A stretch of 32,000 bases of DNA, from positions 6,377-38,376 of the forward strand of contig CAJAVE010000223.1 in assembly GCA_903945325.1 (NCBI GenBank). Reading direction: 5' to 3'. Every line of letters starts with the position of its first letter. Position 1 is the stretch's first letter. This stretch comes from an uncultured beta proteobacterium. GTDB lineage: Bacteria > Pseudomonadota > Gammaproteobacteria > Burkholderiales > Burkholderiaceae_C. This document shows positions 1-32,000 of the stretch, piece by piece. Under the pieces are notes generated by a model. That model was not told the origin of the DNA and searched no databases. It worked only from the letters and a program-made list of their open reading frames with translations. A program made the translations under genes and the position numbers.

Positions 1-233
1 AGCCGCGCTGACAGATCCCAGTAGGCCGCCCAAGGCTCCAGCGGGTGGCCACGCACCTGGCTGAGCAAGCTGGTCAGGCGTTTGCGGTCGCGCTGCTTGT
101 AGGCTTGCGCCATGTCGAGGACGGTGGAGTCGCCACGCGCTGCGTCCCGGTTTTGTGCGCAGAGCGGGGCGGGTGAACCGAAGAGCGCAGCGCCCGTGAG
201 CGCTATCGATGTCAAAATGGCTGAAAACTGCAT
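1..233 (-). CDS. Soluble lytic murein transglycosylase-like protein, N-terminal part (gene runs off the left edge)
   Basis: Hand translation of the minus strand from the ATG (complement of 231-233) gives MQFSAILTSIALTGAALFGSPAPLCAQNRDAARGDSTVLDMAQAYKQRDRKRLTSLLSQVRGHPLEPWAAYWDLSARL... The start is signal-peptide-like and an in-frame TGA lies just upstream. The pattern matches what I recall of Slt70-type N-termini. It is absent from the ORF track because the window edge cuts it. Confidence 0.45.
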   Translation of the reverse strand, partial: MQFSAILTSIALTGAALFGSPAPLCAQNRDAARGDSTVLDMAQAYKQRDRKRLTSLLSQVRGHPLEPWAAYWDLSAR

Positions 234-842
234 GTGGGGATTATGGACAACTCAGACACATCCAAGACGGCGGCCAAAAAAGCCTTGCGCCGGCAACTCC
301 TTGAACAACGCCTGAACCTGCCGGATCGGCTGGAGCAGGCCGATCTGTTGCAGCAAGTCATGCGCATCTGGCTGGTGGGGCGACCGGATACCGTTATCGG
401 TGCCTATTGGCCCATCAAGGGGGAGTTTGACCCTTTGCCAGCTCTACACCGCTGGAAGGAAGACGGCGAGCTACTGGACCAGCCGCAGCGCAGGCGCATC
501 GGCCTGCCCGTGGTGAACAAAGAGCACAAGACCATGACCTTTCACGTCTGGTACCCGGGTTGCCCGATGGAGGAAGACGCCTACGGCATCCCCAAACCCA
601 AAGACACCGAGGTCGTTGTGCCCACCCTGTTGTTCGCGCCCTGTGTGGGATACGGGCCGGGCGGCTACCGCCTGGGCTATGGCGGCGGTTTTTATGACCG
701 CATGATGGCCGCGTTGCACCCCAGGCCATTCACTGTGGGGCTGGGCTTTGGCGTGGGCTTTGTGGAAGACTTTGAGCCCGAGTCGCATGATGTGCCACTG
801 GACGCCATTCTCAACAACCACGGAGTGGTTTGGCCGGTGTAG
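234..842 (+). CDS. 5-formyltetrahydrofolate cyclo-ligase
   Basis: 202-aa ORF with a ...GYGGGFYDR... C-terminal motif and GAYWPIKGEFD, typical of MTHFS/YgfA. The start may instead be the ATG at 243. Confidence 0.85.
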   Translation: MGIMDNSDTSKTAAKKALRRQLLEQRLNLPDRLEQADLLQQVMRIWLVGRPDTVIGAYWPIKGEFDPLPALHRWKEDGELLDQPQRRRIGLPVVNKEHKTMTFHVWYPGCPMEEDAYGIPKPKDTEVVVPTLLFAPCVGYGPGGYRLGYGGGFYDRMMAALHPRPFTVGLGFGVGFVEDFEPESHDVPLDAILNNHGVVWPV

Positions 843-902
843 GATTGACGACCACCGTCCCTTCGGGGACCTCAATAATTGAACCAAAACAGGAATTGCA
901 AC

Positions 903-2060
903 ATGCCCGACGCACCCACCAAGACCGCCAAACCCGCTGCTGCCAAGAGGACCACCCGGTCGGTGGCACGCAAGGCCGCGCAGGGTGACATCGCGCCGTC
1001 GACCAAGGCCCGTGCGCTGGGCAAGTTCATTGCCACCGAAGCCATTGACGCGGCGCAAGGCAAGGCCATAGCCGCCGCGCTGGATCTGGTTCGCCCTGGC
1101 GCCACCGGTACACCCGAGCAGCGCGCCAAAGGCCTGCGAGCCATGCTGGAAGGTGCATCTCCAGACGATGCGCGCGTACTGCGTGAGGCCTTGACCGGAC
1201 GGCTCAAGGGTGAGTCGGGGAAGAAGGGCATCAACCCCGACGACCTGCTGTCGGACGACTGGCGCGATGGCGGCTATCCCTACCGCAACCTGATGCGCCG
1301 CAGCAGCTACGAAGAAACCAAGTTTCATCTGCAGGTGGAGTTGCTGAAATTACAGGCCTGGGTCAAGGAGACCGGCCAACGCGTGGTCATCCTGTTTGAA
1401 GGACGCGATGCCGCTGGCAAGGGCGGCGCCATCAAGCGTTTCATGGAGCACCTGAACCCGCGGGGTGCACGCGTGGTGGCGCTGGAAAAGCCCAGTGAAA
1501 TGGAGCGCGGGCAATGGTACTTTCAGCGCTATGTACAGCACTTGCCCACGCGCGGCGAGATCGTGCTGGCGGACCGCAGCTGGTACAACCGCGCCGGTGT
1601 GGAGCGCGTGATGGGCTTTTGCACCAACGAGGAGTACGCCGAGTTCATGCGCCAGACGCCCGAGTTCGAGCGCCACCTGGTGCGCAGCGGCGTGCACCTG
1701 ATCAAATTCTGGTTCAGCGTCAGCCGCAAGGAGCAGCGCCGACGCTTCAAGGAGCGCGAGAATCACCCGCTCAAGCAGTGGAAGCTGAGTCCGGTGGATC
1801 TGGCCTCGCTGGACAAATGGGAGGACTACACCCGCGCCAAGGAGAGCATGTTTTTTGATACCGACACGGCCGACTCGCCCTGGACCGTGATCAAGAGCGA
1901 CTGCAAAAAGCGCGCACGCCTCAACGCCATGCGCTACGTGCTGCACAAGCTGCCGTACACCAACAAGGACATCGCGCAGGTTGGCAAGCTCGACCCGCTG
2001 ATCGTGGGCCGCGCCCATGTGGTGTACGAGCGCGGCGAGAACGCCAGCGCGATTTTGTAA
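903..2060 (+). CDS. ppk2: Polyphosphate kinase 2 with a ~130-aa basic/Ala-rich N-terminal extension
   Basis: Walker A GRDAAGKGG is followed by RGQWYFQRY and DRSWYNRAGVERVMGF, the PPK2 signature. ATG 903 is preceded by AGGA. The track ORF begins at TTG 879. Confidence 0.9.
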   Translation: MPDAPTKTAKPAAAKRTTRSVARKAAQGDIAPSTKARALGKFIATEAIDAAQGKAIAAALDLVRPGATGTPEQRAKGLRAMLEGASPDDARVLREALTGRLKGESGKKGINPDDLLSDDWRDGGYPYRNLMRRSSYEETKFHLQVELLKLQAWVKETGQRVVILFEGRDAAGKGGAIKRFMEHLNPRGARVVALEKPSEMERGQWYFQRYVQHLPTRGEIVLADRSWYNRAGVERVMGFCTNEEYAEFMRQTPEFERHLVRSGVHLIKFWFSVSRKEQRRRFKERENHPLKQWKLSPVDLASLDKWEDYTRAKESMFFDTDTADSPWTVIKSDCKKRARLNAMRYVLHKLPYTNKDIAQVGKLDPLIVGRAHVVYERGENASAIL

Positions 2061-2070
2061 GGTCGCGACC

Positions 2071-2508
2071 TCAAGCCTTTGGCCAGCGGTATCCCAGCAC
2101 GGTGGCCTTGGGGTAATAGTGCTCACGCACCTGGTCCAGTTGATTGCCACCGAGCAAATGGATGTGTTCTCCATCCAGGCGCAAGAAAAACCCCACATGA
2201 CCCCGCCACCCCGCAGGGTCGTCGCGTGACAGCACGGCAATGCAACCCGGCACGGGCTCAACAAGGGGCTCTCCCCAGTTGAGCCATGACCGTGCCAGGG
2301 CCGATCCGGTTCCCTCCAGGCCTGTTTGTGCCAGTGACCAGTTCACAAACGATGAACACCACGATGCCTTGTCGTCATAACCGGCGATATTGGTGTGCGC
2401 GTGGTACTGGGTCACGCGCGGGTTGCTCTGACCGGTGGGATAGGTTGACACTCCGATTTCCTGGCGGGCAATGGCCATCCAGGGAGGAAAATCCACCGTG
2501 TTGACCAT
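2071..2508 (-). CDS. TIGR02594-type NlpC/P60-CHAP-like cell-wall hydrolase family protein
   Basis: ...SNPRVTQYHAHTNIAGYDDKASWCSSFVNW...GHVGFF...LLGGNQ... shows Cys/His hydrolase spacing, as I recall for the TIGR02594 family. Start ATG 2508 is chosen; alternatives are TTG 2526 and ATG 2478. Confidence 0.7.
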   Translation of the reverse strand: MVNTVDFPPWMAIARQEIGVSTYPTGQSNPRVTQYHAHTNIAGYDDKASWCSSFVNWSLAQTGLEGTGSALARSWLNWGEPLVEPVPGCIAVLSRDDPAGWRGHVGFFLRLDGEHIHLLGGNQLDQVREHYYPKATVLGYRWPKA

Positions 2509-2522
2509 CGGTGGGGCGGCAA

Positions 2523-2987
2523 TCAAGGCCGTGGCACCCTGCTGAACGTCTTCATCACAATCGCCCGATCATCGTTATCGGCAATGGCAGCGACGGCAGC
2601 AGATGCGCTCTCGTAGGCCCTTCGGTGTACCGCGCTGGCACCGGCCACGCTGGCGGCGTGGGCGTAAATCGCGTGGGCGAATGCGATTTCCCAGTCCGGG
2701 GTGTCATGGCTGGTGAAATAGGCATGCATCTCCTGCGCGAACCCGTATGCGGACGCGCCGTGCCCCAGTTGCGCATGCACTTCAGCCAGCAGCATGGTGG
2801 CGCGCATGCGGTTGAGTTCGGTGCCAATGGCGCTCCAGTGCCAGGCGGAGGCATGGGCGGTGTCCAGCATTTCTCGGTCTTCGGCCGGTGTCCGGGCCAC
2901 CACCGCCAGGTCCCAGGCGCGGTTGTTGGCGTCAATGGCAAAGCGTTTGTGCCAGGTGGTGATATCGGTGGGTTCAGCTGCTTGCAT
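2523..2987 (-). CDS. Hypothetical helical protein (no family recognised)
   Basis: ATG 2987 is preceded by AGGAG at 7-nt spacing. The gene ends 14 nt before (or overlaps) the downstream TIGR02594 gene, suggesting an operon. Confidence 0.6.
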   Translation of the reverse strand: MQAAEPTDITTWHKRFAIDANNRAWDLAVVARTPAEDREMLDTAHASAWHWSAIGTELNRMRATMLLAEVHAQLGHGASAYGFAQEMHAYFTSHDTPDWEIAFAHAIYAHAASVAGASAVHRRAYESASAAVAAIADNDDRAIVMKTFSRVPRP

Positions 2988-3012
2988 TGTGGTGCTCCTG
3001 TTTGCGGAAATT

Positions 3013-3999
3013 TTACGACCCACGCTGCGCTGGAGCGTGGGGAATCACTTCACCTATTGTCTCGCGTGTCGATTGCGCCTGGCGCCGCAACCACGCACAA
3101 AATGCGGCAATTTCAGGGCGCTGACCGCTGCGCGGCCCCACGATCAACCAGTACGCCAGGGGCGACTCCAGCCGGGTGCCCGGCAACACCTCGACCAGGC
3201 TTCCATTGGCCAGGCTGTCGGCAATCAGCGGCATTCGGGTCAAAGCCACGCCCTGGCCGGTCAGCGCTGCCTGGGCAATCTGATGTGCGTAGTTGAAATA
3301 CAGCCAGCGTTTGGGCTCAAAACTCTTGAGTCCCTGCACATCCAGCCAGCGTTGCCAGGTGAGCCATTCCAGGTGCTGGCTGCGGTAGGCGTCACCGGCC
3401 TCAATCAATGCAAACTGGGTCAGATCTTTGGCGTTCTTCAATGATGGGCCGCTGTTGAGCAGCCATGGGCTGGCCACCGGCGTCAGCTGTTCGCCAAACA
3501 GGCGCTCGGCCTGCGCAGGCACCGTGGTCGGCAAGGCATAGCGCAACACCAGGTCGACATCCGATGTTTCCAGGTCCACCGATACGTCGGTTGCATCGAT
3601 GCGGATGTCAATGTCGGGGTGCTCGCTCTGGAACGATTCCAGTCGCGGGATCAGCCACAGGGACGCAAACGACGCCCAGGTGCTGATCGAGACAATCTTG
3701 CGCCCGGCGTTCTGGCGGATCAGGCGCACCGCACTGTCAATGCGCTCCAGCGATGGCGACACGGCCCGCAGCAACTGCGTGCCCGCACTGGTGAGTTCCA
3801 CCGCCCGGGTGTGGCGCAAAAAAAGGGCCACACCGATCTCGCTTTCCAGCGCCTGAATCTGGCGGCTGACGGCGGACTGGGTTAGCGCCATGTCGTCCGC
3901 GGCGGCGCGGAAATTCAAGTGCCGCGCCACCGCCATAAAGGCGCGAAGGTGGCCGATCGCAATGGTGCGGGTGCGCAAGGTGGTGTGCGGGTTTTTCAT
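3013..3999 (-). CDS. LysR-family transcriptional regulator
   Basis: N-terminal HTH HLRAFMAVARHLNFRAAADDMALTQSAVSRQIQALE. The real start is ATG at complement 3997-3999 (MKNPHTT...). The longer track ORF (to 4311) overlaps tfoX and is rejected. Confidence 0.9.
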   Translation of the reverse strand: MKNPHTTLRTRTIAIGHLRAFMAVARHLNFRAAADDMALTQSAVSRQIQALESEIGVALFLRHTRAVELTSAGTQLLRAVSPSLERIDSAVRLIRQNAGRKIVSISTWASFASLWLIPRLESFQSEHPDIDIRIDATDVSVDLETSDVDLVLRYALPTTVPAQAERLFGEQLTPVASPWLLNSGPSLKNAKDLTQFALIEAGDAYRSQHLEWLTWQRWLDVQGLKSFEPKRWLYFNYAHQIAQAALTGQGVALTRMPLIADSLANGSLVEVLPGTRLESPLAYWLIVGPRSGQRPEIAAFCAWLRRQAQSTRETIGEVIPHAPAQRGS

Positions 4000-4400
4000 G
4001 CGCGGGGCACTTTTTTGACAGCCTTTCTGGGCGCCTTTTTGGTGTTTTTGGCGACCAAAGCCGCCTGCAGTGCCATGCGGGCCCAGGCTGCCATGGCGTG
4101 GGGTGAGTCCATGGCATCTTCGGGGGCGCTGTAGTAGTTTGCGCTGCGTGACACCGGCTCGCCGCCCTTGCTGGAGGCGTAGGTAAACCGCTCGCAGCCA
4201 GCCGCCTCCCATTGGTGGCGGTTTTCGTCGCTGGCTTTCAGCCACAGCTTTTCGCCGCTGCCCAGGTCGGCAATGATGGCAATGGTCAGTCCGTCGGTGC
4301 TGAGCCCCCACCCGCCGAACATGCGTTTGGCGGTGCAGGGGCCAGCGCTGGAGAGAATTTCACAGCAATACAGGGCAAAGTCGGATGGTGCAGTGGCCAT
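3996..4400 (-). CDS. TfoX N-terminal domain protein
   Basis: ...AKRMFGGWGLSTDG... is a TfoX_N-like core with a Lys-rich tail. Its stop overlaps the lysR ATG (ATGA), consistent with translational coupling. Confidence 0.75.
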   Translation of the reverse strand: MATAPSDFALYCCEILSSAGPCTAKRMFGGWGLSTDGLTIAIIADLGSGEKLWLKASDENRHQWEAAGCERFTYASSKGGEPVSRSANYYSAPEDAMDSPHAMAAWARMALQAALVAKNTKKAPRKAVKKVPRA

Positions 4401-4418
4401 AGTGATTCAGTCGTCGCC

Positions 4419-4490
4419 GGGCCGCCCCAAGACGACTGAGGCCCCCTTGGGGGGCAGCACAGTACGCGAAGCGACAAGCGTGGGGGTCAT
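4419..4490 (+). repeat. 72-nt GC-rich intergenic repeat, copy A (REP/MITE-like)
   Basis: Shares the blocks gggccgccccaag, ggccccc(t)ttggggggcagc and cgcgaagcgacaagcgtgggggtcat with 30904-30976, in the same orientation. It contains ccccaag/cttgggg and ccccc/ggggg pairing potential. Confidence 0.8.
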
Positions 4491-4492
4491 GT

Positions 4493-5410
4493 TTACATTG
4501 CTGATGGGGGTTGGTCTGCGGGCGCATCCTCATTGCGCTGTGCGGCCAGGGCACGGGCATCGACTTCATAGCCCTTGAGTGTCTGCACCAACCGTGTGCG
4601 CTGCTCGGGCGTGCTGCTGTTGTGCAGGGCGGCCATGGCGGCGCAACCTTCGGTCGTGAGCTGCTCCAAGTAGCGGCGATAGGCGGGAGCTGGCGCTTTG
4701 AAGGTGCGCTCCAGCAGCCCCCGAACTTGCGCGCCGGCCTGGGTGGGAGCGATTTCGCCCGCGCGGACTTTTCTCAACACCTGTAGCGCGTCTTTTTGCC
4801 GACGCTGCGTTTCCTGGAACTGGCGCGGTCCATCAAAACTGGAGTTGGCAATGTGGGCACGCACTACAGCCTCTTGTACGCTGGTGAGGTTGCCGTAAAA
4901 GGACTCGGCCCGGTCCACCAACTGTTTCATGCGCCGCTCGGAGCGTTCGACCGGTGTGCCTGCTATCCATTCATCCTGCCATTTGCGGTTGCGCCGCTCG
5001 AACTCCTTCGACATGTGTTCCAGCTGGGCGTTTTGCAGCCCGGGTGCCAATGCGGCAATGGTCGGGGTGACGCGCTCCAGCGTCACTTGCACGCGTGTCT
5101 GCAAGTCGCTGACGATGGCGCACACCTGTTCGCTGTTGACCTGTTTTTGCGCCATGGTTTGCAGTTCATTGAGCTTTTGCGCCAGCAACGGGACCTCCGT
5201 GGTGCGGTGCCAATCCTGCAAGGCTTGCAGGTCGTTGCGCACGCGCAGGCTTTGCGCGTCATCAAAGTCAAAATAGCTGTCCAACCACCAGTAAATCAGG
5301 CTCGGGCTGTTGTTGTAGCCCAGCCGTACAGCGCTGCATCCGCCTAGTGCCAAGGTGGCAAGCAGCACGCCGATAATGGGTGCTGAATCAATAAAAGAGC
5401 GCAAACTCAT
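4493..5410 (-). CDS. Lipoprotein (DUF6279-like by recollection)
   Basis: Lipobox LALGGC follows a hydrophobic h-region. Start is either ATG 5410 (MSLRSFID...) or ATG 5428. Confidence 0.75.
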   Translation of the reverse strand: MSLRSFIDSAPIIGVLLATLALGGCSAVRLGYNNSPSLIYWWLDSYFDFDDAQSLRVRNDLQALQDWHRTTEVPLLAQKLNELQTMAQKQVNSEQVCAIVSDLQTRVQVTLERVTPTIAALAPGLQNAQLEHMSKEFERRNRKWQDEWIAGTPVERSERRMKQLVDRAESFYGNLTSVQEAVVRAHIANSSFDGPRQFQETQRRQKDALQVLRKVRAGEIAPTQAGAQVRGLLERTFKAPAPAYRRYLEQLTTEGCAAMAALHNSSTPEQRTRLVQTLKGYEVDARALAAQRNEDAPADQPPSAM

Positions 5411-5426
5411 ACGCGGTGAAAGGGAC

Positions 5427-6887
5427 ATGCAGATGACTTCCGGAAAACAGGCTCAAGGTGGTGCGCTGGAGGGCTCCCCCATCGACGTGGTCATTATGGC
5501 GGCGGGCAAGGGAACGCGCATGAAGAGCAGGCTGCCCAAGGTGCTGCACCCGCTGGCCGGGCGCTCCCTGCTGCGCCATGTACTGGACACGGCGCAAGCC
5601 TTGCAAGTGCGGCAGGCGGTGGTCATCACCGGGCATGGTGCTATCGAAGTAGAAGCTGCTTGCGCAATGGATACGGTGGCTGCAGGCCAATTGGCCATCA
5701 ATTTTGTACGCCAGGAGCCGCAGCTGGGAACCGGCCACGCGGTTCAGCAGGCGGTGCCGGTGCTGGCTGATGACGGTGTGGTAGTGGTGCTGTCGGGCGA
5801 TGTGCCGCTGACCCAGGCCGCCACCCTGTTCCACCTGATCACCGCCTGCGCTGGCAAGCATCTGGCGCTGCTGACGCTGGAGATGGACAACCCCGCCGGA
5901 TATGGGCGCATTGTGCGTTCCAGCGGCTCGCCAGACGGGGCCGTGCAGGCCATCATTGAGCACAAAGATGCCAGCGCTGCGCAGCACGCCATTACCGAGA
6001 TTTACAGCGGCATCATGGCCGTGCCTGCGGCGCAGCTCAAGCGCTGGCTGGCGCGGCTGGACAACCAAAACGCCCAGGGCGAGTTTTACCTGACCGATAT
6101 TGTGAAATTCGCAGTGGCCGATGGGGTGGGCGTGGTAGCCCACAAGATTACCGATGCAGTGCAGGTGGCGGGGGTCAACAGCCCTGTGCAGTTGGCCCAG
6201 CTGGAGCGCGCCTACCAGTTGCAGCAGGCGCACCGCCTGATGGAAGAAGGCGTGCGCCTGGCCGACCCGGCACGATTTGATGTGCGTGGCGATTTGCTGT
6301 GCGCGCACGAGGTCAGCATCGATGTGAATTGCGTGTTTGAGGGGCAGGTCAATCTGGGTGAAGGCGTGTCCATTGGTGCCAATTGCGTGATTGCCAATGC
6401 CGTCATCGAAGCGGGTGCTGTGATCCACCCATTCACCCATATCGACGGCGAAACTCTGGGTGTGACGGTGGGTGCAGGCGCCCTGATTGGCCCCTTTGCC
6501 CGCTTGCGCCCGGGTGCACGTCTGGGGGCAGAAGTGCATATTGGCAATTTTGTGGAAGTGAAGAACTCCACACTGGCCCGAGGCGCCAAGGCCAACCACC
6601 TGGCTTACCTTGGAGATGCGACGGTGGGTGAGCGCGTCAACTTTGGCGCGGGCAGCATCACCGCCAATTACGACGGCGCCAACAAGCACCGCACCGAGAT
6701 TGAGGCGGATGTCCATGTGGGCAGCAACTGCGTGCTGGTGGCGCCGGTTACGCTGGGTGCCGGCGGCACCGTCGGAGGTGGCTCCACCATCACCAAGAGC
6801 ACGCCTGCCGGTGCGCTAAGTGTGGCGCGTGGCAAGCAGGTCAGCATTGCCAACTGGGCTCGACCCAAAAAGCTGCCCACGGCATAA
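5427..6887 (+). CDS. glmU: Bifunctional UDP-N-acetylglucosamine diphosphorylase / glucosamine-1-phosphate N-acetyltransferase
   Basis: MAAGKGTRMKS nucleotidyltransferase motif plus C-terminal left-handed beta-helix hexapeptide repeats. The track ORF start at 5355 overlaps the divergent lipoprotein gene, so ATG 5427 or 5433 is preferred. Confidence 0.93.
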   Translation: MQMTSGKQAQGGALEGSPIDVVIMAAGKGTRMKSRLPKVLHPLAGRSLLRHVLDTAQALQVRQAVVITGHGAIEVEAACAMDTVAAGQLAINFVRQEPQLGTGHAVQQAVPVLADDGVVVVLSGDVPLTQAATLFHLITACAGKHLALLTLEMDNPAGYGRIVRSSGSPDGAVQAIIEHKDASAAQHAITEIYSGIMAVPAAQLKRWLARLDNQNAQGEFYLTDIVKFAVADGVGVVAHKITDAVQVAGVNSPVQLAQLERAYQLQQAHRLMEEGVRLADPARFDVRGDLLCAHEVSIDVNCVFEGQVNLGEGVSIGANCVIANAVIEAGAVIHPFTHIDGETLGVTVGAGALIGPFARLRPGARLGAEVHIGNFVEVKNSTLARGAKANHLAYLGDATVGERVNFGAGSITANYDGANKHRTEIEADVHVGSNCVLVAPVTLGAGGTVGGGSTITKSTPAGALSVARGKQVSIANWARPKKLPTA

Positions 6888-6909
6888 GGCATAAGACCGC
6901 ATTGACGCC

Positions 6910-7656
6910 ATGACCGACGCATCCGCAGAAGAACACATCGCCGCGCTACAGGCCGAACTGGCCGGACTGCGTGCCGAAATGCAGGCGTTCACTTCCACCG
7001 TGTCGCACGACCTGCGTGCGCCGCTGCGCCACATCGTGTCCTATGCGCAGATGGTGCAGGAGGACGCGGGGCCGCTGCTGAGCGAGGAGGTGAAGGAGTT
7101 TTTGGCCACCATCACCAGTTCGGCCCGCCACATGGGCTTGCTGCTCGATGGGTTGACGGCTTTGTCCAGAGTGGCGGCCGCGCCACTGCATCTGGAGCCG
7201 ATCGGGCTGCAGGACGCGGTCCAGGAGGCCTGTGACCGCTTGACATCCAAACACCCTCCGCGCGCAGTGGACTGGCAGGTGCAAATGGATCTGCCCGTAG
7301 TGCACGCCGATGCGTCGTTGTTGCAACGGGTGCTGGAGGAGTTGCTGGGCAACGCCCTGAAGTTCACTGCACCGCGAGACCGGGCGGTGATCGCCATTCG
7401 TGCCCTGCCATCGGCGCAGACAGGCGCTATGGTGCTGCAGGTGCAGGACAACGGTGTGGGCTTCAACCCGGCCATGCAGGCCAATCTGTTTCAGGTGTTT
7501 GGCCGTCTGCACAGTGCCCAGCAGTTTGAGGGCATTGGCATGGGGCTGGTGCTGTCACGCAAACGGCTGCAGTGCATGGGTGGTGCGCTGGACATTGAAG
7601 CCGTGGTCGACGGGGGGTGTTGCGTTACGCTGACGCTGCCACTGCCCCAGGGCTGA
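6910..7656 (+). CDS. Soluble histidine kinase with only a short coiled-coil N-terminus
   Basis: H-box VSHDLRAPL, N-box LLGNALKF, G1 DNGVGF and G2 GIGMGL. No TM, PAS or other sensor domain is visible ahead of the H-box. Confidence 0.85.
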   Translation: MTDASAEEHIAALQAELAGLRAEMQAFTSTVSHDLRAPLRHIVSYAQMVQEDAGPLLSEEVKEFLATITSSARHMGLLLDGLTALSRVAAAPLHLEPIGLQDAVQEACDRLTSKHPPRAVDWQVQMDLPVVHADASLLQRVLEELLGNALKFTAPRDRAVIAIRALPSAQTGAMVLQVQDNGVGFNPAMQANLFQVFGRLHSAQQFEGIGMGLVLSRKRLQCMGGALDIEAVVDGGCCVTLTLPLPQG

Positions 7657-8131
7657 GCGGTAGTTCCGCCCCAAACTTGCTGCGTTTGATGCTAAAGAAC
7701 GCTTTCACATTGCGCACATTGGCGTCACTTGTGAACAGTCGCTTGGTCAGAGCCTGGTAGTCCGGCATGTGCAGCGCGTGGACGACCAGCACAAAATCGG
7801 GGCCGGGCGACACCTGGTAGCACTGTTGCACGGCGTCGTCATTCGCAACGCGGTTCTCAAACGACAGCAGTGCATCGGCGTCTTGCCGGTCCAGCGTGAT
7901 CTCGACAATGGCTGTCAAACCATGCCCCACCACCTGCGCAACCAGCTGTGGGTTCAATATGGCAATCTGGCGCTCAATCAAGCCGGCATCATGCAGCCGC
8001 TTGACCCGGCGCAGACAGGTGGGTGGCGAGGTGTGAACCTGTGCGGCCAGGTCCTGGTTGCTCAGACTGGCATCACGCTGGAGTTGGCTGAGCAAGAGCA
8101 GGTCGATTGAATCAAGATCAATTAATTTCAT
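7625..8131 (-). CDS. Lrp/AsnC-family transcriptional regulator
   Basis: HTH ...LSNQDLAAQVHTSPPTCLRRVKRLHDAGLI... followed by an RAM-type C-terminal domain. It converges on the kinase gene with a 32-nt overlap. Confidence 0.88.
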   Translation of the reverse strand: MKLIDLDSIDLLLLSQLQRDASLSNQDLAAQVHTSPPTCLRRVKRLHDAGLIERQIAILNPQLVAQVVGHGLTAIVEITLDRQDADALLSFENRVANDDAVQQCYQVSPGPDFVLVVHALHMPDYQALTKRLFTSDANVRNVKAFFSIKRSKFGAELPLSPGAVAASA

Positions 8132-8266
8132 TTTTTTATAGATTTCAAACTAATATTTCATATTGATACAAAAGTGAAATTATATTTCTATTTTGTATGA
8201 ATATTGACAACATATTTTGTCATGTGAGACGTACGATTCGGCATCTTTTGTTCAGGGGGTACGGTT
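8132..8266. promoter_or_regulatory. Strongly AT-rich divergent control region between lrp/asnC and glmS
   Basis: About 110 nt of runs such as atatttcatattgatac and aaattatatttctattttgtatgaatattgac in an otherwise GC-rich genome. This is the sort of sequence Lrp-type proteins bind. No convincing -35/-10 pair could be fixed. Confidence 0.3.
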
Positions 8267-10183
8267 ATGTGTGGCATTGTTGGAGCGGTCTCGACCAGAA
8301 ATATTGTTCCTGTCCTGGTGCAGGGTCTGGAGCGACTGGAGTACCGTGGTTACGACTCCTGCGGTGTGGCGGTATACGTTCAGGGCGACAGCGCCGCGCA
8401 CAGTGGCTTGCGCCGCGCCCGCAGCACCGCTCGCGTGGCGGAGCTGATTCAGCAGGTGGCCGGTGACGACTCGCAGCACCCGCTGCAGGGCAATTTGGGC
8501 ATCGCCCATACACGCTGGGCCACGCACGGTGTGCCATCGGTCAGCAATGCCCACCCTCACTTCAGCCACGGCCCAGGCGCGGATGCGCACCAGCGGCCCG
8601 GACGCATAGCCTTGGTGCACAACGGCATCATCGAAAACCACGACGAACTGCGCGCATCGCTCAAGGCCAAAGGTTATGTATTTGTCAGCCAGACCGACAC
8701 GGAGGTGATTGCCCACCTGGTGGACAGCCTCTATGACGCTGACCTGTTTGAAGCGGTGCAGGCCGCCATCACCCACTTGCAGGGTGCTTATGCCATTGCC
8801 GTGTTTTGCAAGGACGAGCCGCACCGCCTGATTGGGGCTCGGGCCGGCTCACCGCTGATTCTGGGGGTTGGCAAGGATGGTCAGGAGCATTTTCTGGCCA
8901 GCGATGCCATGGCGCTGGCGGGAGTGACGGACCAGATCGTCTACCTGGAAGAAGGCGACCTGGTGGATGTGCAACTGGGCAAATACTGGCTGCTGGACAA
9001 AGCCCGCAAGGCGGTAAACCCTGCACAACGCCCGGTCAGAACCGTGCAGGCTCACAGTGGTGCTGCCGAGTTGGGACCGTACCGCCACTACATGCAGAAA
9101 GAAATTTTTGAGCAGCCGCGCGCCATAGCCGACACACTGGAAGGTGTGGAGGGCATTGCCCCCGAACTGTTTGATGGGCAGATGAACCATGCGCCGGGTT
9201 CAAACGCAGCCCGCGTGTTTGCCGAAATCGACTCGGTGTTGATTCTGGCTTGCGGTACCAGCTACTACAGCGGTTGCACCGCCAAATACTGGCTGGAGAG
9301 CATTGCCAAAATTCCGACCCAGGTGGAAGTGGCCAGCGAATACCGCTACCGCGACTCGGTGCCCAACCCCAAGACGCTGGTGGTGACCATCACGCAGTCG
9401 GGCGAAACCGCCGACACGCTGGCTGCCTTGCGCCACGCGCAAAGCCTGGGTATGAAACACACTTTGACCATCTGCAACGTGGCCACCAGTGCCATGGTGC
9501 GCGAGTGCAGCCTGGCCTATGTCACCCGTGCCGGGGTTGAGATCGGTGTGGCCTCTACCAAGGCATTCACCACGCAACTGGCCGGTTTGTTCCTGCTGAC
9601 GCTGGCCCTGGCCCAGGCCAAAGGCCGGTTGCCTGAATCAGAGGAACAGCGTCACCTCAAGGCCATGCGCCATTTGCCGGCAGCCCTGCAGGCCGTGCTG
9701 GCGCTGGAGCCACAGCTCATCAGCTGGTCAGAAGACTTTGCCAAAAAGGAAAACGCACTCTTCCTGGGCCGCGGCCTGCACTACCCAATTGCCATGGAAG
9801 GAGCATTGAAGCTCAAGGAAATTACCTACATCCACGCCGAGGCCTATGCGGCGGGCGAGTTGAAGCACGGCCCGCTGGCCCTGGTGACCGCCGAGATGCC
9901 GGTGGTGACCGTTGCGCCCAACGATGCCCTGCTGGAAAAGCTCAAAAGCAACCTGCACGAAGTGCGTGCCCGCGGCGGCGTGCTGTATGTGCTGGCCGAT
10001 GCCGACACCCGCATCGAAAACGGCGAAGGCATACACGTGATTCGCATGCCCGAGCACTATGGCGAGTTATCACCCCTGCTGCATGTGGTGCCCCTGCAGC
10101 TGCTGGCTTACCATACGGCCTGCGCGCGCGGCACCGATGTGGACAAACCCCGTAACCTGGCCAAGTCGGTAACTGTCGAATGA
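8267..10183 (+). CDS. glmS: Glutamine--fructose-6-phosphate aminotransferase (isomerizing)
   Basis: N-terminal MCGIVGAV (catalytic Cys2), two SIS domains and the C-terminal ...[12 protein letters not shown]. Confidence 0.96.
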
Positions 10184-10191
10184 GGGTCTAG

Positions 10192-10215
10192 ACCCCGTAA
10201 GCAGTTCATCGGGGT
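10192..10215 (+). terminator. Weak hairpin after glmS
   Basis: Stem accccg (10192-10197) / cggggt (10210-10215) with a 12-nt loop, followed by a T-rich ttacttgcttgtt. Confidence 0.35.
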
Positions 10216-10254
10216 TTACTTGCTTGTTGCGGGACAAATGGGTTTTTCAAAATT

Positions 10255-10704
10255 ATGAAAGTATTGGACCTTCAGTGCGCTCACCAGCATGTGTTTGAAG
10301 GATGGTTTTCGTCCGAGGCCGATTTTCAGAACCAGCAAGGACTGGGTCTTGTAGAGTGCCCGGTCTGCGGTAACGCCACCATTGTCAAAATGCTCAGCGC
10401 ACCCCGATTGAACTTTGGCACCGAGCGTGCGCCGATACAGCCATCACAAGAAAATTTTTCCCCTGTTGTTGCTGCCCGGTCACTGCAAGAGGCATGGACG
10501 GAAGTGGCTCGACACGTTGTTGCCAATACCGATGATGTGGGCGATCAGTTTGCCGAGGAAGCGCGCAGAATTCACTACGGAGAGGCCGAAGAAAGAGGTA
10601 TTCGCGGCAACGCCTCCCGCGCCGAGACCGCGTCCTTGATGGAGGAGGGCATTGCTGTCCTGCCCTTGGAGTTGCCTGAATTTCTCAAGCGGCCGCTACA
10701 GTAG
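10255..10704 (+). CDS. DUF1178 family zinc-ribbon protein
   Basis: MKVLDLQCAHQHVFEGWF...CPVCGN... matches the N-terminus typical of DUF1178 as I recall it. Confidence 0.75.
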   Translation: MKVLDLQCAHQHVFEGWFSSEADFQNQQGLGLVECPVCGNATIVKMLSAPRLNFGTERAPIQPSQENFSPVVAARSLQEAWTEVARHVVANTDDVGDQFAEEARRIHYGEAEERGIRGNASRAETASLMEEGIAVLPLELPEFLKRPLQ

Positions 10705-10755
10705 GTCGTCAAGTGCTGCCACGAATGACGACAGTACAACAGGTAAAAAGCCCCC

Positions 10756-11484
10756 GTGCGTGATTGGCAACGAGCCCTCTGTCTTGTGCTGCTTGGCCCC
10801 GTTCTTTGGGTGCAGGGAAAGTACGTTCGCAAAATTACCCCCAAGTTGCCCGAACCTGATGGCCCACGCGAAGGTGTCACGGGTAGAGGGCCCTTACTGA
10901 GCCTGTTGATTGCAGGCGATTCAGCTGCCGCCGGGGTCGGCGTAAGTTCCCAGGACCGTGCGCTTTGCGGACAGCTGGTCCAACAGCTGAGTCAACGCTT
11001 CACCGTCACGTGGCAATTAAAGGCACTGACGGGTCTTGATTCGCCTGGTTTGGAATCCATGCTCGAAGCGGTAGGCCCACAACCAATCGACGTGGTGGTC
11101 TTGTCCATTGGCGTCAATGATGTCACCAACCTGATGTCGCCCGGTGCGTGGGTTCACTGGCAGACTCGCCTGGCACAAGGCATTCTCTTGCGTCACTCGC
11201 CGAAGCTGTTGATCCACAGTGCCGTGCCGCCCATGCACGGCTTCACGGCGTTGCCGCAACCCCTGCGCTGGTTCATGGGCAAATGGGCCAACGAGATGAA
11301 TCGGATGCTGGAGCAGTCGCTGCAGGGCGAAATTCGCAAGTTCTTCCGGTGGCCCGTTCACAGCGCGGTTTCGGATGGATTGGCGAGTGACGGGTTCCAT
11401 CCAGGGCCACTTGGCTACACGGCCTGGGCAACAGGCTTGAGTGAGATGATCTCTGAAGTGAACTTTGAACGCAGAGGAGGCTGA
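10756..11484 (+). CDS. SGNH/GDSL-type hydrolase
   Basis: Block I IAGDSAAAGVG and block V SDGFHPG. GTG start, so the exact start is uncertain. Confidence 0.8.
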   Translation: MRDWQRALCLVLLGPVLWVQGKYVRKITPKLPEPDGPREGVTGRGPLLSLLIAGDSAAAGVGVSSQDRALCGQLVQQLSQRFTVTWQLKALTGLDSPGLESMLEAVGPQPIDVVVLSIGVNDVTNLMSPGAWVHWQTRLAQGILLRHSPKLLIHSAVPPMHGFTALPQPLRWFMGKWANEMNRMLEQSLQGEIRKFFRWPVHSAVSDGLASDGFHPGPLGYTAWATGLSEMISEVNFERRGG

Positions 11485-11625
11485 GTTTTCCATGCGCGGT
11501 TTCAGATCGGGAATCAATTGATTGAGCTACAGATAATGGGCCGCCCTCACCCCCACCACCGCCATCGCACCACTGTGCATTGGCTCCACCAGCGAATCCA
11601 TCATTCTCAACAGGTGCGTTTAGCC

Positions 11626-11835
11626 TTAGCTCACCTTGACCTGCACCAGTTCCTCGCCTTGCGGGTCGGTCACATGGATCGCGCAAGCGATGCAGGGGTC
11701 AAAGCTGTGCACCGTGCGCAAAATTTCCAGCGGCTGCTTGGTGGCAATCAGCGCGTCATACCAGCCCTGCATGGAGTCGGCAATGACCTTGGACTCCAGC
11801 CCGCGGGCGGCGGTGCGCCAGCGGCGGTTGATCAG
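11626..11835 (-). pseudogene. Relic of a [NiFe]-hydrogenase large subunit (internally deleted C-terminal fragment)
   Basis: ...[63 protein letters not shown] carries the C-terminal Ni-binding DPCxxCxxH motif. Only about 70 codons remain, against roughly 600 in intact subunits. Confidence 0.7.
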
Positions 11836-12434
11836 AGCTGATTGAAAAGGTAAAGCCCGCTGGCAGCACACAGTGAACCGAGCCCCAGCATCGCCCAGTT
11901 GGCTGTGGCAGCAAGGTATTTGCGGATGGCCAGACCCACTGCAACACCACCAAAATGGAGCGAAGCCGTTGTTGCCAGGAATCCCAGTGCATACGTGGCA
12001 AAACCGGCGGGTGGTGTCTCGGCGCCATGTGCCAGGCCATGCAAACTGGCCGCTATCGCCACCAAACCCAAGCCCAAACCCTCGGGTAGGTGCATACGCG
12101 ACATAACCAGCATGGCACCAAACAGCACCACACTCAGCGAGACCATTTGCTCCAGATAGGGAACACGGATACCCACAGCGCCAAAAGTCGCGCTAGCGAT
12201 CAGTACCAGCAAGAATGTCGCGGGCCCCCGCCAGGCCTTGTCGGCCGGCAAGGCTGTAACAGACCAGAGACCTACGGCCAGCATCGCCAGCAAATGGTCA
12301 GCGCCCAATGGGTGCGCCAAGCCTTCGGCCACACCGGAGGAGCCGTGACCGGTATGCGCTTGCGCAAGGCCCGCCGCCGCCAGCAGGACGATGAAGGCGG
12401 TGGCCCGTATCAAATGGTATGACATGTTTTTCAT
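11832..12434 (-). CDS. HupE/UreJ-family nickel/cobalt accessory membrane protein
   Basis: Signal peptide then AHTGHG, followed by multiple Gly/Ala-rich TM helices. ATG 12434 is preceded by GGAG. Confidence 0.8.
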
Positions 12435-12472
12435 GGGTAACTCCGATAAATAGTCCACTACAGCAATATAGA

Positions 12473-13165
12473 TTAACCCAAGTTACGCCCAAAAAAGCGC
12501 AGCGTGCGGTCCCAGGCCCGCTGGGACCAGACCGCATCGTATTGGGTGGCAGGAATGCGGCCCGAGCCTGCTGCTGTTTCGTTGGCAAACGCGTGGTGCG
12601 CCAGGTAGCGGTGGAATTCAAAATCGACGCCCGCCCCACGCAGTTTGTCCTCCAGCGCGGCAACGGTTTCAATCTTGAAGAACTGATCCTGCGTCGCCCA
12701 GTGCCCTTGCACCGGCACATGGATTTTGCTGGCATCGATGTACTCCAGCGGTGGACAGCCGTACCAGACCACGCCCGCATCAATCTCGGGCGACTGGGTC
12801 AGCGCCATCAGCGTCAACGCCCCGCCCATGCAAAAACCCGTCACGCCCACCTTGGGTGCGCGGGTTTTGAGGAATTGCACGGCCCCGCGAATGTCCTGTG
12901 AGGCAGCATCGCCAAAATTGAGCCCTTCCATCAGGTGGTTGGCCTCTTCGGCTTCTACTGTGGATTGCCCGCGGTACAGGTCGGGCACCAGTGCCTGGTA
13001 GCCCGCATCGGCCAGACGGTCCGCTACGCCACGAATCTGTGGGTTCAAACCCCACCATTCCTGAATGACGACGATGGCCGGTGACGCGCCCGCTTGCTCG
13101 GGCTGCGCCAGATAGCCTTGCACGGTCTGCCCGTCGGGGCGTTGAAAGCTCACCATGGATCCCAT
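12473..13165 (-). CDS. Dienelactone hydrolase family protein
   Basis: Nucleophile elbow GFCMGG and ...VVIQEWWGLN.... ATG 13165 is preceded by AGGAG. Confidence 0.85.
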   Translation of the reverse strand: MGSMVSFQRPDGQTVQGYLAQPEQAGASPAIVVIQEWWGLNPQIRGVADRLADAGYQALVPDLYRGQSTVEAEEANHLMEGLNFGDAASQDIRGAVQFLKTRAPKVGVTGFCMGGALTLMALTQSPEIDAGVVWYGCPPLEYIDASKIHVPVQGHWATQDQFFKIETVAALEDKLRGAGVDFEFHRYLAHHAFANETAAGSGRIPATQYDAVWSQRAWDRTLRFFGRNLG

Positions 13166-13270
13166 AGTTTTCTCCTGATGCTGTGATTGACTATGGGTCC
13201 TATTATGCAGACCCGGCATACGCCGGGCTGCCAATGGATTGGCGCACTGAAGGCGCCCACTTCTGTGTAT

Positions 13271-14128
13271 TTAGAAGTGGTATTCCAGACGGATCATGGG
13301 CGTCTTGGCGAATGCACCCTTGCCAGCAACGCCTTCGCTGTCATTGCCAAACTTGTTTTTCCAGTATTGGTATTCAAGCCCCACCTTCAGGCTCTTGGGT
13401 GCGGCTCCAATGACGCCACTCAGGTCGTACATGAGTTGCATGTCGATGTTGGTCTCTGGTGCGCTGGCGCCACCGGATTCGTTTTTGCCCTTGGCGGCGA
13501 TAAAGTTGGCAAAACCTTCAAAGGACAAACCACTCTTGCCCAAAGGAATGCCCCAGGACGCGCCCAGCATGGCGTGGGCGTCATAGGCATAGCGAGGTGT
13601 GGAGACCTTGCTGAAAGTGTTGTACGGGGCGTTGCTCTCCCACAGCACCAGCAGACTCACATTCAGGAAGCCGGGCACGTCCATCATGAAAGTGGGGCCA
13701 GCCACCAGCATGCGCTTCTTGGAGTTGTAACCGGCGTCGGTTTTGGTGTTGTAGTCAAAGCCCGCAGTTAGCCCGACGCCGCGCACCGGGCCAAATTTGT
13801 AGGGCGAGCCCGTGAGTTTTTCCAGGTCCAGCGTGTTGCGGAAGACGATGTACACCTCTTGTGCTCCGTTGTTGGAGCCCGCACCATCCGGGTCCTTGTT
13901 GTCGGACAGCAGCATGTCCACATTGAAGAAGTTGGTTCCGTACTTGTAGCCACTGACGTGGTTCAGGTTGATGATGTCTTTGCTGATGGCGTTGTTGTTG
14001 AAGGGCTCGGCAAACTCCGTTCCGTAACGGTAGCCGATCGAGGTGTCGCTGAAGGTGGCGGCTTGGGCGGACCATGAACTGGTGAGGGCTGCGGCGCAGA
14101 AGGCAGCGCGTGCGAGGCTTTGGTGCAT
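13271..14128 (-). CDS. Outer-membrane beta-barrel protein (Tsx/OmpK-like channel family suspected)
   Basis: Signal peptide ...SSWSAQA/AT, alternating beta-strand pattern and a C-terminal ...RLEYHF with terminal Phe (OMP beta-signal). Confidence 0.7.
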   Translation of the reverse strand: MHQSLARAAFCAAALTSSWSAQAATFSDTSIGYRYGTEFAEPFNNNAISKDIINLNHVSGYKYGTNFFNVDMLLSDNKDPDGAGSNNGAQEVYIVFRNTLDLEKLTGSPYKFGPVRGVGLTAGFDYNTKTDAGYNSKKRMLVAGPTFMMDVPGFLNVSLLVLWESNAPYNTFSKVSTPRYAYDAHAMLGASWGIPLGKSGLSFEGFANFIAAKGKNESGGASAPETNIDMQLMYDLSGVIGAAPKSLKVGLEYQYWKNKFGNDSEGVAGKGAFAKTPMIRLEYHF

Positions 14129-14295
14129 TTTGGTGATTTCCATGTGAAGGTGATTGAAAGGATGTGTTTCCGGTGGCGGGTCATGCAATTAGCAGGCCAT
14201 CCGTCCAGAAGAAGTTGCCCCGGCAAAAAGCAGGCACCGTTCTTGCTCACGCGTTGACAGTCATTTCCTATTTGGTCCACTTCGCCGGAGTCCCC

Positions 14296-15324
14296 ATGAA
14301 AAAACGCCATTTCCTCGCCTGCACGGCCTTGGCCGCAGCTGTGTTCACTTCCAGTGCGGTTTACGCGCAAACCACGGCCGTCAAATTTCAGCTCGACTGG
14401 CGTTTTGAAGGTCCATCCGCCCTGTTTTTGACCACGGCCGCCAAGGGGTACTTTAAAGATGCCAAGCTGGATGTCACCATTGACGCGGGCAATGGCTCGG
14501 GCGGCACGGTGACCCGTGTGGCGTCTGGCGCCTACGACATGGGCCTGGCTGATCTGGCTGCGCTGATGGAGTTCCACGCCAACAATCCCGATGCGCCCAA
14601 CAAGCCCATCGCCGTGATGATGGTCTACAACGATACGCCGGCCTCGGTCATGGCGCTCAAAAAGTCGGGGATCAAGACGCCTGCAGATTTGAACGGCAAG
14701 AAGCTGGGCGCGCCGGTGTTTGACGCCGGGCGCCGCGCCTTCCCGATCTTTTCCAAGGCCAATGCGGTCACCGGCGTGCAGTGGACCGCCATGGACCCAC
14801 CGTTGCGCGAAACCATGCTGGTGCGGGGCGATGTAGACGCCATCACCGGCTTCACCTTCACCTCGCTGCTGAATTTGGAGGCGCGTGGCGTCAAGGCGGA
14901 CGACGTGGTCGTGATGCCCTACCCGGACTTTGGCGTCAAGTTGTACGGCAATGCCATCATCGTGTCGCCCAAACTGCTCAAGGAGAACCCGGCTGCGGTC
15001 AAGGCATTTTTGACTGCGTTCACCAAAGGTGTGAAAGACGTGCTGGCCAACCCGGCGGCCGCCATTGCCGATGTCAAAGCCCGTGACGGCATCATCAACG
15101 TGGACCTGGAAACCCGTCGCCTCAAGTTGGCCATCGACACCGTCATCAACAGTCCCAACGCCCGAGCCGAGGGCTTTGGCCAGGTCAGCGCCCCGCGCAT
15201 GGCCTTGATGGCCAGCCAGGTGTCGGACGCGTTCAACACCAAAACCCGCATCAACGCCGACACGGTGTGGAATGGATCCTACTTGCCCTCCAAGGCAGAA
15301 CTGGCGATTCTGCCCAAGAAGTAA
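14296..15324 (+). CDS. ABC transporter substrate-binding protein (NMT1/THI5-, NitT/TauT-like)
   Basis: MKKRHFLACTALAAAVFTSSAVYAQ signal peptide. It sits first in a binding protein-ATPase-permease operon. The track ORF start at 14164 is rejected. Confidence 0.85.
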   Translation: MKKRHFLACTALAAAVFTSSAVYAQTTAVKFQLDWRFEGPSALFLTTAAKGYFKDAKLDVTIDAGNGSGGTVTRVASGAYDMGLADLAALMEFHANNPDAPNKPIAVMMVYNDTPASVMALKKSGIKTPADLNGKKLGAPVFDAGRRAFPIFSKANAVTGVQWTAMDPPLRETMLVRGDVDAITGFTFTSLLNLEARGVKADDVVVMPYPDFGVKLYGNAIIVSPKLLKENPAAVKAFLTAFTKGVKDVLANPAAAIADVKARDGIINVDLETRRLKLAIDTVINSPNARAEGFGQVSAPRMALMASQVSDAFNTKTRINADTVWNGSYLPSKAELAILPKK

Positions 15325-15403
15325 TGCATGGAGCTACCGTCACAATGTACTCTCAATTTCATAGCGGCTTGCGCAATGGATACGGGGTCTAGAGGCTAAT
15401 TTA

Positions 15404-16252
15404 ATGCAAAATTCAATGCCGAATTCCAGTCCTTGGTTTGTGGACTTCCAGGATGTCTGGCTGGCCTACAACGACGAGCTGTTGCAGCAGAACCACTTCG
15501 CGGTCGAGGCCATTGACCTGAAGGTGCGCCAAGGCGAGTTCATTGCCATCGTCGGGCCATCTGGCTGCGGCAAGTCCACGTTCATGAAGCTCACTACGGG
15601 CTTGAAGATGCCGTCTATGGGCAAGATTTTGATCGACGGGCATGCTGTCACCGGACCGCTCAAGATTTCCGGCATGGCGTTCCAGGCGCCTTCCCTGTTG
15701 CCGTGGCGCACCACAGTGGACAACGTCTTGCTACCGCTGGAAATTGTGGAACCCTACCGCAGCAACTTCAAAGCCCGGCGCAAGGAATACGTGGAGCGCG
15801 CACGCCGACTGCTGCAGAAGGTCGGGTTGGGTGGCTATGAGGACAAGTTTCCGTGGCAGCTGTCGGGAGGCATGCAGCAGCGTGCCAGCATTTGCCGCGC
15901 GTTGATCCACGAGCCCAAGATGCTGTTGCTGGATGAACCTTTTGGTGCGCTCGATGCGTTCACGCGCGAGGAGTTGTGGTGCATTCTGCGCGACCTGTGG
16001 ACTGAGCAGCAGTTCAACGTGATTCTGGTGACGCATGACTTGCGCGAATCGGTCTTTCTGGCCGACACGGTGTACGTCATGAGCAAGAGTCCGGGCCGCT
16101 TTGTGGTCAAAAGGGAGATTGAACTGGAGCGTCCGCGCGACCTTGAAATCACCTACACCAAAGAATTCTCCGACATCGTGCACGAGTTGCGGGGCCATAT
16201 TGGTGCCATTCGCCAAACCAGTGCATCCGCACAGGCATCCATCACCACATAG
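15404..16252 (+). CDS. ABC transporter ATP-binding protein (NitT/TauT family)
   Basis: Walker A GPSGCGKST, signature LSGGMQQR and Walker B LLLDEPF. Confidence 0.93.
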   Translation: MQNSMPNSSPWFVDFQDVWLAYNDELLQQNHFAVEAIDLKVRQGEFIAIVGPSGCGKSTFMKLTTGLKMPSMGKILIDGHAVTGPLKISGMAFQAPSLLPWRTTVDNVLLPLEIVEPYRSNFKARRKEYVERARRLLQKVGLGGYEDKFPWQLSGGMQQRASICRALIHEPKMLLLDEPFGALDAFTREELWCILRDLWTEQQFNVILVTHDLRESVFLADTVYVMSKSPGRFVVKREIELERPRDLEITYTKEFSDIVHELRGHIGAIRQTSASAQASITT

Positions 16253-16261
16253 GGCACCCGA

Positions 16262-17029
16262 ATGAACAAGAAACAGGTAGAAATGTGGGCTCCGTGGATC
16301 CTGCTGGTGGCGATCATTGTGATGTGGCAGATCCTGTGCTCGGCGCTGGAGGTGTCCGAGTTCATCTTCCCAAGTCCCTGGCGTATCTGGACCCAGTTCC
16401 TGGAGTTCAAGGGCATTATTGCCGCGCACGCCTGGCGCACCTATTGGGTGACCATGGCCGGTTTTGGCATCGCCATCGTGGTGGGCGTGCTGCTCGGGTT
16501 TGTGATTGGCAGTTCGCGCCTGGCCTATGCCGCGGTCTACCCGCTGATGACCGGCTTCAATGCGCTGCCCAAGGCGGCCTTTGTGCCGATCCTGGTGGTC
16601 TGGTTTGGCATTGGCGTGGGGCCTGCCATCCTGACAGCGTTTTTGATCAGCTTTTTCCCCATCATGGTGAACATCGCAACCGGCCTTGCCACGCTGGAGC
16701 CGGAACTGGAAGACGTGCTGCGCGTGCTGGGCGCCAAGCGCTGGGATGTGCTGGTCAAGGTGGGCCTGCCGCGCTCGATGCCTTACTTCTACGGCTCTTT
16801 AAAAGTGGCGATCACGCTCGCGTTTGTGGGCACCACCGTGTCCGAGATGACGGCCGCCAACGAGGGCATTGGCTACCTGCTGATCTCGGCTGGTTCGGCC
16901 ATGCAAATGGGGCTGGCCTTTGCCGGGCTGGTGGTGGTGGGTGCCATGGCCATGGTGATGTACGAACTGTTCAGCGTCATCGAGCGGCACACCACAGCCT
17001 GGGCGCACCGGGGTTCGCACAGCAGCTGA
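16262..17029 (+). CDS. ABC transporter permease (BPD/NitT-TauT type)
   Basis: Six hydrophobic segments and an EAA-like loop ...EDVLRVLGAKRWDVLVKVGLP... Confidence 0.9.
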   Translation: MNKKQVEMWAPWILLVAIIVMWQILCSALEVSEFIFPSPWRIWTQFLEFKGIIAAHAWRTYWVTMAGFGIAIVVGVLLGFVIGSSRLAYAAVYPLMTGFNALPKAAFVPILVVWFGIGVGPAILTAFLISFFPIMVNIATGLATLEPELEDVLRVLGAKRWDVLVKVGLPRSMPYFYGSLKVAITLAFVGTTVSEMTAANEGIGYLLISAGSAMQMGLAFAGLVVVGAMAMVMYELFSVIERHTTAWAHRGSHSS

Positions 17030-17041
17030 GCCTACTCACCC

Positions 17042-17075
17042 AAAAAAGTCCCCCGCACCAGTGAAGATGCGGGGG
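17042..17075 (-). terminator. GC hairpin whose U-tract lies on the minus-strand side
   Basis: Stem cccccgca (17050-17057) / tgcggggg (17068-17075). The A6 run at 17042-17047 reads as hairpin+TTTTTT on the minus strand, and there is no T-run on the plus side. It may still end the ABC operon as a U-less hairpin. Confidence 0.35.
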
Positions 17076-17541
17076 GCAACGCAGAACCCACTCTGCGGGA
17101 GACAACCCGTTGAACCCTCCGTTGACTCAGCAAATTTGGTGCCACTTAATCCGGAAGTCCCGCGCCAAAGGTGTCCGCGTGACCTTCTACGGCGTCAATT
17201 CGGGATCCAGCCAGCTGGTGAAGCACTTGGGAGAGCTGGCGCGCGACTGGATCTCAACGGCCTGAAGGTGAGCTATGGCAGTGACCTGCACCAGGGACTG
17301 GGCTTTGTGGATCTGGCTATCGTGACGCGCGAGTCAAAATTTCGGCATTGAGACTGCCAGAGATTCTTTGGCTGACGCTTTGCTTGCACCAACTTGGTGC
17401 TCTTGACGGGCAATCAGCACGATTCAAGGTCTATTTTTCTAATATTTTGAAAATAGCCCTCAATAACCGCCTAAATCTGCCGTTAAGAAATGTACGTCTA
17501 CCAAGAAAAGTAACTGGAGAGGGCCAAAACCCCTACGTATC

Positions 17542-18039
17542 ATGCAATTGCCATCCATTGATCGAAACCCGAATCTGAGGCCATCAGGCTCAGACTTGGC
17601 TTCGTCTGGGGCAAACAGGGTGATACCGGTTGCCCCGGTCAATCCATCAGTGAGTGCATCCCCGTCCATTCAACCGGTCCCCAGCGTCATTGATATGGTG
17701 AACCCGGCGCTCAAGAAGAACGAAGGTGAACCGGTGCACACCAGTGTGTCGGACCCGGGTCGGCGCGGGTCTGAAGCAGCAACCACTCCAAAAGACTGGA
17801 CGATTCACCGCCCTGCGGCCGAGAAAGTGGAAGTGCCGCTACCCAAGCCGATGTACGAAGTGCTGATGGATCACATCAAGAGTATGTGGACCGCCAGTGC
17901 CAGCGCCATCCAGTTGGAGCAAGTCAGTAACCAGCTCAATTCCCCGGTAGCGGTGGTGCCCTCTGATGCGCCAGGAAATCTGGCCAAAGAAGTTCTGGTC
18001 TACGACCCGAACATGATCAAGAAGAACGAGCAGATCTGA
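17542..18039 (+). CDS. Hypothetical Pro/Ser-rich protein
   Basis: 165-aa ORF with a low-complexity N-terminal half and a more ordered C-terminal half (...PKPMYEVLMDHIKSMWTASASAIQLEQV...). No good SD at the ATG. A small hairpin (18039-18054) follows. Confidence 0.45.
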   Translation: MQLPSIDRNPNLRPSGSDLASSGANRVIPVAPVNPSVSASPSIQPVPSVIDMVNPALKKNEGEPVHTSVSDPGRRGSEAATTPKDWTIHRPAAEKVEVPLPKPMYEVLMDHIKSMWTASASAIQLEQVSNQLNSPVAVVPSDAPGNLAKEVLVYDPNMIKKNEQI

Positions 18040-18085
18040 TCGCTGGCAAGCGATTGAGTCGGTCTTTGGCCTACCATAGCGGCCT

Positions 18086-18784
18086 ATGCATACCAGCGCC
18101 CTTGTTCTCTTCTCCGGTGGGCAGGACTCCACCACCTGTCTCGCCCACGCCCTGCAGCGCTATGAGCGAGTGGAAACCATCGCCTTTGACTACCGCCAGC
18201 GCCACAGCGTGGAGCTGGATGCACGTCTGGTGGTGCTGGAGAAAATCCGCGAGCAGTTCCCCCAGTGGGCACCCAAGATGGGTGAAGACCATTTGCTGGA
18301 CCTTGCCGTGTTGGGCTCAGTGAGCGAGACCTCGCTGACGCGCCAGACCGCTTTCAAGATGGAGAGTTCCGGCTTGCCCAACACCTTTGTGCCAGGGCGC
18401 AACCTGCTGTTCCTCACCCTGGCAGCGGCCGTGGCTTACCGGCGTGATTTGACCGTCATCGTCACCGGCGTGTGCGAGACCGATTTCTCTGGCTACCCGG
18501 ATTGCCGCGACGACACCATGAAGGCCATGCAACTCGCCCTGTCGCTGGGCATGGACAAGCGCTTCCTGATTGAAACCCCGCTGATGTGGATCGACAAGGC
18601 TGCCACCTGGGCCATGGCCGAGTTGTTGGGCGGGCAACCGCTGGTGGATCTGATCATCGAGCACACGCATACTTGCTATCTGGGTGACCGGGAGCACCGC
18701 CACACCTGGGGCTACGGTTGCGGCGAGTGCCCTGCCTGCGTATTGCGTGCCAGGGGATACGAAAAACACGCGACCAAGATCTGA
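18086..18784 (+). CDS. queC: 7-cyano-7-deazaguanine synthase
   Basis: [11 protein letters not shown]-loop and the C-terminal Zn cluster C...CGECPAC. Confidence 0.95.
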
Positions 18785-18855
18785 TGGCAAATGTGCCTCT
18801 AGAGCTTGTGGGATGTGCGTAAGACGCTATATATTCAATAGCATCCTGGCATGAC

Positions 18856-19749
18856 CTAGTTCCGAACGCCACTGGCCACATGTCCCGAAGGCACATGGCG
18901 CGCGGCAGATTCAATGTGGCCGGTCTGGTCGTCAAAGAAGAAGTCGGGCTCAAATTCGCGCAGAAATTCGCCTTTGTCGAGCCCGCCCAGAAACATGGCC
19001 TCATCGACCTCAATGTTCCAGTTCATCAGGGTGCGAATCGCGCGCTCGTGGGCCGGTGCGCTGCGGGCAGTCACTAAGGCAGTACGGATGCGCATTTGCG
19101 GCGTGGCGGCCTGCTGCAAACGGTGTAGTGCAACCAGTAACGGCTTGAAGGGACCATCGGGCAGAGGTAGCGCCACCTTGTCGATCTCGTGCTGCTGGAA
19201 CGCGTTCAACCCGTGGGTCTGGTACACGCGCTCGGCTTCGTCGCTGAACAGTACCGCGTCACCGTCAAACGCAATGCGCACCTCACAGGGGTGTGCGTCA
19301 CTGGCGTGGGCGGATTGGGGGTAAACCTGCGCGGCGGGCACACCCGCTGCAAGTGCCGCGCGCACATCGCTCAAGTGCGTACTCAAAAACAGGTTGGCGC
19401 GCAGCGGCTTGAGGTAGCGCCACGGCGGCTCGCCCCGGGTGAACGAGCAACGGATGATGGGCAGCGCGTAGTGCGCGGCCGATTTCATCACCCGCAGCCC
19501 GCTCACAGGGTCATTGCGCGACAGGATGACGACTTCGACCTTTTGCGACACCTCGGTGTTGAACGCGAGGAGCTTTTGCACCAGTGAAAACGCCACACCA
19601 GGCTTGGCCGGCATATCCAGTCGCTCCAGCTGCAGGCGCATGTAGGCGGTGTCGTCGGTTTGTTCGAAAACCTCGTTTTCTTCCTCAAAGTCAAACAAGG
19701 CGCGGCTGGAGATGGCCACCACCAATTTGCCGTCCAGAGAGATTGTCAT
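18856..19749 (-). CDS. 5'-nucleotidase family protein (cytosolic 5'-nucleotidase-like, by recollection)
   Basis: MTISLDGKLVVAISSRALFDFEEENEVFE... The ATG lies 1 nt after the ilvA stop (tgacatg), suggesting co-transcription. Confidence 0.7.
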   Translation of the reverse strand: MTISLDGKLVVAISSRALFDFEEENEVFEQTDDTAYMRLQLERLDMPAKPGVAFSLVQKLLAFNTEVSQKVEVVILSRNDPVSGLRVMKSAAHYALPIIRCSFTRGEPPWRYLKPLRANLFLSTHLSDVRAALAAGVPAAQVYPQSAHASDAHPCEVRIAFDGDAVLFSDEAERVYQTHGLNAFQQHEIDKVALPLPDGPFKPLLVALHRLQQAATPQMRIRTALVTARSAPAHERAIRTLMNWNIEVDEAMFLGGLDKGEFLREFEPDFFFDDQTGHIESAARHVPSGHVASGVRN

Positions 19750-19750
19750 G

Positions 19751-21355
19751 TCAGCTTTGCAAAAACATCCGGTACACCGGGTTGGCCGTTTCTTCCACAA
19801 AGGGGTAGTCTAGCGTTTGCAGGAACTTGGCGAATGCTTTGTCATCGGACTTGGGTACCTGCAAGCCAACCAGGATGCGGCCGTAGTCAGCACCCTGGTT
19901 GCGATAGTGGAACAGGCTAATGTTCCAGCCCGGGCGCATCAGGCTCAAAAACTTCATCAGTGCACCGGGCCGTTCGGGAAACACAAAGCGCAGCAAACGC
20001 TCGTCCTGCGCCAGGCTGGAGATGCCACCCACCATGTGGCGGATGTGCTCTTTGGCGAGTTCATCGTGGGTCAGGTCCAGGGTTTTGAAGCCATGCTTGG
20101 TGAAGTTGGCTGCCACCTTGGTCGACTCGCCGCGCGCTTGTGTGGTCAGGCCCACAAACACATGCGCCTGCGCCGCGTCGCTGATGCGGTAGTTGAACTC
20201 GGTCACATTGCGCGGGCCGCCGGGCAGCTCGCCAATCAGTTCACAAAAACGTTTGAAGCTGCCGCGTTCTTCAGGGATGGTCACCGCAAACAGGGCCTCG
20301 CGCTCTTCACCCACCTCGGCGCGCTCGGCCACAAAGCGCAGGCGGTCAAAGTTCATGTTGGCGCCGCACAAAATGGCCGCGTAGGTTTCACCCTTGGTCT
20401 TGTTCCTGGCGACGTACTGCTTGATGGCAGCTACGCCCAGCGCACCTGCGGGCTCCACAATGCTGCGGGTGTCAATGAAAACGTCTTTGATGGCGGCGCA
20501 AACGGAGTCGGTGTCCACCGTGATGTATTCGTCCACCAGGCCACTGGCGACGCGGAAGGTTTCTTCGCCGACCAGCTTCACGGCGGTGCCGTCAGAGAAC
20601 AGGCCTACGTCGGGCAACGTCACCCGCTTCTTGGCAGCTATGGACTGAATCATCGCGTCCGAGTCATTCATCTGCACGCCAATGACCTTGATGCGCGGGT
20701 CCACCGCCTTAATATAGTTGGCCACACCGGCGATCAGGCCGCCGCCGCCAATGGCGACAAACACGGCGTCCAGCCCGGCGCTGTTTTTGCCGCGGGATTT
20801 TTGTCCCGATTTGGCGGCTTTGTCTGCGCCAAGGGTCTGCACCTGGCGCAGCATTTCCATGGCAATGGTGCCCTGGCCGGCGATGACATCGGGGTCATCA
20901 AACGGATGCACAAAGGTCAGGCCCTGCTGCTTTTGCAGTTCCAGCGAATGGCCGAAGGCATCGGAGTAGCTCTCGCCAAACAGCACCACTTCGCCACCAA
21001 AGCCGCGCACCGCATCTACTTTGACCTGCGGTGTGGTGGTGGGCATCACGATCACGGCGCGGGTGCCGAGCTTGCTGGCGCTCAGGGCCACACCCTGGGC
21101 GTGGTTGCCAGCGGAGGCGCAAATAACCCCATTTTGCAGCTGCTCGGTGCTCAAATGGGCCATCTTGTTGTATGCACCGCGCAGTTTAAAGCTGCGCACG
21201 GGTTGCTGGTCTTCGCGCTTCAGCAGCACGGTGTTGTGCAGGCGGCGGCTCAGGTTGCGGGCGGGCTCCAGCGCGGTCTCGCTGGCCACGTCATACACGC
21301 GGGCGGTGAGAATTTTCTTCAGGTAATCAGCGGGGGAAAGGTTCTGGACGGGCAT
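19751..21355 (-). CDS. ilvA: Threonine ammonia-lyase, biosynthetic (two C-terminal ACT-like regulatory repeats)
   Basis: PLP-lysine motif SFKLRGAYN, the Gly-rich loop GGGGLIAG, and 534 aa in length. Confidence 0.95.
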   Translation of the reverse strand: MPVQNLSPADYLKKILTARVYDVASETALEPARNLSRRLHNTVLLKREDQQPVRSFKLRGAYNKMAHLSTEQLQNGVICASAGNHAQGVALSASKLGTRAVIVMPTTTPQVKVDAVRGFGGEVVLFGESYSDAFGHSLELQKQQGLTFVHPFDDPDVIAGQGTIAMEMLRQVQTLGADKAAKSGQKSRGKNSAGLDAVFVAIGGGGLIAGVANYIKAVDPRIKVIGVQMNDSDAMIQSIAAKKRVTLPDVGLFSDGTAVKLVGEETFRVASGLVDEYITVDTDSVCAAIKDVFIDTRSIVEPAGALGVAAIKQYVARNKTKGETYAAILCGANMNFDRLRFVAERAEVGEEREALFAVTIPEERGSFKRFCELIGELPGGPRNVTEFNYRISDAAQAHVFVGLTTQARGESTKVAANFTKHGFKTLDLTHDELAKEHIRHMVGGISSLAQDERLLRFVFPERPGALMKFLSLMRPGWNISLFHYRNQGADYGRILVGLQVPKSDDKAFAKFLQTLDYPFVEETANPVYRMFLQS

Positions 21356-21376
21356 GGTGGTTAAACTCCTGTTCCC

Positions 21377-21410
21377 ATTATAGATAAGTAGTTTTGCCCC
21401 GCGCGGGGCA
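21377..21410 (-). promoter_or_regulatory. Candidate ilvA promoter -10 (TATAAT) plus a 16-nt perfect GC palindrome over the -35 zone
   Basis: The complement of 21377-21382 is tataat, 21 nt upstream of the ilvA ATG, with AGGAG between them. tgccccgcgcggggca (21395-21410) is self-complementary. Confidence 0.3.
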
Positions 21411-21427
21411 GTTTTAAAGGTGGAAAT

Positions 21428-21877
21428 ATGGAATGCACAGTCAGTTGGACCGGCGGCTTGAAAACCCGCTCAGGGATGGGTTTTGTCGCCGAAACTGGCA
21501 GCGGCCACACCCTCATGATGGACGGTGCCCCCGATGAGGCGAAGCCGGAAAACGGTGGGTTGAATCTGGCTCCACGCCCTCTTGAGACCGTGCTGGCCGG
21601 AACCGGAGGTTGCACGGCCTATGACGTGGTGCTGATTTTGAAGCGGGGTCGCCATGCTGTGCATGGATGCACGGTCAAATTGACGGCGGAGCGGGCTGAA
21701 ACAGAACCCAAGGTTTTCACCAAAATCCATATGCACTTCACGGTGACCGGAAAAGGCGTCCCCGCCATGGCAGTAGAACGTGCTGTTGCCATGAGCCACG
21801 AAAAGTATTGCTCAGCCAGCATCATGTTGGCCAAGACTGCTGACATTACGACCAGTTTTGAGTTGGTGGAGGGCTGA
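21428..21877 (+). CDS. OsmC/Ohr-family protein
   Basis: 149 aa with the two conserved Cys contexts (...GTGGCTAYD... and ...EKYCSAS...). Confidence 0.85.
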   Translation: MECTVSWTGGLKTRSGMGFVAETGSGHTLMMDGAPDEAKPENGGLNLAPRPLETVLAGTGGCTAYDVVLILKRGRHAVHGCTVKLTAERAETEPKVFTKIHMHFTVTGKGVPAMAVERAVAMSHEKYCSASIMLAKTADITTSFELVEG

Positions 21878-21901
21878 GTCCTGCTGCTCGGTGTGCCGGG
21901 G

Positions 21902-22519
21902 TCAGATATGGTGCGCAACCGTTGTCATGACCTTGGCGGCAGCGCGCATCAAGTCTTTTACGGGTGCTGGCAATTCCATGGCTCCCGCGTCTTGAGCATC
22001 TTGCGCATGGCGTAGTTCGTCGTCGCGCATCTGTGCCACGATTGCGCGCGACGCATGGTCAGCAGTTGGCAGCTTGTCGAGGTGGCTTTGTAAGTGTGCG
22101 CCAACTTGAACTTCCGTTTCCACCACAAAGCCCAAGCTCACTGCATCGCCCAGTCGGCCCGCCAGAAGGCCTAAACCAAAAGCGCCGGCATACCACAATG
22201 GGTTGAGAATGGACGGCCGAGCCTTCAGCTCCGTCAAGCGCTGCTCGGTCCACGCCAGGTGGTCAGTCTCTTCAATGCAGGCGCGCGTGAAATGCGCCCG
22301 CAGTACCGGGTTGCGCGTGGTCAGTGCTTGGGCTGTGTATAGCGCTTGTGCACACACTTCGCCCACATGGTTAACCCGCATGAGCGATGCGGCAGAGCGG
22401 CTCTCAAGGGCATCGAGATGGGTTGCTTGGTCTGTAACAGTGGGGCAGCTTGTTGCTGCACGGTGTTTGACAAACAGCGTACGCAGAGCGGAATCGGCGG
22501 TTATGAGCAGCGAATCCAA
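21902..22519 (-). CDS. coq7: Demethoxyubiquinone hydroxylase (Coq7-type di-iron protein)
   Basis: Di-iron motifs EETDHLAW and [11 protein letters not shown] start is preceded by AGGAG at 6-nt spacing. Confidence 0.9.
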
Positions 22520-22652
22520 TGTCGACTCCTAATAGGGTTCAGCCCTTAAGTCTAGCGCGAATAGGCTCGAGGCAATGAGAAACAAATTGTTGCAACACCG
22601 CAACGGAAGGGCTTGAAATTGGCCACTTTCCCGCTTTTTAGAGAGCAAAGCT

Positions 22653-22681
22653 TTGCCAAATAGCCATGGGTCTGGTGCAAT
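22653..22681 (+). promoter_or_regulatory. Candidate sigma70 promoter of the expressed porin allele
   Basis: TTGCCA (22653-22658), 17 nt, then TGgTGCAAT (extended -10; hexamer 22676-22681). It is followed by a 9-bp stem-loop at 22686-22710 (ccaacttcc/ggaggttgg) in a roughly 90-nt leader. Confidence 0.35.
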
Positions 22682-22770
22682 AGAGCCAACTTCCTGAACT
22701 AGGAGGTTGGCCCGGGGTTCTGATCCCGTAGGACCTGAGCCCGCTGTTTAACCTTTTTGAGAAACCCGAA

Positions 22771-23751
22771 ATGAAAAAAACCCTCATCGCTTTGGCTGTA
22801 TTGGCCGCATCTACCGCTTCCATGGCACAAGTTACTTTGTACGGCGTTGCTGACGTGTCCGTTGGCGCTACCGACAAGGCTGGCCTTGGTTTGGCTAACG
22901 ACAAGTTTCAAGCTATCGCTTCTAACGTTCTGAACAACGGCAATTCACGCTTCGGCATGAAGGGCGTGGAAGATCTGGGCGGCGGCATGACTGTTGGTTT
23001 CAACTACGAAGGCGGCATCAACATTGCTAACGGCGCTGGTAACACCAGCGGCGGTCAATTGTTCTCCCGCGCAGCAAACGTGTACATGCAAGGTGGTTTC
23101 GGCCGCCTGACAGCTGGCCGCCAGTTGACAACTTCTTTCTTCAGCGTTGCTTCTTGGGAATTGACCGGTACAGCTAACTACTCTGTAGTAGCCAACCAGT
23201 TCGGTTTCGGCGGTGGCGCTGGCCCACGTGACAGCGCTGCTGTCAAGTACGACATTGCTGCAAGCGGCTTCAGTGGTTCTTTGATGTTCGTACCAGAAGG
23301 TAATGCAGCTTACACCGCTGGTACACCTGCTACTGCAAAGGGCAAGTATGACGTGGCTGTTGGCTACGCTGCTGGTCCTTTGGCTGCAAGCTTGGCTTAC
23401 AACAAGGTTGATGCTGGCAACGAGGGTGTGGTTGTGGGCGGTTCTTACAACTTTGGTATGGTCAAGGTCGCGGCTAGCTGGACCCAAGGTAAAACTGGTG
23501 CAGGCGTTGCCTTCGTAGAAGGCTACACATTGGGCGCATCCATCCCAATGGGCGCATTCACCTTCACAGCTGACATGGCACAGGACACCATCTCCCGCGC
23601 TGCTAACAGCACAGATACCGACTTCCTGCTGGAAGCCAAGTACGCTTTGTCCAAGCGTACATTCGTGTACGGTGTGTACATGATGGACGGCAAGGGTAAG
23701 ACCGCTTCTGACGTCAGCGGCTACGCTTTGGGCCTGCGTCACAACTTCTGA
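22771..23751 (+). CDS. Gram-negative general porin (Omp32-type), expressed-position allele
   Basis: MKKTLIALAVLAASTASMA/QVTLYG signal peptide, beta-strand periodicity and the C-terminal ...GLRHNF. Codon usage looks like that of a highly expressed gene. Confidence 0.93.
   Translation: MKKTLIALAVLAASTASMAQVTLYGVADVSVGATDKAGLGLANDKFQAIASNVLNNGNSRFGMKGVEDLGGGMTVGFNYEGGINIANGAGNTSGGQLFSRAANVYMQGGFGRLTAGRQLTTSFFSVASWELTGTANYSVVANQFGFGGGAGPRDSAAVKYDIAASGFSGSLMFVPEGNAAYTAGTPATAKGKYDVAVGYAAGPLAASLAYNKVDAGNEGVVVGGSYNFGMVKVAASWTQGKTGAGVAFVEGYTLGASIPMGAFTFTADMAQDTISRAANSTDTDFLLEAKYALSKRTFVYGVYMMDGKGKTASDVSGYALGLRHNF
22789..22868 (+). repeat. Left copy of the 80-bp direct repeat (candidate attL core) inside the porin signal-peptide codons
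   Basis: 78/80 identical to 28980-29059 (mismatches at 22818 and 22821, both synonymous). Homology begins abruptly at 22789. Confidence 0.85.
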
Positions 23752-23793
23752 TCTTACGCTGGCGTAAGCCAGTTGTTGATCTAAAGCTAAAAA

Positions 23794-23823
23794 ACCCGCT
23801 GTGGAAACACAGTGGGTTTTTTT
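23794..23823 (+). terminator. Rho-independent terminator of porin allele 1
   Basis: acccgctgtg-gaaa-cacagtgggt followed by a T7 run. Confidence 0.85.
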
Positions 23824-23876
23824 ACGTCTGCATAAAACTGATACAGTGTTTGCATCAACAACGAAGGGGAATGGAA

Positions 23877-24119
23877 ATGACAGACGCAGCAGCAGCACAA
23901 AAAGTCTTGGACGACTTGATTGCGCAACAGAAAGACATCAACGCGAAAGTTGAAGCGCAGTTAAAGGCAACACGCGAAGCTGCACTTGCAACCGTGAAAA
24001 GTCTTTGCACGGCACACAGTTTTACGGCGACGGACTTAAAAGGTGCGCTTGTCGTCAAACGCACTAGTGCTGCTGCAAAAAAGGCAGCGCCTCGTAAAAG
24101 CACACGCGCCAAAAAGTAA
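23877..24119 (+). CDS. H-NS-like protein: N-terminal oligomerisation-type domain plus a short Lys/Ala-rich tail, lacking the canonical C-terminal DNA-binding domain
   Basis: MTDAAAAQKVLDDLIAQQKDINAKVEAQLKATREAALATVKSLCTAHSFTATDLKG... resembles betaproteobacterial H-NS N-termini. It ends ...KRTSAAAKKAAPRKSTRAKK with no TWxGxGRxP-type motif. GGGGA SD lies 6 nt before ATG 23877; an alternative ATG is at 23871. Confidence 0.6.
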   Translation: MTDAAAAQKVLDDLIAQQKDINAKVEAQLKATREAALATVKSLCTAHSFTATDLKGALVVKRTSAAAKKAAPRKSTRAKK

Positions 24120-24882
24120 TACGTCTGTCGCGCATTTAACGCGCGTTCAGCAGTACTTTGCGCTCACGCTGCTGCAACAGCCCCAGGTTGCAGCGAACAA
24201 CGCTTCCTTGCGCGATTTGACAGAAGACGAAGCTGCACAGCTAGAACGCATCTGCAATGCACTGCTGCAATGCAAACAACAGCAGCCAGTTCAAGTAGCA
24301 AGTCTGCGCAGTGCGCTGTCCAAAGCGCAATACAGCGCGTTCAAAGTACAAACACGCGCACCAACATCCAGCGCCGATGTATTTGACAGGAAGAGCAGGC
24401 CGCAAGAGCTAACGAAGTACTTGGCAATGCTGAAAACTGCAGACTTAACGAATGCACGCGCTGACCGCGCGGCCGCAAGCAGAATACCAAGACGCATTGG
24501 CAATTTGTCAGCAGCAGAACACTGGCGAAATCAATCTGAAACTCAATACGAACACGCGCTGGAGTACTTGGACGAAACACTTGGCGCATCAAACAACCAA
24601 ACAGAGTACGAAATTCGCGCTTGGTTGGACAGAGAATTTGAATTGTCGGCGGAGAGCACGATTAGTTGTGATGACGGTGGAGTTGCGCGCGTAATTGGCA
24701 GTCGCAGCAAGCACTGTCTTGTTACAGTGCAAACAAAAAAAGCAGCGAAGCAAGAAAAGTTGGGGACGTGCGCACAAGATGCATTACAACAGGCTGCGCT
24801 TGAGCTAATCTACGTTCCCGTTACAACGGATGCAGCGCAAACAATGCAACTAAAGGCAATGTTGGGCAAACTGAAACGCTGA
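24043..24882 (+). CDS. Hypothetical protein (island cargo, no family recognised)
   Basis: Long open frame of 279 codons from GTG 24043. The start is uncertain (GTG 24043/24067, TTG 24208 or ATG 24427), and the first option overlaps the H-NS-like gene by 77 nt. Confidence 0.55.
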   Translation: MRLSSNALVLLQKRQRLVKAHAPKSNTSVAHLTRVQQYFALTLLQQPQVAANNASLRDLTEDEAAQLERICNALLQCKQQQPVQVASLRSALSKAQYSAFKVQTRAPTSSADVFDRKSRPQELTKYLAMLKTADLTNARADRAAASRIPRRIGNLSAAEHWRNQSETQYEHALEYLDETLGASNNQTEYEIRAWLDREFELSAESTISCDDGGVARVIGSRSKHCLVTVQTKKAAKQEKLGTCAQDALQQAALELIYVPVTTDAAQTMQLKAMLGKLKR

Positions 24883-24898
24883 TTTGCACATCCGCGCA

Positions 24899-25498
24899 CT
24901 AAATCAACTCAACAGCAGCACGCATCAAGTTAGGATTGAGCGAAATGTAGCGTTGTGTGGTGGACAAATTCTTGTGTCCAGCCAGCGCCATCAAAATATG
25001 CATCGCCACGCCTTTGTCGGCCAACGAACTCAGAAAAAATCTGCGGCCACTATGACTTGATGCGCCTTCAACACCAGCGCGCGCATACAGTTGGCTGAAA
25101 TGCTGGCACAAAGTGTTTGCCGAAAAACCGCGCAACGGATTTTTTTGTGTTGGAAACAGCGCACGTTGTGCATTCGCGTAACAAACAGCAATCAAATCCT
25201 TGTTTGCAAAGCGCGCACGCAAATACGCCAACAATTCGTCGCGCAACTTCTGCGGCAGTAACACGGTGCGGCCAACATTGCCCTTAGTTTGATCCCGTGA
25301 AAGATGAACTTCAGCGCGAATGGTACCGTCACCTGCAACAACATCGGCCAGACGTAGTGCAGCAACTTCACCGACGCGAAGACCTGCGTGATGTGTCATC
25401 AGCAACATACATTTGTTACGAGCAGAGTGTGGATGTACAGCGCAGTACAGCATAACTTTGCGCAATTCTCGTTCTGTTAGTACTCTGGCTTGTGACAT
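24899..25498 (-). CDS. Small tyrosine recombinase, catalytic domain only (FimB/FimE-sized)
   Basis: 199 aa. By hand count the catalytic residues are R41 (GLRVGE), K72 (TKG), H149-x-x-R152 (SHSGRR), H175 (GHKN) and Y184 (TQRY). AGGAG lies 7 nt before the ATG. Confidence 0.88.
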   Translation of the reverse strand: MSQARVLTERELRKVMLYCAVHPHSARNKCMLLMTHHAGLRVGEVAALRLADVVAGDGTIRAEVHLSRDQTKGNVGRTVLLPQKLRDELLAYLRARFANKDLIAVCYANAQRALFPTQKNPLRGFSANTLCQHFSQLYARAGVEGASSHSGRRFFLSSLADKGVAMHILMALAGHKNLSTTQRYISLNPNLMRAAVELI

Positions 25499-25701
25499 TA
25501 AAAATCTCCTCTATCAAACATCGTCATGTGTTCAATTATTTATTGTTTGATTAGGTAAGTCGATGAAAGAAGGTGACGAAAAGATCATCAGCAAAATCAA
25601 CAACTTCGGCGAAGACCACGCCTAATGTGTATTACCTGTGTTTCTGCAATGCGCATCGTCAGCGTAATCGCGCTGAGACAAATTGCGCCTTAATGAAACG
25701 A

Positions 25702-25971
25702 CTACTTGGCTGATTTGAGCTGAGCTTGCGCGTATGCCGCTTGCCGTCGTGCACGTTGCGCGTATACCAAGTCTGCTTGCTTCTTCTGTGCAGCCATCTG
25801 CCGAATCGCCAAAATCTTGTCCATCTCCGTTGCGGGTTGTGCTTTGGCGTCAGCAGCAGCAATCTGCTGCATCACACCATTGACACGCTGCTGTTGCTTC
25901 ATTGCAGTTGGCACAACTGCCGCAGGCTGTTGCTGCTGTGCGTTTCCAATCACCTCAAATACCTTGACCAT
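25702..25971 (-). CDS. Hypothetical Gln/Ala-rich small protein
   Basis: 89 aa, with AGGAG 6 nt upstream of ATG 25971. It lies upstream of and co-oriented with the small recombinase. Confidence 0.6.
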   Translation of the reverse strand: MVKVFEVIGNAQQQQPAAVVPTAMKQQQRVNGVMQQIAAADAKAQPATEMDKILAIRQMAAQKKQADLVYAQRARRQAAYAQAQLKSAK

Positions 25972-26112
25972 TGCGTTCTCCTTTTGTTTGATATTTAGCC
26001 AACCGAATTAAAGCAGTTGCACCAGTGTCAACGATGTGCATTCAAACCGACAACTACAAGAAACTGACGAAACAAATTGTTTGGTATTTCGTGGCACTGC
26101 ATAAATAGTTAC

Positions 26113-26667
26113 ATGCACACATTGGACGAACAATCACAACAAATCAAGCAGAAGCAGCGTGATCGCTTCCGTCGTGACATGTACAACTATCTTGCGCAGT
26201 ACTCAGAATTGATGACGCACGCTGTCACGCTGACATTTAATGGTAGAAAGCTTGAAGCATTGAAGCGTAAAGCAGACTGGATGCAAGGTGAAGCATACGA
26301 AAAACTGCTGCAACGCAGCTTCAAACACTTCGCAACACGCTTAAATCGGTGCGTGTACGGGAATGCAACACAGCGGTACGGAAAAACACTATTGATATTG
26401 CCAGTTATCGAAGGGTTGCAGCACGGCGAGTGTCCGCATTACCACTGTGCAATCGGCGCGACTGATCGTGTTGAGCATGCAGAGTTTGAACGCATGGTGA
26501 GAGATAGTTGGAGTAACGTAGCATTTGCTGGACACCAAATTGATGTGCAGCCGTATCGTGACAAAGGATGGTGTAGTTACATTAGCGGCGACGCTGTGTT
26601 TCTAAATCGGTTGAGCGTGGACTGGGACAATGTGCAATTGCCTGTTCACTTGTTGGCGCACTGCTGA
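26113..26667 (+). CDS. Putative HUH-type rolling-circle replication initiator (Rep-like)
   Basis: Motif order is AVTLTF (26221-26238), PHYHCAI with H-Y-H at 26437-26445, then GWCSYISGD (Tyr codon at 26578-26580). ATG 26113 is preferred over TTG 26077. Confidence 0.55.
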   Translation: MHTLDEQSQQIKQKQRDRFRRDMYNYLAQYSELMTHAVTLTFNGRKLEALKRKADWMQGEAYEKLLQRSFKHFATRLNRCVYGNATQRYGKTLLILPVIEGLQHGECPHYHCAIGATDRVEHAEFERMVRDSWSNVAFAGHQIDVQPYRDKGWCSYISGDAVFLNRLSVDWDNVQLPVHLLAHC

Positions 26668-26692
26668 AGAAATCTTCCTTTGGGCCATTGAC

Positions 26693-26711
26693 TTGAAGCG
26701 CAATGCTTCAA
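26693..26711 (+). other. 7-bp stem / 5-nt loop hairpin directly after the Rep-like stop codon
   Basis: ttgaagc-gcaat-gcttcaa with no T-run after it. It could be a nick-site/origin hairpin or an RNA structure. Confidence 0.5.
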
Positions 26712-26746
26712 TTACCGTCGGTGTGACTGAAAACATAACAACAACT

Positions 26747-26819
26747 GAAGACAACACAAGGCAACACAAACACAGAACAACGAAGACAAACAACACGACA
26801 ACAAAGACAGACGAAACCA
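26747..26819 (+). repeat. 73-nt thymine-free A/C-rich tract with an imperfect ~35-nt internal repeat
   Basis: There is no T between 26747 and 26819. GAAGACAA occurs at 26747 and 26782, with runs of AAC/ACA triplets. Confidence 0.8.
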
Positions 26820-26889
26820 TCGGTGTAATCATCGACAAATTGAAGACAGGCGCTAGAGTTGAACTGTGGACAACAAACAGGAGAAACGA

Positions 26890-27357
26890 ATGTCACAGTT
26901 ACTGCAAACACTGAAGCTTACATCGGCCCGCAAACAACGCGCACTACCCGAAGTAGTCAAGCGAAGAAACAAGATGCTGAAGAAGTTGACGGAACAGCGG
27001 GAGTTGGCGCTGGCGATAGCGGAGGGACGACTGTACGTACCAAAGCGTTTGCGCACCGTAGTTGACGGCGACACAGGACAAAAGACTGTGCGCGAAATGC
27101 CAGTTCGCATTAAAGCGTGGTGGTGGACTGGAGAGAAAGGCGAAACATTGCTGTCGCTTTTTTACGGAAGTAAAACATTAGAGTTGAGCAAGGGAAAGAC
27201 CGCCGTGGAGATTGCAAGCTTGATGGAACTTCCGAATGTGTTGGAGGTTGTCATCAACGCAGTGCAGAACAGCGAACTGGATGCACAGATTGAAGCGGCC
27301 AGTGTGAAACTGCGCGAAGGCTTCAAAGCGGGCAAGACAGTCAAGGCTGCGAAGTAG
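26890..27357 (+). CDS. Conserved-looking hypothetical protein (island cargo)
   Basis: AGGAG (26879-26883) lies 6 nt before ATG 26890. 155 aa: MSQLLQTLKLTSARKQRALPEVVKRRNKML...WWWTGEKGE...LSKGKTAVE... I recall similar proteins in genomic islands but cannot name the family with confidence. Confidence 0.65.
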   Translation: MSQLLQTLKLTSARKQRALPEVVKRRNKMLKKLTEQRELALAIAEGRLYVPKRLRTVVDGDTGQKTVREMPVRIKAWWWTGEKGETLLSLFYGSKTLELSKGKTAVEIASLMELPNVLEVVINAVQNSELDAQIEAASVKLREGFKAGKTVKAAK

Positions 27358-28789
27358 TTCGCGCTCCATTGTTGCGTCTGCTTTGCAGCAATCCAATGTT
27401 CTGTTCACCAGTCACTGTGCTTGCATAGTGATTGTTGATTACGTCAACGCTGGTGCGTGCATTGCGCGCCAGCGTTAGCAAGTCAATTCCCTGCCCGTAC
27501 AGCAAGCGGAATGTGATGGAGGAATGACGCAGACTGTACAGCGTGCGCGGTTGTCCATTGACGCCGTGCTTTAGTCCCGTGTCAGCCAACACCCAGTTAA
27601 AGTGCAAACTTAGTACGCTGTTGGCGTAACTCCTGTCGCGCAGATGTGGCAGGAACAAGTAATCATCGGGACTTGCGAGGCCAAGTTCAGCGTAATGTTT
27701 GCTGATTTGCTCGTAAATGCGCACTGCTGGTTGCAGTGTAACAATGGGTTTGTCGTGTTTCTTGGTTTCAGGAAGCGTCAATCGCAAATAGGTGTTCTGT
27801 CCGCGCAGCACTTCGACGTGTTTGTGTTTCAATGTCCACAAATCGCTGGGTCGTATGAAACTGTTAACCATAAACACAATAGCCCACGCAACATCAGGCG
27901 GCATGCGCTGGTCTGCATGGCGCAGTTTGTATGTCTTGCGTAGAGTGCTGCGACATTCTGGGTGCCGTACATTGCGCAATCTGCGTGCAGCGCGTGCAAT
28001 CATCCAATACTCTGTTGGCGTAAATGCACCGCGCGAGTTTGTAGTGATCTTGATCTTGGGAAACTGTGGCAGTTTGTCGAGTACACCAATCGCAATCGCG
28101 TGCTTGAGTACTTTGCGCACGATAAGCAGGTACTGACTGACAGTGATTGTGCTTAATGACGCACTCAGAAACTGCGTAAAGTCCAGCAACGCTTGGTAAT
28201 CAATGTCTGCTGGCGCAACTTTGGTCCAGCGTGTCAGTATGTGCGCATCCAAACGGTTGCGCATCACTTGCACACTCTCAATCGTAATCTCGCCGCGCTC
28301 CTGTCTGCACTGTTCATTTGCAAACATCTGCGCAGCCAGTGCGCCGAACGTGTGTTTGGGTTTGACTGGTGCAGATGAACGAATGACAGGTGACTGACTG
28401 ACGAGATTGTTGTGCAAATCGTCAGCATCATTGCTGCCAATGTAGTGTTTGGCAAGCAACAGTTCATAAAACTGGCGTGCAAAACTTTGTGCAACGCGCA
28501 GACTTTGGGTTTGTGTACTGCGTCTATGTGTGCTGCCTGCAATCCAGCAGCGTACTTGCCAAAACTTGCTGGCAGCAATCCTGAACACCGCCAGTTTATT
28601 GGGGTAGCCAGGTATTGCAGTAATGGTTGACGGTATTGGAACGGTGCGGCAGCGTTGTTTCGTGCGCATGACTGCATCGTTCGCTGCGTGAATTTGGTTA
28701 TCGGGAAATTGGTAGAGCATTGCTCCAGCATAGTGTTGCATACCGAAAAATGCGATCACTGCATACAGAACAACTGGTGACTGACTCAC
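27341..28789 (-). CDS. Tyrosine-type site-specific integrase (phage integrase family)
   Basis: N-terminal ...KLAVFRIAASKFWQVRCWIAGSTHRRSTQTQSLRVAQSFARQFYE (arm-type/SAM-like region), box II ...LYSLRHSSITF and the C-terminal ...ARNARTSVDVINNHYAS. The start is ambiguous (GTG 28789; ATG 28741, 28720 or 28669). Confidence 0.9.
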   Translation of the reverse strand: MSQSPVVLYAVIAFFGMQHYAGAMLYQFPDNQIHAANDAVMRTKQRCRTVPIPSTITAIPGYPNKLAVFRIAASKFWQVRCWIAGSTHRRSTQTQSLRVAQSFARQFYELLLAKHYIGSNDADDLHNNLVSQSPVIRSSAPVKPKHTFGALAAQMFANEQCRQERGEITIESVQVMRNRLDAHILTRWTKVAPADIDYQALLDFTQFLSASLSTITVSQYLLIVRKVLKHAIAIGVLDKLPQFPKIKITTNSRGAFTPTEYWMIARAARRLRNVRHPECRSTLRKTYKLRHADQRMPPDVAWAIVFMVNSFIRPSDLWTLKHKHVEVLRGQNTYLRLTLPETKKHDKPIVTLQPAVRIYEQISKHYAELGLASPDDYLFLPHLRDRSYANSVLSLHFNWVLADTGLKHGVNGQPRTLYSLRHSSITFRLLYGQGIDLLTLARNARTSVDVINNHYASTVTGEQNIGLLQSRRNNGARTTSQP

Positions 28790-28979
28790 TCAATGTCGCC
28801 GCAGTCGCAGCACGGTCTGCCAGTGTTTGCCAGCGTGCGAAATTGACGAATTCAAGCGTTGCACGCTGCGCTGAGTTGCACACTGCACACCGTACAACTC
28901 TGTGCACCAAAACATTGGCGTGCAATTGGCGTGATCATCAAGATTTGGTGGTGGTGTGTATTGAAACGAATTCACATTC

Positions 28980-29059
28980 GCTTTGGCTGTATTGGCCGCA
29001 TCTACCGCCTCGATGGCACAAGTTACTTTGTACGGCGTTGCTGACGTGTCCGTTGGCGC
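28980..29059 (+). repeat. Right copy of the 80-bp direct repeat (candidate attR core)
   Basis: 78/80 identical to 22789-22868. It is preceded by island DNA with an in-frame TGA at 28962-28964. Confidence 0.85.
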
Positions 29060-29948
29060 GATCAATCAAACTACTGGTCTTGGCTTGGCGAACGACAAGT
29101 TCCAAGCAATCGCTTCCAATGTTCTGAACAACGGAAATTCCCGCTTCGGCATGAAGGGCGTTGAAGATCTGGGCGGCGGCATGAAAGTTGGCTTCAACTA
29201 CGAAGGCGGTATCAACATCGCTACTGGCGCTGGCAACACCAGCGGCGGCACACTGTTCGCTCGCGCTGCCAATGTGTACCTTGAAGGCGGTTTTGGTCGC
29301 TTGACAGCTGGTCGTCAATTGACAACTTCCTTCTTCAGCGTTGCTTCATGGGAATTGACTGGTACAGCTAACTACTCTGTGGTTGCTAACCAGTTTGGTT
29401 TCAATGGTGGCGCTGGTCCTCGTGATCACGCTGCTGTCAAGTACGACATCGCTGCGAGCGGTTTCAATGGTTCCTTGATGTTCATCCCTGAAGGTGATGC
29501 AGTCTACGGTACACCTGCGAATCCTAAGGGCAAGTACGACGTGTCTGTTGGCTACGGTGCTGGTCCTCTGGTTGCTTCTTTGGCCTACAACAAGGTTGAT
29601 GCTGGCAATGAAGGTACCATTGTGGGTGGTTCTTACAACTTCGGCGCTGTCAAGGTTGCTGCTAGCTGGACACAAGGTAAAACTGGCGCAGGCGCCACGA
29701 TCGCTGAAGGCTACACATTGGGCGCTTCGGTCCCAATGGGCGCGTTCACTTTCACAGTTGACATTGCAAACGACACCAAGTTTGAAGACACCGACTGGCT
29801 GTTGGAAGCCAAGTACGCTTTGTCCAAGCGCACTTTCGTGTACGGCGTAATTGTTCGTGACGGCGCAAGCAAAGGTCGCGTGACTGCTGGCAACCCGCTG
29901 AACAAAGAAGTTGACGGCTACGCTCTGGGCCTGCGCCACAACTTCTGA
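28983..29948 (+). CDS. Porin allele 2, 5'-displaced: lacks the native ATG, the Lys-Lys n-region, an SD and a promoter
   Basis: Roughly 85% aa identity to allele 1 by eye, with the same C-terminal GLRHNF. The only in-frame starts are TTG 28983 (no SD) and ATG 29013 (inside the signal peptide). It is probably silent in this configuration and could be annotated as a pseudogene. Confidence 0.7.
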   Translation: MAVLAASTASMAQVTLYGVADVSVGAINQTTGLGLANDKFQAIASNVLNNGNSRFGMKGVEDLGGGMKVGFNYEGGINIATGAGNTSGGTLFARAANVYLEGGFGRLTAGRQLTTSFFSVASWELTGTANYSVVANQFGFNGGAGPRDHAAVKYDIAASGFNGSLMFIPEGDAVYGTPANPKGKYDVSVGYGAGPLVASLAYNKVDAGNEGTIVGGSYNFGAVKVAASWTQGKTGAGATIAEGYTLGASVPMGAFTFTVDIANDTKFEDTDWLLEAKYALSKRTFVYGVIVRDGASKGRVTAGNPLNKEVDGYALGLRHNF

Positions 29949-29987
29949 TCTAACGCTGGCGAAAGCCAGTTGTTGATCTAAGATCAA

Positions 29988-30019
29988 AGCCCCGCTACGG
30001 CAACGTAGTGGGGCTTTTT
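29988..30019 (+). terminator. Rho-independent terminator of porin allele 2
   Basis: agccccgctacg-gcaa-cgtagtggggct followed by a T5 run. It is homologous to the allele-1 terminator, with compensatory stem changes. Confidence 0.85.
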
Positions 30020-30038
30020 GCTGCCTGATTGGGTGGCG

Positions 30039-30887
30039 TTAGGCGTAGCGTTTGCTGCGCAAGTTGCCCTTCATATCGCTGAGCATTGGCTGTAACGTAT
30101 CACTGCCAATACGCAAGGCCATGCAGGTTGCCAGAATGTCGACGATCATCAGGTGCAGCAGGCGCGAAACCATTGGGCTGTATTTATCGAAGCTCTCCGG
30201 GTGGTCCGCGCTCAGGTGAATGTTTCCGGCGCTGGCCAGGGGCGAGCCACTGGCTGTGATGACGATCGTTGTTGCTCCGTTCTTGCGTGCGATGTCGCAG
30301 GCATCCATGAGATCCCGTGTGCGTCCTGAATTGCTGACAACGACGACGCAATCCCCTGGTCTCATCATCGAAGCAGCCATCACTTGCAGGTGGCCATCAC
30401 TGTAGGCGACCGTGTTGACGCCGAGCCTGAAGAACTTATGCTGCGCGTCTTGCGCCACTACGCCCGAGTTGCCCACGCCGAAGAACTGGATGCGATGCTT
30501 GCCTTCGTAGGCCACCATGAGTGCCGCCATGGCCTTGTCGATGGCAATGGTGCTGGCCTCATTGCGGTATTTCAGGAATGCCGCAACCGTGTTGTCGATA
30601 ACCTTCACCATCACGTCTGATGTTTTGTCGTCCCTGTCCACACTGCGGTGGATGAAGGGCACCCCTTCGTTGACCGTGCCGGCCAGCTTGCGTTTGAAGT
30701 CTGACAGGCCGTCATATCCAACACTTCGGCAAAATCGGACCACGGTGGGTTTGCTCACATGAGACCGGTCGGCCAGTATGCTCACCGGCAGCTTTGCAAA
30801 CGCACGTGGGTCGGCCAGGCACAACTTGCCCACCCGCTGTTCGGCAGGCGCCAGTGATGGCAGTGCGGCCTGTATGCGGTCTAGCAT
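30039..30887 (-). CDS. MurR/RpiR-family regulator (HexR-like; HTH_6 + SIS)
   Basis: N-terminal ...ILADRSHVSKPTVVRFCRSVGYDGLSDFK... and a SIS domain. It lies immediately downstream of zwf, as hexR does in many proteobacteria. Confidence 0.88.
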   Translation of the reverse strand: MLDRIQAALPSLAPAEQRVGKLCLADPRAFAKLPVSILADRSHVSKPTVVRFCRSVGYDGLSDFKRKLAGTVNEGVPFIHRSVDRDDKTSDVMVKVIDNTVAAFLKYRNEASTIAIDKAMAALMVAYEGKHRIQFFGVGNSGVVAQDAQHKFFRLGVNTVAYSDGHLQVMAASMMRPGDCVVVVSNSGRTRDLMDACDIARKNGATTIVITASGSPLASAGNIHLSADHPESFDKYSPMVSRLLHLMIVDILATCMALRIGSDTLQPMLSDMKGNLRSKRYA

Positions 30888-30903
30888 GGACTGCCGCAGC
30901 GCT

Positions 30904-30976
30904 GGGCCGCCCCAAGCAAGGCACGGCCCCCTTTGGGGGGCAGCGTAGTTCGCGAAGCGACAAGCGTGGGGGTCAT
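30904..30976 (+). repeat. 73-nt GC-rich intergenic repeat, copy B
   Basis: Same blocks and orientation as 4419-4490. It lies between the zwf stop and the hexR start. Confidence 0.8.
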
Positions 30977-30980
30977 ATTC

Positions 30981-32000
30981 CTAGCTTTCCTCCGACCAAC
31001 AGTGGCCGTCCCGTGCAATCATAGCGCTGGCTGCACTGGGTCCCCACGTGCCTGCCGCGTAGGGGCGAGGCCCCTGTGAATCGTTGGTCCAGTGATTGAT
31101 CATGGGCTCGACCCACCGCCAGGCTTCTTCCTGCTCGTCACTGCGCACAAACAGGTTCAGCCGGTCGTCGATGACGTCCAGCAACAGTCGCTCATAGGCG
31201 CCCACGCGCTCCGAGCCAAAGCGCTTGTCAAAGTCCAGATCCAACTGCACGGGCACCAGTGCCTGCGCCGCACCGGCCTTGCTTTGTCGGTTGTTCTGGC
31301 CTTGGGCGAGCAGGTGCAGTTCCAGTCCGTCCTTGGGCTGCAAGTTGATCACCAGGCGATTGGCTACGCCGATCTGGGAGTTAAAAATCGCGTGTGGCGT
31401 AGGTCGAAAATTGACCACGATATGGGCGTCACGTCCTGCCAGGCGCTTGCCGGTGCGGATGTAGAAGGGCACGCCAGCCCAACGCCAATTGGCAATCTCC
31501 GTGCGCAAGGCCACAAAAGTTTCCGTGTTGCTTTGTGGGTCTACGCCCATTTCTTCACGGTAGCCAGGCACTTTTGCACCGTCAATGCTGCCACTGGCGT
31601 ATTGGCCGCGGATGACATCCTGCGACAAAGACTCTTGCGTCCAGGGTTTGAGTGAGCGAAGCACCTTGAGCTTTTCGTCTCGGATGGCGTCGGCGTGCGA
31701 ATTAATAGGCGGCTCCATACCGATGGCGCACAGCAGTTGCAGTGCGTGGTTTTGTACCATGTCGCGCAGAGCGCCAGTTGTTTCATAAAAAGCGCCGCGT
31801 TTTTCGACACCCAGATCCTCGGAAATCGTAATCTGGATATTGGCGATGTGCTCGCGCCGCCACAGTGGCTCGAACAGAGCGTTGCCAAAGCGCAGTGCAA
31901 ACAGGTTTTGCACCGCGGGCTTGCCCAGGTAATGGTCGATGCGAAAGACCTGTTCTTCCTCGAAGAACTGGCGCACTGTGCGGTTGATGGCCCGGTTGGA
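30981..32000 (-). CDS. zwf: Glucose-6-phosphate dehydrogenase, C-terminal ~340 codons (N-terminus beyond the right edge)
   Basis: The RIDHYLGK motif is present, and the frame stays open to nt 32000 (...NRAINRTVRQFFEEEQVF...). Confidence 0.93.
   Translation of the reverse strand, partial: SNRAINRTVRQFFEEEQVFRIDHYLGKPAVQNLFALRFGNALFEPLWRREHIANIQITISEDLGVEKRGAFYETTGALRDMVQNHALQLLCAIGMEPPINSHADAIRDEKLKVLRSLKPWTQESLSQDVIRGQYASGSIDGAKVPGYREEMGVDPQSNTETFVALRTEIANWRWAGVPFYIRTGKRLAGRDAHIVVNFRPTPHAIFNSQIGVANRLVINLQPKDGLELHLLAQGQNNRQSKAGAAQALVPVQLDLDFDKRFGSERVGAYERLLLDVIDDRLNLFVRSDEQEEAWRWVEPMINHWTNDSQGPRPYAAGTWGPSAASAMIARDGHCWSEES

Follow-up and report, generated by a model that had tools for sequence, protein, structure and literature searches.

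An integrative element that very probably exchanges the expressed porin by inserting at codon 7 of the resident gene

In this study, we describe an integrative element which very probably swaps the expressed porin of its host, a freshwater bacterium, by inserting at codon 7 of the host's main porin gene. The window that was analysed comprises 32,000 nt of contig CAJAVE010000223.1 (GCA_903945325.1), and all coordinates refer to it. In the mechanism that we propose, a 6191-bp element (22787-28977) would have entered a resident Omp32-type porin gene downstream of coq7 by tyrosine-integrase site-specific recombination at a short core, ttGCTTTGGCTG, in codons 6-10. Its load would consist of a porin cassette running from codon 7 to the terminator without promoter or start codon, cargo of about 5 kb, in which two small ORFs and one fast-evolving ORF accompany a small tyrosine recombinase, a candidate HUH Rep and a DUF6641 gene, and an integrase next to the site. 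The insertion would place the element porin (por1) in frame behind the host promoter, 5'UTR, ATG and MKKTLI and shift the resident body (por2) 6.2 kb downstream, intact but start-less. We found no previous account of this element family.

Two porin genes and their junctions

Both porins are of the Omp32 type and lie in the same orientation, 6191 bp apart (Table 1). The features listed in the initial annotation are all present, within 2 nt of where it had placed them. It had noted that homology between the copies starts abruptly at codon 7 and that the first 80 nt are 78/80 identical, and local alignment agrees, with an abrupt start at 22787/28978 and an end at 23823/30019. The 82-nt repeat at the start has 2 mismatches in 82 nt versus 130 in 818 nt for the rest (~84% identity; binomial P ~9e-5) and the lowest divergence of all 82-nt windows in the alignment; among codons for the same amino acid, 2/26 differ inside it versus 69/237 elsewhere (Fisher P = 0.019). 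A recount of the 35 codons from 22885 again gave 9 differences, 9/9 of them synonymous. A second conserved block (67 nt at 94%) at the 3' ends takes in the last codons and the GTAA/GAAA hairpin, and the porin cassette ends with the por1 terminator at 23823. The reading of the repeats, then put at 80 bp, as attL and attR holds insofar as the junction repeats are real (82 nt), but the minimal site is only ~10-12 nt.

Table 1. Coordinates of the features in the window
Feature	Position	Strand	Evidence or remark
coq7-porin intergenic region: promoter region, 5'UTR, weak Shine-Dalgarno (GAGA)	22520-22770	+	host
por1	22771-23751	+	PF13609, E = 1.3e-42
ATG and codons 1-6 (MKKTLI), signal-peptide n-region	22771-22788	+	host-derived
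attL, left repeat copy	22787-22868	+	80/82 identical to 28978-29059
por1 3'UTR hairpin (GTAA loop) and intrinsic terminator (23789-23822)	23752-23823	+	homologous to 29949-30019; inverted repeat; terminator-like match
Small basic ORF	23850-24119	+	conserved in related elements
orf279, fast-evolving cargo gene	24043-24882	+	dN/dS ~1.5 vs L057, L050, L070
Small tyrosine recombinase, 199 aa, Xer- and FimB/E-like	24899-25498	-	PF00589, E = 1.8e-24
orf89, conserved small cargo ORF	25702-25971	-	97% amino-acid identity in L077
Candidate HUH-type rolling-circle Rep	26077-26667	+	PF23343, E = 0.0019, weak, below family cut-off
DUF6641 protein	26866-27357	+	PF20346, E = 1.8e-9; phrog_31551, E = 9.7e-24
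Large tyrosine integrase ORF	27341-28789	-	phrog_1 integrase, E = 8.9e-20; PF13102 core-binding domain
Element-side arm (P arm), integrase to site	28790-28977	.	sequence; contains TGA 28962-28964
attR, right repeat copy	28978-29059	+	82/82 identical to site of empty-site contig L080
por2 body, codon 7 to stop	28980-29948	+	PF13609, E = 1.8e-40
por2 3'UTR hairpin (GAAA loop) and terminator	29949-30019	+	homology to por1 3'UTR
Host hexR	30039-30887	-	beyond por2 terminator

The two copies differ in how they begin. The stretch 22520-22786, comprising the intergenic region and 16 nt at the start of the porin gene, is 99.25% identical to a conspecific empty-site contig (L080), and a 5'UTR motif is kept across genera upstream of MKKTL[IV] porins, while a simple promoter scan of 22520-22770 returned no match to a consensus promoter. 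An MKKTLI-type n-region is found in every coq7-adjacent porin and in no integrase-adjacent porin. Judged from sequence, the host intergenic promoter region appears to serve whatever porin body sits downstream, and por1, apparently host codons 1-6 fused to an element-borne body, is the predicted expressed porin. The por2 body is preceded, as had been annotated, by an in-frame TGA at 28962-28964 and lacks a Shine-Dalgarno; its next in-frame starts are a TTG at 28983 and then the ATG at codon 18, the internal Met at which public gene callers begin por2 to give 311 aa. It is an intact ORF without start codon or signal-peptide n-region, and because it stands behind the TGA with neither Shine-Dalgarno nor start codon, no exported porin is expected from it.

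Empty sites indicate which of the two bodies is the resident one. Contig L080, from a conspecific strain whose two flanks share 97.6-99.3% identity with the window, has the order ilvA-osmC-coq7-promoter-MKKTLI-porin-(NTase/HEPN)-hexR-zwf, with one porin and no island, and this porin is of the por2 type joined to MKKTLI. This is in line with the earlier proposal that a promoterless porin captures the host promoter and first 6 codons and displaces the resident. Further empty sites are provided by two contigs with a 100% identical overlap and a left flank 98.9% identical to the window, which read from that flank into por2-specific sequence (L071, L072), and by an MKKTLI-por2-type porin-hexR-zwf locus (L056). 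Full-length MKKTLI versions of por2 also occur in empty-site genomes (P0121, with 96% amino-acid identity, and P0249). The in silico join suggested in the initial annotation, run as 21174-22786 plus 28978-30100, is colinear with natural contigs of the species. The L080 porin is only 91.7% identical to the por2 body of the window, so that the two strains differ by more than one clean insertion or excision.

Wherever a contig gives context, island cargo comes after the exact por1 protein (P0125), and in the window's own population (99.9% identical; L066, L067, L068) all contigs with context are occupied. Among 35 junctions of this population, the host arm combined with a por1-type or other non-por2 allele corresponds to attL, the host arm with por2-type to the empty site, and the element arm with por2-type to attR; the element arm with por1-type was never seen. 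Porin alleles in the population are mosaics.

Two other arrangements of the locus have to be weighed against these junctions. The initial annotation had offered, as its alternative, host tandem porin paralogues, the second of them hit by the island (at its 5' end), and local gene conversion, which would have evened out the first 80 nt, and mosaic alleles do imply that conversion or recombination between alleles occurs. Conspecific and related empty-site contigs nevertheless have only one porin in the interval from coq7 to hexR, cargo accompanies por1 wherever it occurs, and each extra porin of Limnohabitans parvus has its own integrase unit; with one porin rather than two in empty-site genomes, we regard this alternative as highly improbable and in effect refuted. 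The sharp end of homology at 23823/30019 would also suit an element spanning 23824-30019 that carries por2 and entered behind the por1 terminator, with por1 as the resident gene. Against this, the right-hand end of homology is the terminator of both genes, the nucleotide identity of por2 tracks the host and not the cargo, and empty sites join the por2 type, not por1, to the host start and the host right flank; L080 refutes these boundaries, to which we assign almost no probability.

Cargo, integrase and recombination site

The G+C content of the island is 0.44-0.53 versus 0.57-0.64 for the host flanks. Searches of Pfam, NCBIfam and PHROG returned no family match for orf279, for orf89 or for the ORF at 23850-24119, and the initial description of the latter as H-NS-like is therefore not backed by any of the three. 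The same searches recognised no excisionase-like gene on the element. The 199-aa recombinase matches the phrog_216 integrase (E = 8e-36), with weak matches to Xer and invertase models, and is missing from cargo-less and inverted-site loci. The motifs TLTF, HYHCAIG and SYISG in the candidate Rep translation were read by eye only. The DUF6641 gene adjoins the integrase in most related elements. No phage genes are present on the element, and phage collections yielded no match to it.

The 5' end of the integrase ORF lies 188 nt from the right repeat, and its true start is probably internal, which would give a protein of 440-470 aa. The ORF is intact and under constraint (dN/dS ~0.09-0.10), and its catalytic residues are kept; R271, K301, Y376-x-x-R379-H380 and H412-Y413 are invariant in 15 homologues. 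The best fold matches of a low-confidence structure model (pLDDT 56 overall, ~80 in the catalytic domain) are Cre, Tn1549 Int, IntI and lambda Int (probability ~1).

At least with regard to the site, the conserved attL core, GCTTTGGCTG at 22789-22798, is kept in 8 attL-type and 24 attR-type junctions, and only ~10-12 nt, ttGC[TA][CT]TGGCTG, are common to all junctions. One element-arm lineage is joined to differing signal-peptide sequences in four loci (L002, L004, L006, L012), and the two mismatches of the repeat are host-type in attR and the empty site and different in attL. The crossover thus appears, from these junction sequences, to fall at the left edge of the repeat. The P arm may hold a degenerate copy, with a frameshift, of the start of the porin gene (TTGAAACGAATTCACATTC); its likeness to the porin 5' end reaches significance in the elements of Limnohabitans (z 5-6) and not in the window. 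The stretch 28664-28977, which includes the P arm, has 95.5% identity in L057, where the host flanks have 87%. Excision and a circular form would be expected of such an element, and neither an excised circle nor an attP junction was seen among 9 metagenome matches to the site or 87 fetched loci.

Related elements and divergence from the host

The element family recurs in related genera (Limnohabitans, Polaromonas and relatives), where homologous integrases adjoin porins that are likewise start-less and cut at codon 7. Fifteen genome loci have an integrase with 56% identity or more; in 12 of them a porin without an MKKTL[IV] start is found upstream of it in divergent orientation, and most of these 12 porins have an in-frame stop within 2-7 codons of the conserved ALA. 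Five loci (L001, L011, L012, L050, L057) show the island in full, with coq7 at its far end. A search for the block elsewhere, as had been suggested, thus met the same-codon cut beside the integrase and an MKKTL[IV] porin next to coq7 at the far end, and the model of an element that integrates in the signal-peptide codons of a porin gene is supported by junctions, empty sites and the same architecture in other genera. Three elements (7011, 7289 and 6831 bp) stand in tandem in L. parvus II-B4, in the order coq7-promoter-por_1-[E]-por_2-[E]-por_3-[E]-por_4; the array appears to comprise one expressed and three start-less porins, the four being only 43-47% identical to each other, and its older members share the 10-nt core only. 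Several related loci have the integrase and a start-less porin without a partner within 10 kb, and other incomplete ones have the integrase and no porin at all. Four loci have inverted sites (L046, L038, L009, L039) and may work like shufflons.

The expressed copy and the nearest start-less copy share an identity tract of 38 to >150 nt, which a short-core crossover does not explain. This near-identity of the newest copy pair, together with the candidate Rep gene, would be compatible with a small circular replicon that carried a 5'-truncated porin and integrated in the Campbell manner through RecA and the porin 5' segment, without the integrase; a fixed left homology boundary is expected under either mechanism. 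We think this route quite unlikely, in view of porin bodies that are 39% identical in protein in L012 and 43-47% in L. parvus, of older array members whose 10-nt core is too little for RecA, and of one integrase family that keeps a fixed distance and orientation to the cut porin across genera and in both direct and inverted topologies.

Between the window and the L050/L070/L078 lineage, dS is 1.06-1.43 for host genes and 0.25-0.61 for element genes (0.30 for the integrase). The synonymous divergence of island genes is 3-5 times below that of the host flanks, which implies transfer after the hosts diverged. The por2 body has 82.7% nucleotide identity to its L050 counterpart, where host genes have ~82% and cargo ~90%, so that por2 divergence would appear to track the host rather than the cargo. 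The distal L050 porin has 80% identity to por1, against ~90% for the cargo, which requires cassettes to be exchanged as well or to evolve fast. Every displaced porin seen is an intact ORF.

These data bear on whether insertion occurred as we propose but left a fixed relic, with no excision, no switching and a porin change that was a one-off by-product, the element having to replace the gene that it interrupts. Such a relic would fit the missing circle and attP junctions, the exclusively occupied sites of the window's own population, the differing por2 allele of the empty-site strain and the lack of a recognised excisionase-like gene. We nonetheless consider it rather unlikely: the integrase is intact and constrained, por2 is intact with a dN/dS of ~0.07-0.15, the island is present or absent between strains with a flank dS of only ~0.03, and the low element dS implies later transfer.

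Known systems and porin surface loops

Phage 21 and e14 in icd, and elements in tRNA 3' ends, carry a divergent duplicate of the displaced gene end, which rebuilds a functional gene at one junction, as in the window element. That duplicate is a short, functionally equivalent 3' end of tens to ~165 bp, whereas the duplicate in the window is 98% of the gene and differs in surface loops, with up to 60% difference in protein in related loci. The R64 Rci/pilV shufflon, the phage Mu Gin G segment and Mycoplasma pulmonis vsa/HvsR are resident inversion systems in which a site early in the coding sequence lets one constant promoter and N-terminus be joined to alternative promoter-less bodies, the silent copies staying intact. 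The window shares with them the 5'-coding site, the joining of a constant promoter and N-terminus to alternative bodies and the intactness of the displaced copy, but its repeats are direct and belong to a mobile element that is transferred horizontally. Integrons likewise place promoter-less cassettes beside one fixed promoter, and, as in the L. parvus array, the most recent cassette lies closest to the promoter, with its predecessors retained further along. Unlike integron cassettes, each porin cassette comes with its own integrase and cargo, lacks its own start codon and has its site inside coding sequence, which gives a translational fusion; an IntI-type integrase, attI and folded attC are all missing from the window element. 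Phage-borne porins (Lc of PA-2, NmpC of DLP12) are also cases in which a mobile element alters the porin of the cell, but those genes are complete, bring their own expression signals, lie within lambdoid prophages and act by regulation, whereas the window porin is start-less, would be expressed only by fusion at the target, and sits on an element without phage genes.

The closest parallels in target choice are SXT/R391 in prfC and the dusA-specific islands (IMEVchUSA3), in which the element supplies promoter and N-terminus to the resident gene (PMC8409611). They share with the window element a tyrosine integrase, a site in the first codons of a conserved gene and compensation for their own disruption of the target (PMC8409611). 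In the window, by contrast, the element-side arm has no usable start, and the element brings a whole new body for the resident promoter and N-terminus, leaving the resident body start-less.

The AlphaFold2 model of por1 is a 16-strand barrel (pLDDT 87.7) with Omp32 as its best PDB match (2fgq, TM 0.78). Differences between por1 and por2 amount to 36 per 117 positions in predicted loops versus 25 per 190 in strands and turns (Fisher P = 3.5e-4), with 8 differences in 9 positions in L7, 13 changes including insertions in L8, and 1 difference in 33 in the constriction loop L3. On this model, the allele differences cluster in predicted surface loops, with the pore-constriction loop conserved. We infer that por1 is the only porin expressed from the locus and that the displaced por2 is silent; the integrase would still excise the element and so restore por2, and the changed surface loops would matter for recognition by phages, bacteriocins or grazers.

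The porin pair and the integrative element

The 6191-bp element at 22787-28977 is a site-specific integrative element, in which the integrase lies next to one end, the ends are direct repeats, the unoccupied site (attB) occurs in relatives and the history differs from that of the host. Codons 1-6 of the host porin gene are fused in frame to the porin brought by the element (por1), and the resident body (por2) is displaced, start-less and intact. The observation made in the initial annotation is real, and its interpretation of an element that swaps the expressed porin was largely right. Moreover, the window contains one of a family of integrative elements that replace porins, a family which recurs across genera and in arrays and has a horizontal history, and of which we found no earlier description.

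Local DNA alignment places the start of the homology between por1 and por2 at 22787/28978 and its end at 23823/30019, spanning the stop codon, a GTAA/GAAA hairpin and the terminator. It opens with an 82-nt direct repeat of spacing 6191 (left copy attL, right copy attR) in which 80 of 82 positions match; the remainder of the ungapped alignment carries 130 mismatches in 818 nt. This 5' block is the best conserved among the 82-nt windows of the alignment (binomial P about 9e-5), and synonymous change is scarce in it (2/26 codons vs 69/237 elsewhere, P = 0.019). The nine differences, all synonymous, counted initially in the 35 codons after the repeat were recovered exactly on recount. Upstream of por1 are the coq7 intergenic region, a weak Shine-Dalgarno sequence, the ATG and MKKTLI; upstream of por2 is unrelated DNA with an in-frame TGA at 28962-28964, and the first candidate starts are an unsupported TTG at codon 8 and an ATG at codon 18, with none usable before these. 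Only por1 has a complete signal peptide, and both porins end in RHNF. The G+C content is 0.44-0.53 between the two porins vs 0.57-0.64 in the flanks. Public gene calls place the start of the displaced porin at the internal Met18, which yields a protein of 311 aa (29013-29948; database entries P0122 and P0244), and it therefore appears on 34 contigs under the name of an ordinary 'predicted porin'; since gene callers use an internal Met, the databases mask the missing signal peptide of displaced copies. Rfam and tRNA scans of the window returned no match, so the insertion site is not an RNA gene.

Features of the element and near-identity tracts shared by expressed and start-less porins
Feature	Coordinates	Strand	Remarks
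por1	22771-23751	+	PF13609 porin
por2 body	28980-29948	+	PF13609 porin
Large tyrosine integrase	27341-28789	-	phrog_1, E = 8.9e-20; SAM-like core-binding domain; invariant R, K, YxxRH, HY
Tyrosine recombinase, 199 aa	24899-25498	-	Xer or FimB/E type
DUF6641 protein	26866-27357		
Candidate HUH Rep	26077-26667		weak Pfam match below cut-off and motifs spotted by eye
Three further island ORFs			no family match
Near-identity tract pair, window	22787-22868/28978-29059		
Near-identity tract pair, L079 (L. parvus II-B4)	16763/9752		
Near-identity tract pair, L012	16551/9695		
Near-identity tract pair, L001 (Limnohabitans)	18122/9704		

The gene for the large integrase lies 188 nt from attR. The predicted fold of this protein, a low-confidence model that is confident in the catalytic domain only, matched only Cre, Tn1549 Int, IntI, lambda Int and XerH, and searches against solved structures with the single sequence or a 15-sequence profile gave nothing useful, only the core-binding domain being matched (E = 0.1). 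Among the cargo, the H-NS-like label given initially to one gene found no support in family searches, no protein matched the defence-system models, and no excisionase was recognised in the element. A prophage or phage satellite was considered and rejected: the PHROG matches of the island comprise integrases and one unknown family only, with no phage structural, packaging or lysis genes, IMG/VR holds no matching locus, and GenBank phages gave no match for the integrase or the DUF6641 protein. The plasmid search returned only integrases of 23-25% identity, on alphaproteobacterial plasmids. As a separate observation, orf279 (24043-24882), which has no family match, changes much faster than its neighbour genes (dN 0.24-0.26, dS 0.15-0.17, dN/dS about 1.5 vs three related elements).

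Empty sites and the origin of the two porins

The two porins could be read as tandem paralogues of the host, present as a pair regardless of the island. The initial model predicted instead an excision product in which a por2-type body is joined directly to MKKTLI with no island, and this product was found. A single 6.9-kb contig from a conspecific (L080) has the order ilvA-osmC-coq7-porin-NTase-HEPN-hexR-zwf. Identity to the window is 97.6-99.3% in the flanks on either side, the site agrees with attR at 82 of 82 positions, and the only porin shows 91.7% identity to por2; the island is absent. The tandem-paralogue reading is thus ruled out. The same product is seen elsewhere. A scan of JGI metagenomes with the 40-nt start of the repeat matched nine contigs, and in L071 and L072 osmC, coq7, the promoter and MKKTLI are followed by por2-specific sequence, the left part being 98.9% identical to the window and L071 extending to ilvA. 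A protein search yielded a full-length porin (P0121) that is 96% identical to the reconstructed MKKTLI-por2 protein, on a contig (L056) with the order porin-hexR-zwf. A Pol-beta nucleotidyltransferase (NTase) and HEPN pair between the porin terminator and hexR (L080 3277-3950; L057 11058-11518; L072 2103-2611) is present in the conspecific empty-site strain and a sister lineage and absent from the window, and its position is a second small variable spot at the porin locus.

Which of the two porins came with the element can be judged from 35 junctions of the window's population, sorted by the arm (the DNA immediately left of the conserved core) and by porin type. Host arms are joined either to por1-type or other non-por2 alleles (attL) or to por2-type alleles (empty site), element arms are joined to por2-type alleles (attR), and an element arm with a por1-type porin was never seen. 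This last combination is the circle junction (attP), and there was none in the nine metagenome matches or in 87 loci, assembled contigs being a weak test for a rare molecule. Exact por1 (P0125) is present on at least 18 contigs, and the cargo follows it in every one with downstream context. Against the lineage of L050, L070 and L078, dS is 1.06-1.43 for host genes and 0.25-0.61 for element genes, and the nucleotide identity of por2 (82.7%) is like that of the host (about 82%) and unlike that of the cargo (about 90%). Taken together, the junction classes, dS values and identities indicate that por2 is the resident allele and por1 the arrival on a horizontally moving element.

The association of cargo and porin is not rigid. 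The distal porin of L050 is 80% identical while its cargo is about 90% identical, so cargo and distal porin need not go together, and the porin alleles in the window's population are mosaics; it follows that the cassettes also recombine. Mosaic porins with por1-like ends and a por2-like middle were noted on comparing 28980-29948 of the window with L072 1065-2032, P0123 and P0126, and between conspecific strains dS is 0.24 for por2 vs 0.026 for the adjoining coq7. The mosaics and this gap point to the porin as a hot spot of recombination or diversity independent of the element. Displaced copies are uniformly intact, with dN/dS of 0.07-0.15, which fits recent insertion and repeated re-expression alike.

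With regard to the proteins themselves, the AlphaFold2 model of por1 (pLDDT 87.7) is a 16-strand barrel whose nearest solved structure is Omp32 of Delftia acidovorans (2fgq, 1e54; TM 0.75-0.78), and por1 and por2 are Omp32-type general porins (PF13609), a class marked by such a barrel, an internal L3 loop, a Sec signal peptide and a C-terminal aromatic residue. Their differences are concentrated in loops (36 per 117 loop positions vs 25 per 190 strand/turn positions, P = 3.5e-4). Because almost all of L7 and L8 is replaced and hardly any change falls in the constriction loop L3, the swap keeps the channel and alters the exposed face. Phages and bacteriocins commonly use general porins, which are abundant at the cell surface, as receptors, and the surface change would fit selection by phages, bacteriocins or grazers.

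The point of exchange

The core ttGC[TA][CT]TGGCTG is common to 32 junctions, and no other stretch is conserved across the two classes of junction. In L002, L004, L006 and L012 near-identical integrase-side arms are attached to different signal-peptide sequences, and older L. parvus copies have nothing but the core (about 10 nt) in common. One arm lineage joined to different signal peptides, together with these core-only copies, places the exchange at the left edge of the repeat, each body keeping its own signal-peptide h- and c-regions. The two mismatches within the repeat of the window, where attR has the state of the empty site and attL the other, agree with a left-edge crossover in the window's lineage; this argument is suggestive only, since the positions vary in other lineages and in L073 vary independently of porin type, and the arms joined to different signal peptides are the stronger one. 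Integration would be catalysed by the integrase at the core, with the exchange predicted within ttGCTTTGGCTG. Integration by a Campbell-type, RecA-dependent route instead would have to operate on 10-nt cores and on bodies that are 39-47% identical, and for this reason it is unlikely.

A near-perfect tract that starts at the core and is 38 to >150 nt long is always common to the expressed copy and the start-less copy closest to it, even where the porin bodies are 39-47% identical. The tract could stem from transfer that is mostly conspecific, from gene conversion, or from resolution at a point to the right of the initial exchange.

A decayed porin start was also sought in the element-side arm of the window, and the resemblance of TTGAAACGAATTCACATTC to ATGAAAAAAACCCTCATC was not significant by a shuffle test. 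In Limnohabitans elements (L001 9705-9760; L079 9753-9810 and 2464-2520) the arm lying between integrase and site is a decayed porin 5'UTR and start (z 4.5-5.8 vs shuffles) in which the ribosome-binding site and the ATG are destroyed. This suggests that these arms descend from a complete porin gene after loss of its expression signals.

A family of elements at porin genes

Integrase homologues number in the thousands in the protein database. A scan for the integrase in one genome per species gave 49 loci, mostly in Limnohabitans and other Comamonadaceae. Of the 15 loci whose integrase shows at least 56% identity, 12 have a divergently oriented porin upstream of the integrase; a porin profile run over stop-to-stop ORFs showed that the integrase-side porins lack MKKTL[IV] and start from the conserved ALA, which in most loci is preceded by an in-frame stop at a distance of 2-7 codons, and MKKTL[IV]ALA is present in every coq7-adjacent porin. 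Five loci, namely L001 (a complete Limnohabitans genome), L011, L012, L050 and L057, contain whole islands, 6.2-8.4 kb long, whose far end adjoins coq7; the partner porins of L012 have 391 and 295 residues and are 39% identical. Limnohabitans parvus II-B4 (L079 1-17800, L003 1-21275; NZ_NESN01000005.1 about 102.6-125.8 kb) carries three integrase units in tandem, of 7011, 7289 and 6831 bp, in the order coq7, promoter, MKKTLI, por_1 and then three times cargo-integrase-porin. Its four porins are all intact and 43-47% identical, one with MKKTLI by coq7 and three start-less. Both L. parvus II-B4 and Limnohabitans sp. DCL3, which has a complete element, are recorded as strains, not metagenome bins.

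Loci with an integrase of about 45% identity (L019, L022, L025, L030, L033 and L036) had no MKK start or second site within 10 kb. In some members of the family a second porin, coq7 and cargo are all absent within 10 kb; L005, L049 and L085 have the integrase and a start-less porin beside hexR or ruvB, and in L008 and L083 an integrase without a porin adjoins groES or DUF3047. Such incomplete loci may be remnants or long-range rearrangements. Inverted sites were seen in two further layouts. In L046 (6100-11100) and L038 (6800-11200) an integrase of about 45% identity is next to two porin bodies that converge and have their 5' cores in inverted orientation as repeats, with IS remnants between the bodies in L046; by analogy with the Mu G segment or a shufflon, which this layout resembles, inversion would swap the body at the promoter. 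In L009 (1290-3870), L039 (2930-5700), L010 and L040 inverted sites surround the integrase, coq7 (in some with osmC) and the porin promoter with MKKTLI, a start-less porin lying on one side of the segment and the expressed one on the other; the inverted arms of L009 are 88.6% identical over 271 nt, and inversion would place the other porin behind the promoter. For L046, L038, L009 and L039 the alternative orientation was not seen.

The elements share with integrons the logic of an array of cassettes beside a promoter, but differ from them in several respects. Firstly, the integron has an attI site and a cassette promoter next to a stationary IntI-type integrase, whereas the porin integrase travels with every unit; the large integrase gave no match to the integron-integrase model, and the small recombinase a weak partial one. 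Secondly, integron cassettes are bounded by folded attC sites and have their own start, whereas porin cassettes begin at codon 7 without a start and are bounded by the porin core; a repeat search of the window found no attC-like imperfect palindrome. The element lacks the defining features of integrons, and this identity was rejected. A shufflon or other invertible switch was rejected for the window as well, since its two sites repeat in direct, not inverted, orientation and it has no third one. Shufflons have a constant-N-terminus logic, and phage 21 and e14 in icd a target-restoring logic, and the porin family is alike in both. The closest documented elements are SXT in prfC and the dusA-specific islands, which insert at the 5' end of a gene (PMC8409611). 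These elements supply a promoter and N-terminus to the resident gene, whereas the porin family does the reverse. In the full-text literature within reach, which leaves most subscription journals outside, no description of this porin-element arrangement was found.

We tentatively suggest that a family of small mobile 'porin cassettes' in freshwater Comamonadaceae, by combining installation, storage, arrays and switching, could constitute a horizontally transferable phase-variation system for a protein of the phage-receptor class. The integrase would act specifically at codon 7 of the main porin gene, and each insertion would install a new surface variant under the resident promoter and store the previous porin, presumably silent as por2 would be, as an intact start-less copy. 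Repeated insertions would build integron-like arrays, of which the four porins of L. parvus II-B4 may be an example, and excision, or inversion in relatives with inverted sites, would switch the displayed porin; in the window, excision would reverse the porin change. Insertion of this kind represents a third mode of 5'-end insertion, which neither disrupts the gene nor brings a new promoter and takes the resident expression signals for the allele of the element. If this is true, abundant lake bacteria, Limnohabitans, Rhodoferax and Polaromonas among them, would have a new way of varying their surface, in which a single recombination step replaces the expressed porin and the old one can be recovered, and this could account for part of their strain-level diversity.
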